Source: a virus. From it: a stretch of 64,000 bases of DNA. The stretch spans positions 1 through 64,000 of IMG/VR virus record IMGVR_UViG_3300042868_012479. The stretch is one strand, 5' to 3'. Numbering within the stretch: position 1 is the first letter of the stretch; the number at the start of each line of letters is the position of its first letter. The notes beneath the pieces were generated by a model. The model did not search any database and was not told the DNA's origin. It saw only the letters and a list, made by a program, of their open reading frames with translations. Both the position numbers and the translations under genes were made by a program. Shown piece by piece: positions 1 through 64,000 of the stretch.

Positions 1-364
1 ACTCCCAGAACGCGCCATCCTCGCCTGTCCACTCATACTCGCCATCCTCAATGAACGGAGCAGCAGCGGCAAAGAACACTTCCTCCTGACCGGACTTATT
101 GTCGTAGCAGGTAATCACGAGGTCGCCCTTGGCATCCATCGTCTCAAAACCCAACCGCTCAAAGACCGACTTGGTGTCTGGGATTTCACGAAGGTCGGCT
201 GGCATCCACGAGAACCACGACGAGTGCTGCTTGCCGCCGCTGTATGACCCGCCGCGCTTCACGCCATCCGGCGCGTCGTTGAGTGCCATCAACGCTTCAT
301 AGGCCGCAGCAAGATTCTCCTTCTTGATGACCAGATGACCGTTGCCATTTACATAGTATCCCAT
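1..364 (-). CDS. Hypothetical phage protein, runs off the window edge (MGYYVNGNGHLVIKKENL...)
   Basis: Read by hand; open to position 1; purine-rich RBS (AAGGAGTAGGAC) before ATG. Confidence 0.8.
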   Translation of the reverse strand, partial: MGYYVNGNGHLVIKKENLAAAYEALMALNDAPDGVKRGGSYSGGKQHSSWFSWMPADLREIPDTKSVFERLGFETMDAKGDLVITCYDNKSGQEEVFFAAAAPFIEDGEYEWTGEDGAFWE

Positions 365-411
365 TGTCCTACTCCTTCCTACATCATCACGGCAAGTGCC
401 GTAGAGCAATA

Positions 412-681
412 CTAATCTATCGCGTTGTATCGGTCAAGTACGCGAATCCAATGGTCAATGTTGGTGTGCCGGTCAATCGTCGTGTACCGGATGTTCAGCT
501 CGCCAAGAGAGCGGATAAGCAACGAGGCATCCGCATCCTCCTCCAAGAATACTCGGTCGCCCTTCTGATAAGAGTACGAGCTAATAAGCCCCTGAATACC
601 GAGCATCTCTACAAGCTCACGCTTCACTTCGAGCCAGCCGTGTGCCGGATCGTGGTGATAAGTGATAACCAAGTCCTCCAT
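412..681 (-). CDS. Small protein with DPxHGWL motif typical of phage/plasmid early genes
   Basis: ORF track; GTAGGAGG RBS; HDPAHGWLEV. Confidence 0.8.
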   Translation of the reverse strand: MEDLVITYHHDPAHGWLEVKRELVEMLGIQGLISSYSYQKGDRVFLEEDADASLLIRSLGELNIRYTTIDRHTNIDHWIRVLDRYNAID

Positions 682-689
682 AGAACCTC

Positions 690-758
690 CTACCGGCTCG
701 TAAGCCGCAATACATACAAGGTCAGAAGCCCGACCAGAAGCCAGAATACAACAATCAC
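690..758 (-). CDS. 22-aa hydrophobic peptide
   Basis: GTGA overlap with upstream stop; MIVVFWLLVGLLTLYVLRLTSR fills the gap. Confidence 0.45.
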   Translation of the reverse strand: MIVVFWLLVGLLTLYVLRLTSR

Positions 759-1198
759 AGAACTTCGCAACCTTTCAGCTCGGAGCAGATGTGAAGGTAT
801 TCCTGCCAATGGCGAACTTCCTCAATCCATCCCTGAACCTCGCCATCCTTGTCGATAAGGAAGGAGGCGTGCGGGTCGCTAGACAAGGCCTCAATCACCG
901 CTGCGCGAATCTCAAGGTCATCCTTCTTGGCAAGAATCTCCCAAGCATCAAAGCACTCCCAATCACGGATGACCGTACCGGAGTTATCCCACAAGGACTC
1001 ATTGAGAAAGGCCACGCCAAGAAGCTCGTTGAGCTTGCGAAGGATACCCATACCGCCAATGTTCATCCGGTAATAGGCCGTGTTGCGCCAATAGTCGGGA
1101 GCTTCGTCGTTGTCGCCGAACACCCACGGCGTTGCCTTTTTAGCAAACGCTAGCGACTTCTCTCTGTCCTCGCGCATCGAATAGATGTCGTATCCCAT
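755..1198 (-). CDS. Hypothetical protein
   Basis: ORF track; GTAGTAGGAGG RBS. Confidence 0.8.
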   Translation of the reverse strand: MGYDIYSMREDREKSLAFAKKATPWVFGDNDEAPDYWRNTAYYRMNIGGMGILRKLNELLGVAFLNESLWDNSGTVIRDWECFDAWEILAKKDDLEIRAAVIEALSSDPHASFLIDKDGEVQGWIEEVRHWQEYLHICSELKGCEVL

Positions 1199-1272
1199 AC
1201 TTCCTCCTACTACTTCCTACCGGAAAGACTTCCGGCGAGGTGAGTATAAACCCAGCTCGCCGGATAAGTCAA
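1199..1272 (-). promoter_or_regulatory. Early module: promoter, hairpin, RBS
   Basis: TTGACT-18-TATACT; hairpin CCGGAAGTCTTTCCGG; GTAGTAGGAGG. Confidence 0.8.
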
Positions 1273-1285
1273 TGCCCCATCTCGG

Positions 1286-1540
1286 TTAAGTTTTCTTTAC
1301 CTTGCGGCCTTCCCACTCAGCTGCCATCTCACGCCACTGCTCGGGTGTCCACGCGGGTAAAGGGCCGCCATAAACGAATGGCTTGCGGGACTCTTCATAC
1401 GCCCACTCAATCCATCCTGACATTTCCATCAGGTCGCGGTTCTCCCTGATGTAGCGACGAATCGACCGGCCATACCTGAAGTGCCGATCCTCGGCCTTCC
1501 TCAGCTTTGCGTAAGTCCTGAAGTCGTCTTCACTAAACAT
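1286..1540 (-). CDS. Hypothetical protein
   Basis: ORF track; overlaps upstream gene. Confidence 0.65.
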   Translation of the reverse strand: MFSEDDFRTYAKLRKAEDRHFRYGRSIRRYIRENRDLMEMSGWIEWAYEESRKPFVYGGPLPAWTPEQWREMAAEWEGRKVKKT

Positions 1541-1991
1541 TCTTCAGCCGCCGTCGCGCCGTCGCGCCGGAACGCCGAAGGATGGTGTTGATGTACTGCG
1601 CGCTAGTCTGATAGGTCTCGCCAATCAGCCGCAGCTTCTCTCCGGCCTGATACCGGCTCACAATGTCGGTGATGGACTCATCGGTAAAGCGAATCTTGCG
1701 TTCGCCAACTACCCCTTGCTCTGCGAGCGCGTGGGTAATGGTGCTGACTGAACATCCAAAGTTCTTGGCTGCCTCGACTAGCGTCGGGGTGTTCAGCTTA
1801 TAGTATGAAGCAATAGCCTCATAGTCAAACTTGCGAAGCTTCGATCCGCCAGAAAGACGCGGACGCTTTGGCCCTGTCTTTGAGACAATCTGCTGAATCC
1901 TCTGGCGCGTGACGCCATACTTACCTGCGACATCCTGAAGGGACATCCCGCCGAAATAGTCGGCATAGATGAGCTGATTACGCTCGTTCAT
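1533..1991 (-). CDS. Tandem HTH DNA-binding protein (sigma70 region 4-like repeats)
   Basis: SLQDVAGKYGVTRQRIQQI plus two further HTH-like repeats. Confidence 0.75.
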   Translation of the reverse strand: MNERNQLIYADYFGGMSLQDVAGKYGVTRQRIQQIVSKTGPKRPRLSGGSKLRKFDYEAIASYYKLNTPTLVEAAKNFGCSVSTITHALAEQGVVGERKIRFTDESITDIVSRYQAGEKLRLIGETYQTSAQYINTILRRSGATARRRLKNV

Positions 1992-2106
1992 ACTTGCTTA
2001 CTCCTGTTTATACGCTACCGAGATGCGCTCGGCTCGCTGCTGAAGTATAACACCGCAGATGGCCTTGGTATTCCCTTGCCTTGTGCGAAGGGTGGACAAT
2101 CTACGC

Positions 2107-2352
2107 ATGGACTACTTCGTTGTCTATCGCAATGGTGAGCCAGATACTTGGCACATCACTTCCTCCGAAGGCTTCTATGACATTGCCCTGACACCTCACC
2201 AGGCTCTCAAGATGATTTCCGAGAATGCTGAACTGACCACTAGCGACCCCGACATTGAGTTTAGTATCCGATGGATAAACACCCCTGACGGATTTACTTC
2301 TCCGAATCCGGAGGAGCTTCCGGAGTCTTGGGAGCCGGAGAGGTCAAACTAA
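2107..2352 (+). CDS. Hypothetical acidic protein, possibly leaderless
   Basis: GACAAT-N6-ATG at 2107; lone plus-strand ORF in a minus-strand block. Confidence 0.5.
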   Translation: MDYFVVYRNGEPDTWHITSSEGFYDIALTPHQALKMISENAELTTSDPDIEFSIRWINTPDGFTSPNPEELPESWEPERSN

Positions 2353-2409
2353 AGAGGGTGTACAGAACCGCTATCCCCCAGAACGCAGCCCACGCTCTTT
2401 CCGCCCAAC

Positions 2410-2766
2410 TCACTCCCCATCCCAAAGCATACCGGAGGCCTTCGCGCTATTGCGAATGTCGGATAGGTAATCTACTGCGTCGGTAATAGACGAGAGGATA
2501 GCAACATTACAGCCGCGCATTCCGTCAATCCATCCAAGCACCACATTGTCGTGGCGTTCGTGGCTGACGAATGGCAGGCCGTTGAGGATGATGGTTAGCT
2601 CCTCTTGGGCAAAGCCTTCGCTCGCTCCGGCTAAAGCCTCATAGAGCTTCTCCCTGCCGATGACCCCGCTTACCTGCGGATAGATGTCGGAGTAGACAAA
2701 GTCCTCTCCTGACGCCACGATTTCGTCAATGGTGTTTCCGTCAATGTACGCCTGATACATACTCAA
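2410..2766 (-). CDS. Hypothetical protein
   Basis: ORF track; coupled to upstream gene. Confidence 0.7.
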   Translation of the reverse strand: MSMYQAYIDGNTIDEIVASGEDFVYSDIYPQVSGVIGREKLYEALAGASEGFAQEELTIILNGLPFVSHERHDNVVLGWIDGMRGCNVAILSSITDAVDYLSDIRNSAKASGMLWDGE

Positions 2767-3563
2767 CCCCCTACTACGCCGCCGAAGTGTTCATCACAGA
2801 ACGACTCAAAGGCGGTCATTGGAACCTTATCATAGTTGCGTTCGTACCCGCGAGAGCCATCCTCCTCGGGATACCACGCCTCATCTGGGAACGAGTCGTT
2901 GCCGGAGCTGTATTCGTCTCGTGAGACGAACGACCCGCGCTCATACACAACCTCACCCGCAAAGCCCATACCCGCCTCGCAATAGCGATGCGTAATGGTA
3001 AGCGTTGGAAACTGCTCGGCAAGAGCCTCAATGACCGGCTCGGCTGGCGACCACGCCGTATCAAAGTTGTACGATGTGCGACCCTGCTCGGTAATCTCCT
3101 CGGTCGTGCGGTCGTGCCACACTTCGCCGCAGTTCCACTTCGTTCCCCAGTTGGCGCAGTTCCAGTTGTACCACCAGTCGGGGTGTGAGGAAATCTCGCC
3201 GAGCTTGTGCGTCGGGCAGACCATTGAGCCGCCGAATCCGGCAGATACAAGGTCTCGAATCGTGCCGTTGTTCAGCACTTCCTTGACGATAGGCAGGCCA
3301 TCAACTTCCCAATGGCCTTCAGCCTTCTCGTAGCCTTCCTCGTCGTACTTGCCGACCTGCGCCTTCGTCTCAACCCAAACCTTCTTACAGCCGCAAAGGA
3401 AGTTGTTCTGCGTTTCGTTCGCCGAGTAGTGTGGACTATCGGGAACCGGCACAATCTTGGCAAAGTCGAACGCATCCTCGTCGCCCTTCACCAACTCAAT
3501 GAGCCGCGCGACATCTGCCTCGTCGCCCTTTACATCAACCTGATTCACGCACCAGTTTGGCAT
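2763..3563 (-). CDS. DUF1281/YubB ferredoxin-like domain protein
   Basis: MPNWCxN start; WYNWNCANWGTKWN; FDTAWSP; YCEAGMGFAG. Confidence 0.85.
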   Translation of the reverse strand: MPNWCVNQVDVKGDEADVARLIELVKGDEDAFDFAKIVPVPDSPHYSANETQNNFLCGCKKVWVETKAQVGKYDEEGYEKAEGHWEVDGLPIVKEVLNNGTIRDLVSAGFGGSMVCPTHKLGEISSHPDWWYNWNCANWGTKWNCGEVWHDRTTEEITEQGRTSYNFDTAWSPAEPVIEALAEQFPTLTITHRYCEAGMGFAGEVVYERGSFVSRDEYSSGNDSFPDEAWYPEEDGSRGYERNYDKVPMTAFESFCDEHFGGVVGG

Positions 3564-3633
3564 ACTGCCTCCTACTACATCCTTACTCCAAGTGGAGTGG
3601 TACTACCTTACAACCTAGCGACAGACAAGTCAA
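3564..3633 (-). promoter_or_regulatory. Early module: promoter, hairpin, RBS
   Basis: TTGACT-17-TAAGGT; hairpin CTCCACTTGGAG; GTAGTAGGAGG. Confidence 0.8.
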
Positions 3634-3914
3634 GCGTGCCGGTGCGCCTCTACGAAATCGCAGCTTGGCAAGAAGCACCACCCATCCGCAGCAGCTTGCT
3701 TGTCCGACATAAACGGCGGATGGAACTCACACTCGCAAGGAGCGCAGTCCAAGCAGTAGACGAGATAGCCGTCTGGCACACTCCCCTCATACAGCTCGAA
3801 GTCAAGCACATCAAAGCGCGTGTACGGCATACCATTCCAAGTGCCGATGACCTTCTCGTCGGCGTAGAACACCATGTCTCCGCACGCAATACACTTATCC
3901 ATCTGGCCGCTCAT
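3630..3914 (-). CDS. Cys-rich small protein
   Basis: CxxC pairs; ORF track. Confidence 0.7.
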   Translation of the reverse strand: MSGQMDKCIACGDMVFYADEKVIGTWNGMPYTRFDVLDFELYEGSVPDGYLVYCLDCAPCECEFHPPFMSDKQAAADGWCFLPSCDFVEAHRHA

Positions 3915-4477
3915 ACTAGCTCCCCCTCATAGTCCACGATGCCCTTCTTGTAGCGAATCATTGCGTCGGCCTCGGCTTCTGCTTGGTCGTAGCCAATGAT
4001 GCCGCCCAACGACTCCACGACTTCCCAAGTGTTCTCGTGCGAGTGAACGCCGCAATCAACCGACTTCTCCAAGATGACGCAATAGACCTCGCCACGGAGA
4101 ACGGAGTCTACGACGCTAATCTCGGATTCGGCCTTCGCCGCAAGCTCCTCCTCGGTATAGGAATCGCCAAGCCAGAACTTTGCCTGTTCCTTCTCAATGA
4201 CATAGAAGCCAATCTGCGCGGAATCCCACTTGTCGGTGAACGGCGCAAGGCTGATGCTCATGCCGGAGTGGGAGTAGCCATAAAGCTTATGGACATACAC
4301 CGCATCTGCCGGTGGCGTGAAGGTCGCCGTATTCTCGTCATCGACCGGAAGCTTGACATCCCACGGGAAGCCGTAGTTTGCGGCCTTCTCTCCGGTATAG
4401 AACTGACCTGCGCGGTCGCCAAGGACATCGTAGCCGTCGGCTGTGTCCTGCTCGATTCGTGTCCTATGCTTATCCAT
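3911..4477 (-). CDS. Conserved phage/plasmid early protein (YxHSG...WDS..G motif)
   Basis: LYGYSHSGMSIS, WDSAQIGF, GEVY; strong RBS. Confidence 0.8.
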   Translation of the reverse strand: MDKHRTRIEQDTADGYDVLGDRAGQFYTGEKAANYGFPWDVKLPVDDENTATFTPPADAVYVHKLYGYSHSGMSISLAPFTDKWDSAQIGFYVIEKEQAKFWLGDSYTEEELAAKAESEISVVDSVLRGEVYCVILEKSVDCGVHSHENTWEVVESLGGIIGYDQAEAEADAMIRYKKGIVDYEGELV

Positions 4478-4545
4478 ACTGCCTCCTACAACAATACGGC
4501 AACTGCCGTGCTAACGATACTAGGGTATCGGTATTACCCTGTCAA
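4478..4545 (-). promoter_or_regulatory. Early module: promoter, hairpin, RBS
   Basis: TTGACA-17-TAGTAT; hairpin ACGGCAGTTGCCGT; TTGTAGGAGG. Confidence 0.8.
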
Positions 4546-4815
4546 CTACCTATCGGCAACCTGAAAGATAAGACGACCGCCGCCGTTCATCTCGTCGTCT
4601 GCCGAGACAATCACCTCGAACTTGTCGCCGTGAATGTCCTCAATAATAAGAACCGGGAATGGGGGGAAGTAATCGTCGCCTTCCTCAACCCGGCCACCAA
4701 TAATCCGCGCGCCGCGCAGCGGCTCAAGCATCTCACTGATGATGTAATGAACTTCCCGATCCTCTGGCAGAAGCTTCTCGCGCTCCTTCACTAGTGCGTC
4801 ATGATTGACTTCCAT
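4546..4815 (-). CDS. Hypothetical protein
   Basis: ORF track; GTAGTAGGAGG RBS; C-terminal SADDEMNGGG. Confidence 0.8.
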   Translation of the reverse strand: MEVNHDALVKEREKLLPEDREVHYIISEMLEPLRGARIIGGRVEEGDDYFPPFPVLIIEDIHGDKFEVIVSADDEMNGGGRLIFQVADR

Positions 4816-4885
4816 AACTTCCTCCTACTACTTCCTATCCCAAGCGGGATCTATTTAGTATCTGGGTTGTCTATCACCTTGTCAA
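4816..4885 (-). promoter_or_regulatory. Early module: promoter, hairpin, RBS
   Basis: TTGACA-17-GATACT; hairpin ATCCCGCTTGGGAT; GTAGTAGGAGG. Confidence 0.75.
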
Positions 4886-5054
4886 GTACGAAAGCGAACC
4901 GGTAGGCCGTCTTGCTCCTAGGCTTATGCGCATCCTGACAAGCTTCGCACACCCATGCCCCATAAGGGCTTGGTATAAGACCATGCTTAACATTGTTCGG
5001 ACACCTGGGGGCCGGGTCGCCCTGCCACTCGCTAGTTTTTTTCTTCACGCTCAT
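4851..5054 (-). CDS. Small Zn-finger-like protein
   Basis: CP...H...CxxC; ORF track. Confidence 0.6.
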   Translation of the reverse strand: MSVKKKTSEWQGDPAPRCPNNVKHGLIPSPYGAWVCEACQDAHKPRSKTAYRFAFVLDKVIDNPDTK

Positions 5055-5268
5055 TCTCTTCGATTTTCTGTATTACCCGGAGCATAAAATCGTCTCCGAC
5101 TTCCCGCAGCTCTGCCGAGAGATCCTGATATACGCTATCGATAAAGTGCTCGCATGACTCCACTGACCAGTCCGGCCGCAACCGGCGAACATCCTGAACG
5201 CCAAAGTTGACGGTGATGGAAACCACCTGGAGGTTCTGCTTTACCTCGTCATCGCTCATCTCACTCAT
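5032..5268 (-). CDS. Hypothetical protein
   Basis: ORF track; coupled genes. Confidence 0.7.
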   Translation of the reverse strand: MSEMSDDEVKQNLQVVSITVNFGVQDVRRLRPDWSVESCEHFIDSVYQDLSAELREVGDDFMLRVIQKIEENEREEKN

Positions 5269-5530
5269 TCACAATCACCAAGCGGCAGTTATCGAACCCA
5301 CGGGAGCACATCCCCGGCTCATGCGTATATGGCTCGGCAATAGTAGCTCCGCACGACAGACACCACTCCCCGCAAGGGCAGAAGTCATCTGACGCAAAGA
5401 TCGGATAGGGCGCATTCCCTTCGTTGTCGAGCGCGGTTGAGGCAAGCTCGGCCCCGAACCGGGACTGGGCGCAGGGAACACAATTGACCGAACCCTCATA
5501 GGAGTAGGCCTGAACCTCCCACGCCTTCAT
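5261..5530 (-). CDS. Cys-rich small protein (MKAWEVQAY...)
   Basis: CxxC pairs; TAATG coupling at 5530. Confidence 0.7.
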   Translation of the reverse strand: MKAWEVQAYSYEGSVNCVPCAQSRFGAELASTALDNEGNAPYPIFASDDFCPCGEWCLSCGATIAEPYTHEPGMCSRGFDNCRLVIVNE

Positions 5531-5592
5531 TAAAAGAACCAACTAAACACAATAAAGAAAAACCAAATCCTCAAACCAGTACCAATGTCCAT
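5530..5592 (-). CDS. 20-aa hydrophobic peptide MDIGTGLRIWFFFIVFSWFF
   Basis: GTAGGAGG RBS; stop overlaps next ATG. Confidence 0.6.
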   Translation of the reverse strand: MDIGTGLRIWFFFIVFSWFF

Positions 5593-5600
5593 ACTTCCTC

Positions 5601-5912
5601 CTACGGCTGTACGATTGTGGAGTCCGAGTATACCAGACCATACGATTCGGGGTCGTGGCCAATACGCGACTCAAGCTTTAGGGCCGGCATACTGACCTTC
5701 CTGATGCTCTCGCCACAGTCATGGCAACGAATCTCGGTAATGTCTGGGTAGGCGTACTCCTCGGGGTTCTGCTGAACGGCAATCTGCGCTTTATCACCTT
5801 CGCCGATGATGGAGCAGACTACCTCAAGCAGCCCATAGAAGTAGATACCATCCCACCACTCATCGGACGCCCGGGTCTTGCCGGAGCAGCCCTTATGAAG
5901 ATAGGCCTTCAT
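5601..5912 (-). CDS. Hypothetical Zn-ribbon protein
   Basis: HxxC...CxxC; ATGA coupling. Confidence 0.7.
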   Translation of the reverse strand: MKAYLHKGCSGKTRASDEWWDGIYFYGLLEVVCSIIGEGDKAQIAVQQNPEEYAYPDITEIRCHDCGESIRKVSMPALKLESRIGHDPESYGLVYSDSTIVQP

Positions 5913-6160
5913 GATCCACGCTCTAGCTTGTGTGCTCGATCCGTGGCGTCCATGCCGACTCCGGTAAGACGCTGAACCTCCGGGCCATCCCCTTCGGCCT
6001 CATAGAGCTTCAAGGCATCCCCAAAGGCGATACACGCATCAAGATACTCGCGCATAGCTTTAGGGTTATTCGTTACTCGTGCCTGCTCAAAGGCATAGAC
6101 GCCTCTCCCTGCTAGGAACCCTTCGAGCATGCCGTTCTGATACTTCTGTCCGGTCGCCAT
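5909..6160 (-). CDS. Hypothetical protein (MATGQKY...)
   Basis: GAGGAGG RBS before ATG 6160. Confidence 0.7.
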   Translation of the reverse strand: MATGQKYQNGMLEGFLAGRGVYAFEQARVTNNPKAMREYLDACIAFGDALKLYEAEGDGPEVQRLTGVGMDATDRAHKLERGS

Positions 6161-6161
6161 A

Positions 6162-6257
6162 CTAGACCTCCTCACAATCGTGGCCATTAAACCACTCATT
6201 CGCTTCCTCTGTGTCAAGCAAATCAAACTGCCTGCCACACTCACCGCACCGAGCCAT
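6162..6257 (-). CDS. 31-aa Zn-finger peptide MARCGECGRQFDLLDTEEANEWFNGHDCEEV
   Basis: Read by hand; GTAGTAGGAGG RBS; CxxC...HxC. Confidence 0.75.
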   Translation of the reverse strand: MARCGECGRQFDLLDTEEANEWFNGHDCEEV

Positions 6258-6326
6258 ACCGGTACCTCCTACTACACACCCCAAGTGGGGCAGTGATACC
6301 ATAGGGGATAGAGGGCCGGCCGTCAA
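6258..6326 (-). promoter_or_regulatory. Early module: promoter, hairpin, RBS (first of the leftward block)
   Basis: TTGACG-17-TATGGT; hairpin CCCCACTTGGGG; GTAGTAGGAGG. Confidence 0.8.
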
Positions 6327-6336
6327 ACCTGGCGAT

Positions 6337-6400
6337 GGTTAAGACTCCTTAACCTGCCCAGCGTGCTGCCTGCGGGTCGATTTGGTTAAGACTGCTTAAC
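6337..6400. repeat. Two copies of palindrome GTTAAG-N4-CTTAAC (operator-like)
   Basis: GGTTAAGACTCCTTAACC at 6337-6354; GGTTAAGACTGCTTAAC at 6384-6400. Confidence 0.7.
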
Positions 6401-6923
6401 AATGCCCCAGTCTGGTATAGAGCTGGAGTAAAAGGCCGGAATAACCGCTAGAAATAACTTGCTGGCATAATAACTTGTGTGGTAAAGGGGCAGAATAACC
6501 AGGAATAGGGGGGTTTGGAGTGAAGGCATAAACGGCCTGGGATAACAGCCAGCGTGCAACCCCCACAGAAACCCACTTCCACCCACCACCACCGTATCAT
6601 CTTTAAGATTCCGCAACCAAACTGCCCACCGAACCCCAACTACAGCAAAGATGTTACCTAGCTAGGCAATAGCAGGTCATAGCACAGGCAGGGATACCAG
6701 TCCCCGGTACAGGAAGAATCAGCCATGATCGAATCTCTTCTCTCCTACTACAATCTCTTAGTGTTTCTCCTTCCCTATGGAGCGTATACGGCGCCTGCCT
6801 CACGGCACCGTGACCCTCCTCTCACGACTCAGCCGCCTTCGGCGTCTTCGGGCCGAGCCTGAGGCTCACTGGCGTAGACAACCACAGAGCTGCGCAATGA
6901 TACGACGGTGGTAGAATGCCTAG

Positions 6924-7037
6924 ATGGAAAAGCATATGGTTGAATACATGAGAGAAGTCTTCGATGAAAACCCCGTGTTGGTAGCATCTACGCTTGCCGG
7001 CATTGTAATCGGCTGCGTGCTGGCGCTAGCAAGCTAG
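6924..7037 (+). CDS. 37-aa membrane peptide, probably leaderless
   Basis: TGGTAGAAT-N6-ATG; C-terminal hydrophobic helix. Confidence 0.55.
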   Translation: MEKHMVEYMREVFDENPVLVASTLAGIVIGCVLALAS

Positions 7038-7047
7038 GAGATACGCT

Positions 7048-7614
7048 ATGGCATACATATTGCGCAAGTTCTCTGAAGAACTGATTGTCGTCCTGCTGAT
7101 TGGCCTTGTCTCGACTACTACCGCCTGGACAGCGATCCAAGCGTCTTTCCATAACAACGCATCTTCTGCCGCCTATGGCGACTACCAGCTGATTATCGCT
7201 GACGCGAATAATCTGTGGATCACGGCAGAGGTCAAGTACCGGGCCGACCTGCTGGCCTGGGACACCGGCCTTGGTGGCTCATATGAGTTCAGCGTGTACG
7301 CGGTGCCGTGCCAGACCAAAATCTTCCCCGCGACCCAACTGCCAGACTGCGCGGAGTATATGGACGCCGTGTATGGCCCATATAACGAGATGTATAACAG
7401 CGGAGACGAACCCCTTGCGCTCTCTGAGCTTGAAGGCGGCTACAGCAACCGACTACAGGTACTCACGGGCATCTTTGCCGTTGCCCTGTTTGCCCTGGGT
7501 GTCACCTCTCCGATGAAGAGCCGGAAGAACGCCTCGTACCTTGTGGCGTTTGCCGCAGTCCTGTGGGTGGTTGGCATTGGCCTGATGGTCACAATCCCCA
7601 TTATCTTGCTGTAA
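7048..7614 (+). CDS. Membrane protein with 3 TM helices (DUF4337-like architecture)
   Basis: One N-terminal and two C-terminal TM segments; AGGAG RBS. Confidence 0.75.
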   Translation: MAYILRKFSEELIVVLLIGLVSTTTAWTAIQASFHNNASSAAYGDYQLIIADANNLWITAEVKYRADLLAWDTGLGGSYEFSVYAVPCQTKIFPATQLPDCAEYMDAVYGPYNEMYNSGDEPLALSELEGGYSNRLQVLTGIFAVALFALGVTSPMKSRKNASYLVAFAAVLWVVGIGLMVTIPIILL

Positions 7615-7623
7615 GGAGAGGGT

Positions 7624-8277
7624 ATGTCATACGTCATTGCAAATATCCCGCCGATTGCCTGCTACGTCCGCAAGGAGTACCTGCGCGACTTACAAGACAG
7701 CCACGGAGAATTCACTCCTGCCTATTGGGTAACCGTCAAGGCAATCCGCCACCGCGCCCTATACATTGAGGCATTCCTCCCAGAGTACGGCGCCCTGTAC
7801 GACAAGCTGCCGATCAGCGCCTTTGTCTGGAGGCCGGAGACCCCAAGCCCCGACTTGAAGCTGGGTGACCTGCAGCTCTGGGACGCTATCTCCCCCCAGC
7901 TGAGCGTGATCGAAAAGGCCGTGCTCAAGAATATGCGGTGTAAGTTCCGAACCCCGGCAGGCATATGGGGAGAGGGGCACTACCTCTTCACCGTTGACAT
8001 GGTACATACTGACCCGAACGAGATCGACGCAAACTGGGCGCGTGTTCCCTCTGAGCATAAGTCCTATAACTTTATCCGCCTAGACAACGGGCAATTTGCC
8101 GCCCAGCCAAACAACCGGGTGCTGTGGCTTGATGAGGCTATTGTGGCAAAGGAGCCAAAGATGCCGAACTTTAAGGTCAGCACCAAGGAGTTCTCGGCTG
8201 AGGGCGGCCGCTGGGGCCTGGGTGACGAAGACTCGTGGACATATGAGCCGGCGCAAAATAAGGAGAAAGCCAAGTGA
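7624..8277 (+). CDS. Conserved phage protein of unknown function
   Basis: YGALYDKLPISAF and HKSYNFIRLDNGQFAAQPNNR, motifs I recall from aquatic phages. Confidence 0.85.
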   Translation: MSYVIANIPPIACYVRKEYLRDLQDSHGEFTPAYWVTVKAIRHRALYIEAFLPEYGALYDKLPISAFVWRPETPSPDLKLGDLQLWDAISPQLSVIEKAVLKNMRCKFRTPAGIWGEGHYLFTVDMVHTDPNEIDANWARVPSEHKSYNFIRLDNGQFAAQPNNRVLWLDEAIVAKEPKMPNFKVSTKEFSAEGGRWGLGDEDSWTYEPAQNKEKAK

Positions 8278-8387
8278 GTGACCTTGGGGATTGGGTATGG
8301 CTGTTTGCCATAGCCATGGGCGTGCTCATCATTGTGGAACAGGCTCGATACGAGATCAAAGAGTCCCGCAAGAATAAGCGGCGCTAA
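8274..8387 (+). CDS. 37-aa membrane peptide with basic tail
   Basis: GTGA coupling; MSDLGDWVWLFAIAMGVLIIVEQ...KNKRR. Confidence 0.55.
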   Translation: MSDLGDWVWLFAIAMGVLIIVEQARYEIKESRKNKRR

Positions 8388-8476
8388 GCCCCTCCCTTTA
8401 TCCTTCTTTTCTTTATCCTTCCTTCCCTCTCTCCCTCTGTCACCTCCGGGCGTGACTCCGGGCGTGACTCCGGAGA
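8388..8476. repeat. Polypyrimidine tract plus 12-bp tandem repeat (CTCCGGGCGTGA x2.5)
   Basis: About 50 nt almost pure C/T, then CTCCGGGCGTGA CTCCGGGCGTGA CTCCGG. Confidence 0.7.
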
Positions 8477-8507
8477 GCACCGGGGGCCACCTTGGCAAAA
8501 CCTAGAT

Positions 8508-8536
8508 TTGACAGTCTGTTTACGGCCTGATACCGT
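8508..8536 (+). promoter_or_regulatory. Sigma70-type promoter
   Basis: TTGACA-17-TACCGT. Confidence 0.75.
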
Positions 8537-8542
8537 TCCTCT

Positions 8543-8692
8543 TGTACCCACCGGGGAACATCAACAACCGGGGAAAAGAGATGCGAGTCTCTGCTCTCGG
8601 AAGTAGAGCGGTTCACCATAACCCGGTGGGGCAGTTGTGTCGGTTGAGGCGGGACTCCTACCCCGTCTCCCGATACCTTAGTAGGAGGTGCT
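8543..8692 (+). ncRNA. Structured 5' leader with anti-SD loop (candidate cis-regulator)
   Basis: Three hairpins; loop CTCCTAC (8655-8661) complementary to RBS GTAGGAG (8681-8687). Confidence 0.45.
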
Positions 8693-8905
8693 ATGAAAGT
8701 TCGAGAACTCAGGAAGCAGGCCCGTAAAGCCGTAAAGCTTCGGGGTCACCAAATTGGTAAGTTCAGCCACCTTATGGGCACTGGATGGGATGCCCACAGC
8801 CTAGCGGTGTGTGAGGCTTGCGGCAGGGATGTTGCCGTATACCCAAGCCCAGCACCCAACGGCATCGATATGGCCGGAGAAGCCCTAGCGGTATTCTGCG
8901 CATGA
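8693..8905 (+). CDS. Small Zn-binding protein
   Basis: TAGTAGGAGG RBS; H...CxxC...C. Confidence 0.75.
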   Translation: MKVRELRKQARKAVKLRGHQIGKFSHLMGTGWDAHSLAVCEACGRDVAVYPSPAPNGIDMAGEALAVFCA

Positions 8906-9078
8906 ACCCGTTTGTTTTGCGCAAGGATGAAGAGCCAACAACAGATTTAGCTTGCAAGGATTGCAGCGGCAAGGCCCGTGCTCTTTGGTGTGATAACGAC
9001 GGCAATATCCCGTTGTGCGACCCATGTGTATATACACGCCAGACAGCATACCGTGTGAAGCACGGAGACAAGGCTTAA
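8902..9078 (+). CDS. Small Zn-finger protein (MNPFVLRK...)
   Basis: ATGA coupling; two CxxC. Confidence 0.65.
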   Translation: MNPFVLRKDEEPTTDLACKDCSGKARALWCDNDGNIPLCDPCVYTRQTAYRVKHGDKA

Positions 9079-9236
9079 TGAAAGAAAAACAATGCAAAAA
9101 GTGCAAGGATTTCTGGCCGTCGGATACTGAGTTCTTCTCTCCGGTAAAGAGCCTTGTCTGCCGAGCTTGCCGCTCCGAACAGCGCAAGGAGTTCAAGAGG
9201 GTGGCAAAAGAAAAGAAGGCAGCCGATGCGGCCTAA
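9078..9236 (+). CDS. Small Zn-finger protein (MKEKQCKKC...)
   Basis: TAATG coupling; two CxxC. Confidence 0.65.
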   Translation: MKEKQCKKCKDFWPSDTEFFSPVKSLVCRACRSEQRKEFKRVAKEKKAADAA

Positions 9237-9453
9237 CCGACCAGAAGGAGCCCCAACCAGCGATGAGGTGCTCGCGGCGATTCGGAGCCATCTAAACGAC
9301 TGGAGCCAAGCTCCAACAATCACAGAGCTGACTACGCGATTAAACTGCGGCAGGAGCACCGTACAAAGGGCGATAGCTGCATTAGAGCAGGAGCGGTGGA
9401 TCATTCGAGACCGAAAGAAGACAAGGGGGCTAAAAATTGGACGGATTCGATAA
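9226..9453 (+). CDS. Stand-alone LexA-type winged-HTH DNA-binding domain
   Basis: APTITEL...STVQRAIAALEQERWIIRDRKKTRGLKI; no peptidase domain. Confidence 0.75.
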   Translation: MRPNRPEGAPTSDEVLAAIRSHLNDWSQAPTITELTTRLNCGRSTVQRAIAALEQERWIIRDRKKTRGLKIGRIR

Positions 9454-9709
9454 GGTCAACATTATCCAGTGCGACTTTCGGCCGTGGTGCTTGTACTGCA
9501 GTAAGCCTATGGATAATGAGCCGGAGGGGAAATGCTGCAGCCCAGAATGCGAAAAGGCGGCGGCGGATCTAGAGCGCCGCTCCCTAGACGAGATATTGGA
9601 CGACCGACTGGAGCGAAACGCTCGACTGAAGTTCCTAAATCCAATCAACCCCGACCCGCTCAGGGCGATGGCCGCAGCAATGAAGAAGCCGAAAAGCGCT
9701 AAGTCGTGA
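9437..9709 (+). CDS. Zn-finger protein
   Basis: CLYC...CCSPEC; start uncertain. Confidence 0.6.
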   Translation: MDGFDKVNIIQCDFRPWCLYCSKPMDNEPEGKCCSPECEKAAADLERRSLDEILDDRLERNARLKFLNPINPDPLRAMAAAMKKPKSAKS

Positions 9710-10263
9710 GGATTCGACTTCGCCCGGCGTACTCAGATGCCGACTTAGCCAAGCTTTATCAGGTGCCGCACCAGCACGCCCAGTGGGAGGATCACATCCT
9801 TAGGGTAAAGATGACCATTGCGCTGGCTTCGTATTTCCCCAACGTCAAGACCATTGCCGACCTGTCTGCTGGAGACGCGGCGATCATCAACGCTATACAC
9901 GCGGAAAAACGGTACATTGGGGACTTTGCCCCGGCCTATGAATTTGTAGGGCCGATTGAAAAAACCATTCACGAGATCCCTAATGTCGATCTCTTCATTT
10001 GCTCAGAGACCGTTGAGCATTTAGACAACCCAGACGAGGTCTTGGCAATGATTAGCAAGAAAGCAAAGCACCTGATTCTTTCTACCCCGGTTGGGGAGAT
10101 GAACGACCAGAACCGAGAGCATTACTGGGGCTGGGACCACGAGGGCGTGCGCGAGATGCTTTTGGCCTCTGGGTTTGCCCCCAAAGCGTTTGCCAACTTC
10201 AGGATAATGGGTATGGGCTACATGTATCAAGCCTGGGCGTGTGACTCAAAGCAAAGGATTTGA
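9706..10263 (+). CDS. Class I SAM-dependent methyltransferase-like protein
   Basis: IADLSAGDA (motif I); DLFICSETVEHLDNP; LILSTP. Confidence 0.75.
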   Translation: MRIRLRPAYSDADLAKLYQVPHQHAQWEDHILRVKMTIALASYFPNVKTIADLSAGDAAIINAIHAEKRYIGDFAPAYEFVGPIEKTIHEIPNVDLFICSETVEHLDNPDEVLAMISKKAKHLILSTPVGEMNDQNREHYWGWDHEGVREMLLASGFAPKAFANFRIMGMGYMYQAWACDSKQRI

Positions 10264-10330
10264 CAGGCTGATAGCCATACCCTAGGATGAACATAACGGG
10301 GTTTTCCCGTGTAGTAGTAGGAGGTAGAAG
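10260..10330 (+). promoter_or_regulatory. Early module: promoter, hairpin, RBS
   Basis: TTGACA-17-TAGGAT; hairpin ACGGGGTTTTCCCGT; GTAGTAGTAGGAGG. Confidence 0.85.
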
Positions 10331-10744
10331 ATGAGCTGCAAGTATTGCGACCCGGCAACAAGCACGGAAGTATCGGTCACGTTCGGCGATGACGCTGAGA
10401 TGGTGTACCCAGCTAGAATCCGCACGGACTACCGTTGGAACGGGTGGGCCGTTCCCGCCTTTGATTTCAAAACTGCAATGCGCGTTGCCGCAGACACCCA
10501 CCTTATGGGTGCCACTTTTGACGACAAAGGTGATGGCGTGGAGTTTGCTTCGTACAACGCCAAGCTTGACGCATTTGTTATGAGCGGCGGCGGACGTGAT
10601 GCCACAGATGATCTTGTGGAGATTTACGCCACCTCATGCTGTGGGCGTTATGATATTGGAGCAATGAACTGGACCTGGATGGAGCACATGCCAGAGCTTG
10701 GGAATGAGCCGGAATTTACCGCGACTCTCCCTGTACCAGTCTGA
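10331..10744 (+). CDS. Phage protein with RWNGWxxP motif
   Basis: RWNGWAVPAF...YDIGAMNWTW. Confidence 0.8.
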   Translation: MSCKYCDPATSTEVSVTFGDDAEMVYPARIRTDYRWNGWAVPAFDFKTAMRVAADTHLMGATFDDKGDGVEFASYNAKLDAFVMSGGGRDATDDLVEIYATSCCGRYDIGAMNWTWMEHMPELGNEPEFTATLPVPV

Positions 10745-10758
10745 TAGAAGGAGAAATC

Positions 10759-11313
10759 ATGGCAAAGAAGAAGAAGGTACCTGCGACCATCACCGTTCGC
10801 AGGTACGATGAAGAGATGGGTGACTCTTACGACGTAGAAGTCAAGAAGGAGCCAGTAAGCAACTGCGAACTGTGCTCTTGCGCTGGGTGCCTTGATAGCC
10901 GTTGCTGCGAGCACCTGGCCTATTGGGACAACGAGCATGGACAGCCTGCGCGGTACCAGCTTGACCGGCTTGTTCAAGAAATTAAGAATCGAGATGCTGT
11001 AATTGCAAAACTCAACAAGCACATTGAATACCTTGGGGCTGCCTGCGAGCTTGCTCTTGACAGCTTGGAGAAGTCTCACATTGGGCCGCACCCAGCAAAA
11101 GCATTCATTCACGTCATGAGGACTGCTCTTGAGCACGACGTAGCTCATGTGTGGCGACTGTTCACAAAGGATCAATACCTTTGTGAGGCTTGCCGGTGCG
11201 ATAAGTGCCTGGCCGCCCTCAATGTTGTGTATGGCAATGAGGCAAAAAAGCACGGCTACGCAAAGGTACCGGAGTGCTGCGGACATAAGCATGTCTCTGC
11301 ACTGCCGTTCTAG
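10759..11313 (+). CDS. Cys-rich hypothetical protein
   Basis: AAGGAG RBS; two CxxCxCxxC...CCxH clusters. Confidence 0.75.
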   Translation: MAKKKKVPATITVRRYDEEMGDSYDVEVKKEPVSNCELCSCAGCLDSRCCEHLAYWDNEHGQPARYQLDRLVQEIKNRDAVIAKLNKHIEYLGAACELALDSLEKSHIGPHPAKAFIHVMRTALEHDVAHVWRLFTKDQYLCEACRCDKCLAALNVVYGNEAKKHGYAKVPECCGHKHVSALPF

Positions 11314-11330
11314 TGGGGAGGGGAGGCAAC

Positions 11331-11657
11331 GTGGGTCTATGGATTAAGTGGGACGCTAACGCCCACAAGGACGATAAGATCGCAACGCTCACGGACACGG
11401 AGTTCAGGGCGTTCATCACGGCGATCAGTGAGGCAAAGCAGATCCGCAGTGGCGGCCTCTTCAAGAGCCGGGAGCACCTTAAGGCGTGCATTGGCAGTCG
11501 CTATAGCAAGGCAATCGCTGGGCTTGTAGCAAAGGGGTTGCTGGGGGTAGATCAGATGGGTGGCGTCGCTATATTGGAATGGCATCGGTATCAGGTTGAC
11601 CCGACATCAAACAAGCGCCAGGCGGCGTACATTGCCCGGCAGCGCGTAAAGGTATAA
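11331..11657 (+). CDS. Protein resembling the N-terminal domain of phage replication organisers
   Basis: WIKWDANAHKDDKIATL...W.RYQ...SNKRQAAY pattern; GGAGG-GTG start; no C-terminal part. Confidence 0.55.
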   Translation: MGLWIKWDANAHKDDKIATLTDTEFRAFITAISEAKQIRSGGLFKSREHLKACIGSRYSKAIAGLVAKGLLGVDQMGGVAILEWHRYQVDPTSNKRQAAYIARQRVKV

Positions 11658-11833
11658 TGGTAGAAGTAGTTTTTAACCCTTGCTACCAGCATGACCCGAA
11701 GGTGTTTAGTAGTGAGTCATTTGCCTGGCACTGCAACGATTGTTTTAACAATGCGGTGCAAGAGCATAAGTGTGAAGACTTTTATCTTCCGGACACCAAA
11801 GATTGCGAGCTTTGCTGGCTTGCGGAAAGGTAG
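11657..11833 (+). CDS. 58-aa Cys/His-rich protein
   Basis: Read by hand; TAATG coupling; MVEVVFNPCYQH...CELCWLAER. Confidence 0.6.
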   Translation: MVEVVFNPCYQHDPKVFSSESFAWHCNDCFNNAVQEHKCEDFYLPDTKDCELCWLAER

Positions 11834-11837
11834 GAAT

Positions 11838-12161
11838 ATGATGTGCGAAAAGTACAACGGCTGGACCAACTGGGAGACCTGGAATATGGCCCTTTGGATT
11901 GGCGAGAGCGACGACGAGAGTATCTTGAACCAAGCACACACAGAGGTTGACGACTTTACCGATGAGGGTGTCGTCAGCGTCCGCGAGGCTACCGGATCGC
12001 TTGCCGAGTGGCTTCAGGCATATTGCGAAGAGGTATACCTCGGCCACTTGAGCCAGGAAGACCTGAGTGGGCCAATCAAAGATGCAATCTACTCCAGCTA
12101 CTGGCCAAAGATTGAGTGGTACGAGATTGCTCAGCACTATATCGAGGAGGCAAACGCGTGA
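11838..12161 (+). CDS. Conserved phage protein (YNGWTNxETW family)
   Basis: KYNGWTNWETWNMALWI...IEWYEIAQH. Confidence 0.85.
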   Translation: MMCEKYNGWTNWETWNMALWIGESDDESILNQAHTEVDDFTDEGVVSVREATGSLAEWLQAYCEEVYLGHLSQEDLSGPIKDAIYSSYWPKIEWYEIAQHYIEEANA

Positions 12162-12322
12162 AGTACAATATTGCGCAGGACCTTGTTATTGTGGGGGGCG
12201 GAGCATTCCTCCTGTGGGCCGGCGTTGCTGCAAAAGAACCAATCAATATTATTCTGGCCGGAGTGTTCTTTCTGTTTGGTCTTGCAGTACTTAGCGTCGA
12301 CCTGCGGAGCTGCAAGAAATGA
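12158..12322 (+). CDS. Small 2-TM membrane protein
   Basis: GGAGG-GTG; two hydrophobic stretches. Confidence 0.65.
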   Translation: MKYNIAQDLVIVGGGAFLLWAGVAAKEPINIILAGVFFLFGLAVLSVDLRSCKK

Positions 12323-12609
12323 TTGGGGAGGATATGGACTGGTCGCTTGAGCAGGCATGGAGCCGGTATCGCCTTGGGCTTCTGAGTCCAGGCGGCGCGA
12401 TTTGGTTTTCTTCTCACGCTGCATGCGAGTGCGGTAACTCAGATGGGTTCAATTGCTTCAACAGCGATCACCACGAATGGCGACGGGTGATGAGCTTGGC
12501 GTTTGCCGAAGAGCCTCATCGAGTTGAGCCCCAGGCCTTTGCACCCTGTGACGTATGCGGCTGTGTTGGCTGCTCGGAGGGGAATTGCTGTGAGCACGAA
12601 GGAGTTTGA
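12319..12609 (+). CDS. Cys-rich protein
   Basis: CxxCxCxxC...CCEH motif shared with 10759 ORF. Confidence 0.65.
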   Translation: MIGEDMDWSLEQAWSRYRLGLLSPGGAIWFSSHAACECGNSDGFNCFNSDHHEWRRVMSLAFAEEPHRVEPQAFAPCDVCGCVGCSEGNCCEHEGV

Positions 12610-12619
12610 GGTGATAGGA

Positions 12620-12955
12620 ATGATCGAACGGATGCGCGGTATCCCGCCAGAAATTTTTCGCACCGTTGAGTACGAAGGTCAGCAAATCCGACTGCACCAG
12701 TACGTGGACAAGTGTGAGGGCTGGGACAATAACACTCTTGAGCCGCATTGCCGGCTTAGCGTTGAGCTAGACGAACAAGCCCCTCACGGGTGGTTTTGGC
12801 TAAAGGATTGGACCGAGAACGAGGCGTTTGTGGGCTTTCTTATTGAGCAAGGTGCTCTAGAACGCCACCCAACAGAATTGCGGTTTATCGGCCATCTCCT
12901 GGGCGTTAAGGTTACTGCCGCCCGGCTGAAGGCAAAGGTTTTCCATGAAGATTAG
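12620..12955 (+). CDS. Hypothetical protein
   Basis: LSVEL...FWLKDWTENE; start placed by RBS. Confidence 0.7.
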   Translation: MIERMRGIPPEIFRTVEYEGQQIRLHQYVDKCEGWDNNTLEPHCRLSVELDEQAPHGWFWLKDWTENEAFVGFLIEQGALERHPTELRFIGHLLGVKVTAARLKAKVFHED

Positions 12956-13151
12956 GCCAGAGTTTAAGGAGCTCCTTGGCACAGCCAAAGACCAGGGGTG
13001 GCAGGTTTTTGTTCGGACCAACAACCACCTTGCGTGGGTGTCGCCGACCGGCGCTAAGGTTTTTTCTTCGAGAACCCCTTCAGACCATCGGGCTATTAAG
13101 AACCTTATGAAGGACTTGAAGCATAACGGTATGAGTTTTGGGAGGAAGTGA
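12945..13151 (+). CDS. HicA-like small protein
   Basis: GWQV..TNNHL.W.SP.G...SRTPSDHRAIKN; no adjacent HicB seen. Confidence 0.65.
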   Translation: MKIRPEFKELLGTAKDQGWQVFVRTNNHLAWVSPTGAKVFSSRTPSDHRAIKNLMKDLKHNGMSFGRK

Positions 13152-13152
13152 G

Positions 13153-13362
13153 ATGTCACATGAAGGTCACCTTGAGGGGCACATCCACGTCGACTGCGAC
13201 GACAGCGCCGGAGCAACCCGGTACTCGGCCTGCTGGTGCTGCAACGCATTCCTTGACGCGGTCAAAGTTAATGTTTACGAGCTACAAGAATCTGCTCGGG
13301 CCCAGGGGCTTTGCCCCGGATGCGGAGGTGACTGGTGTGCTGGGGGATGTGATGATGAATAG
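13153..13362 (+). CDS. Cys-rich small protein
   Basis: GGAGG RBS; multiple Cys clusters. Confidence 0.6.
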   Translation: MSHEGHLEGHIHVDCDDSAGATRYSACWCCNAFLDAVKVNVYELQESARAQGLCPGCGGDWCAGGCDDE

Positions 13363-13441
13363 TAAGGCAACCGATTTGCTTTTAACCATCCTGATTGGTG
13401 GTATCATCTGGTTGCTGGCCTCTGCGGCCGGCTTTAGGTAG
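13352..13441 (+). CDS. 29-aa membrane peptide
   Basis: Hydrophobic helix; overlaps previous stop. Confidence 0.45.
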   Translation: MMNSKATDLLLTILIGGIIWLLASAAGFR

Positions 13442-13453
13442 CAAGGAGAAATC

Positions 13454-13582
13454 ATGGGTACAATCTATTTGAGCATTGCGATTTTGGCCATCGTTGTTAC
13501 GGGAATCTCTGAGTATCGTCGCTTTCTAAAATCGCAGGGCCTTAAGTCCCGGGTTGTTTTTTCTAAAAAGGGCAAGAAGTGA
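13454..13582 (+). CDS. 42-aa membrane peptide with basic tail
   Basis: AAGGAG RBS; MGTIYLSIAILAIVVTG...KKGKK. Confidence 0.65.
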   Translation: MGTIYLSIAILAIVVTGISEYRRFLKSQGLKSRVVFSKKGKK

Positions 13583-13875
13583 GCCACATCTTTACAAAGG
13601 AAGACGTACAGGCTGCAATCAACGCCTTGAACCGGCGCAATGGGTTTCCCCCTGGGACCAAGCTCTGGGAAACAGTTGATGGGAAACAGGTCTCGAAGGT
13701 CGGATTTTACCACTCCTGGTACGACGGCGGCATGAAGCTGGTCTGCACAACCAACGACCGTGGTGGGCATCGATCTGTTCTAAAGCTTCAGGCTAAAAGC
13801 AAACGAGAATTTTATAATCTTATCTGGGCGTACATAGCCGGTCTTGACGATGCCACGCCGCGTCACCTACGGTAG
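13579..13875 (+). CDS. Hypothetical protein
   Basis: GTGA coupling; ORF track. Confidence 0.7.
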   Translation: MSHIFTKEDVQAAINALNRRNGFPPGTKLWETVDGKQVSKVGFYHSWYDGGMKLVCTTNDRGGHRSVLKLQAKSKREFYNLIWAYIAGLDDATPRHLR

Positions 13876-14038
13876 GCCGGCGAGCCCGCTAGGAATCTGC
13901 ACACATTGCGGCCTGGTCTCACGCGTGTGGGAGTATGGCGCTGATTCTCCAGGAAAGCAAAAATGCATTTGCGCCATGTGTATTGAGGTCGTTGTCGATA
14001 ACCCTGAGCGCGACTGGCCGATCCCGGAAGAAGACTAG
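13850..14038 (+). CDS. Small Zn-finger protein
   Basis: Two CxxC. Confidence 0.55.
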   Translation: MPRRVTYGRPASPLGICTHCGLVSRVWEYGADSPGKQKCICAMCIEVVVDNPERDWPIPEED

Positions 14039-14466
14039 CCGACAATTCCTCGTTCTCGTGCAATTTTGCGCACCGATGGATAAAACTTAGAGGCGTGTCG
14101 CATAGCGTCCTGAACGTACTGCTCGTCCATGTAGTGGTCAGCAAACTTAAAGTATGCCTTTGCCCACTTTGGCGTATGGTTTTCATTCGACTTCACATGC
14201 GCTAGCTCATGGACAACGGTGTCCACATCATTTGCGCACAGCGTAATCTCTCCCTCCTCGGAGACCGTCTCCCCCATGGGGTGCTTCTCCCCAAATCGCT
14301 GGCGCGCAGGAACATGGTAATGCAGCCGCACAACGGTCACTTTGACATCAAAGGTCTTCATTGAGTCTGCCAGGACCTCAACAGCATCCCGCCAACCAGA
14401 CATTGCCCGCTTGGGCATTTCAATAGGGATAACAAGCTCAAACGGAAGATTCTTGTACCAGGTCAT
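14035..14466 (-). CDS. Zincin metallopeptidase-like protein (WLM/SprT-like)
   Basis: TVVHELAHV...NHTPKW. Confidence 0.75.
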   Translation of the reverse strand: MTWYKNLPFELVIPIEMPKRAMSGWRDAVEVLADSMKTFDVKVTVVRLHYHVPARQRFGEKHPMGETVSEEGEITLCANDVDTVVHELAHVKSNENHTPKWAKAYFKFADHYMDEQYVQDAMRHASKFYPSVRKIARERGIVG

Positions 14467-14931
14467 CTATCGGCCTTTCTTGCGCTTTGAGCCACACGTT
14501 GGGCAGACATCCCCATCAGGAGACTCATCTGCGTTCAGCTTAGAGAGAAGTTTCTGTATGTCATCCTGGTCAAACGCTGTGTCAAGCAGGTAGCTGCCGG
14601 CGTCTGCTTCCTGGAGCAAGGCTAGCAGCGCGTGATCGTTCCAGCTGGCAAGCTCCGCCGTTTTATTATCCGCAAGCAGAATTGCCTTGGCCCGTTCATC
14701 GTCACAGTCAACCCAGAATACTGGCACCTCTTTTATCCCGCAGATTTTTGCGGCCTGCAAGCGGTGGTTGCCCGCCAGGACGTAGCCTGTCGACTTTTGC
14801 ACGACAAGGGAGCCGAACCAGCCATTCTGCCGAATGCTAGTGACAATGGCCCCTATGTCGCCTTCTCGTGGGTTATCCGGGTGCAGCGCAAGGCTATCAA
14901 CCGGCTCTATGCTAACTGGGAGATTGACCAT
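14467..14931 (-). CDS. ParB/Srx N-terminal domain protein
   Basis: HPDNPREGD, SIRQNGW, VLAGNHRLQAA, LADNKTAELASW. Confidence 0.85.
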   Translation of the reverse strand: MVNLPVSIEPVDSLALHPDNPREGDIGAIVTSIRQNGWFGSLVVQKSTGYVLAGNHRLQAAKICGIKEVPVFWVDCDDERAKAILLADNKTAELASWNDHALLALLQEADAGSYLLDTAFDQDDIQKLLSKLNADESPDGDVCPTCGSKRKKGR

Positions 14932-14952
14932 GGGCCCTCCGTATGATACGCT
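14924..14952 (+). promoter_or_regulatory. Sigma70-type promoter
   Basis: TTGACC-17-TACGCT upstream of a hairpin-rich leader. Confidence 0.6.
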
Positions 14953-15070
14953 CTTGGTAGGTGATGCTTACTTATAAGCATACCTGAGCTAGGAAAAATA
15001 GCCAACTGGCAAACCGGCTACGCTGTAGACAAATCATGAAGATGTAGTAAAATCGCATGAGGAGGCCCAG

Positions 15071-15769
15071 ATGAAGCCACAGGCACACAGAGCTCATCGA
15101 CGATTTTTGACAGTGCTCGTTGTGTTGGCCGTGGCTACGGGAATCCTTTCCTCAGTGGGTTCCTGGAATCAGCCAGAACCCGCCCAGGAGCCACCGGTAG
15201 AGGTCTTTTACGACCAACCCCCTGTCCCTACCAGTAGGCCGCAGAGCTGGGACGCTAAGTGGGACAACGCCATTCGAGTCAACGGCTTCGGAACGCGCTA
15301 TGACGCCTACCAGCATGCCGGCTCTTGGTACGACGCCCCCAAGACGTGGGTGTATGCAAACAGGAAAGAGTGCGCTAAGCGCCCAGAGTGGAGGTGCTAC
15401 CTTCGAGAGATGGGCGGGTGGAAGGCAAGCGTGCGCCCTTGGGGGACCACCCTAAAGAACATGTACGCCGCCCTTGGGCCGCTATTGCGCAAGCGCCTTA
15501 ATCTCCCAGCCTGGCACACAGTGCCCACCCAAAAGCTACTTATCATCTCGGCACACACAGGGAAATCTGTTGAGGTGTGGATTGCCGACTACTGCGCCTG
15601 CCACGGCGCAGACAGGAAGCAGGGAACGCGAGATGATAGCCTGATCGATCTGAGCCCAGAGGTGTGGGCAGCATTGGGGGCGTTCAAGGGCGGGAAGATT
15701 CCTGGGTGGCCGTACGCCAACACAACCCCAGGATTCAAGAACACCATTGAGGTTCGCTTTATCCCCTAA
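15071..15769 (+). CDS. Membrane-anchored RlpA/expansin-like double-psi beta-barrel protein
   Basis: N-terminal TM; GKSVEVWIADYCAC...LIDLSPEVWAALG. Confidence 0.7.
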   Translation: MKPQAHRAHRRFLTVLVVLAVATGILSSVGSWNQPEPAQEPPVEVFYDQPPVPTSRPQSWDAKWDNAIRVNGFGTRYDAYQHAGSWYDAPKTWVYANRKECAKRPEWRCYLREMGGWKASVRPWGTTLKNMYAALGPLLRKRLNLPAWHTVPTQKLLIISAHTGKSVEVWIADYCACHGADRKQGTRDDSLIDLSPEVWAALGAFKGGKIPGWPYANTTPGFKNTIEVRFIP

Positions 15770-15798
15770 TTGACGCCTGCCAAGGATGAGCGTACTAT
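15770..15798 (+). promoter_or_regulatory. Sigma70-type promoter
   Basis: TTGACG-17-TACTAT; AAGGAGG RBS downstream. Confidence 0.75.
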
Positions 15799-15836
15799 TG
15801 TTTGGTAGAAGAAATCTCTTAGTAAGGAGGCTTAGT

Positions 15837-16208
15837 ATGGACACCCAGATGGGCTCGGAGCTCGTATTTATTCTTTCCCAGATTAGCGTGGGCCGCAAGA
15901 ACGCCATTACCTATAAAGACCTTTCCCAGCGCACCCGGTGGAACAGCCGGGCAATCCAGCTGGCGGTTGAAGAGTTGCGGAATGTTTGGGAGCAGCCAGT
16001 TTGCTCGGCCTCCGACGCCCCTGCCGGAATCTATCTTGCCACCAGCTCTGAGGAGCTTGAGGCCTGGTCGAACATGCAACGTGAGCGCGCCAGGAGCCTC
16101 CTGCGCTCTTCTTGGGCTATCCGAAAAATTGCCAAGAAGTGGAAAGTCCAAGAGGATCAGGCTCGCCGCGACAACGCAATGCCTGGAGAGGTGACGCTCG
16201 GGCTGTAG
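15837..16208 (+). CDS. Winged-HTH phage protein
   Basis: GRKNAIT..DL...VEELR...PVCS...GIYLA. Confidence 0.75.
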   Translation: MDTQMGSELVFILSQISVGRKNAITYKDLSQRTRWNSRAIQLAVEELRNVWEQPVCSASDAPAGIYLATSSEELEAWSNMQRERARSLLRSSWAIRKIAKKWKVQEDQARRDNAMPGEVTLGL

Positions 16209-16219
16209 CGTGTTATAGT
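16191..16219 (+). promoter_or_regulatory. Promoter for the tRNA-like RNA
   Basis: GTGACG-17-TATAGT with extended TG, 5 nt before GGGGCCG. Confidence 0.7.
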
Positions 16220-16224
16220 CCCCT

Positions 16225-16296
16225 GGGGCCGAGTAAACGCCAAAGGTCATCATGCCCGAGGGTAACGGCGGGTGTAACTCCCGCCCGGCTCCACCA
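16225..16296 (+). ncRNA. 72-nt Ala-identity tRNA-like / tmRNA tRNA-like-domain RNA
   Basis: GGGGCCG/CGGCTCC stem with G3.U70, ACCA end, T-arm GCGGG-TGTAACT-CCCGC; no canonical D or anticodon arm. Confidence 0.7.
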
Positions 16297-16307
16297 AAGG
16301 AGAAGGA

Positions 16308-16532
16308 ATGCCAACTTACGACTACAAGTGCGCAAAGTGCGATATCGTCCGAGAGACCGTCCGCAAGATGAGCGACGACTCTAAGGAGCTATGCCTTGTC
16401 TGCAGTGGTGAGATGCGCGTCGTTTTCAACGCCCCAAAAATTACCTACAAAGGTTCCGGTTGGGCTTGGCAAGAAAAAATACCGCAGGAGACTCACGTGA
16501 TTATGGGCGCTGATCCTTCAAAGAAAGACTAA
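16308..16532 (+). CDS. FmdB-family zinc-ribbon protein
   Basis: MPTYDYKCAKC...CLVCSGEMR...YKGSGW. Confidence 0.85.
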   Translation: MPTYDYKCAKCDIVRETVRKMSDDSKELCLVCSGEMRVVFNAPKITYKGSGWAWQEKIPQETHVIMGADPSKKD

Positions 16533-16860
16533 TCTCTCGGCCTAGGTCAAACATCGCCGCGCCCGGAGTTGAGCCACGACCAATAAAAGATACGATTTCC
16601 CCAACGTGATTTTCTGGAAATCCTTCAGCCACCCAATGAGGTTCTTTATTGTCGCTGTGCGGCCAGTAAAAAATCTGCACCGAGGGAAGCTCGCTGTTCT
16701 TACCCCAAGCCTGCTCGAATGCTCGCCATCCGCACTCAAGGCAGTGTTCAGCATCTGTCGGCAAACCGTACGTCCGCAGACCATCCGGACCCTGGATTAC
16801 CGCAGCTGAATGCAGGCACTCCGCTTTTTCACTTATCAATTTCAACTCCCGTGAATCCAT
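16501..16860 (-). CDS. Hypothetical protein
   Basis: ORF track; start moved to MDSREL. Confidence 0.55.
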   Translation of the reverse strand: MDSRELKLISEKAECLHSAAVIQGPDGLRTYGLPTDAEHCLECGWRAFEQAWGKNSELPSVQIFYWPHSDNKEPHWVAEGFPENHVGEIVSFIGRGSTPGAAMFDLGREISLSLKDQRP

Positions 16861-17189
16861 TCCCCGTCCCCCGTCGCCCTTCGCCCCAATCCCCCCCAAA
16901 AAGTTCTTGGACTGCGCATCCTACACCACGAAAGATCGGAGTGCCAACTTTGCGTGTGTCCTGCTTAAAAAAATAAAACGCGCCCAAATTTGAGCACAAA
17001 AAGCACTTGTTCCCTCCCAAGAGAACTAGGCCCCAAACACAAAGGTAGTTACTAACAAATACTATTCCCCAGAACCCAGAGTCCCTGAGCCCCCATCCCC
17101 CCCTCTCCTTAAAGGTTCTCCCCCCCTTCCCCAAAACAGGCCACAACAAAAAGTTGCACAGAGCTGACTTCGTGGAGTATGATCCCGGC

Positions 17190-18005
17190 ATGGGAAATAA
17201 AAAGCAACGGAACAAAGACCAAAAGGCAGACCAGCCCCCCAAGGCCTCGCCCTTATCTTTGTATTCGGTCACGCCAATTATCGACGGGAAGGTGAACCAC
17301 GGATACGTGCATTCGCTCCTGGGGATTCAGCAAGCCTGCTTAACTGTTGGCGTGCCATTCTCCTGGTCGTTTGTCATCGGCAACTCCATGCTGGTTGCAG
17401 CTCGGAACCGGTGCGTCGCGCAGTTCATGGATGAAACAAAAGCTACCCACATGCTGTTTCTCGATGCTGACATTTCAGTGCATTGGGAAGATGTCATGAT
17501 GGCAATGATTGCGGACAAGGACATAGTGGCGCTGCCATGCCTTAAGCGAGCCATTGACTGGGACCGAAGTGTTGGGATGATGCGCAAGCATCCGGAGGTT
17601 TCTGCCGAAGCAATTCAGGGAGTCCTTGGTATGCCAAACTTTGTGTTGGACCCCGCCGCACCATATCCCACAAAGCAGGATGAAGAGCTAGGCCTGCTTG
17701 AGGCCACGCACGCTGGGACCGGGGCAATGATTATCTCGCGGCGAGCTTTCGAGAAATACCAGAAGGCCTTTCCGGACCGCTGGTACCTTGAGGATGTCGG
17801 CAGCGTGACCCATCGAACAGTTGAGTATTTTCGTTACGGCCGGCGAGATAATCACTTCATTGGTGAGGACTACACGTTTTGTGACGACTGGCGATCTATC
17901 GGTGGTAAGATCTATGTCAAGTTGAATGCTCGGTCGACACATGCCGGCCAAGTCAACCTAAAGTACGACCTGGAAGCCCTTAGGGCTCTAGCTCGAGAGG
18001 AGTAA
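17190..18005 (+). CDS. GT-A fold glycosyltransferase-like protein
   Basis: ARNRCV..F, HMLFLDADI, GTGAMIISR, GEDYTFC; TATGAT-N6-ATG start. Confidence 0.8.
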   Translation: MGNKKQRNKDQKADQPPKASPLSLYSVTPIIDGKVNHGYVHSLLGIQQACLTVGVPFSWSFVIGNSMLVAARNRCVAQFMDETKATHMLFLDADISVHWEDVMMAMIADKDIVALPCLKRAIDWDRSVGMMRKHPEVSAEAIQGVLGMPNFVLDPAAPYPTKQDEELGLLEATHAGTGAMIISRRAFEKYQKAFPDRWYLEDVGSVTHRTVEYFRYGRRDNHFIGEDYTFCDDWRSIGGKIYVKLNARSTHAGQVNLKYDLEALRALAREE

Positions 18006-18006
18006 C

Positions 18007-18219
18007 ATGGAAGTCGCACTATTTATTGGCGGAACACTTTTTGGGGTTCTTATCGGCTCGGTAGCTGGGTTTGGTTCGGCCATGCCAAGGATTGAACAAG
18101 CCCGGCAAGAAGGGTTCATGATGGCATTTGCAAACTTTGCTGAAGCAGCTCAAAAGGCTATGGAAGAGCAGAAGACAAAGGGCGCCGGATTCACCTCAAG
18201 CCACAAGAAGACAAACTAA
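18007..18219 (+). CDS. Small membrane-anchored protein
   Basis: GAGGAG RBS; N-terminal TM. Confidence 0.7.
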   Translation: MEVALFIGGTLFGVLIGSVAGFGSAMPRIEQARQEGFMMAFANFAEAAQKAMEEQKTKGAGFTSSHKKTN

Positions 18220-19016
18220 TGCCGGCAAAGAAGTACCCTAAGCTAATGTTGGCAACGCCAACCCTAGACGGGCGCGTGTCGGCAGAGTATGCACAATCTT
18301 TGTCGGGGCTAAAGACGGCGCTTTATCAAAGCAGCATCAATTTTTCTATGCAGCTGCACATTGGCAATTCGCTGCTTGCTGGGGCGCGAAACCATTTAGC
18401 AGACGACTTTCTTAGGAGCGAAGCTGACTGGCTGCTCATGGTTGACTCTGATATTGCATACCGGCCAGAGGATGTCCTTGCGGCGTTGCCACACTTGGAA
18501 GACGCAGTAATTGGATTTCCGTGCTCAAAGAAGTTTGCCAAGTGGGATCGCGTTGCTAAGACCCTTCGGGACAACCCAGACTTTCCGGCAGACGGAATCC
18601 CCGCCATTCTTGGAGATGCAAACTTTCACCTTGGGGTTAGCGATTACCTTCGCCCAAATGATTATGGCCTGGCAAAGGTCAAGTGGATCGGCACCGGTGT
18701 GATGCTTGTAGCAAGGAGCACACTGCAAAAGATTATGGCAGACAACCCGGATGACAAGACCATGGTGAACGGAAAAATCATTCACGAGTTCTTCCGGTAC
18801 GACATGGAGTGGGCCGAAAAAGATGGAGTAAAATACAAAGACTACGCCGGAGAAGATGTATCTTTTTGCAACCTTGCAAGGAAGTCCGGATTCAAGGTGT
18901 ACGCAAAGCTTGACGCGCTAACAACGCATGTTGGGTTTAGCTTGTACCGCTTTGATGCTACGGCAGTAGCTCGTCTAAAGAACGTTCCAAGCCAGCTGGA
19001 ATCGCAGAAGAAGTAA
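18219..19016 (+). CDS. GT-A fold glycosyltransferase-like protein (paralogue of 17190)
   Basis: ARNHLADDF, LLMVDSDI, GTGVMLVAR, GEDVSFC. Confidence 0.8.
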   Translation: MPAKKYPKLMLATPTLDGRVSAEYAQSLSGLKTALYQSSINFSMQLHIGNSLLAGARNHLADDFLRSEADWLLMVDSDIAYRPEDVLAALPHLEDAVIGFPCSKKFAKWDRVAKTLRDNPDFPADGIPAILGDANFHLGVSDYLRPNDYGLAKVKWIGTGVMLVARSTLQKIMADNPDDKTMVNGKIIHEFFRYDMEWAEKDGVKYKDYAGEDVSFCNLARKSGFKVYAKLDALTTHVGFSLYRFDATAVARLKNVPSQLESQKK

Positions 19017-19452
19017 CCCGGGCCTCTTTTAGGGGATAGGCGTATACAAGCCAGTCTGACCTAATCTCTCGACCAGGAAGGTCCTCCCCTTCAATAATAG
19101 GTATGTAAGCGCAAACATTTGGGAGCTTTGATAGTTCCCGCAGTGCCTCATGCGCCTTCTCCCTGGTTGTCTCAAGGATTTGATCAGGCTTGGGTATAAG
19201 GCCGATCTTTGACCAGCCAATCATGTGCTCAGAAACGGCATCGCCAAAATCAAGGGCAACAATCATTGGCTGGGGGAGTATTACCGTTGTGAACTCTTCC
19301 TCTGCGCGGATTCCCAAATTATGCAAAATAAAAGAAACGCGCTGCTTGCTAATGCCCATCATCCTGCCAATCTCGTTGGCGGTATAGCCGTCTAAGAAAA
19401 GCTCGCCGATTTCTAGGTTCCGCTCGACCTTAATGCCCTTACGAACAGTCAC
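18958..19452 (-). CDS. HTH protein (sigma70 region 4-like N-terminus)
   Basis: GYTANEIGRMMGISKQRVSFIL; GGAGG before GTG 19452. Confidence 0.7.
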   Translation of the reverse strand: MTVRKGIKVERNLEIGELFLDGYTANEIGRMMGISKQRVSFILHNLGIRAEEEFTTVILPQPMIVALDFGDAVSEHMIGWSKIGLIPKPDQILETTREKAHEALRELSKLPNVCAYIPIIEGEDLPGREIRSDWLVYAYPLKEARVTSSAIPAGLERSLDELLP

Positions 19453-19609
19453 CGCACGCCTCCACAGACCCTTCATGCTCCGGGCACACAAAGAAAGCAA
19501 TCAAGCAGACTTCACATAGGCGGGAGACAAGGTGCTCGGCGCACGGGTCGCCACAGCCCTCATCTTTCCACTCAAGGTCGTCCAGGGTCACTTCTGTTCC
19601 TGTGGTCAT
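19439..19609 (-). CDS. 56-aa Cys-rich protein
   Basis: Read by hand; ATGA coupling; CxxH/CxxC motifs. Confidence 0.6.
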   Translation of the reverse strand: MTTGTEVTLDDLEWKDEGCGDPCAEHLVSRLCEVCLIAFFVCPEHEGSVEACGDCS

Positions 19610-19791
19610 GAGCACTTCTTGTGTCTGTGGATGTAACGCTTAGTGGCCGAGCCGGCCGCGCTAATAACAATTGACAAAATAGTAGTAATTTCATTAGAAA
19701 ACATAGGCTTGTCGCAAGACGCGCAGCGTTGGCCGGTCAGGGCCGGAGCCTTTTTCTCTTTGCTTACCGAAGTTTTACCTTTTGGTGCCAT
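19606..19791 (-). CDS. Small basic Zn-finger protein (MAPKGK...)
   Basis: GGAGG RBS; CxxC...HxxC. Confidence 0.7.
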   Translation of the reverse strand: MAPKGKTSVSKEKKAPALTGQRCASCDKPMFSNEITTILSIVISAAGSATKRYIHRHKKCS

Positions 19792-19947
19792 AGCTCCTCC
19801 AGTATTGGCGGAGGGCAGCAATTACGGCCCGGCAGTTCGTCCGTCGACGTACCTTGGCCAATTACTCACCCAACCGACTGGGTTGAACCCCCCGCCTCAC
19901 CTTGGATCAACGTCCAAGGGCGCCGTATCGCGGTCGGAAGGCGATAC
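19792..19947 (-). ncRNA. Highly structured 5' leader / riboswitch-like RNA
   Basis: Two hairpins then a multi-stem domain closed by GGCGGGGGGT/GCCCTCCGCC; its CCTCC can alternatively pair with the RBS. Confidence 0.55.
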
Positions 19948-19953
19948 CAAACC

Positions 19954-19982
19954 AAAGTACCGATACCAATAGTCTGGGTCAA
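19954..19982 (-). promoter_or_regulatory. Sigma70-type promoter
   Basis: TTGACC-17-TACTTT. Confidence 0.7.
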
Positions 19983-20021
19983 CAAACGCAAAATCTACGC
20001 TAGCTGTGGTATAGTCCAGCC

Positions 20022-20249
20022 ATGAATCAGCACACACCGCCCACGCCTAAGGCAGCGGCAATCTGGTACCTGTGGTCTTCGGCATTTCACATGTCGATGA
20101 AGCTTGAGCCGCGATGGCCAGATGACCTAGAGCCGTACTCTGTGCAATTTCCCGGAAACTATGATTCGGGAGATTTTGTTCGGCTTTCTGAAGCTGAGGC
20201 CCAATGGCTTATTGAAATCAAAACTAGGAGGGACCATGGACAGGCGTAA
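20022..20249 (+). CDS. Hypothetical protein, probably leaderless
   Basis: TGGTATAGT-N6-ATG. Confidence 0.6.
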   Translation: MNQHTPPTPKAAAIWYLWSSAFHMSMKLEPRWPDDLEPYSVQFPGNYDSGDFVRLSEAEAQWLIEIKTRRDHGQA

Positions 20250-20892
20250 CCTACTTATTGTGCCCACAAGGAATCGTCCGGAAAGCGCACTAGAGCTTCT
20301 TCATGAATTCAATAAAACAGCAGTGATGTCTGACATTGTTTTTGGGCTTGATGACGACGACGTCAGCGACTACTCTGCAGAAGTCCTTGAGCGCTCCGAG
20401 CGCAACCCGAGGCTTCGGATGGGTGGGACGCTCAACCTTCTTGCAGTTAAGTATGCGGAAAAGTACGACTATTTATCGTTCATGGGCGACGATCACCGGC
20501 CTCGAACCAAGAGCTGGGATCTTCGCCTTGCAAATATGATCGACGAAGGTCCTGGGCTTGCATATGGCAACGACTTGCTTCAGGGGGCAAATCTACCAAC
20601 AGCTGTGATGATGTCGGCTAGCATTGTTGAGGCCATCGGGTACATGGTGCCGCCAGTTTTGGTCCACATGTACATGGATAACTTCTGGAAAGATCTCGGC
20701 ACGGCGCTTGGCTCGCTCTGCTACCGTCATGACGTAGTCATTGAGCATATGCATTACCTGGCCGGAAAATCAACGATTGATGCCGGATACAAAGAGGTCA
20801 ATCACCAAAGTGTTTATGAAAAAGACGAAGAGTCTTATCGTAAATATACGGAAAGCCAATTCCAGAAAGATGTAAGGAAAATCCAAAAATGA
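20236..20892 (+). CDS. Glycosyltransferase family 2-like protein
   Basis: IVPTRNRP, FGLDDDD, FMGDDHRP, HMYMDN, IEHMH; AGGAGG RBS. Confidence 0.85.
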   Translation: MDRRNLLIVPTRNRPESALELLHEFNKTAVMSDIVFGLDDDDVSDYSAEVLERSERNPRLRMGGTLNLLAVKYAEKYDYLSFMGDDHRPRTKSWDLRLANMIDEGPGLAYGNDLLQGANLPTAVMMSASIVEAIGYMVPPVLVHMYMDNFWKDLGTALGSLCYRHDVVIEHMHYLAGKSTIDAGYKEVNHQSVYEKDEESYRKYTESQFQKDVRKIQK

Positions 20893-21764
20893 ATATCCTC
20901 ATTACCGGACACCGTGGATTTGTTGGCAGGCATTTTCAGAAGTTTTACGAAGAGCAGGGGCACACCATTCTTGGGGTAGACATCGTTGACTCAATGGACG
21001 TGCGAAAATTCTTTAGCCTGGCAAACCACACAAAGTTTGATCTGGTAATTCATCTTGCTGCAGTCGTTGGCGGCCGGGCGAAGATTGAGGGGCATCCGCT
21101 ATCGGTTGCCGTTGATCTTTCTATTGATGCAGAGATGTGGCAGTGGGCCATTAGGACGAAGCAGCCACGAGTTGTGTACTTCTCCTCATCGGCAGCCTAC
21201 CCAATAAAGCTTCAAACAAAGCAGTCGCATAAGAAGCTTAGCGAGTCAGACATTAACCTTAACGACATCAGCAACCCAGACCTGACCTACGGCTGGTCAA
21301 AGCTTACAGGGGAATACCTGGCGCAATTCGCGGAGGCAGAGGGCGTGCGCACGCACGTATTCCGACCGTTCTCCGGCTACGGCGAGGATCAGGCGCTTGA
21401 TTACCCATTCCCATCATTTATCCAGCGAGGGAAGAATCGAGATAACCCGTTTGTGATTTGGGGCGACGGAACGCAAACGCGGGATTTTGTGCATATTAGC
21501 GACATAGTTCGGTGCGTTGACGCAGCCGTAAAGCAAGATTATGTCGGGCCCTTAAACATCGGCACTGGTCACCCGACAAGCTTCCAGCAGCTTGGAGAAA
21601 TGGTGGCTAAGGCAGAGGGCTATTTCCCCAAGTTCCAATTCCTCACCGACAAGCCCGAAGGGGTGAATTGGCGGGTGGCCGACATATCCTCTATGCTGAA
21701 GCTATACACGCCAAAGATTGACCTTGAAACAGGGATCAAGCGCGCACTTAGCGCAAGGGAGTAG
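20889..21764 (+). CDS. NAD-dependent nucleotide-sugar epimerase/dehydratase
   Basis: ITGHRGFVG, HLAAVVGG, SSSAAY, YGWSK, WGDGTQTRDF. Confidence 0.92.
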   Translation: MNILITGHRGFVGRHFQKFYEEQGHTILGVDIVDSMDVRKFFSLANHTKFDLVIHLAAVVGGRAKIEGHPLSVAVDLSIDAEMWQWAIRTKQPRVVYFSSSAAYPIKLQTKQSHKKLSESDINLNDISNPDLTYGWSKLTGEYLAQFAEAEGVRTHVFRPFSGYGEDQALDYPFPSFIQRGKNRDNPFVIWGDGTQTRDFVHISDIVRCVDAAVKQDYVGPLNIGTGHPTSFQQLGEMVAKAEGYFPKFQFLTDKPEGVNWRVADISSMLKLYTPKIDLETGIKRALSARE

Positions 21765-21765
21765 C

Positions 21766-22185
21766 ATGAAGACTGTTGATTACCCAGAACTTGTAGTTGG
21801 TGGAATCTCCGCGCCAAGGGGTAGCTTTGAGGAAGAGTTTCAAGCGATATTCTCCGAGGCCCTCAATCTTCTCATTCGCAAGCAAGCGCGCTACGGAAAT
21901 ACAAACATTGACCAGCTGGGAATTCATGGTGTTGTCAGCAGGATCGCGTTTGACAAGGTCTCACGAGCGCAAAAGTTTCTTCAGGGCCGGGTCATTGATG
22001 GCAAAGTGGTCCTTGACGAAATTGATGGCGAGACAGAAGAATCCCTTGAGGACACCTTGATGGACATGGCAAACTATTCTCTAATTGCAATCTCTCTTCT
22101 GCGAGGCACCTGGGGAAAGCCACTTGCGCTCGGGGAGACTGACGATCTATTCCTAGAGGGAGAATCTGAGGGCGATAGCAAGTGA
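21766..22185 (+). CDS. DUF1599 / nucleotide-modification-associated domain 1 protein
   Basis: RKQARYG..NI...GVVSRI.DKVSR...ESLEDTLMDMANYSLI. Confidence 0.8.
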   Translation: MKTVDYPELVVGGISAPRGSFEEEFQAIFSEALNLLIRKQARYGNTNIDQLGIHGVVSRIAFDKVSRAQKFLQGRVIDGKVVLDEIDGETEESLEDTLMDMANYSLIAISLLRGTWGKPLALGETDDLFLEGESEGDSK

Positions 22186-22616
22186 GCTCTTTGATGACCT
22201 TTGACGACCTTGAGCAAGAGCTTGAACTCATGTTCCCGGGGACTAGCCGAAAAGTTTCGGCTGACAAACTTGCGGAAATTATGCCTAACTTTACGGCCCG
22301 AACCATCCAGGCATATATTTATGGGCACAGGAATATCGTCGACAGGTTCAAAGACGAGTTTATCCAGGTTCTGCAGGCAAAAAGCCCTGAGCGCGCAAGC
22401 GTCCTGCGTGAAAGGTTTGCATCAAGGCCAAAGGACGTGCAGGAAATTGCTTCCAGCGCTCGGCACACAAAGCTGCAAATGGCGATAGATAAGATGTGTA
22501 TATCTTGCTCTGGCAATACCCCCGACGACGGCGGCTACTGCTGGGACAAAACCTGTCCGCTTGCAATGTTTACAAAAATGCCGCTACGGCACGAGGTCCC
22601 AGATGAAGATTTTTGA
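22182..22616 (+). CDS. Hypothetical protein with C-terminal CxxC...C...CPL motif
   Basis: GTGA coupling; ORF track. Confidence 0.7.
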   Translation: MSSLMTFDDLEQELELMFPGTSRKVSADKLAEIMPNFTARTIQAYIYGHRNIVDRFKDEFIQVLQAKSPERASVLRERFASRPKDVQEIASSARHTKLQMAIDKMCISCSGNTPDDGGYCWDKTCPLAMFTKMPLRHEVPDEDF

Positions 22617-22803
22617 AAGCGACAAAGAGGACTATTACCTAATTTTTGAGAAAGAACCCAAGACAGGGTTGACTCTTTGGGCCGTATTTGATACAAGTAC
22701 TCGAACATTTAAGGCAACGGGTTTTTCTGAGAAGTGGGACGACGCGGCTGTTCATGCTCGTGAAGTCATGAGGGGGAATGCAAATGAAGCCAAAAACCCT
22801 TAA
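22603..22803 (+). CDS. Hypothetical protein (MKIFES...)
   Basis: GAGG RBS; overlaps neighbours. Confidence 0.6.
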   Translation: MKIFESDKEDYYLIFEKEPKTGLTLWAVFDTSTRTFKATGFSEKWDDAAVHAREVMRGNANEAKNP

Positions 22804-23131
22804 AACAATGCGTGACGCATTTAGCATGTCCGGATATTCACGTCGCCCAGATACAACCAAGGAAATCCATAACACGAGCGACGACATCTTGGAATTTGTT
22901 GACATGATGGCGCACGTAATTTCTTTGAAGAGCGCTATTGGCGGCCCATCGCAGGGCATGTGCACCATTCAGAAAAACAAGAAAACCTCAAAGCTGCACA
23001 TGTATGTCGGCGTTACGATTGGCTCAGACCATCGAGGCTATGCGGCAAAGCACTCGACCCTGGAGGATTGCGAGCTGGCCGCCTACATGTGGATTAACCA
23101 AGTTGCTGCTTCATACCAGGCCCCGGCATGA
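22778..23131 (+). CDS. Hypothetical protein
   Basis: ORF track. Confidence 0.65.
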   Translation: MQMKPKTLKTMRDAFSMSGYSRRPDTTKEIHNTSDDILEFVDMMAHVISLKSAIGGPSQGMCTIQKNKKTSKLHMYVGVTIGSDHRGYAAKHSTLEDCELAAYMWINQVAASYQAPA

Positions 23132-23484
23132 GCGACGTTGTAAAAAGCGCAGTCCTAAAAATGCTTAAAGATCGAGAAAATACCTGGGTGCCCCAAAGCC
23201 TTATCCAAAAAACACTAGGTAAAGATGAGCGTTTTGCCCCGGCAATTGCCCAGCTGCGAAAAGAAGGTCACGAGATTGCCAATAAACATAGCAGCGTAAA
23301 TGGCAAGCAGATGTGGGAATACATGCTTGTAGCACGAAAGACCGCCATAGCTCCAGGGTGGTACTGTAGCTCCTGCAACGGGCGAGTTGCGCCAGCAGAT
23401 ATGCAAGCAAATACGTTGTCAGATCGGCACTCAAACAATTACTGTGTGTCGTGTGCGAAGAAGCGCTTATTTACTCTGAGGTAG
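23128..23484 (+). CDS. Winged-HTH plus Zn-ribbon protein
   Basis: AIAQLRKEGHEI...EYML; two CxxC. Confidence 0.7.
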   Translation: MSDVVKSAVLKMLKDRENTWVPQSLIQKTLGKDERFAPAIAQLRKEGHEIANKHSSVNGKQMWEYMLVARKTAIAPGWYCSSCNGRVAPADMQANTLSDRHSNNYCVSCAKKRLFTLR

Positions 23485-23486
23485 AA

Positions 23487-23822
23487 ATGATAGAAAAAAT
23501 TGAAGACGTCTTGTACGCTGACGGGTGGGAAGAGTGCCTTGTTGGGCACGGCACAATCTTTCATGGAAGCGACGGGCCGAAAACCGTAGCCATCTATGAC
23601 CGAGACAAGATGGTCAGGAAGATGGCCCAAGAGATTATTGAGCAGGAGCAGAGCCGCGACCAAGATCAGGCAGAAGACTTTGACCCGTACCTTGAGGCTG
23701 ACGAATACATCTCGTTCAATGTAGAGGGGGCATTCATTCAGCCCGGAATGCCGGTATTTGCCACATTTGACGAGCAGGTAGATTTTACTAAGGTAGCTAC
23801 ATGCGAATGCGGGAAATGCTAA
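23487..23822 (+). CDS. Conserved phage protein (ADG...AxYD...EYxxFNxxGA family)
   Basis: YADGWEECLVG, AIYDRDKM, EYISFNVEGA. Confidence 0.8.
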   Translation: MIEKIEDVLYADGWEECLVGHGTIFHGSDGPKTVAIYDRDKMVRKMAQEIIEQEQSRDQDQAEDFDPYLEADEYISFNVEGAFIQPGMPVFATFDEQVDFTKVATCECGKC

Positions 23823-24802
23823 CAAAGATTATTGCGGCCATCGCAGTGATGGCAATGGCAACGCCCCCAGTCACGCAGCAGGATGTTGTTTTTTCCGGAG
23901 AGGACAACTGGGGTCTTGATCGAATCTATCAACCGCAAGGTGACGCCTGGATTGGCGGCAGGCTTTTCCGCAGCGATGGTTTTGATTGGGCCGGAGAGGG
24001 CTATGGTGGCGGCATTGTTGTATATGTTGTTGATAGTGGCATAAACAATGACCAGCTGTTCAATGACGTGGGCGCCGGTTTTGCCGCAGTAGGCAAATCT
24101 ACGGCAGACTGCGGAAATCTACATGGCACAAAGGTCGCCTCTCTCATTGCTGGAATTGGCTACGGGATTGCCGAGCAGGCAACAATTATTCCGGTGCGTG
24201 TGCTGAAGTGCAACGGGGCAGGAACGCAAAGCGCCATAGTTGCCGGACTAAAGTGGATATTAGCGAATGCAGACCCCACAGTATCCGTGGTTAACATCAG
24301 CGCTGGCGGATCAAAAAATAAGGCCATCGACGCCGCTGTAAAGAAGTTAACTAATGCCGGAATACCCGTAGTGATTGCCGCCGGGAACAACGGGTCCAAC
24401 GTAAACCGCTACAGCCCAGCCCGGGTAAGCTGCACGGAAGACCTTGCAATCTCTGTTGGCGCATCAACACTTTTTGACCTGCCCTGGACAGGTTCAAATT
24501 ATGGCGACTGCCTAACCCTTTATGCCCCAGGGGTCAGCCTGGTTGCATCCTATGGTGCAGGGGACACAAATGTAAACGGAACTTCGTTCTCTGCCCCATA
24601 TGTCTCTGGGGCAATTGCTGCCTACGCATCCTTTTACGGGATTTCAACGGAAGACGCTTTCTATGAAATGGCAAGCTACTTTGATCCGTCAATCACCATC
24701 GCGGCCCGAAGGGACACCACCAGCTCGGTCCTGCAAATGTTCCCCATTGAAGATGATTGGTCTGGCGATTATTGCTGGGAGTATTACGGTTGCTGGCCTT
24801 AA
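23816..24802 (+). CDS. Secreted S8 subtilisin-like serine protease
   Basis: Signal peptide; WGLDRI; catalytic VVDSG, HGTKVAS, GTSFSAP; oxyanion AAGN. Confidence 0.92.
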   Translation: MLTKIIAAIAVMAMATPPVTQQDVVFSGEDNWGLDRIYQPQGDAWIGGRLFRSDGFDWAGEGYGGGIVVYVVDSGINNDQLFNDVGAGFAAVGKSTADCGNLHGTKVASLIAGIGYGIAEQATIIPVRVLKCNGAGTQSAIVAGLKWILANADPTVSVVNISAGGSKNKAIDAAVKKLTNAGIPVVIAAGNNGSNVNRYSPARVSCTEDLAISVGASTLFDLPWTGSNYGDCLTLYAPGVSLVASYGAGDTNVNGTSFSAPYVSGAIAAYASFYGISTEDAFYEMASYFDPSITIAARRDTTSSVLQMFPIEDDWSGDYCWEYYGCWP

Positions 24803-26229
24803 TACCTTCGGGCAGAAGTAAAGTAAAAGCCAGATCCGCCAAGATCAGAAGCGTAAACAAGCGCATCAACCAAGTCGTCATGAGAGCCGTTTGGGAATGC
24901 CATCATTTCGGCCTCAAGCTCATCAATGCCCGGAGCATTGCTTACGTGGAAAACCTTCCCCCCCTCATACCGTGCCGCAAGCGCCCGTGAGCGCGTCACC
25001 TTATCGCGGTCCGGTCGAACGGGTCGGGCAGGCAGGGTAGTTGCTGAGAGCATTTCTCGCACAAAAGTGCTTTGGTGCTGCACAGCTTCAATGTTTAACG
25101 ACTCAAAAAATCGAGGATCTTCAGACTCCGGGTCAAGCCCCTTGATGGCCAAGAGGCGCTGTGGCCAGCCCATGCGTGGGCCACGTGCGTCATTGATGCT
25201 TCCGTCGTTGTTGAAGCCGGTAAGCCAAGCACGATGGCCCTCAGTCAGCCGGGCCTTCCAGGCCCCAACGATGTAAAGGTTATGCTCAGAATCCTCAACT
25301 ACCTCTACTGCGGAGGTGTAGTCGCTTCGTTCGCTAGCTGAGGATGCAAGGTCAACGCCAATGCGCCTAGCGCCTTCTGGGACGCGGTCAACCCGCTTAA
25401 ACCACTCGTATCGGAAGATGTTCCCGCCCATCGATGTAACGTCATTCTGAAACTGCAACATAAAGATTGGCGTGCCAAGCTCCATGCGTTTCTGCTCCAT
25501 GTCGGCGACCGTGTACATTTCAGGCCAAAGGACTTTGTCCTCCTCAAGGGCTCGGCGCTGATAGTGGGCTACATGCTTGGCGATTAGTTCGGCGTAGAAA
25601 TCATCCTCGTGCCAACGGGTTCCGATGTACCAGCGTTTTGATTTTGGCACAAGCATTGGGTCAACAACTTGCCAATACGTGTCGCTAGCTTTCTGCCGCT
25701 GCATGGCGGTGGCATTTTCCTTCATGCCAACCATGTCGTCCGCAAACAAGATGTCAAGACGCGCGCCAGGCTTGATTGATCCAAGGCCGTCGGCGAAACA
25801 TGTTGAGTCTTTGCCAAGGTTTGCTCCCTTTACCGTCCAAACTTCATCAGTCCACTTTGAACCAATAACGCCATCTTGTGCCCACGGAAAGATTTCAGCA
25901 AAATGCGGGGACTCAATGAGAGATTTAATTGCCCTGGATCGAGCAAGCGCGTCAGACATGACGGCAGTAAGAACCCCAATGCGCACTTTTCCTTTGGTTA
26001 CCCCAATCATCCGAGCAGCCCGGTGGATAAGCTGAGTAGTCTTTGCGTGGCCGCGAGGCATCAAAACAAGACCACGGTCGTTCTGGTCAAGGAACTGTTC
26101 CATTTCTCGCAAGTGGCGAGGAAAGACCAGGCCGCTCATATACTCGGCAAACGCAGCATCCGATGTTTGCGCCTTGACGCGCAACCATTCCCGATAGCTA
26201 TTGTTAACGCTCTTCGGCTGTTCCATCAA
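24799..26229 (-). CDS. terL: Terminase large subunit
   Basis: Walker A MPRGHAKTT; ILFADD; IGTRWHEDD; nuclease IGVDLA and HDDLVDAL. Confidence 0.95.
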   Translation of the reverse strand: MMEQPKSVNNSYREWLRVKAQTSDAAFAEYMSGLVFPRHLREMEQFLDQNDRGLVLMPRGHAKTTQLIHRAARMIGVTKGKVRIGVLTAVMSDALARSRAIKSLIESPHFAEIFPWAQDGVIGSKWTDEVWTVKGANLGKDSTCFADGLGSIKPGARLDILFADDMVGMKENATAMQRQKASDTYWQVVDPMLVPKSKRWYIGTRWHEDDFYAELIAKHVAHYQRRALEEDKVLWPEMYTVADMEQKRMELGTPIFMLQFQNDVTSMGGNIFRYEWFKRVDRVPEGARRIGVDLASSASERSDYTSAVEVVEDSEHNLYIVGAWKARLTEGHRAWLTGFNNDGSINDARGPRMGWPQRLLAIKGLDPESEDPRFFESLNIEAVQHQSTFVREMLSATTLPARPVRPDRDKVTRSRALAARYEGGKVFHVSNAPGIDELEAEMMAFPNGSHDDLVDALVYASDLGGSGFYFTSARRY

Positions 26230-26719
26230 TCACCTGAATTTGATCCGTAAGCTCGCTGGCCCACATAGTAAGACGCTTTGCTAGGTCCTCAGGAGCAAGC
26301 GTATCAATTTCATGAATGTTTTGATTAATCTGAATAGCAACATTTGTACTCCCTGTCTTGATTTGGGCAAACTCATTGGTATATGCGCCCGTGAGCTTTG
26401 CCAGTCGATCAATGACTTCAAGCTGCAACTTCAGAAACATGGCCTCTTCCTTGGTGCCCCGAGCCCGAGCGGCTCCCCCAGCTGCCATTTTCCCAACCAG
26501 GTTTGCCCGCTGTATAAGCTCCATGCGGCTAGAGGCGGCATCAGGGCCCTCTTCTGACCATTGCTTTCTAATCACATAAATATGCTTTCGCACAGTTTCT
26601 GTAGATAATTGCATCGCCGTGGCGATTTCCGGCAAAGGCACACCTTGGAGGTGCAGGCCCTTAATCTTCTCCCTTAGAGCAGTTAGCTGCTCAGCGCCTA
26701 CGCGCCCACGCTTTGCCAT
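26204..26719 (-). CDS. terS: Terminase small subunit (putative)
   Basis: N-terminal HTH and helical body; immediately upstream of and overlapping terL. Confidence 0.7.
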   Translation of the reverse strand: MAKRGRVGAEQLTALREKIKGLHLQGVPLPEIATAMQLSTETVRKHIYVIRKQWSEEGPDAASSRMELIQRANLVGKMAAGGAARARGTKEEAMFLKLQLEVIDRLAKLTGAYTNEFAQIKTGSTNVAIQINQNIHEIDTLAPEDLAKRLTMWASELTDQIQVIDGTAEER

Positions 26720-26739
26720 AGTCGTAGTATACTTGCATC
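26720..26739. promoter_or_regulatory. Bidirectional -10 element serving two leaderless genes
   Basis: CAT-N6-AGTATACT-N6-ATG. Confidence 0.75.
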
Positions 26740-26988
26740 ATGACTGAAAGCAGGTCCTGTAATTTCTGCGGTGGATCTTCCCCTGATGTTGCCTTTAAGT
26801 GTATAAAGTGCAAAAAATACAGTGACTCGTGCTCATTTCACGGCAAGGAGAACGCAATATGCTACGATTGCCGCCATACGGATGCCCTGGTGCGGACTTG
26901 CCTGAACTGTGGGCAACAGATGCGAGACGAGAAGTGCAAGCTGGTTTGCCAATGTGGCTACTTTGCTTCGTGCTCGGATTATTATTGA
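26740..26988 (+). CDS. Multi-Zn-finger small protein
   Basis: Many CxxC; ends CKLVCQCGYFASCSDYY. Confidence 0.7.
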   Translation: MTESRSCNFCGGSSPDVAFKCIKCKKYSDSCSFHGKENAICYDCRHTDALVRTCLNCGQQMRDEKCKLVCQCGYFASCSDYY

Positions 26989-26995
26989 GGTGTCT

Positions 26996-27337
26996 ATGAT
27001 TCGAGTGGCAATCACCGGGGGCGACCTCCAGCGCATACTTGCAAGGGACTTTGCCCAATACCCAAGCATAAAAGAGGCTTGCGAGCATGCCTGCGCTGAA
27101 TACGGGCTAACAGCCGAGACCATGCGCTGCTATGCGTCCGGGGGCGTGCCTATGAGGAGCCGAGCCTACCCAAAGATCCGAAAACGACTGACGGAAATTG
27201 AGCAAGAAGAGGTCACGGCCATGGTCAGCGTGACCGTGGCAAGCAAAAAGCTAGTTGAGTCTCTTACGGCCCAGATTCAAGCATACGAGACAGCAGCCGA
27301 TTCCCTGCGTAAGATTAGGGACAACATCGCCCAGTAG
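26996..27337 (+). CDS. HTH-like plus coiled-coil protein
   Basis: GAGGTG RBS before MIRVAIT. Confidence 0.7.
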   Translation: MIRVAITGGDLQRILARDFAQYPSIKEACEHACAEYGLTAETMRCYASGGVPMRSRAYPKIRKRLTEIEQEEVTAMVSVTVASKKLVESLTAQIQAYETAADSLRKIRDNIAQ

Positions 27338-27355
27338 TGCATAGAGGAGTCCCCC

Positions 27356-27703
27356 ATGGCTGCATCAACATATAATATTTCTGCCGAACAAGGCACGGAC
27401 TACACCGCTGCCCTTACGTATGCCAACTCTGCCGGAACCGCCATTAACATTACTGGCTATACCGCCAGGATGCAGGTTCGGCGAACTGCTGGTTCTCCAA
27501 ACGCCGTCTTGACGCTAACAAATACGAGCGGGATTACTTTGGGCGGAGCAGCAGGAACGGTTGCCATTGCGATCCCTGCCGCTGCGTTGGCTATTATTGA
27601 CTCAGGAAACTATCGATATGATCTTGAGCTTGTCTCTGGCGCTGGGGTTGTTACCAAGCTAATCTCCGGAGACTTTGTAGTCACCGGAGAAGTAACGAGA
27701 TGA
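27356..27703 (+). CDS. Tail-fibre attachment/adaptor-like beta-sandwich protein
   Basis: YNISAEQGTDY...ITGYTARMQVR...YRYDLEL...ISGDFVV.GEVTR. Confidence 0.75.
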   Translation: MAASTYNISAEQGTDYTAALTYANSAGTAINITGYTARMQVRRTAGSPNAVLTLTNTSGITLGGAAGTVAIAIPAAALAIIDSGNYRYDLELVSGAGVVTKLISGDFVVTGEVTR

Positions 27704-28152
27704 GCCCGGATGTAAACATTGTCGACATCAATCTAACCGTCACCGAAGAGGCAGACAATACGGTTAGCGTCGCTCAGACAAGCAATGCCATCACTGCGGT
27801 CGAAACAACCAATAGCGTTACTGTGGCATCTGTTGGGCTTCAAGGCCCTAAAGGCGACACCGGATCAACCGGATCAACCGGAGCAGCCGGATCACAGGGG
27901 CCACAAGGGCCACAGGGTGAGACTGGATCCCAGGGCCCGCAGGGAACTGGAGCTTCTCACACCACCTATACGCACAATCAAAACACTGCCTCGTCTACCT
28001 GGAGCGTTACGCACAATTTGAATTGTTTTCCGTCTGTCATGGTTGTAGATTCAGCCGGTAGTGTCGTTTACGGCAACATTGAGTATCTTGACAACAACAG
28101 CCTGCGGCTTACGTTCGTTGCCGCCTTTGGCGGTAAGGCATACCTAAACTAA
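27700..28152 (+). CDS. Collagen-repeat virion fibre protein
   Basis: About 13 Gly-X-Y triplets; WSVTHNLNCFPSVMVVD. Confidence 0.85.
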   Translation: MSPDVNIVDINLTVTEEADNTVSVAQTSNAITAVETTNSVTVASVGLQGPKGDTGSTGSTGAAGSQGPQGPQGETGSQGPQGTGASHTTYTHNQNTASSTWSVTHNLNCFPSVMVVDSAGSVVYGNIEYLDNNSLRLTFVAAFGGKAYLN

Positions 28153-28161
28153 GGGGGAAGC

Positions 28162-29937
28162 ATGAAGTTCTTAACCAATCTTGACCTTCAGAAAAATGAG
28201 CTGCAGAACGCCACGCTACAGAACCTTGCCACCGACCCGGCATCGCCAGTTCAGGGCCAGATTTATTACAACACCGCCTCTGACGCCATCAAGGTCTACG
28301 ACGGTGCCGCATGGATTACATTGGCCACCGGCGGCGGAACAGTTACTTCGGTAACCGCCTCCAGCCCGCTCGCCTCTTCCGGCGGCAATACGCCAAACAT
28401 TACTATCCAGGACGGCACGACCAGCCAAAAGGGTGCCGTACAGCTTGAAAACTCCACCTCCAGCACCTCAACGACCACGGCTGCTGTTCCGGCCTCCGTC
28501 AAGTCTGCTTACGACCTGGCCGCAAGCAAGGCAAGCACCTCAAACAAGTTAAGTGATTTTGCAGCAACCTCTTCTACCGAGCTTGCTGGCGTTATCTCTG
28601 ACGAGACCGGCACAGGCGCTCTGGTGTTTGCCAACAGCCCAACGCTCGTTACGCCTGCACTTGGCACGCCATCAAGCGCTACCCTTACAAATGCAAGCGG
28701 TCTTCCAATTAGTACTGGTGTTTCTGGCCTTGGAACCGGTGTTGCCACGTTCCTTGCAACACCATCTTCTGCAAATCTGATTTCTGCTATTACCGATGAG
28801 ACCGGGACTGGCGCGCTAGTTTTTGCCAATACCCCAACGCTTAACGGCGCGACTATTACTGCAACAGGGCAGACGCCAACAATTCACGGTATCTACCTGC
28901 CAGAAACGCACGGTATTTACTTTGAGGGCGCAACTGCTGACGCTCACGAGACATTCCTATACGTTGTAGACCCAACCGCAGACCGAACAATTACCCTTCC
29001 AGATGCGACGGGTACGGTTGCGTTGACCGCAAACAAGCTGAGCTCCTTTGCAGCAACTTCTTCAAGCGAACTCGCTGGTGTCATCTCCGACGAGACGGGC
29101 ACTGGTGCGTTGGTATTTGCCAATACGCCAACACTCGTTACGCCAAACATTGGAGCAGCAACCGGAACAAGCCTTGTTCTTTCTGGAGATCTAACGGTAA
29201 ACGGAACCACGACAACCATCAACTCAACCACCCTTACGGTGGACGACAAGAATATTGAGCTTGGATCAACGGTAACCCCAAGCGATGCCGGTGCGGACGG
29301 CGGCGGTATTACCCTCAAGGGAACAACGGATAAGACCCTCAACTGGGTTGACGCTACGGACGCATGGACTTCTTCGGAGCACTTCAACCTGCTCACCGGG
29401 AAGAAGTTTTATATTGCGGGGACTGAAGTTCTTAGCGGAACGACCCTTGGCAGCGGAGTCACCGGCTCAAGCCTGACCTCTGTCGGCACAATCGCCACCG
29501 GCGTGTGGAACGGCACGGCGATTGCCATTGCAAACGGTGGTACTGGCGCAACTGACGCTGGCGCTGCCCGCACGGCCCTCGGCCTTGCAATCGGCACGGA
29601 CGTCCAGGCATATAACAGCACACTTGCTGCCGTTGCTGGTGGAACCTATACCGGAGATGACAGCATTACAACCGTTGGCACGATCTCTGCTGGTACGTGG
29701 AACGGCACGGCAATTGGTGCCAACTACGGCGGAGCGCTTCGCTACAACACCAGCGCCACCTGGACTGCTGGAGAAGCTAAGACGGTTACCCACAGCCTTG
29801 GAACCAAGGCAGTAGTCGTTTCCGTGTACGATTCTGGCGATGCGGCAGTGATTTGTGACGTAGTAACGGCCACGACCGACACCCTGACCGTCACGATCAG
29901 CCTGGCCGGGACGTATCGAGTCGTCGTTCTAGGGTAA
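28162..29937 (+). CDS. Fibre/spike protein with internal repeats
   Basis: T/G/S-rich; three DETGTGALVFAN repeats; IAIANGGTGAT..AARTALG. Confidence 0.8.
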   Translation: MKFLTNLDLQKNELQNATLQNLATDPASPVQGQIYYNTASDAIKVYDGAAWITLATGGGTVTSVTASSPLASSGGNTPNITIQDGTTSQKGAVQLENSTSSTSTTTAAVPASVKSAYDLAASKASTSNKLSDFAATSSTELAGVISDETGTGALVFANSPTLVTPALGTPSSATLTNASGLPISTGVSGLGTGVATFLATPSSANLISAITDETGTGALVFANTPTLNGATITATGQTPTIHGIYLPETHGIYFEGATADAHETFLYVVDPTADRTITLPDATGTVALTANKLSSFAATSSSELAGVISDETGTGALVFANTPTLVTPNIGAATGTSLVLSGDLTVNGTTTTINSTTLTVDDKNIELGSTVTPSDAGADGGGITLKGTTDKTLNWVDATDAWTSSEHFNLLTGKKFYIAGTEVLSGTTLGSGVTGSSLTSVGTIATGVWNGTAIAIANGGTGATDAGAARTALGLAIGTDVQAYNSTLAAVAGGTYTGDDSITTVGTISAGTWNGTAIGANYGGALRYNTSATWTAGEAKTVTHSLGTKAVVVSVYDSGDAAVICDVVTATTDTLTVTISLAGTYRVVVLG

Positions 29938-29946
29938 GATACCCCT

Positions 29947-30669
29947 ATGGTAAAAATTCTTAGCGACGTTCAGCTTGACGCAACGACGGACGATCTGACC
30001 GTTGATGGAACAATTGTGGCCACGGGCGGGAACGCCACCACAGAGACTGATACCGCAAGCATTAACGCCGTTGGGTATAACCAACGCGGTGGTGTTGGCT
30101 ATCACGGATTCCTTGACATCAAGAATACATATGGGTCTGCAACAAACCCCAAGAAGTTCTTCAGGCTCAACTCCTCTGGGGCAATTGAGATTATCAACAA
30201 CGCCTACACGACAAACCTTTTTACTCTTGATAACGACGGAGACCTTACCGTCCCGGGTTATATTAAAAGCGGCATGACTGCCCAGCGATATAACAACGGC
30301 GGTAGTGTAACAAACACAACTGGGGTTGGCACTAGTTACGTTGATATTGCTGGTCACACGGTAACGTTTACGCCAAACTATGTTGGTCAGCGGTGGCTGA
30401 TTACCTTCACGGGGGCATCTTACACAAATACAAACACCGACCAATATATTATTTATCAAATTTTTGTTAACGGCTCTAACCTTTTCTATACGAGAACAGT
30501 CAACATTGAAAGCGGAATTAACTACTCAACCAACGTCAGCGGAATGGATGTCTACACATCTGTTGGCACAACCGCAGTAGAAGTTACGGTTGGTGTTCGT
30601 ATGCAGACAACAACTAACGTTACCGTAAGCACAACATATGCTCGTCTTAACGCCGTACCGCTAACATAA
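29947..30669 (+). CDS. Fibre tip / receptor-binding-like protein
   Basis: Beta-rich; TAAGAT-N6-ATG start. Confidence 0.65.
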   Translation: MVKILSDVQLDATTDDLTVDGTIVATGGNATTETDTASINAVGYNQRGGVGYHGFLDIKNTYGSATNPKKFFRLNSSGAIEIINNAYTTNLFTLDNDGDLTVPGYIKSGMTAQRYNNGGSVTNTTGVGTSYVDIAGHTVTFTPNYVGQRWLITFTGASYTNTNTDQYIIYQIFVNGSNLFYTRTVNIESGINYSTNVSGMDVYTSVGTTAVEVTVGVRMQTTTNVTVSTTYARLNAVPLT

Positions 30670-30678
30670 GGAGGGGCC

Positions 30679-30843
30679 ATGAGCGAGATTGCTTTGATTA
30701 TTACAGCTACGTGCAAAACCCCTGGGTGCAGCCAGCTTGGTATTGCTAACGTATTTGAGCAGGAGTCCGGCATTGATTTTGTGGTACACTGCGGACAGTG
30801 TCAACATGCAATTGAAGACATCACAGCGACACCAAAGGAGTAA
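30679..30843 (+). CDS. 54-aa Zn-binding protein following fibre gene
   Basis: Read by hand; AAGGAGG RBS; TCKTPGC...VHCGQC. Confidence 0.75.
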   Translation: MSEIALIITATCKTPGCSQLGIANVFEQESGIDFVVHCGQCQHAIEDITATPKE

Positions 30844-30845
30844 TC

Positions 30846-31022
30846 ATGGAGCAACGAGTAACAACTGAGCAGCTGATTTACAAAATCGGCGCACTTACGC
30901 TAGAAAACGATATCTTGCGCGCGCAGATCGAGCAGCTGCAGAAGCAAATCGCAGCTCTTCCAAAGCCAGAAGAACATGTTCATCCAACAACAACGGTGAG
31001 CTTCAACAGCATCAGCGATTAA
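30846..31022 (+). CDS. 58-aa coiled-coil protein
   Basis: AAGGAG RBS; KIGALTLENDILRAQIEQLQKQ. Confidence 0.7.
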   Translation: MEQRVTTEQLIYKIGALTLENDILRAQIEQLQKQIAALPKPEEHVHPTTTVSFNSISD

Positions 31023-31042
31023 TTAGTTAATCGTTTTGTATT

Positions 31043-31080
31043 AAAGAGTCTGTCGGTTTTTGCCGGCAGACTTTTTATTT
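31043..31080 (+). terminator. Rho-independent terminator
   Basis: AGTCTGTCGG...CCGGCAGACT followed by T-tract. Confidence 0.8.
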
Positions 31081-31154
31081 GTTGTTCGTTACGTTTTCAT
31101 TATGTATATTGTGTACGTCAACCCCTGCTTGCGCTAAATGTTTGAGGTACAGAT

Positions 31155-31340
31155 GTGACTGCCAACCAATCCCAACAAATTCTTCAGCGTCTTGAAAAAA
31201 TTGAAGAGGAGATCACTGCTATGCGCGTTGAAATGGCAGAGACTCGTGGCGCATATCGACTTGCCAAGTTTGTCCTTGGCATTCTTGGGCTAACCGGCAT
31301 TAGCGGCTTTATGGCCTGGATGTCAGGGCAGTCAAAATGA
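31155..31340 (+). CDS. Small coiled-coil plus TM protein
   Basis: GAGGT-GTG; C-terminal TM. Confidence 0.7.
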
Positions 31341-32788
31341 ACACTAAGATAATGACTACCCTTGCCACTTTGTGGCTTATCTTGGCGACGCTTGCATATG
31401 GCCTGGTTGCCAGCCCGGCATCTGGAAGCCAAAACAACTATGTCGACCGAACGCAAGATTTCTGGATTAATCTTCCAGAGCAGGGCGAGCTTCACCTGTG
31501 GACCGACTTGTGCGACGACACCACTGCACCCTGGTGCCCCGGAACAGTTGACTCAATGCTCTGGCTTTATGACGGCACTGGAACGCTCCTTACTGCCAAC
31601 GATGACTCGTTTACCGAGCACACTGGCGGCTACTCTCTTGCTTCAACAATTCGCATCTCCCTGCCCGCTGGCGAGTATCGAGTCCGTGCTGGCGTCTGCT
31701 GCGGCGACCCAGCGGCCGACCGTTTTGGTGGCAACCACTACTACCTAATCAGCAACTTTGCGGCCGAGCTTGCCCCAGGAACGCCATCAGCTACGTGGAC
31801 ACCAACGCCACCGCCTACTCCGACGCCTACTCCCACACCAACACCTGAGCCGACGCCTACGCCAACTCCTGAGCCAACCCCAACGCCCGTGCCGGACCCA
31901 TACCTGAACGCGCCAACCGGTCTTATGGTGACCGTTTACACCGATGGGAATGTTTATCTAACGTGGAATGCCCCAGAAGCAAGCGGCACCGACATTGAGC
32001 GGTACGGAGTGTTCTGGACCACCGGGGACTTTGCGGGCTGGGCTGCCGCTTCCAGCGAAACCAATATGGGCATTAGCAGCAACGTCTTTGCCATTACCGG
32101 CGGCACTGATCAAACCTACACATTTTGGATCAGGGCTGACAACGACACGCTAGGCATTTTTTCACTTATCTCGGCGACGGTTTCTGTGTTTGTTCCGGCC
32201 CCGCCACCGCCAACCCCAAGCCCTACACCTGAGCCAACCCCAACGCCGACCCCAGAGCCAACGCCTACGCCAACCCCTACGCAGACACCAGAACCGCCAA
32301 CACCTAGCCCTAGCGTGGCTCCTACGCCCACGCCAGAGCCTTCTGTGACGCCGTCCCCGACCCCGCGTCCCAGCCCTAGCCCGGAGGTAACAAATGAGCC
32401 AACCCCCGAGCCGACGCCTACCCCCGAGCCATCTGTGGCCCCTTCTCCTGATCCCAGCCCTGTACCTACTGACACACCTGGACCAATTGATCCAGGCGCT
32501 GCAGTAGAGGCAGTGAGCGAGGCAATCGGAGAAGCTGCGGCAGCTATTGCTAATACTATTGGTGATAGTGTAGAAAACGTCGGTAAAGCCGTCACTGCGG
32601 TTACCAATCTCGGCAAGGATCTCAGCCCAGAGGAGAGGGAGAAGGCTGCGCCAGTCGTGGTTGCAGCTGTCGTGGTGACACAAGTAGCCCAAGCTGCAGC
32701 CGCAGCTGCGGCGGCCGCAAGCGCGGGTAGTTCAGGTGGAGGCGGCGCAAGTGGCTCGTCTTCTAGCGGAAGAAAAGGGAGGAGATAA
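31337..32788 (+). CDS. Exported Pro/Thr-rich surface protein (PPC-like and FN3-like domains, C-terminal hydrophobic segment)
   Basis: Signal peptide; [15 protein letters not shown]; (PT)n linkers; APTGL...LTWNAP. Confidence 0.8.
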
Positions 32789-32790
32789 AC

Positions 32791-32967
32791 ATGCTTAAAA
32801 ACGCAATCAACGATGTTATCGCTGGAGGCTGGACGATCTTCGGATTGGCTATCGCCTGGGCGGTGCTTCCAGAAGGCGAGACCCGCGACGTAGTGGGCTC
32901 GATCCTGCTTGCCCTTTCCGGTGCATGGCTGATTACCGGGCCACTTCGCTGGCGCGAAGACGACTAA
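32791..32967 (+). CDS. 58-aa 2-TM membrane protein
   Basis: Read by hand; GGAGG RBS; WTIFGLAIAWAVLPEG. Confidence 0.75.
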   Translation: MLKNAINDVIAGGWTIFGLAIAWAVLPEGETRDVVGSILLALSGAWLITGPLRWREDD

Positions 32968-32983
32968 CTAGTTCCTAGCAAAC

Positions 32984-33025
32984 AAAAAGAGGAGGGGCCT
33001 CACGGGGCCCCTCCTCTTTTATTTT
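32984..33025. terminator. Bidirectional terminator between convergent blocks
   Basis: AAAAGAGGAGGGGCC...GGCCCCTCCTCTTTT with A- and T-tracts. Confidence 0.9.
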
Positions 33026-33037
33026 ACCCTATTACAA

Positions 33038-33433
33038 TTATCCCTGGTGGTTTTCGTCTCCAGGATTCTCACCGGCAAGGCTGCCAGCAAGCTCGTCTGC
33101 GATTCCATCTCCGTCAGTGTCAATTGCACTACCGGTAATGTGGGCCGTGCTCTCGGTGGCTGCCTTCTCGTCCGCTCGTGCAGCCTTAGCCTTGCCGACG
33201 CCGAACTTGGAGTCTTCAGGGTTCAGGGCTCGAACAATGACCTGCAGGCAGGCCGCCAATCCCGCAGAGACGACAACTCGGAAGTCGCTACCAGAGATGT
33301 CAAGCAACGGGATACCAAGGCCAAGCGCAACGGCGATTGACGTTGCGATAAAAGCCCGCATGGCCTCCAGAAGCATCTCGTCGATGCCCGTGTTTGCCAT
33401 GATCCATAGAACTGCGTTCTTAATGGCGCTCAT
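33038..33433 (-). CDS. Holin (putative)
   Basis: Two TM helices and charged tail; directly after the lysin-like gene. Confidence 0.7.
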   Translation of the reverse strand: MSAIKNAVLWIMANTGIDEMLLEAMRAFIATSIAVALGLGIPLLDISGSDFRVVVSAGLAACLQVIVRALNPEDSKFGVGKAKAARADEKAATESTAHITGSAIDTDGDGIADELAGSLAGENPGDENHQG

Positions 33434-33447
33434 GTTTACTCCTTCTA

Positions 33448-34164
33448 TTACTTACCGCAGGCCGGGCACTTTGCCGGCACGGCTGGTGCTACTGGTGCCA
33501 CTGGGGCCACAGGAGCTGCCGCAGGCTTGGGCGCAACCCAACCCTTTGGTGCTGAAATGATAATAACATGCTTATGCGGTGGCGCAACGTGCTTCTTGCT
33601 TACGCGCTTAGAGTCGGCGAGGATCTTGAGGGTTGCCTCATCAATCTTGACGCCAAACTGCTCGGCACCCTTGCCGGAACGCGTTGGGCACGCCCACTGC
33701 CAGCCATCAATTGGGTCGTAGACAGCCGCAGTCATGTGGCCGTACGTTCGAGTAGGCTGCTTCTGCTTGACCCACCACCACCTCTGCCACTTGGCATGCC
33801 ACGCGGAAACTTCTAGGCCCTTAGGATAGCCGGCAGGCTGCTCAACCCACACGCCTAGAGCCGCACCGGCCTTGGCGGAGTTGATGACGTCGTTCCAGTC
33901 CGTTGCCCAGCGGGCTTCGGCACCAAGAACCCGTGCGGTCTTAATAAGGTCCGCAAGCGTTGAGCCGTTGTCGCTAACGCCTTGCTTTTCAACAAAGCCG
34001 GTAGCCTTTGCCTTGGCGGCAATGCCGTCTGCGGCGGAAAAATCTTTGCCCGGAGCGTACTTAAACGCCCAAGACACTGCTGCAGCCATAGAAGACGGGC
34101 CGCAATCGTCGAGAATCCCACCCTTTTCCTCGTGGTCGAGCTGGGACTTAACCTTAAATTTCAT
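33448..34164 (-). CDS. C39-like cysteine peptidase, putative endolysin
   Basis: SQLD...DCGPSSMAAA (Cys), YGHMTA (His); APV-repeat tail; position before holin. Confidence 0.7.
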   Translation of the reverse strand: MKFKVKSQLDHEEKGGILDDCGPSSMAAAVSWAFKYAPGKDFSAADGIAAKAKATGFVEKQGVSDNGSTLADLIKTARVLGAEARWATDWNDVINSAKAGAALGVWVEQPAGYPKGLEVSAWHAKWQRWWWVKQKQPTRTYGHMTAAVYDPIDGWQWACPTRSGKGAEQFGVKIDEATLKILADSKRVSKKHVAPPHKHVIIISAPKGWVAPKPAAAPVAPVAPVAPAVPAKCPACGK

Positions 34165-34223
34165 GGGGTACCCCTTTCATATATGTGCCCCTCGGCTAGC
34201 ACATCATACGGAAGATGGCAAGG

Positions 34224-37115
34224 TTAGGCACCGGTCTCGAGTTCTGCGAGCCTGGATTCAAGCTCATCAATGCGGGAACGCAGCTTACGCATGGCAGAGT
34301 GCAGGGGAACAACCAGGCGGCTGTACTGAATGGCTTCGGGGGTGCCATCTTCGTTGTAAACCACGTAAGATTGACCGTCAACGTTTTCGGCCATTTCCTC
34401 AGCAAGGAACCCGTACTGACGTGGAGACTCTTCGCCCATCTCTTCAAATTGCACTTTGTCATGATAGGTAATAGGCACAACGTCAAGAATGTTGTCGGAG
34501 TCAGTAATGTTAACGACGTTTGTTTTGTAACGAAGTGAAGAGGAGTCTCGGAAGATCCTCCATTGAATGTTATTCCCAGAAGTTGTGCCAAAGAAAATTC
34601 TTACGTCCTGAGAGTTAGTAATTGTAGAGGTATTGTAAAGGCTGGTCGCCTTAATTACATCACCTGACTCATTTCCAAGGGTAACGTCATCTGTAAATGT
34701 TGCAGCACCGCTCACGCTCAGGGTCGTTGTTGTAACGCTCGTAAATGTTGGAGTTGTGTCCGCAGTTAGCGTAACTGTTGTGCCCTCACCAGCACCCCCG
34801 CTAACTGAAATAAGTGAGTTTGCAGATGTGACGCCGGCAACATAGTTACCATTTGTATCAGTTCCTAGGGTAAGGACACCGACTGTCGACGCACTGTGAT
34901 TGTGGCTATCATCGGCAACCGCAACGGAATAGCTATTGGCCCCTCCAACAGTAAGCGCAGCGGCGGTCATACTGACGTCTCCGGTCAGGTCAAATGTGGT
35001 TCCGGTCAAATTAGATTTTAGCGCAACCTCTGATCCATTGGCCATAACTACTCCAGTACCAGTAGAATCTAGGTTAATGTTTCCGCTACTTGCGCTAAGT
35101 GTAATCGTAGGATTAGTTCCGCTCGCGCCCAACTCGTTGGCCCTGATCCACATGGTGCCGCTATTGAGGTAGATGACGCCGTAGCCGTAGGCGCTCGGGT
35201 CTACTTGATCGGCGAGGAGAAGCTGAATAAGCCCTCGGTCGTAGCGAATCTCTGTAAGGTCTACGGTAAGCTCGCTTGTTGGGGCAACATTTACTACGAC
35301 CCCCGCAGCAATGCGAAGGTACGCTGCGTCCTCCGGAATTGCCCCAGTTACATTAGGATTAGCCTGAGTTTCATACGCATAAGTTGCGCCGGCAATAGTA
35401 GAAAAGGTCTGTTCGTTGTTTCCGGCGGTGCCAGTGGCGGTGGTGGAGTCGTTCCTGTAGTACTGCGTTCGAATCGCTACTGATGCCTGTGTCTTTGTGG
35501 TGCCGGTGGCATTCCTCCACGCTGCTCGTGGCTGATTAGTCCAGGTCCTTGCGGCAGAGCCGGGAACTGCAACATACCGATACACGCGACATACGTCGCC
35601 AACGTTGGCACTCGTTGGGATAGTAAAACGCAAGACATAGCCAGACGCAGCCGTCGCGTCAGCAACAGCTTTAACAGTAATAGTTGTTCCAGCCGTGCTC
35701 TCTACGGAGAAATACGGCAAACGATTCGTGGAGTTATTTATGGCTGAGCCAACAGTTGGGGGAGTTGAGCCAAAGTCCCCGTTAATAATGCCCGTCTCAA
35801 TCGCCCGGTTTAATGATGGCCCAAGAGCGTATGAGTTGCCCCCATCGCTTTGGGTGTCTAGGAGCTCAACCCCAACATCGTTGGTAATTCGTGTTTGCTG
35901 CAGCACCAAGTCATCAGTGAGTTGACCACCTGTGCTAAGGCTAAAATCACCAATGGTAATGCTGCCACCAGTGACCGTGAGGTTGCTTGCTGTTACGGCT
36001 CCGGATGTATTGGCTGAGAACTCAGCCGTAGACGGGTTGGCACTTCCTGCCCAAATGCCTTGGAATGTAGGGGAGATAGCATCTGGGTAGCTGCCAACGC
36101 GCACAACGCCTTCCCCGGAGCCAATTGTAATTTCTGTGGCTGCAATCTCGCCGACGATGAGCGTGGAGTCGACCGTACCGGAGGTAATGTGAATCGATCC
36201 GTCGGCATTCTGGGTGTAGGACTTGAGTACCTTGATGGCCACGGGGGCCCCAAGGGTTGGGAGGGAAATACCGGTAGAGGTTCCGTCAAATGTAACGTCA
36301 TCGCCAAATCGCTGCTTGAAGGTAAACGTTGTGCTAGTCGGTACGGTGGTGACGTAGGCAACGCCATCCATAGTCTGGATTGTTCCCGTAAGCTCAATGT
36401 AGTCTCCGACAGAAAACCCGTGGGCAGCGCCGGTGGTAACGGTGACCGTGCTTAGCTCTGCAGGATTATCTGGGTCATCCAAAACGCGAGAAATAGTAGA
36501 GATGGCAAGAGCTTTGCCCACATAAACAATCGAAGCCGTAGAGGCAGTTAAGCCGCTGGTGATGTCGGCCTTGCTGTAGGTCAGCGTGTTTGTAGCAACA
36601 GTGGCTGAGGCATAGTCGAGTGGGCCATTGGTGGGAAGGTTGAGCCCAACCCCGCCAAGAAGGGTGCCAGTAGTGAAGTACAGCCCAGAAACGCGGACAT
36701 AGTCGCCAGTCGTTAGGCCGTGGCCACCGGGGAGTGTAAGGCTGACAGTGCCGCTGCCCGTTGAGACGGCTGTCGCCGCAATAGAGCCGCCGGTAAAGCC
36801 CATCTGCACTGCCGCGTGGTCTTCTGGGGCGCCGTACCACTTGGTGTTCCAGGAAGGGACGGTCTGAATAAGTCCTGCGCGCATGAGGTTGGCATCAATG
36901 ACGCCCGTTTTGATGTAGCTTGCGTTAATCGTGCTGCCTGTGTCGCTCCGAACGCTAATAATGGACTGGCTGCCAGCCTGATATGTCTGGCCAGTCGAAT
37001 CGCGCTCCTCGGCCGCATTGACAACCTCAAAGCCGTCTCCATTGATCTCCACGGCAGAGAAGGACTGCCCCTGCCCGGTAATGATGACTGGAGAAGAGAT
37101 TCGCTCGACAGACAT
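34224..37115 (-). CDS. Tail spike/fibre with C-terminal S74 intramolecular chaperone
   Basis: SSLRYKTNV...YGFLAEE...IQYSRL plus coiled coil; HGL..GDYV beta-barrel repeats. Confidence 0.85.
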   Translation of the reverse strand: MSVERISSPVIITGQGQSFSAVEINGDGFEVVNAAEERDSTGQTYQAGSQSIISVRSDTGSTINASYIKTGVIDANLMRAGLIQTVPSWNTKWYGAPEDHAAVQMGFTGGSIAATAVSTGSGTVSLTLPGGHGLTTGDYVRVSGLYFTTGTLLGGVGLNLPTNGPLDYASATVATNTLTYSKADITSGLTASTASIVYVGKALAISTISRVLDDPDNPAELSTVTVTTGAAHGFSVGDYIELTGTIQTMDGVAYVTTVPTSTTFTFKQRFGDDVTFDGTSTGISLPTLGAPVAIKVLKSYTQNADGSIHITSGTVDSTLIVGEIAATEITIGSGEGVVRVGSYPDAISPTFQGIWAGSANPSTAEFSANTSGAVTASNLTVTGGSITIGDFSLSTGGQLTDDLVLQQTRITNDVGVELLDTQSDGGNSYALGPSLNRAIETGIINGDFGSTPPTVGSAINNSTNRLPYFSVESTAGTTITVKAVADATAASGYVLRFTIPTSANVGDVCRVYRYVAVPGSAARTWTNQPRAAWRNATGTTKTQASVAIRTQYYRNDSTTATGTAGNNEQTFSTIAGATYAYETQANPNVTGAIPEDAAYLRIAAGVVVNVAPTSELTVDLTEIRYDRGLIQLLLADQVDPSAYGYGVIYLNSGTMWIRANELGASGTNPTITLSASSGNINLDSTGTGVVMANGSEVALKSNLTGTTFDLTGDVSMTAAALTVGGANSYSVAVADDSHNHSASTVGVLTLGTDTNGNYVAGVTSANSLISVSGGAGEGTTVTLTADTTPTFTSVTTTTLSVSGAATFTDDVTLGNESGDVIKATSLYNTSTITNSQDVRIFFGTTSGNNIQWRIFRDSSSLRYKTNVVNITDSDNILDVVPITYHDKVQFEEMGEESPRQYGFLAEEMAENVDGQSYVVYNEDGTPEAIQYSRLVVPLHSAMRKLRSRIDELESRLAELETGA

Positions 37116-40100
37116 TTAAGGGGTATCCTCCGCGCTAATAGCCGGCGATCCGGAGACGTTTAGGTCTCGAGTGACATATAGCCAAGCGCTATTGTCAGTT
37201 GTGTTGGCGTAGTTATTTGGAAGGTATGTGTAGTCGCCACGACGGATTCCGCCAGCAGCGTCTTTAGTAATGGCCCGAACTCGATACTGGTAACGATACT
37301 TGTAAGAGGCGCTGCTGTCAGTATAGGTGTTATTTACAACTGCCTGGTTATCCGATGTGAGCAAGTCGCCCCACCCGGTCTTGGCGGTCTTGACAACCTC
37401 ATACCAAGAGAATACAAGGTTGGTCGGGGCATTGGCCTTTGTCTTGCTAATAGCTGTAATTGGAAGGCTAGATCCGGCGTATATTTGGAATGTAACAGTA
37501 GTCAAATTAGACGCCTTGCTAACAGACTGAATTTCCCACGTGCCGTTTAGTGAGCCATTCTTTTCACCAGTAATTTTCCAGCCCGTAACGGTAATAAATG
37601 TATTTTCGCTAATCGCAAGGTTCCCAGCGAAGACAACCGACACAGTAGAGATCCCCCCAACTGCTGCTGCGGTCCGGCTAACGGCTGTGCCGGTTTTCCT
37701 GAGATATGCTCGAGACTTTACTGACTGCTGCAGCTCCTCGCGGCGGCGTTGAACTTCAAAGTTAGTAAAAAGCTTGTTCCGTGGGTCATTTCGATCAAAA
37801 ACCCAACGAAGCACAATGCTGAGATCAGCGGTTGTTGGCTTGCCATCAACGTCAATAGTGTTAGCAACAAGGTTGTTAATTGGGCTTGGCTTTGTAAACT
37901 GAAGCTGTCCTGGCCCAAGGCTTTGCGTAATCTCATCGCGCTGCACGAGAATGATTGCATCTTTTGTAAAAGCAGGCTCACTTCCAAGCGTTACCTGATA
38001 GTAAATTTCCCCGCCAAGAATTTCTGTTTGCTGGGATTTTACAACAATGGGTTCCGCGATCCCGGCCTGAGACCAAAGGTACGGGATAACGCTACCGGTT
38101 GTCAGACGCCCATCCGAGGCATGGGTAGGGTGAGAAAACTCAAAAGATTGCAGTTTTTTTCCAGATGAGGAAAATTGAGTTGCGGCAGCAAGGACTGCAT
38201 CTTCTTGAGTTTCAACTGCGGTGTTCACGGTGCTCGACTCAATGATTTTTCCGTGCGTTTGCCAAACTCCCTGAACGTAGTCAAACGTGTACCGAATGAC
38301 TTGGCCGGTAACCACGTCTGCAGTTAGAAGGTCGCCGCTTGCATCTTTCGTGATTGCTTTTGCGTATACATGCACACGGTTAGTGACGCTGCCAGCTTGT
38401 GAAATGTTTCCCGGGGACTCGAATGGCTTCAGCGGAATGACGCTAGTGAGGGCCGTGTCAAACATGTATTCAGCAGTTGAACCGGGTGCAACACCGTAGT
38501 CTGCAAATCCAAACTCGCCAGTAATTTTAGTGACAAATGGGTTTGCCCAGAAGTCTGTGTAAGACTGTGCTGCGTGTTCAAATATAAGCGCAGCTTGAGT
38601 GATTCCGGCCGTGCTAGGAACTGTGCACATCCCCCACATTTTCTCCCAAACATTAGCAGAAGACAGGGCGCCACCAATGGTGACATCAGAGCCAACCTGA
38701 GTTCCGCCAGCATCGTAGAATCGAATTTTTAGCCGAGGGTGAGCAGCATTTGTTGACTTTATCGTTGCGGATGCCCATAGTATTTCGCTAGCAGAAACGT
38801 CAAATTTTTTAGATTGAGCACGTTTTACCGTGGCGCCAGTTGCAGTCAAAGAGTATCCATAGCCGTAAGGCCCGCCCGTTCGTGAAGTTAGCGTAAAGCT
38901 ATTCAATGTCCAGCCGGTTGTGCCGGCGTTACCAAACGAGTCCTCAAAAACTGAGTTAGATACGTAATTTTTTACTTCTCGCAATTTATAATGCAAATTC
39001 TTCTCTGCATCAACCCAATACTGGCATCCTGTTTTCTTTGCAAGGTAGTCCAGCGCTTGCCGCAGGGTCATTCCGTTAAACGGCTCCTTTAGCTTGCTGG
39101 CCGCAGACTTCCCAGGAAGGTTTGCAAGGTATCGGTAGTCGTTATCCTCGTTGAGAAGGTCGCCACGGGTGTACCAGTGGGCCATCCACGCAACGAGCTG
39201 CTCTCGCTCGGTGTCGCCAAGGGCCCGGTCAAAGATAAAGATATCTCCAATCAAGCCGTCAAAGAAGTGCCTAGGGGTACTTGAGCCGTAGCCATATCCA
39301 ATGGTGAAATTTTCATGCCCAGTATCGGCTGGAGTTACCGCAGCCAGTTGCTTTACCACTGTCTCGTCATTCTTTTGAAACGTTAAATCGCCAGTGGCAT
39401 GGTCGTAAGAAAAGTATATAATGGCGGTCTCTCCGGCGGCTACAGAAATACCAGAGTTGATACCTGCACTGCTATTTGTGGTCTGTGTGTCAAAGTAAAC
39501 AATATTTCCACTTGCGTTAAGCTTGAGCTCTTTTCGCCCCGGGGATGAGCCGCTAAGGCTTCCATGATGCCAAATTGTTTTGAAGTCTCCAGAGAGCGTA
39601 GCTGGCCGGATTAGGCATGCAATCGTTGTGCTCTTTGCCATAGACCTAAACCCAATGCCGTGCCCGACTGCAGTCCCGGTGGCGGCCCCGGATGCAGTGG
39701 GCAAGCCAGCACCAGTAAAGTCCAGAGAAAATGTCAATGCAGTGGCTGCGGTAATCGTTCGGGCCGTGTCGTTGTAGGTCCCAACTGATGTGAGCTTTAG
39801 GACTACGCTTTCTCCGATAGCAAAACCATGGGCGTGGCTTGTTGTAAGAGTCAAGATCCCAGAAGTGCCATTCATAGAAAGGGCCGTAACGTCAGCAAGC
39901 CTACTTGAGGAAAGTCCTTGATACTTAGATGCGGTGAATGACACGGCTTGCCGTCCGCCAATATAGGTAAGCGTGTCGTCAGGCATGGTGACAAATGTTG
40001 CGCTCGGGGTTGCGGCGGCTCGGCCGGCGCCTGCGCTTGCGGGCCAGGCGTAGTTAAACGTTGTGATGATCGCAGACTGCCCAATTGTTTGTGGCCCATC

Positions 40101-42188
40101 GCTATCATCAGTTCGGCTGTCGGCAAACTGTACATACGAGTACCCAGCGCTGCTAAGCGCCATTGTCGAAGCCCCGCGTTGCGCCTTGGTAAGCGGAGAC
40201 CAGTTGTTCAGGTTGGTATTTGTTCCATTTTTGGCGTATACAGGGTATATTCCGCCCCTAAGCTCAGTGATAGTTAGTCCCGTTCCGCCCAATCCGCTAT
40301 AGGGGCCTGAGATTGATACGTTAACGATGTCGCCAACCTTAAATGGGTGAGTTGCCTTTTTAGTGCGGGAGTTATATGCAAGGCTCCACGGGGTAGTCTG
40401 CGCCCCAACGCCAATCTCTACCAGGTTGCTCTTTCGGTACGCGGAGTAGACGTGAAATGGGTTGGAGGCGCTAGCCGCCCCGTCACCAACCTGGGTGACC
40501 ACAAATTTGCCGTTATAAGAGCCCGAACCAGAAACATGTATGACGTCATTGATGTCAAACCAGCCAGCCGGGCCATTGTGCCAGAGCGTAGTGACGCCGT
40601 TCACTCGCTTTCCGGCAATGATTTTGTACTTCTGGGCATGAGCCTGAACAAATTGAGTTTGCGCCACTTCGACGTACGAAACGTACGCATACCCACCGGA
40701 TGTCCATGTGTTTGTCGATGAGTTTTTGATTTTAAAAGTAGTTGGCGTCGCTTCTTCTATGATTGAGTATGCAATGTTTAGTGTTCCGGAAGAGCCAGAT
40801 TGGGTAATACCATAAATGCCAACTGGGTCTCCCGCAAAGAACGTATTCGCTGCGGTGTATGTTGCGTACGTGCCGTCTGTAGACACACCTGTAATTGCCC
40901 CACTTGACCTGATGGCAAATCCAGGGTCAACCGGCGTGTATGCTCGCACGTTTGTTGCGCCGGTTGTAGCAACCCGGAAACCAGAGCTGTATGTGCCAGG
41001 GTTGTTGTACTCAATATTTCCCAAAGAGACAACCTGCCCGTCAGAGAGGCTGTGGTCTCCAATGGTTGTAAAGTCGATGTAGTCAGACGTTGAGTTGTAG
41101 GCCCCAACCGAGCGAACGATGTATCGCTCAACAATCTCGCTATCAACTCGGGCAACACGAAGATCTTTCCGTGCGTCCATCGCCCTTGGGTCAAACGAGC
41201 TTCGCCCCGACTCGGTCTTTGGGTTTGACAGGGGAATCCAAGACTTTGCGCCCAGCTGTAGCGGGTAGCCGGCGTCAGGCAAATAAGTAATCGGGCTAAA
41301 CCGTTTCTCATTAGTGTTTTCCTCAACATACGTAGTGTAGTTAATGCCAAGGCTGTAGCTTGCATTTGAGTACGGATCGGTTGTCCGGATGTCAGTGAAA
41401 AGAGAGGCGGTGTACGGAGTGCTGCGGCCAGATGACTCATCGGCAACGTTGGTATACGTCAAGGCGGTGTTGTCTGCCGTGTAGCTCACCACCGAGTCAA
41501 CCGAATATACGGTCCAGGTTGAGTTGTAATTGGTGGTTCGATCAATGATTACCTGCTGCCCAACGATTAAATCGTGGGAGTCGTTAAGGGCAACAGTAAT
41601 GCGTCGCTTGCCGGAACCGTTATTCCCATCAGAGATCTTGGTGATTTTAAGGCCGTTCTTCTCCTTGTCGGTTGCATAGCCGCCACGGATGAGCTCATGG
41701 TCCAGGGTGTCGTATGGGGCTTTGTACTGAGTTATTACAACCTCGTCAAGAAGTGCAGTGTAGTCGGAGCACTTTACCTTTGTGATGATTGCGCTACCGG
41801 TACCGCGCCCACCGCCGGTACTTTCTCGGGACACCTGGGTAACAACGCCACCAAAGATCAGTACACCGGCCTCATATACCTCCACCTCTGTCCGGGAGGG
41901 GATGTCCAGCGCATACGTGTGGTCGTCTAGGGCAGCCTGCGCCTTTGCGTCAACATCTGCCCCAGGGTAGGCGGACCAGTCCAATGTTGAGTTTGGGAAC
42001 ATAGTAAAGATAGAAAAATCAAGAGAGGAGAGGGAGCCGTCGGTGCTCTCAGTAAAAGTAAACGACGACGAGCTTCCGTCCATAAACGCCACACGCTTCG
42101 TGATGTCAAGGAACCCATCACCAATAGGGGTATGGCCCAGTAGGCGTGCCTTGATTTTTACTGTGATGGTTCCAGTATAGCTAGCCAT
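37116..42188 (-). CDS. Large tail-tip/hub protein with beta-barrel repeats, LamG-like and CBM-like domains
   Basis: Follows TMP; IFGGVVTQV...KCSDYTALLD; YWVDAEKNLHY; FDGLIGDIFIFDRAL. Confidence 0.8.
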   Translation of the reverse strand: MASYTGTITVKIKARLLGHTPIGDGFLDITKRVAFMDGSSSSFTFTESTDGSLSSLDFSIFTMFPNSTLDWSAYPGADVDAKAQAALDDHTYALDIPSRTEVEVYEAGVLIFGGVVTQVSRESTGGGRGTGSAIITKVKCSDYTALLDEVVITQYKAPYDTLDHELIRGGYATDKEKNGLKITKISDGNNGSGKRRITVALNDSHDLIVGQQVIIDRTTNYNSTWTVYSVDSVVSYTADNTALTYTNVADESSGRSTPYTASLFTDIRTTDPYSNASYSLGINYTTYVEENTNEKRFSPITYLPDAGYPLQLGAKSWIPLSNPKTESGRSSFDPRAMDARKDLRVARVDSEIVERYIVRSVGAYNSTSDYIDFTTIGDHSLSDGQVVSLGNIEYNNPGTYSSGFRVATTGATNVRAYTPVDPGFAIRSSGAITGVSTDGTYATYTAANTFFAGDPVGIYGITQSGSSGTLNIAYSIIEEATPTTFKIKNSSTNTWTSGGYAYVSYVEVAQTQFVQAHAQKYKIIAGKRVNGVTTLWHNGPAGWFDINDVIHVSGSGSYNGKFVVTQVGDGAASASNPFHVYSAYRKSNLVEIGVGAQTTPWSLAYNSRTKKATHPFKVGDIVNVSISGPYSGLGGTGLTITELRGGIYPVYAKNGTNTNLNNWSPLTKAQRGASTMALSSAGYSYVQFADSRTDDSDGPQTIGQSAIITTFNYAWPASAGAGRAAATPSATFVTMPDDTLTYIGGRQAVSFTASKYQGLSSSRLADVTALSMNGTSGILTLTTSHAHGFAIGESVVLKLTSVGTYNDTARTITAATALTFSLDFTGAGLPTASGAATGTAVGHGIGFRSMAKSTTIACLIRPATLSGDFKTIWHHGSLSGSSPGRKELKLNASGNIVYFDTQTTNSSAGINSGISVAAGETAIIYFSYDHATGDLTFQKNDETVVKQLAAVTPADTGHENFTIGYGYGSSTPRHFFDGLIGDIFIFDRALGDTEREQLVAWMAHWYTRGDLLNEDNDYRYLANLPGKSAASKLKEPFNGMTLRQALDYLAKKTGCQYWVDAEKNLHYKLREVKNYVSNSVFEDSFGNAGTTGWTLNSFTLTSRTGGPYGYGYSLTATGATVKRAQSKKFDVSASEILWASATIKSTNAAHPRLKIRFYDAGGTQVGSDVTIGGALSSANVWEKMWGMCTVPSTAGITQAALIFEHAAQSYTDFWANPFVTKITGEFGFADYGVAPGSTAEYMFDTALTSVIPLKPFESPGNISQAGSVTNRVHVYAKAITKDASGDLLTADVVTGQVIRYTFDYVQGVWQTHGKIIESSTVNTAVETQEDAVLAAATQFSSSGKKLQSFEFSHPTHASDGRLTTGSVIPYLWSQAGIAEPIVVKSQQTEILGGEIYYQVTLGSEPAFTKDAIILVQRDEITQSLGPGQLQFTKPSPINNLVANTIDVDGKPTTADLSIVLRWVFDRNDPRNKLFTNFEVQRRREELQQSVKSRAYLRKTGTAVSRTAAAVGGISTVSVVFAGNLAISENTFITVTGWKITGEKNGSLNGTWEIQSVSKASNLTTVTFQIYAGSSLPITAISKTKANAPTNLVFSWYEVVKTAKTGWGDLLTSDNQAVVNNTYTDSSASYKYRYQYRVRAITKDAAGGIRRGDYTYLPNNYANTTDNSAWLYVTRDLNVSGSPAISAEDTP

Positions 42189-42191
42189 GTA

Positions 42192-45100
42192 TTACCTCGG
42201 CCGTGCGTAGCCCATGGCCCGAAGTGATCGGGTCTGAGCTGCTGCAACTTTTTCAGCCAGCCGGTCGATGTCGGCTGCAGAGTTTAGCTGCGGATTATTG
42301 ATAACAACGGAGGCGCTGATTGTACCACTGCCACCACCGATTGACATGCTCCCAGGGCCACGTAGTTTGTGGTTTGGAACGATGCTGCCAAGGTTGGATG
42401 GAACCATAATCTCTGGCCCACGCTCGCCCACAAGGTAGGCGTTGCCAGGGAAGACAGAGCCGCCAAGGGCTCGGGCACCAGTAACATTTTGATACAGCTT
42501 CTTGTCAACGTTAAAGATTCCCTTGCCGCCGGCCATGACAAAGCCTTGGGTTTGCTTCTGGAACTTGTTTTGCATCATGTTTGTGTAGATCCAATCACCA
42601 ATAAACCCGCCAATCAAGCTGCCAACCCAACCGCCAACAAACGGAATAGGCAACAAGCCGCCAAGGAATTCGCCAACTCCTGATCCAAGCATGCCAACCA
42701 TCGTTCGATCAACGCTTCCCCCGCCAAGAAGGGTTGCGGCAATGCCAGCAAATTTTGCAAGGCTGCCGCCAATTCCAGGAAGCATCGTCAGAAGATTCAT
42801 GAATACGGACGATCCAAGGGTTGCAATATTGAGGTTTCCGGTAGCCCACATCGTTGCTATGTCGGCGACAATGCCCGCAATTCCTTGAGCCTTCTTGGAC
42901 GCGCCAAACTTCAGGTCCATGCTCTTAAGCTTAGAGTTTGCTTTTGGCAGGGATGCAGGAGCGCCTGGAACTCGCCATCCTTCTGCGGCGGCAAGGTTGT
43001 CAACAAGTTTTTGAGCTTTCTTTGGATTTACTGCCTCTTGGTCTAAATTATCGAGGCGAGTATTTGGAAGAACTCCATTCTGCCTTGCAAATCGAACGAA
43101 TGCCTCCGCATATGTTTCATGAGGGAAGGTATTGTATGAGCTTGTGGCCGATTTCAGGAAATTAAACGAGCCAGCAGCTCTAATAACTTTCCCGGCTGAT
43201 CCAAGCATATTTCCAAGCATATTTCCCTTAGTTCCGGGGCGATTTCGTGGATTCCTCATGTCGACAATATGGCCGATTTCGTGAACCAGCGTTTCCATCA
43301 TTCCAGACTTTGCATCATTAAGCTTTTCACTTCGGAAAAGAGGGTCCAAACTTTGCAGCCTTGCCTCGGAGCCTTTCCTTACTGGCCTTGTGGCCATAGC
43401 AATTTGATCAGGGCCAAACTGTCGAGTATAGGCATTTCCGGCAACACCCCATCCCAGCGTGTATTTTTCATCGTTAAGGAAATCGATAACAAAATTTGGC
43501 TTAAAGTCTTCCGGTGCAATCTTCAATACATTTCGAACAAGTTCGTCAATTTCTGGAACAGAGAAAGGCAAGCGTACTCCGTCATCAACTTTAATTTTTC
43601 CCCATGGAAATTCATACATTGTTGAAGCAACTGGAGTTTTTCGAAGAGGAAGCTCAAGATTTAGGAAATCAAGAAGCTTGCCTTGCTGCGTCATCTTTGC
43701 TGGCTGACGAGTGCCGCCATCTTCCAGCCAGCTATAATCAGTGCCAGTGCCATCAGCAAATCCGCCCATGATTGGGCCGGAGCCAGGTCGGGCCTTCTTG
43801 TTGTTTCCCTTGCCGGTTCCAGGATTAGTGTAAGAACGAATCATTTCTTTGATTTCTTGCATGCGGTTGAGCCGGTCAGTGTAGCTATTTACCGCCACTT
43901 CATCCCAAATTCTGCTATACCCCCCGATGGAATGTCCCCCATATGAACCATCTTTAGCCCAGTACTTGTCAAAATTTTTCGGGTGGGGTGGGTATGCTAA
44001 CCAATTTTGATGACTCGCTCTGCGAGATCGAGTAAACCGCATAGCCTTGTCGACAACATCTGTGTCAAAAACCAAGCCTCGAAGGATGTCAATAACTGTA
44101 AGCCCGTGATCCATAATTGCTGATTCACTTGCGCGGTCTCTAGCGGATGTTGTGCCCATTCGCAGGTTTGCTGCGTGCAATGCATTGCTGCGCTCTACGT
44201 CAGCAACCATATCCATGTTCTGAAATTGTTTAGCCCACTCTAAATACTGCTCGTTTTCTGAGCGATCTTTCTGGTCAGGAAGTAAAGCTGTTTTTCGAGC
44301 ATATTCTGCAAGATATGATTGAGGAAGTTTTATTCTATCGTCCAGCCGCAGGCTGGCGATTTTTTCTTTAAGCGGATGGCCGGCATTAACAAACCAAGAT
44401 TTTGCAAGCCCAATAGCATCAGAAACCAAAGGAATTTCAAAATAATCTCTGTTGTATGGAGCTAGCGCTATGTTAAACTCTGGGAAATACGTTGGCCAAG
44501 TTGCGGCCCAGCGGCGATCTCTCTCCGCCCACGGGTTTACCCTATCGGAGTCATCCATGCGGACCCGCGAGGCCCCCGGTGTGCCTGCGGCAAATCCGCG
44601 CATGCGGCCCGTCTTTCCGGCCATAAGGGCGCCGGCTGAGGACTTGAGGTAGGTAGGAAGCATGTGGTTAGGGACAATGTCGAGTTGGCCGCTTCCGCCA
44701 ACGCTGAGCATCTCTGGGCCACGCTCGCCGACCATGTACTTGCCACCGGGAACAATTGATCCACCGGCTGCCTTATTTGCGTTTGGCAGGGTGATATTAG
44801 TAAGGAGCGCGGCGATCTGGTAAAGGATAGCGTCAACGTTTGTATCAAGGCCAGAGAGAAGCAAAGAATTTTGTTCTGGGCCAACAAGACCCTTCAGCTG
44901 TGCTTCTAGCCTTTGGATTTCCATTCGTGCCAGTACGCCGGCTGCGGAAACGGCTGGGCCGTATTTCTTTTTTGCAGCCGGGTCGGTTTCAAGCTCGACG
45001 AGCTTGGCCTGAATTTGCTGCTGCTTAACTCGCAAGGAAGCAAGCTTGCCTGTAATTGCATCCTCGACCCTTTGGGTCGGAACGTACGTTTGCTTTGGCT

Positions 45101-54289: not shown

Positions 54290-55153
54290 TTAGGCTGCAA
54301 TCGACACAATCTGCGCCGTGCTGGAATCATACTGCAGGTTGAACTCAAGATCAACCTTGATGATGTCCTCTCGTGTGAACGGAATGTTGTGCTGGTAAAT
54401 GCACGCCTTATAGGCCGTAATGGCCACCGTCTGCGAGGGGTCGTCCGAGCGGGTGTGCGTGAATTCAGCGCGAACCGGCCGGTTGCGAAGCATTGACAAG
54501 TCCAGTGGGTTGACAGCCGCCGTACCAAAGTTAAGGCTTTCGCGGAAGTTCAACGTGCCTGGGTAAATAGAGGTGCTTGCGTTGTTTGACGCAGTAACGC
54601 TAAACAAACGCTGGAATCGCATCGGGTCCATCTCAAGGCCGCGAACACGGATGGTTGACTTACCACCAAAGTGGGCTTTGGCAATTGGGAAGTTGTACTG
54701 GCCAGAGAACTCACGCTCCTGGAAGGTAATCTCGAACTCGACGTCGCCGCCGATTTCTCCGATGTCCTGCATACCCTTGTACTGCGCAAGATCAGCGCCT
54801 GCCGGGTCGGCAAGGGATGTAACGCTAAGAGTTGTAGTACCGGCGCCTACAGATCCCTGAAGCCAGTCGTAGTTATTTACAGTTCCAACATAGACGTCAT
54901 AGCCCGAAGTTGCGCCCGTGAGGGCCGTCCAGGAGACATCAAGCTTTCCGGTAGCGCTTAGGACGACGATGTACGTCGCCGAAGGGCTGGCGACGCCAGC
55001 GGCGTTCTTTCCGGCGACACGTACATAGTACGTGCCGGCCGGAACTGAACCGCTAGCAGTAGAGGGGGTCACAGACACGCCGGACACCTGTGTATACAGG
55101 CCGCCGCTGAGCCATGTTCCGAGCTTAAGACGACCGCTTCCGAGAGTAAACAT
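54290..55153 (-). CDS. Tail tube protein paralogue 2 with Ig/FN3-like insert
   Basis: Shares TLGSG, GExGGDVEFxIxFQEREF, HxRSDDPS, PFTREDI with 55177 gene. Confidence 0.75.
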   Translation of the reverse strand: MFTLGSGRLKLGTWLSGGLYTQVSGVSVTPSTASGSVPAGTYYVRVAGKNAAGVASPSATYIVVLSATGKLDVSWTALTGATSGYDVYVGTVNNYDWLQGSVGAGTTTLSVTSLADPAGADLAQYKGMQDIGEIGGDVEFEITFQEREFSGQYNFPIAKAHFGGKSTIRVRGLEMDPMRFQRLFSVTASNNASTSIYPGTLNFRESLNFGTAAVNPLDLSMLRNRPVRAEFTHTRSDDPSQTVAITAYKACIYQHNIPFTREDIIKVDLEFNLQYDSSTAQIVSIAA

Positions 55154-55176
55154 ATCCGTGACCCCCTAATCTACTA

Positions 55177-55860
55177 TTACGCTTCGATGACGACGACCGA
55201 TGGGGTCGCTGTCGAAGAGCCAGATGTAACCTTGCAATCGCGGTCCACAATGGCCGAGAAGTTAATGTCCTGACGGGCAATATCTTCACGGGTGAACGGC
55301 ATTGTCAGCTGCATGCTGTATGCCTTCGGAAGGTGAATGATCACCGACTTCGAAGGGTCATCCGAGCGAATGTGCTCAAACTTTACATACAGAGGGCGTG
55401 GCAGACCCATGAGGGCCGTCACGTTGCTGATGGTATTGTTTGGACGGCCGCCATCTGGGTCAAAGTTGACCGAGTACTGCCCGCCGCTGAAGTTGTCATG
55501 TGCATAGCCATACGCCGTATCGCTAAGGGTAAGGTCCGTGCTGTTCGTGGTCTTCGACTCACCGAGCGAAACGTGGAAGAGGTTCTTCACGTTGTCCCAG
55601 TTGATCTCGACGCCACGTGCGCGGATTTCGGCCTTGCCGCCGAAGAACGCCTTAGCGATTGGGAAGTTTGACTGACCAAAGAACTCACGCTCCTGGAAGT
55701 TGATGTCGAACTCGACGTCGCCGCCGACTTCGCCAACTGTTACCAGCTCGTTAGTATTGCCATAGCCATTCGTGCTACTAAAATACTGTGATGTCTGACC
55801 GATGACCGCTCCGGACTTCCAGAACGCCACCTTGACCACACCAGATCCAAGTGTAAGCAT
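55177..55860 (-). CDS. Tail tube (major tail) protein paralogue 1
   Basis: Synteny after tail terminator; beta-rich. Confidence 0.75.
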   Translation of the reverse strand: MLTLGSGVVKVAFWKSGAVIGQTSQYFSSTNGYGNTNELVTVGEVGGDVEFDINFQEREFFGQSNFPIAKAFFGGKAEIRARGVEINWDNVKNLFHVSLGESKTTNSTDLTLSDTAYGYAHDNFSGGQYSVNFDPDGGRPNNTISNVTALMGLPRPLYVKFEHIRSDDPSKSVIIHLPKAYSMQLTMPFTREDIARQDINFSAIVDRDCKVTSGSSTATPSVVVIEA

Positions 55861-55870
55861 TTTATTTCTC

Positions 55871-56269
55871 CTATGTTTTGATGACGCTGTATCGGATCAC
55901 TCGCCGATACTCCAGACTCGGGTCGTCGTAATAGTCCCGTTCTGCCACTTTATGCGAAAGATGCAGCACTATTCCATTCGGCCCGGAGAGGCGTTTCCTA
56001 TTAAGCACCACATCTACTCGGTTGCCAATAGTGTTCATCTCTGCGGCACTGGCTCTGCTGGTTACCAACACATCCACGACCGGGCGGTCAACGTTCAGGG
56101 CAACATCGCTGCCCCCTGAGTAGATAGCCACACGGATGGAGGGCGGGTTGCTCTTTCCCTGGTGGTATACTGGATACACCTTTTTGTCCGTGCTGGTGCC
56201 GCCAAGCAGCGTTTGAAGCTGCGTGTCGGTGCTTAGCGCGGAGAAAAATGCTTCATATATTCCTACCAT
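55871..56269 (-). CDS. Tail terminator/completion protein
   Basis: Size and synteny; LQTLLGG...KVYP; start MVGIYE follows TAGACC-17-TAAAAT-N7. Confidence 0.65.
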   Translation of the reverse strand: MVGIYEAFFSALSTDTQLQTLLGGTSTDKKVYPVYHQGKSNPPSIRVAIYSGGSDVALNVDRPVVDVLVTSRASAAEMNTIGNRVDVVLNRKRLSGPNGIVLHLSHKVAERDYYDDPSLEYRRVIRYSVIKT

Positions 56270-56398
56270 GCTGGCTATTTTAGTGGTTGACATAGACTGG
56301 GTCTATGTTCAAAACATCTACATTTTCCACACTTACCACACATTCGGTGTTTGATTGTGATATGCTGTCATCGGCCAGTAGGCCAGAAGGAGCAAAAC

Positions 56399-56548
56399 AT
56401 GGGTTTCAAAGAAGTGTTCGCAAAGCTTTTCCGCAAGGGCGGCAAGGCAAAGGTGGCAAAGGCCGCCAAGGCAAAGAAGGGCCCTACGAAGGCCCCAGTC
56501 AAGGCCGCAACTCGGGTTGCGAAGAAGCCTGCTTCTAGCAAGAAGTAG
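56399..56548 (+). CDS. 49-aa Lys/Ala-rich basic peptide
   Basis: AAGGAG RBS; MGFKEVFAKLFRKGGKAKVAKAAKAKK... Confidence 0.7.
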   Translation: MGFKEVFAKLFRKGGKAKVAKAAKAKKGPTKAPVKAATRVAKKPASSKK

Positions 56549-56559
56549 TTGGAGGCCTG

Positions 56560-57840
56560 ATGACTCAACCGTACAAGGCAATTCGACCCTGGACGGCCTC
56601 TGAGAAGCAGGACGCTGTTCGCCTTGAAATTAAAGAGTTCCTCAGTGCTCACCCGGACCGTACTGCTACGGCATACCGGCTGATGAGGGGCCGACTTCTT
56701 CGGGGCGAAAAGTCGTTTATTGATCGGCGTAAGTTTAATGGCCGTTCGCGGGACATTATCCCGAACACGCTCGGCTCAGTGATTGCCTCAATTGGCAAAC
56801 AGGAGGTTGACGTGGTTCACGAGGTTGCTGAGAAAGAGATTGCTTCCTATGAGGCAATTAGCGAAATTGAACGTCTAAAGTCCGCTCATCGCAAGGCATT
56901 GAAGAAGTTAGACGACAAGGAGCGGGACCGCAGCGAGTTGATCGAAGCGGTGTATCAGGCGGCCCGAGAGGCAGCCACGGCAATGCACCTTGCTCCAGTA
57001 AAGCCGCCAAAGTCAGACAATCGAAAGACTGATGACGAGACCGCAATTTTAATTCTTTCTGACTGGCAGCTTGGAAAAATTACCCCTACGTATAGCTCTG
57101 AGGTTTGTGCAGAGCGCATTGAAAAGCTTGCCGGAAAGGTGCAGCGCCTGGTCGATATCCAGCGCAAGGCACACCCGGTAAAGGAGCTACGCGTGTATCT
57201 CCTTGGCGACTTGATTGAGGGAGAAGATATTTTCCCAGGTCAGGCGCATCTTGTAGATGCATCCTTGTACAACCAGGTGTTCCACGGGGGCGAAATTCTT
57301 GCGGGGCTTATTCGTAAGCTTAGCGGGGACTTTGAAAAGGTTCGAGTTGTTGGTGTTATCGGTAATCATGGCCGGCTTGGTAGGAAGGGCACATTCCACC
57401 CTGAGTCCAATGCCGATGCAATGATGTACCGGATCGCCTCAATGCTTGTAAAAGAGCAGGCAAACGTGGAGTGGGTTGAAACGCTTGCCAAGGGCGAGCG
57501 AGCATGGTTTGCCACTGACGAGGTCAAGGGTAAGACGTGGTTCCTATTCCATGGTGATCAGGTCTCCGGCGGCTTTGCCGGATTCCCTTGGTATGGCTTC
57601 GGCAAGAAGCTGCAGGGGTGGAACATGACTGTAGCGCGGTTTGATTACAGCGTTGCAGGGCATTTCCATACACCAACCCGAATGTACCTAAACGGAATTA
57701 CGCACTGGAGCGGTGGTTCAACCGAAAGCTCCAATACGTATGCGCAGGAGCAGCTTGCTTCTGCTGGTGAGCCGTGCCAATGGCTGCTGTTCCAGCACGA
57801 ATCTGGGGTTACGGCAGAGTATTTGGTACGCCTCGACTAA
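56560..57840 (+). CDS. Calcineurin-like metallophosphoesterase with N-terminal coiled coil
   Basis: SDWQLG, GDLIEG, GNHG, FHGD, GHFH. Confidence 0.88.
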   Translation: MTQPYKAIRPWTASEKQDAVRLEIKEFLSAHPDRTATAYRLMRGRLLRGEKSFIDRRKFNGRSRDIIPNTLGSVIASIGKQEVDVVHEVAEKEIASYEAISEIERLKSAHRKALKKLDDKERDRSELIEAVYQAAREAATAMHLAPVKPPKSDNRKTDDETAILILSDWQLGKITPTYSSEVCAERIEKLAGKVQRLVDIQRKAHPVKELRVYLLGDLIEGEDIFPGQAHLVDASLYNQVFHGGEILAGLIRKLSGDFEKVRVVGVIGNHGRLGRKGTFHPESNADAMMYRIASMLVKEQANVEWVETLAKGERAWFATDEVKGKTWFLFHGDQVSGGFAGFPWYGFGKKLQGWNMTVARFDYSVAGHFHTPTRMYLNGITHWSGGSTESSNTYAQEQLASAGEPCQWLLFQHESGVTAEYLVRLD

Positions 57841-58529
57841 GCGAGGCCGGCCTTACGAAGTTTGTAGCGGCGCTGACGCATGATCTTGAGATATTGAGAT
57901 CTGCTCAGCCCGCTCAGCTTCTTATAGCCAAACCCGCGCCCAGACTGAGTCCCAACGGCCCCAGCGCCAAACTTCTTTGCAAGACGCTGGATGGATCGCG
58001 GAGAAAGCTTTTGCTTTACTGCACCGTATGGAGAAGCCCCCTCGGCAGCCGCCTGAACCGCCTGTGCAATATTTACTGCCATCGATGCGGCAAGGGCGGC
58101 GGCAATTCCCTGAAGTGTCGGCATAAACTTTGCGGACGGCTCGCTCAAGAAATCAATTCCGGTGCTATCCCCATACGGGTTGCCCTTTTGGGTCGGATCT
58201 GTGCCGTACTCAACGCCAATGACCGCCACGGCGCCGGCGCCACTTGCCTGCACGGAAAAGATAGACTGGGACTGCCTTTTCTTTGCAAACCCTTCGTTTG
58301 AGTCTGGGGAGACAAGGCCGGCCACAAGGGCCCCGGTATCAACGGGCGCAAGCTCTGCCGCCATTGCGGCCAACCCATCCCCATCGGAGTACACAGCGGC
58401 CTCTACAAGGGGCAATGCAGCCTGCGTAAAGGCCTGCGCGGAAGTATCTGAGGAGTATTGCAGGGCCTGCCCAACCGCCCTGAGTTTCTTTGTTGCTGAG
58501 GACACATTGATATTAACCCTTGCGGCCAT
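57837..58529 (-). CDS. HK97 gp10-like neck protein
   Basis: AAELAPVDTGAL...VEYGT...FM.P. Confidence 0.75.
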   Translation of the reverse strand: MAARVNINVSSATKKLRAVGQALQYSSDTSAQAFTQAALPLVEAAVYSDGDGLAAMAAELAPVDTGALVAGLVSPDSNEGFAKKRQSQSIFSVQASGAGAVAVIGVEYGTDPTQKGNPYGDSTGIDFLSEPSAKFMPTLQGIAAALAASMAVNIAQAVQAAAEGASPYGAVKQKLSPRSIQRLAKKFGAGAVGTQSGRGFGYKKLSGLSRSQYLKIMRQRRYKLRKAGLA

Positions 58530-58531
58530 AA

Positions 58532-58861
58532 TTACCTTTCAACAATCCAGGCCTCAACCAACAGATGATGCTTCAAAGATTCCTCGTTAACAGAAGCAAC
58601 AGTAAACTCGCTGCCGTTGGACAAGAGCGTGTCGTTGACCTGTGGCCGGTCTGAGCCGGAAACATACGGTATCCAAAATTTAAACACCGATTTGGCTGTT
58701 CGCCCAGCTGGGCTTGGCTGATCGTTGCCATAAGCCTGCTGATAATGGCCCTTCTTTGTCCAGACCAGAGTGTTAACAATGACTGGTGAGCCCATAGAAT
58801 CTTGCGACACTTGGCCTTTTCTCTGAAGAGAGATTTGACTAATGAAACCAGGGAGGCTCAT
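58532..58861 (-). CDS. Head closure / head-tail joining protein
   Basis: Size and synteny; QDSMGSP; beta-rich. Confidence 0.7.
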   Translation of the reverse strand: MSLPGFISQISLQRKGQVSQDSMGSPVIVNTLVWTKKGHYQQAYGNDQPSPAGRTAKSVFKFWIPYVSGSDRPQVNDTLLSNGSEFTVASVNEESLKHHLLVEAWIVER

Positions 58862-59790
58862 CGAATTGCCGTCCGGATGTAGGCATCAAGCATCAACGTA
58901 GCTGCAAGCGGGATAGATGCAAGTGGGTCTCGTTTGCTTCGGGTTCCTCCCGCACCGGACTGGTCTGCGTAAATTTCCATCTCGCCCACGCGGAGGCGGC
59001 TAATCCCCTGAAGTCCTTGCTTTGCCACATTGTCCTTGGCAAGAAGGTCTATTGTAATCAGCGCAGCAGCGTCCTTAATGTCCTGGGGAATTAGGACGTT
59101 TCCATGCCTGTAGGTAATTTCCGCAACGGGCTCAATCATTCCCAGAGCAACAATTGCAGGGAATAGTGAGTACGTTACATTGGCAAGACTGGTGATTTCA
59201 ACGTAGCCACGGTCGTCATTAATAAAAATGTCATTAACGGTAAACGCAGCGGACTGGAGCGCGCTAACGTAAATCCTAACCGACTCAACGCTCACAATCC
59301 CTTTATGCCGAGGGTAAATGCGCCGAGTTGCCTGGTCCCACTTGTGCCGCTCAACGGACCTGCGGTGGTCAAATGAATACCCAACATACGAGTCAATCAT
59401 CGAGCTGGCCATTTTTACAACTGCCCGAATCTTCTGATCGCTAACTTCGGTTCCATCTGGAAGGGAAAGGTCTCCAAGCTCGTACTCTCTAAACTCTGAA
59501 ACCGTTAGATACCCCTCAACTCTGCCAATAATGTTAGAGCTCCAGGCACCGTTTGCCCCAGAGCCAGAGTTATTTAGCCTATATGCGTAATAGTGAGTTA
59601 AGTCTCCCTCTGCGTCGCTATAGGTATAGGACGACACATTGGCCACAAGGGAAACATACCCGAGAAGCTCCCAGGTACCAGACTTTGCCGTAGCATCGGT
59701 CTCATTATCTGCCCGGCCAACCTGAATGCGGTTGTACGTGCTGATATCCGAGATAATGCCTGGAACCGAGAGCGTTACAAGACTGGCCAT
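58858..59790 (-). CDS. Head-tail adaptor with N-terminal FN3-like domain
   Basis: YLTVSEF...ASSMIDSYVG...IPQDIKDAA; N-terminal YTYSD...YYAYR. Confidence 0.75.
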   Translation of the reverse strand: MASLVTLSVPGIISDISTYNRIQVGRADNETDATAKSGTWELLGYVSLVANVSSYTYSDAEGDLTHYYAYRLNNSGSGANGAWSSNIIGRVEGYLTVSEFREYELGDLSLPDGTEVSDQKIRAVVKMASSMIDSYVGYSFDHRRSVERHKWDQATRRIYPRHKGIVSVESVRIYVSALQSAAFTVNDIFINDDRGYVEITSLANVTYSLFPAIVALGMIEPVAEITYRHGNVLIPQDIKDAAALITIDLLAKDNVAKQGLQGISRLRVGEMEIYADQSGAGGTRSKRDPLASIPLAATLMLDAYIRTAIR

Positions 59791-59814
59791 TGTCTACCGC
59801 CTTTGTTTTGCTAA

Positions 59815-60129
59815 TTACAACGAACGAACGTGCTCAACCCACTTTGCAGGTACTGCTGCGCGGGTCTCGCCGCCGGACTGAACTGGGCGAACCCAGGTGC
59901 CATCTGGAAGCGTGAACGAGTGCGTAATGTTAAGGGCGATATTCCAGATCCCTGGAAGTGCCTCAAAGTCTTCGCCACGAGCTTGTACCTGGGTCGCAGC
60001 AGCCACTGGAGCGGCTACAGGAGCAACCACAGGCGCTGCTGCTGGGGTTTCGGCAACAACTACCGGCTCAGCCTCTGGCTCGGCGTCTGGTGCCTGATTA
60101 ATGCCAAATAGATTGTTAATGTCTACCAT
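59815..60129 (-). CDS. Hypothetical protein with Ala/Pro linker
   Basis: GGGAG RBS; ORF track. Confidence 0.7.
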   Translation of the reverse strand: MVDINNLFGINQAPDAEPEAEPVVVAETPAAAPVVAPVAAPVAAATQVQARGEDFEALPGIWNIALNITHSFTLPDGTWVRPVQSGGETRAAVPAKWVEHVRSL

Positions 60130-60143
60130 TTTTTATCTCCCTG

Positions 60144-60374
60144 CTAGATGCGCTTGCATCCGTGATGCTGCGCCTCCTGAAGAAGGCGTAGCGGAATCTT
60201 GGACCGATTGCCACGGAACTGTGCGGATGAACCATCCGAAAACATGATCCGTGTGCCGCCGGCCCATTCGATTTCTACCAAGTATGACGGGTCTTGCGCA
60301 ACAGCGAAAGCAATTGCTTTTCTGGCCATAAGCTCGTCAAAGGTAATTTTCCTGTTCTTACGTCGTTTTGCCAT
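60144..60374 (-). CDS. Small basic hypothetical protein
   Basis: GAGG RBS; ORF track. Confidence 0.65.
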   Translation of the reverse strand: MAKRRKNRKITFDELMARKAIAFAVAQDPSYLVEIEWAGGTRIMFSDGSSAQFRGNRSKIPLRLLQEAQHHGCKRI

Positions 60375-60387
60375 GGATAACCTCTAA

Positions 60388-60420
60388 TGCAAAGGGGGCG
60401 GGGTCACTCACCCCGCCCCC
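60388..60420 (-). terminator. Terminator after capsid gene
   Basis: GGGGGCGGGGT-GAGTG-ACCCCGCCCCC-TTT. Confidence 0.75.
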
Positions 60421-60445
60421 CAGGCATTTCAGAGACCTGCGTCGA

Positions 60446-61675
60446 TTAGATCGAAACGCGGATCTTCCCGTTGAACTGCGGAGCCTTGTTCGCAAGACCA
60501 AACATGCAGTACATGATGTACAGGCGTGAAAGCGAGCCGTTCACACCAACTGGAATCTCGAGCGTGGTGATCGAGTCCGAACCAAGGTACGGCATCGACC
60601 AGACCGACTCGTCCACGACATACATGTCGCGGTAAGCTACCGAGCTATAGGTATACGTCCCGATTGCGGTGCCAGGGATAGCCAGGAGCGGAAGCTCGCC
60701 AGCAGCCGTGACAACGGAACCAAGAGCAAGACCCGCTACTTCGCTTGAGCGGCTCGCGCCGTTGTAGCGAACAAGGTTCGTGACTTCGTTGACCAAACCA
60801 GCGTAGTCGGTTGGGTTCAAAGCGATTGCCGAAGGATTGCCACCGGCGCTAAGGATATCAGCAACGTTGTTGTTGATAACGCTTAGGTAGGAAGCAGTTC
60901 CCTTGTTGGCAATCTGAGCCTGAGCAGCAGTTGCGCCAAGGAGCTTGCGGAGACCATCGAATCCGTTCGCATCGTATGCGCCGAATTCAGTGGCCGCGCC
61001 AGCGCCCGAGGTGACTGTTGAGTTACCCTGGAAGAGAGTCTTCTGGAGCTTGTTTGCGATGGCAGTGACGCCACCCTCAAGCTCGGTCGAAAGGCCCTGC
61101 TGCCCCGGAGCGCCGCCCTGGGTAATCGCAAACTGCGACTTCAGGGTGATACCACGGCGGGTTGCCAAGACGGACACGTTGGTCGTCTGGCGCGCATAGG
61201 TGTTTACATCGTCTGTAACGGTGCCGGTCTCCGTCTGGAAGACTGCATCGCCATAGGCCGACTGCTGGTTGAACGCATGCACGAGGCCGTTTGCTGGCTC
61301 CTTGCGAAGGCGGTCAAACATTGGGAACTTCTTTACGAAAAGAGCGTAAAGAATTGGCTCAAGATCCTGGCGGATAAGCGCTGCGCCACCGCTGGCATCA
61401 AGAAGCTTGGCAATGTTCGGGTTCGCAACCGCAAGGCGGTTAAGAACGTCGGACGAAGCCTGCTTGCCCGTCTCGCGGGTAGCCTGGATGTCAAGCATTT
61501 CGCCAAGTTCCGAGCGATTCATCTTCGTGAACTTCTTGCGAAGCTCGCGCTGAGTCGCATAGGCCTCGGCGACGTCGATATTTTCGTCAGCAACACGGCC
61601 GACGAGGTGAGGGGCGGTGCCAAGGGCATCAAGGCCCTTCTGCACTTCCTGCAGTTTCTCGTTAATTTCACTCAT
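60446..61675 (-). CDS. Major capsid protein (HK97 fold)
   Basis: Follows protease; AGGAG RBS at MSEINEK; ALIRQDLEP, TLFQGN, FDGLRK; terminator downstream. Confidence 0.88.
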   Translation of the reverse strand: MSEINEKLQEVQKGLDALGTAPHLVGRVADENIDVAEAYATQRELRKKFTKMNRSELGEMLDIQATRETGKQASSDVLNRLAVANPNIAKLLDASGGAALIRQDLEPILYALFVKKFPMFDRLRKEPANGLVHAFNQQSAYGDAVFQTETGTVTDDVNTYARQTTNVSVLATRRGITLKSQFAITQGGAPGQQGLSTELEGGVTAIANKLQKTLFQGNSTVTSGAGAATEFGAYDANGFDGLRKLLGATAAQAQIANKGTASYLSVINNNVADILSAGGNPSAIALNPTDYAGLVNEVTNLVRYNGASRSSEVAGLALGSVVTAAGELPLLAIPGTAIGTYTYSSVAYRDMYVVDESVWSMPYLGSDSITTLEIPVGVNGSLSRLYIMYCMFGLANKAPQFNGKIRVSI

Positions 61676-61680
61676 GATTT

Positions 61681-63474
61681 TTACTCCTGGTTGTCCAGCA
61701 TGCGCTGGATGACGGGCGAAAGCCAAGGGGCATTCGTCCCGGAATTGTTTGCAGCAACAGAATACGACTTGCGGCCCGATGGAAGATCCATCAGTCGCCC
61801 GACGACATCAAGTGCCTTAGCGAGGTCAGCCTCGACCGTGGCCTTCTGGCTAAGTAGTTCGGTCAGCTGAGCCTTAACGGCCGCGACCTCCTGCTGAGCC
61901 GCAAAGGCTGCATCCAGTGCAGACTTAGCGATAGCGGTCACCTCATCGATAGCCGAAGCTTCGACAGCAACCTCGGCCTCAGGCTCCACAGGGGCCACAA
62001 CGGGCTCCTCTGCAACCTCAGGCGCAACTTCGGGCTGCGGCTCTTCAGCCACAACCTCAGCTACAGGCTCGCCATCAGAGACGAGCTCAGCAACCTTAGA
62101 AATGATTCGCGCGCGCTCATCAGCGCTGGCGCGAACAAGGACGGCCCCAAGGTCCTGCAGAGCCTGAACGGCCGGATCAACGACCTCTTCAGCGGCAGGC
62201 TCCTCAGCGGCAGGCTCGTCAGCAACTGGCTCAGCGGCCGGCTCCTCGACGACTGGTTCCGCTACGGGCTCAACATCAGACTTGGCTACAGCGGCAGGTG
62301 CCTCTGCGCCTTCGGCCACCATGGCCTCGTTCTCTTCAGCAGGCTTAACCTTTTCCTTGTCATCGCTCTGCGTGACAGTGACGGTAACCCGCGTGGCTTT
62401 TTCAGCTTCCACGATAGTTTCTCCTTCAGCGAGCAAGGAATTAGCGGAACTATCCACATCGACCTTTTGCTCATATCCATCAACAACCCCCGCAGCGTCA
62501 ATTGAAGCTGCTGGCGTAGACTCAATTCCCGAAGGAGTTTCCTCCAAGGAATTATTAGTTTCGGCGGCACCTAGGCTGTCGCCATTGGAATCTTCGAAAA
62601 CAGTAACAACCTGGCCCTCAAAATCTAGAACGCTTTTAAGCGCTTCAATTTTGCGCAAGGTAGAGAATTTGTGCCCAACAAGCCTGTCGCTCGGCGCCCA
62701 CCCTTCGGACCCCTTTCGATAAACCCTAATTAGCGCAGCTGGGTCTTCTGGTGTCCCCGTAATCGTAAAATCAGAGTCAGGCACGTTAATATTGCCGTCT
62801 CGAACAACGCGGGTAATTTTGCCCCGGGCCGTTCCGCCGCTTGAGCCCCAGGCAACAAAATCACCGGTAGATAGACCTTCGGCCTTCTCGTCAACGACAA
62901 TTTCGCCGGAATTCTCTGCAGCCTTTAGGCTCTTGATGGCGTTCTGAAGATACGAACGCTGATTGGCGGGGATCCCGACGACCGACGCCTCCATCAGCTT
63001 GACAGAGTCAATAACGTAGCTATCCTCGCCGGTCTTTGCGTCCTTTCGCTTGGAGACGCGGTCGACGCGAGCGCCAATAGAAAGACCAAGCTTAACGCCA
63101 CGCTTAATTGCCTTAAAGGCACGCATTGCCTCAGGGTTCTCGTCTTCTTTACAGACAAGAACATCGATGTCCAGGTCATATACTTCTTGGCTAGTTTCCG
63201 CATCAAAACGCTTTACAATTCGAGCTTCGGTGACTGAGCCAAAAAGGTCCTCGGGAACGTTGTAATTGTGGTTAAGGAAGATTGTCATATTCTGCCGGGC
63301 TGTCTCTGCCATAGAAGAAATGGCGTTAAGAGTCATCTCGTCGCCGTGAAGGTCACGGATCGTCGAGGAGGTTGTCCCGGTAACGATGAGGTCGCCGTTT
63401 GGGGCCTCGTACGCCTTAAGCGCATTTGTATAAACCTTGAAATCCACAGATACCTCCATGTGATCAGCTGCCAT
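61681..63474 (-). CDS. Prohead protease fused to Tudor-like insert and acidic scaffold
   Basis: RDLHGDEM, FLNHN, GLSIGA, LMEASVVGIPAN; E/P/A-rich C-terminus; start may be GTG 63447. Confidence 0.88.
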   Translation of the reverse strand: MAADHMEVSVDFKVYTNALKAYEAPNGDLIVTGTTSSTIRDLHGDEMTLNAISSMAETARQNMTIFLNHNYNVPEDLFGSVTEARIVKRFDAETSQEVYDLDIDVLVCKEDENPEAMRAFKAIKRGVKLGLSIGARVDRVSKRKDAKTGEDSYVIDSVKLMEASVVGIPANQRSYLQNAIKSLKAAENSGEIVVDEKAEGLSTGDFVAWGSSGGTARGKITRVVRDGNINVPDSDFTITGTPEDPAALIRVYRKGSEGWAPSDRLVGHKFSTLRKIEALKSVLDFEGQVVTVFEDSNGDSLGAAETNNSLEETPSGIESTPAASIDAAGVVDGYEQKVDVDSSANSLLAEGETIVEAEKATRVTVTVTQSDDKEKVKPAEENEAMVAEGAEAPAAVAKSDVEPVAEPVVEEPAAEPVADEPAAEEPAAEEVVDPAVQALQDLGAVLVRASADERARIISKVAELVSDGEPVAEVVAEEPQPEVAPEVAEEPVVAPVEPEAEVAVEASAIDEVTAIAKSALDAAFAAQQEVAAVKAQLTELLSQKATVEADLAKALDVVGRLMDLPSGRKSYSVAANNSGTNAPWLSPVIQRMLDNQE

Positions 63475-63664
63475 CTTGTGGCCGCCCTGGCTATCAGTCA
63501 ACCATATACTAATCTTTACGAGCACTATATGGTGCCGATAAATTGACCCCGTTGTGGTAGATGATTAACAGATATTAACCACAAAAACAAAGCTGCGGAC
63601 AATACGTGGATATTCTACGTCAATGTTGCCTCTTGGCAGCTTGACGGTTTGCTATGATGCCAGC

Positions 63665-64000: not shown

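Follow-up and report, generated by a model that had tools for sequence, protein, structure and literature searches.

Positions 16225-16296 of the plus strand of the DNA analysed here (the window: the first 64,000 nt of IMG/VR record IMGVR_UViG_3300042868_012479) contain a 72-nt gene for an anticodon-less, tRNA-like RNA, which reads GGGGCCG...CGGCTCC-A-CCA. The gene belongs to an uncultured, tailed freshwater phage with a genome of about 82.5 kb (94% complete). Its product is very probably a real structured RNA of a phage family of 'mini-tmRNAs', and it appears to be a derived member of this widespread, unannotated and tag-less family. We put the chances that its job concerns trans-translation at about even, and lean slightly towards the view that it is a selected mini-tmRNA-type gene without a tag, the RNA of which would be charged by the host AlaRS and would compete in, or short-cut, trans-translation.

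Trans-translation is the main bacterial ribosome-rescue pathway, and the literature mentions only one phage RNA with just the tRNA-like end of tmRNA, that of mycobacteriophage DS6A, and this in passing. Beyond DS6A, we found no paper on a phage RNA family of this kind in a literature coverage that lay mostly outside the subscription journals. The RNA described here is a divergent form that every standard detector missed, and a single narrow pattern revealed that tag-less RNAs of this type are diverse and common in uncultured phages, with 43 viral and 32 metagenome loci. Should they be charged and engage SmpB or ribosomes, phages would routinely manipulate ribosome rescue, a hardly studied route of host takeover, and the natural variants (52-143 nt, with swaps of G12/C56) would map the minimal recognition requirements of AlaRS, EF-Tu and SmpB.

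Structure of the element

The element lies between two protein genes, and the locus contains the following features:

15786..16208 (+): upstream ORF, 140 aa, phrog_2113, function unknown; its stop codon TAG is at 16206-16208, and the -35 hexamer lies inside its last codons
16191..16196 (+): -35-like hexamer GTGACG, 17-nt spacer to the -10; the promoter has 9/12 matches
16211..16219 (+): TG-extended -10, TGtTATAGT (TATAGT at 16214-16219), 5 nt before G1
16225..16231 (+): acceptor stem, 5' strand GGGGCCG; pairs with 16286-16292, with G3 (16227) opposite U70 (16290)
16232..16238 (+): D-loop analogue AGUAAAC; family consensus N-G-Y-A-G, with G9 and A11 kept and G12 replaced by A
16239..16263 (+): two-part hairpin at the place of tmRNA helix P2 (RNAalifold, 8 sequences)
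16264..16266 (+): junction AAC; A41 never varies in the family, and C42 is conserved to at least 90%
16267..16285 (+): T-arm with a 6-bp stem GGCGGG/CCCGCC and the loop UGUAACU (direct reading)
16286..16296 (+): acceptor stem, 3' strand CGGCTCC, discriminator A73 and encoded CCA (direct reading)
16297..16302 (+): Shine-Dalgarno sequence AAGGAG of the next gene, beginning one base after CCA
16308..16532 (+): downstream ORF, 74 aa, Zn_ribbon_8 / FmdB-like (PF09723, 39.4 bits, cut-off 34.4)

The 7-bp acceptor (G1-C, G2-C, G3.U, G4-C, C5-G, C6-G, G7-C), the wobble pair G3.U70 and the terminal A73 and CCA (16293-16296) can all be read directly in the sequence, just as an earlier note on this DNA had described them. 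The T-arm that it proposed is also present, although its stem has six pairs and not five: the extra pair, G16267-C16285, extends the acceptor/T stack to 13 bp instead of 12. The T-loop, described there as non-canonical for its lack of TTC, is normal in this context: UGNAACU is the typical loop of the phage family, and some Bacillota MAGs also have it in genuine tmRNAs of full length.

The middle between acceptor and T-arm comprises 35 nt, and the mRNA-like domain, resume codon, tag ORF and pseudoknots are all missing. The small hairpins suggested for this part are indeed the two that the single-sequence minimum-free-energy fold of the 72-nt RNA contains (z = -1.61), a fold that is not significant, with 14 of 200 shuffles equally stable. 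The alignment consensus instead favours one two-part hairpin, G15-U39, composed of the outer pairs G15.U39, C16-G38 and C17-G37, the inner pairs G21-C32, G22-C31 and U23.G30, and the loop CAUCAU. Among the eight aligned sequences, pair 20:33 is G-C in three, A-U in two and broken in three, including the A.C of the window.

ARAGORN found 0 tRNA and 0 tmRNA genes in the window, which agrees with the original reading of an RNA without anticodon or tag frame. The D-arm, anticodon arm and NGC anticodon of a canonical tRNA-Ala cloverleaf are missing, and the middle offers no 7-nt anticodon loop; we also considered the CAUCAU loop as an anticodon and rejected this idea, given that it has six nucleotides and no cloverleaf forms. 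Rfam gave no match at gathering scores in the window, and no Rfam tRNA match to the 72-nt RNA. A C4-type antisense RNA, as in P1/P7, acting on the ribosome-binding site of the next gene was likewise rejected: CCAAAGG occurs in the same sense in the RNA and in the leader, and is not complementary. Within the whole 82.5-kb genome, the element is present once.

Promoter and transcripts

The dedicated promoter GTGACG-17-TATAGT is as reported earlier, with TG before the -10, and is conserved in the window's own group within the family (group 1). All seven unique sequences of this group share an invariant TG-N-TATAGT at 5 nt before G1, and the 5-nt spacer between the -10 and G1 varies in sequence while its length stays constant; the -35 hexamer lies inside the upstream ORF, so that its conservation is not independent evidence. 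Family-wide, TANNNT is found at the right distance in 11 of 34 unique elements, compared to 0-3 of 34 for each of ten controls at shifted positions. Since seven of these 11 carriers are from the window's own group, we rejected the -10-like hexamer as a family trait and regard it as a group trait. The upstream protein and the element are syntenic in 12 of the 13 viral loci retrieved via that protein, and the Zn-ribbon ORF adjoins the element in every group-1 locus seen, while it is missing from the other family groups.

The available expression data are Logan contigs from four RNA-library runs (depth 2-7), which cover parts of the stretch, may include DNA carry-over and cannot reveal ends, strand or level; uncovered parts carry no meaning. 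Low-depth contigs bridge both proposed ends of the RNA (16149-16294 in X2 and 16191-16341 in X4). The library data neither support nor exclude a discrete RNA. We found no terminator-like site between the element and the Zn-ribbon ORF. Given this, the Shine-Dalgarno sequence right after CCA and the bridging contigs, the discrete 72-nt RNA is a prediction.

A family of tag-less elements in phages

In six relatives, the 72-nt element is 93-99% identical, compared to 76-93% for the coding DNA upstream and 78-83% for that downstream. No other stretch of the locus is as conserved, which contradicts the non-conserved attachment-site remnant that had been named as a possible refutation. To retrieve the family, we used one narrow pattern, derived from the element's T-arm and 3' end. 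It matched 49 metagenome loci; 32 of them are elements that lack an anticodon, measure 52-143 nt and contain a complementary 5' strand. When position 70 was allowed to vary, the matches comprised 43 viral loci (19 unique), and T70 and a 5' GGG are present in all of them. In the genomes of 185,579 bacterial species, a looser pattern was found in only 12, nine of which are full tmRNAs; the T-arm-plus-3'-end pattern with the window's acceptor had 0 matches there, so that this search gave no sign of a host or prophage origin. BLAST searches of 50,697 phage records with the 1-kb locus and with three family members returned nothing, or short chance matches with E >= 0.2.

Covariation among phage homologues, proposed as a check on the structure, is evident in both stems. 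In an alignment of 18 diverse members (A2), from which group 1 was left out, 99.6% of the cells are paired and six of the 13 pairs have changes on both sides, while sliding the partner by 1-3 columns as a control reduces pairing to 62-71%. The acceptor 5' strands of family members were chosen by requiring 7/7 pairs; in this stem, both-side changes occur in three of seven pairs, and all 18 sequences retain G3.U. Throughout the family, G3.U70 is never G-C or A-U, while the adjacent pairs 4-6 vary freely. The pattern left the outer three T-stem pairs free; 53 of their 54 cells are paired, and all three have both-side changes.

The window keeps all of the family-invariant unpaired bases G9, A11, A41 and C42. 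It differs at two further positions: outside group 1, all 28 unique members that align in register have G12/C56, while the window has A12/U56. Its group-1 sisters have U/A (2), C/A (1) or A/A (2) at these positions, and the pair is broken in three of seven sister variants. If 12:56 corresponds to the elbow pair G19-C56 of tRNA, A-U and U-A would be compensatory.

A covariance model of the family (R1) matches the window element with 57 bits (E 5.7e-11), its only match below E 0.8 in the window and the sole match in the genome. This score is in part circular: the pattern that collected the training set came from this very element and fixed about 19 positions. Real tmRNAs are also matched by this model, at their 3' ends, with 40-52 bits. 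In layout, the window element agrees with the R1 family: G3.U70 lies in an acceptor of 7 bp, the T-stem has 6 bp and a loop of the type UGNAACU, ACCA is present and the length is within 52-143 nt. It does not have the full unpaired set (G9, A11, G12, A41, C42, C56), with A for G12 and U for C56. The inserts of 37 unique members have a median z of -1.03, with 5/37 below -1.64; 34 of the 37 fold as one enclosed domain, a figure given without a null.

Relationship to tmRNA and to the DS6A RNA

The earlier description of an alanine tRNA/tmRNA mimic is borne out by the identity determinants and by the alignment of the family and of DS6A to the Rfam tmRNA model RF00023, and is weaker for the window itself, with its low score and lost G12/C56. 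In six of 20 member loci, the alignment to RF00023 coincides exactly with the element and runs from one end of the model to the other (1-374) while omitting its middle; the scores, all below threshold, are 15.1-29.4 bits, with E-values of 1.3e-8 to 0.016. The DS6A TLD aligns in the same manner, also below threshold. The partial or weak matches anticipated for Rfam are what we obtained for the window copy: in an 81-nt search, the model aligns exactly to 16225-16296 with 10.6 bits (E 0.005), far below the gathering score of 47 bits, and only the stems and ACCA match, while the T-loop and D-loop analogue remain unmatched. Searches with 301 nt and 17 kb returned no tmRNA match to the window locus. 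The window has neither the canonical T-loop (UUCRANY) nor the D-loop analogue GG..UUCGAC. Because of its 10.6 bits and of A12/U56 replacing G12/C56, we file it as a divergent variant and not as a proven tmRNA member. Its connection to tmRNA passes through intermediates that score higher against the model (L082, 23.3 bits; L065 and L079, 29.4 bits; DS6A, 43.2 bits), and L082, one of the six loci above, has the acceptor stem, T-stem and GUAAC junction in common with the window element.

The published prototype of tag-less mini-tmRNAs is the TLD-only tmRNA of mycobacteriophage DS6A, an entry of the tmRNA Website (JN698994, 28478-28560; listed in PMC4131195 and PMC11915505). Like the window RNA, it is phage-encoded, about 70-85 nt long and located between protein genes, where it is unannotated in its record. 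Both have the identical acceptor GGGGCCG/CGGCUCC with G3.U70 and a T-arm, and both carry a short hairpin instead of the tmRNA body, without anticodon arm or tag frame. However, the two differ in several parts. The T-loop of DS6A is the canonical UUCGAUU on a T-stem of 5 bp, that of the window RNA is UGUAACU on 6 bp; the D-loop analogue is longer and tmRNA-like in DS6A (..UGGUGGUCGAC), but comprises 7 nt and no GG in the window RNA; and CCA is encoded in the window RNA but not in DS6A (CUA). The phage family model gives only 20.6 bits on the DS6A TLD.

With the TLD of standard tmRNA, the window RNA shares the alanine identity (G3.U70, A73, CCA), G7-C66, the 'AC' before the T-arm and a helix at the exit of P2. 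The combination of a 6-bp T-stem and a UGCAACU loop, as seen in the phage family, occurs in nine real tmRNAs from Bacillota/Clostridia and unclassified bacterial MAGs. Unlike standard tmRNA, the window RNA has no mRNA-like domain, pseudoknots, resume codon or tag, its D-loop analogue is without the conserved GG..UUCGAC, and its T-loop positions 55-56 are G and U. Tag-less, TLD-sized RNAs are also found in organelles: CDS-less tmRNAs (~65 bp in Mallomonadaceae plastids; also mitochondrial) are described as thought to still serve stalled ribosomes with SmpB (PMC11915505). These organellar forms are, however, vertically inherited and replace the resident tmRNA, whereas the phage RNA arrives by virus beside the host's full tmRNA.

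Alanine identity and SmpB contacts

All four acceptor-branch determinants listed for bacterial AlaRS, i.e. A73, G2-C71, G3.U70 and G4-C69 (PMC9976931, Table 1), are present in the window RNA. AlaRS is reported to charge minihelices of acceptor and T-arm (PMC11392972), which resemble the window RNA in presenting these determinants on a coaxial acceptor/T stack. Yet these are laboratory constructs with a 12-bp stack, while the window RNA is a natural phage gene with a conserved 35-nt insert, conserved junction bases and a 13-bp stack.

SmpB is reported to contact tmRNA at the elbow, and in E. coli tmRNA A334 is described as part of the pocket for SmpB Trp122 (PMC8363625). The family-invariant bases G9, A11, A41 and C42 sit at the elbow, and the window's junction AAC may correspond to the GGAC that precedes the tmRNA T-arm. 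The same source reports that a G19-to-C exchange in tmRNA prevents SmpB binding (PMC8363625). If G12 corresponds to G19, SmpB binding by the window RNA may be weakened; with G12/C56 lost, it is less certain than for the other members. The phage genome has no homologue of the SmpB and RF-1/ArfB-type families.

Possible functions

If the favoured reading is correct, the host sigma-70 RNA polymerase would start at or beside G1 from the TG-extended -10 promoter, and host tRNA-type 3' processing would free the CCA end from a transcript that continues into the Zn-ribbon gene. Host AlaRS would then charge the RNA with alanine by virtue of its acceptor-stem determinants, and the RNA would compete against host tmRNA, be it alone or together with SmpB and EF-Tu. 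One outcome could be a block of rescue and tagging: for a DS6A-like molecule in E. coli, inhibition of trans-translation (attributed to Mao et al. 2009) is cited in PMC4131195 and PMC11915505, and it is known for this molecule only. Alternatively, the stalled peptide might be accepted without a degradation tag; a TLD-only tmRNA is reported to accept peptidyl transfer in vitro (PMC3895274).

In a more specific form, which we regard as distinctly unlikely, the window's subgroup would be a viral RNA for 'rescue without tagging' and not a simple SmpB sponge. Early transcription from its own sigma-70 promoter would produce it as the 5' leader of the Zn-ribbon gene. Once charged with alanine by the host AlaRS, it would enter ribosomes that have stalled on mRNAs broken in the course of infection, for instance through RNase-type defences of the host. 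The nascent chain would be taken over and the ribosome recycled, leaving phage proteins unmarked for proteolysis. A12/U56 (U/A in sisters) would then represent a retuned elbow contact and not decay, and, in a bolder version, the adjacent Zn-ribbon protein would be a dedicated partner that replaces SmpB.

A rather unlikely alternative is that the element acts in cis, as a tRNA-like punctuation or leader that is not chargeable, i.e. as a target of RNase P and 3' processing or as a 5' cap, which defines or stabilizes the Zn-ribbon mRNA and, elsewhere in the family, the mRNA of whichever gene follows. Plant-mitochondrial t-elements are tRNA-like processing signals of this kind that adjoin mRNAs, for which alanine identity is not needed; like them, the phage element is an acceptor/T-arm mimic directly beside an mRNA. 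The Shine-Dalgarno sequence abutting the CCA, the lack of a terminator and the contigs crossing both ends fit such a role. So do several unrelated family contexts in which CCA is followed, at a distance of about 0-20 nt, by a Shine-Dalgarno sequence and a start codon (L063, L065, L071/L062, L093, L069, L076, L086), and the common 78-81-nt group, which has no promoter-like hexamer, stands directly behind coding-looking sequence and must hence be cut from a longer transcript. On the other hand, RNase P and 3' processing have no need of G3.U70, which is nevertheless kept in 43 of 43 viral loci while pairs 4-6 vary, and, unlike in t-elements, alanine identity is invariant in the phage family. The presence of all four AlaRS determinants and the conservation of the unpaired elbow bases point in the same direction. 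Moreover, the downstream genes of different family groups are unrelated to one another, and some members stand alone upstream of a terminator-like hairpin (L041/L043, L061) or lie inside a tRNA cluster (L075).

The conserved alanine marks and CCA would also suit an acceptor-end RNA that works outside ribosome rescue, which we consider very unlikely. It could serve as a sponge or decoy, either of host factors or of defence toxins that act on tRNA 3' ends or acceptor stems, as an alanine donor for a non-ribosomal transferase, or as a partner of a phage protein such as the Zn-ribbon protein. The invariant adjacency of the element to the Zn-ribbon ORF in group 1 favours such a partnership, as does a precedent, the phage protein AcrIIIA1, reported to work with tRNA and tmRNA fragments (PMC11662646), and the loss of G12/C56 in group 1 might mean a release from SmpB or elbow constraints. 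Yet the other family groups are without this neighbour, and the one phage genome has no FemAB, LPG_synthase_C or Leu/Phe-transferase homologue (0/1 each); no aminoacyl-tRNA transferase gene was found. An RNA without anticodon loop would also be no decoy for anticodon nucleases, only for acceptor-end enzymes, and the content of the window points to no particular defence system. Extremely improbable, and close to refuted, is a non-functional element. The 3' ends of tmRNA genes are common phage integration sites, and one might think of an attachment site left over from a host tmRNA or tRNA-Ala gene, of a decaying tRNA pseudogene or, in view of a single-sequence z-score of only -1.61, of a chance fold. 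Genomic islands at ssrA are on record (PMC11915505). However, both acceptor strands are present and the stems covary, conservation peaks at the element, no tyrosine integrase was found in the 94%-complete genome, and the pattern searches of bacterial genomes described above yielded nothing with the window's acceptor and, in the looser form, mostly full tmRNAs.

The source phage

A 3824-aa ORF led us to consider an N4-like phage, an idea that we rejected, as no virion RNA polymerase family was matched; the ORF has a ddrB-ParB domain and two unknown PHROGs only. The phage also encodes three ordinary tRNAs, which have canonical TTCGA T-loops and an encoded CCA, so that the T-loop of the 72-nt RNA is not a genome-wide oddity.

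Sequence and structure of the RNA element

The element is a 72-nt gene that runs GGGGCCG...CGGCTCC-A-CCA and lies between two open reading frames (ORFs) assigned by family matches:

stop at 16208, +, upstream ORF of 140 aa, phrog_2113
16225-16296, +, anticodon-less tRNA-like RNA gene
start at 16308, +, downstream ORF, Zn_ribbon_8

Direct reading bears out the earlier note's description of this sequence. The acceptor helix comprises seven base pairs, including G3.U70, and is followed by the discriminator A73 and an encoded CCA; the T-arm GCGGG-TGTAACT-CCCGC is present, with a stem that is longer than described by one G-C pair (6 bp); and the 35 nt separating the 5' acceptor strand from the T-arm contain no anticodon arm, as claimed. 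Likewise, the proposed promoter GTGACG-17 nt-TATAGT is found upstream (score 9/12), with an additional TG before the -10 hexamer. No terminator-like site was found 3' of the element, and the AAGGAG of the Zn_ribbon_8 ORF begins at the first base past the CCA. ARAGORN makes no calls in the 64-kb window, and Rfam yields no match there at gathering scores and only noise at E values of up to 10 on 301 nt.

The predicted minimum free energy of the single sequence (-30 kcal/mol, z -1.61) is not significant on its own. For the middle, the earlier note had suggested two small hairpins; RNAalifold on eight sequences instead gives one two-part hairpin, with the outer pairs G15.U39, C16-G38 and C17-G37, the inner pairs G21-C32, G22-C31 and U23.G30, and the loop CAUCAU. 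Across these sequences, pair 20:33 is G-C in three, A-U in two and broken in three, including the A.C of the window copy.

Conservation and covariation

With the upstream protein as query, we retrieved 13 viral loci; in 12 of them the element occupies this position and the Zn-ribbon gene comes next. Identity to six relatives is 93-99% for the element, versus 76-93% for the 3'-terminal 300 nt of the upstream ORF and 78-83% for the downstream ORF; within the element, the rare substitutions are confined to positions 8, 10, 12, 17, 20, 33 and 34 and the third T-loop base. In the window's group, i.e. the window copy and its close relatives with the same flanking genes, TG-N-TATAGT is unchanged in all seven unique sequences, and the spacer between the -10 hexamer and G1 is fixed in length (5 nt) and variable in sequence.

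Covariation was assessed in 18 diverse members, omitting the window's group, duplicates and two loci that MAFFT placed out of register (L065 and L082). In this alignment, 99.6% of stem cells are paired and 6 of 13 pairs change on both sides; pairing falls to 62-71% once the partner strand is displaced by 1-3 columns. The retrieval pattern dictated the three inner pairs of the T-stem as well as positions 70-72, and 5' strands were selected for 7/7 pairs; the three outer T-stem pairs, which were left unfixed, are paired in 53 of 54 cells, with double changes in all three. The stems of the family members covary, a point that the earlier note had proposed to examine. Position 3 is G in all 18 members, although A was permitted.

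A wider family of phage RNAs

A pattern combining the core of the T-arm with the 3' end retrieved 16 viral loci, including another, unrelated group whose version is 97 nt long and precedes a terminator-like hairpin. A looser form retrieved 49 metagenome loci: 32 are anticodon-less elements of 52-143 nt with complementary 5' and 3' strands (custom script), and the others are six full-length tmRNAs (ARAGORN), two loci in tRNA clusters and nine left unclassed. ARAGORN called none of 21 anticodon-less loci. When position 70 was allowed to vary, 43 viral loci (19 unique sequences) were obtained, each with T70 facing G3 and with a 5' strand that is complementary. With the T-loop free and the acceptor and T-stem of the window copy fixed, 18 viral loci were found, with the T-loops UGUAACU, UGAAACU, UGCAACU and, in two loci, GGCAGCU.

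The family consensus reads acceptor, N-G-Y-A-G, variable insert, R-A-C, T-arm. G9 and A41 are invariant and A11 and C42 at least 90% conserved (24-sequence alignment). Of 37 unique elements, 34 have an insert that folds as a single enclosed domain, a figure that has no null and is accompanied by weak stability z-scores.

The commonest viral subgroup (L068, L074, L092, L118-L144) measures 78-81 nt and has the acceptor GGGCGCG. Its members lack a promoter-like hexamer and are flanked by Ala/Pro-rich coding-looking sequences, and must therefore be excised from a longer transcript. On another viral contig (L021:301-317, -), the exact T-arm 17-mer of the window copy stands beside an apparent tRNA anticodon arm with the loop CUUUUAA, so normal tRNAs of phages may have UGUAACU as their T-loop as well.

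Relationship to tmRNA

In 6 of 20 member loci, the Rfam tmRNA model fits exactly on the element, from model start to model end and with the model's middle left out, at scores of 29.4, 29.4, 25.4, 23.3, 20.2 and 15.1 bits (E 1.3e-8 to 0.016), all below the gathering score of 47. One of these, L082 (23.3 bits), has the acceptor stem, T-stem and GUAAC junction in common with the window copy. The window copy itself, searched as an 81-nt stretch, is matched at exactly 16225-16296, with only 10.6 bits (E 0.005) and only in the stems and ACCA.

The published counterpart is the tmRNA of mycobacteriophage DS6A, which consists of the tRNA-like domain (TLD) only:

L145:579-661 (JN698994 28478-28560), gp33-gp34 gap, TLD-only tmRNA, without annotation in the GenBank entry

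It scores 43.2 bits on the Rfam tmRNA model, and its acceptor stem GGGGCCG/CGGCUCC is identical to that of the window copy, whereas its 3' end is CUA rather than CCA. In the literature covered, from which most subscription journals are absent, we found only a remark on DS6A and organellar CDS-less tmRNAs, and no description of a phage family. Next to the DS6A RNA, the window copy would be a divergent variant.

A family covariance model built without the window's group gives the window copy as its only match below E 0.8 in the window and its only match in the whole genome; the score of 57 bits is weak support, since about 19 model positions were set by the retrieval pattern and the model also matches the 3' ends of real tmRNAs (40-52 bits) and DS6A (20.6 bits). 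The combination of a UGCAACU loop with a 6-bp T-stem is not specific to phage RNAs: the looser pattern has 12 matches among the genomes of 185,579 species, and nine of these are full tmRNAs (eight in Bacillota/Clostridia MAGs, one in an unclassified bacterial MAG).

Full-length tmRNAs sharing this unusual T-arm with the phage mini-RNAs (G at position 55, 6-bp T-stem) occur in metagenomes (L059, L060, L081, L095, L101, L102) and in Bacillota/Clostridia and unclassified bacterial MAGs (L107, L108, L111-L117); their tags include ANDNYALAA and ADKTALPAAA. The UGCAACU T-loop is also found in tRNA-Ala-like genes within tRNA clusters, on two metagenome contigs (L103:501-606, -; L058:501-576, -) and in a Chloroflexi MAG (L110:451-526, -); on visual inspection, the one in L103 resembles a tRNA-Ala(CGC) missed by ARAGORN.

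Two altered positions in the window's group

All 28 unique in-register members outside the window's group have G at position 12 and C as the third base of the T-loop. Neither occurs in any of the seven unique sequences of the window's group, where the combination is A/U (window copy and closest relatives), U/A (two), C/A (one) or A/A (two). As four of the seven are Watson-Crick, this could be a retuned elbow pair of the G19-C56 type. Alternatively, the group could have lost the equivalent of tmRNA G19, a base whose mutation prevents SmpB binding according to PMC8363625. This change is the main reason why we do not class the window copy as an ordinary family member. A contig from an RNA library (run X3) matches the 3' half of the element from 16245, whereas its 5' part differs, opening with the same acceptor strand and then AGUAG (G12); it reads as a further variant of the group retaining G12, with the T-loop outside its visible part.

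Possible function

The acceptor carries A73, G2-C71, G3.U70 and G4-C69, the bacterial acceptor-branch alanine determinants listed in Table 1 and the alanine section of PMC9976931, and a TLD-only tmRNA can accept peptidyl transfer in vitro, as PMC3895274 states. In E. coli, a DS6A-like molecule is reported to inhibit trans-translation (PMC4131195, PMC11915505). On these grounds, we favor as most likely an RNA that is charged by the host AlaRS and competes in or short-cuts trans-translation. Its transcription would start at G1, and the transcript would be processed at its 3' end, alanylated by the host enzyme and bound by SmpB.

That the element instead acts in cis, as a processing or leader signal, seems rather unlikely to us: the adjoining Shine-Dalgarno sequence, the lack of a terminator and the location of several unrelated family members just ahead of a start codon would fit such a role, but it leaves the invariant G3.U70 and the conserved elbow bases unexplained. 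Other uses of an alanine-type acceptor end are quite improbable, given that searches for aminoacyl-tRNA transferase families found no partner gene in the phage genome. The covarying stems and an identity exceeding that of both flanks come close to excluding a chance fold and a remnant of an attachment site; the lack of a tyrosine integrase in a genome rated 94% complete also speaks against a remnant.

RNA-library contigs from three studies cover the element (16149-16294, 16245-16298 and 16191-16341; depth 2-7); they cross both proposed ends, show neither ends nor strand, and possibly derive from DNA.

The phage genome

The virus record spans 82.5 kb and contains a single copy of the element. 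Three ordinary tRNA genes (Ile-TAT, Asn-GTT and Lys-TTT) lie about 56 kb away, all with canonical TTCGA T-loops and encoded CCA. Family searches found terminase, head, tail and protease genes, and no tyrosine integrase, SmpB, RF-1-type factor or aminoacyl-tRNA transferase; an N4-like identity, our first guess, was not confirmed by these matches. A 3824-aa ORF (42192-53666, -) matches only a ddrB-like ParB domain near its N-terminus (residues 232-309) and two PHROGs of unknown function, and is not recognizable as an N4-type virion RNA polymerase. Together with the 1690-aa and 963-aa ORFs that come after it on the same strand, it may encode giant virion or ejected proteins.

Within the sugar-modification cluster at 17-22 kb, shortly downstream of the RNA locus, a module (17154-21764, +) comprises three glycosyltransferase-like ORFs (phrog_1574 twice, phrog_14945) and an NAD-dependent sugar epimerase/dehydratase. 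Lastly, a 217-aa ORF (7624-8277, +) matches phrog_3704, annotated as ferredoxin, very strongly (E 6e-87) and looks like an auxiliary metabolic gene.
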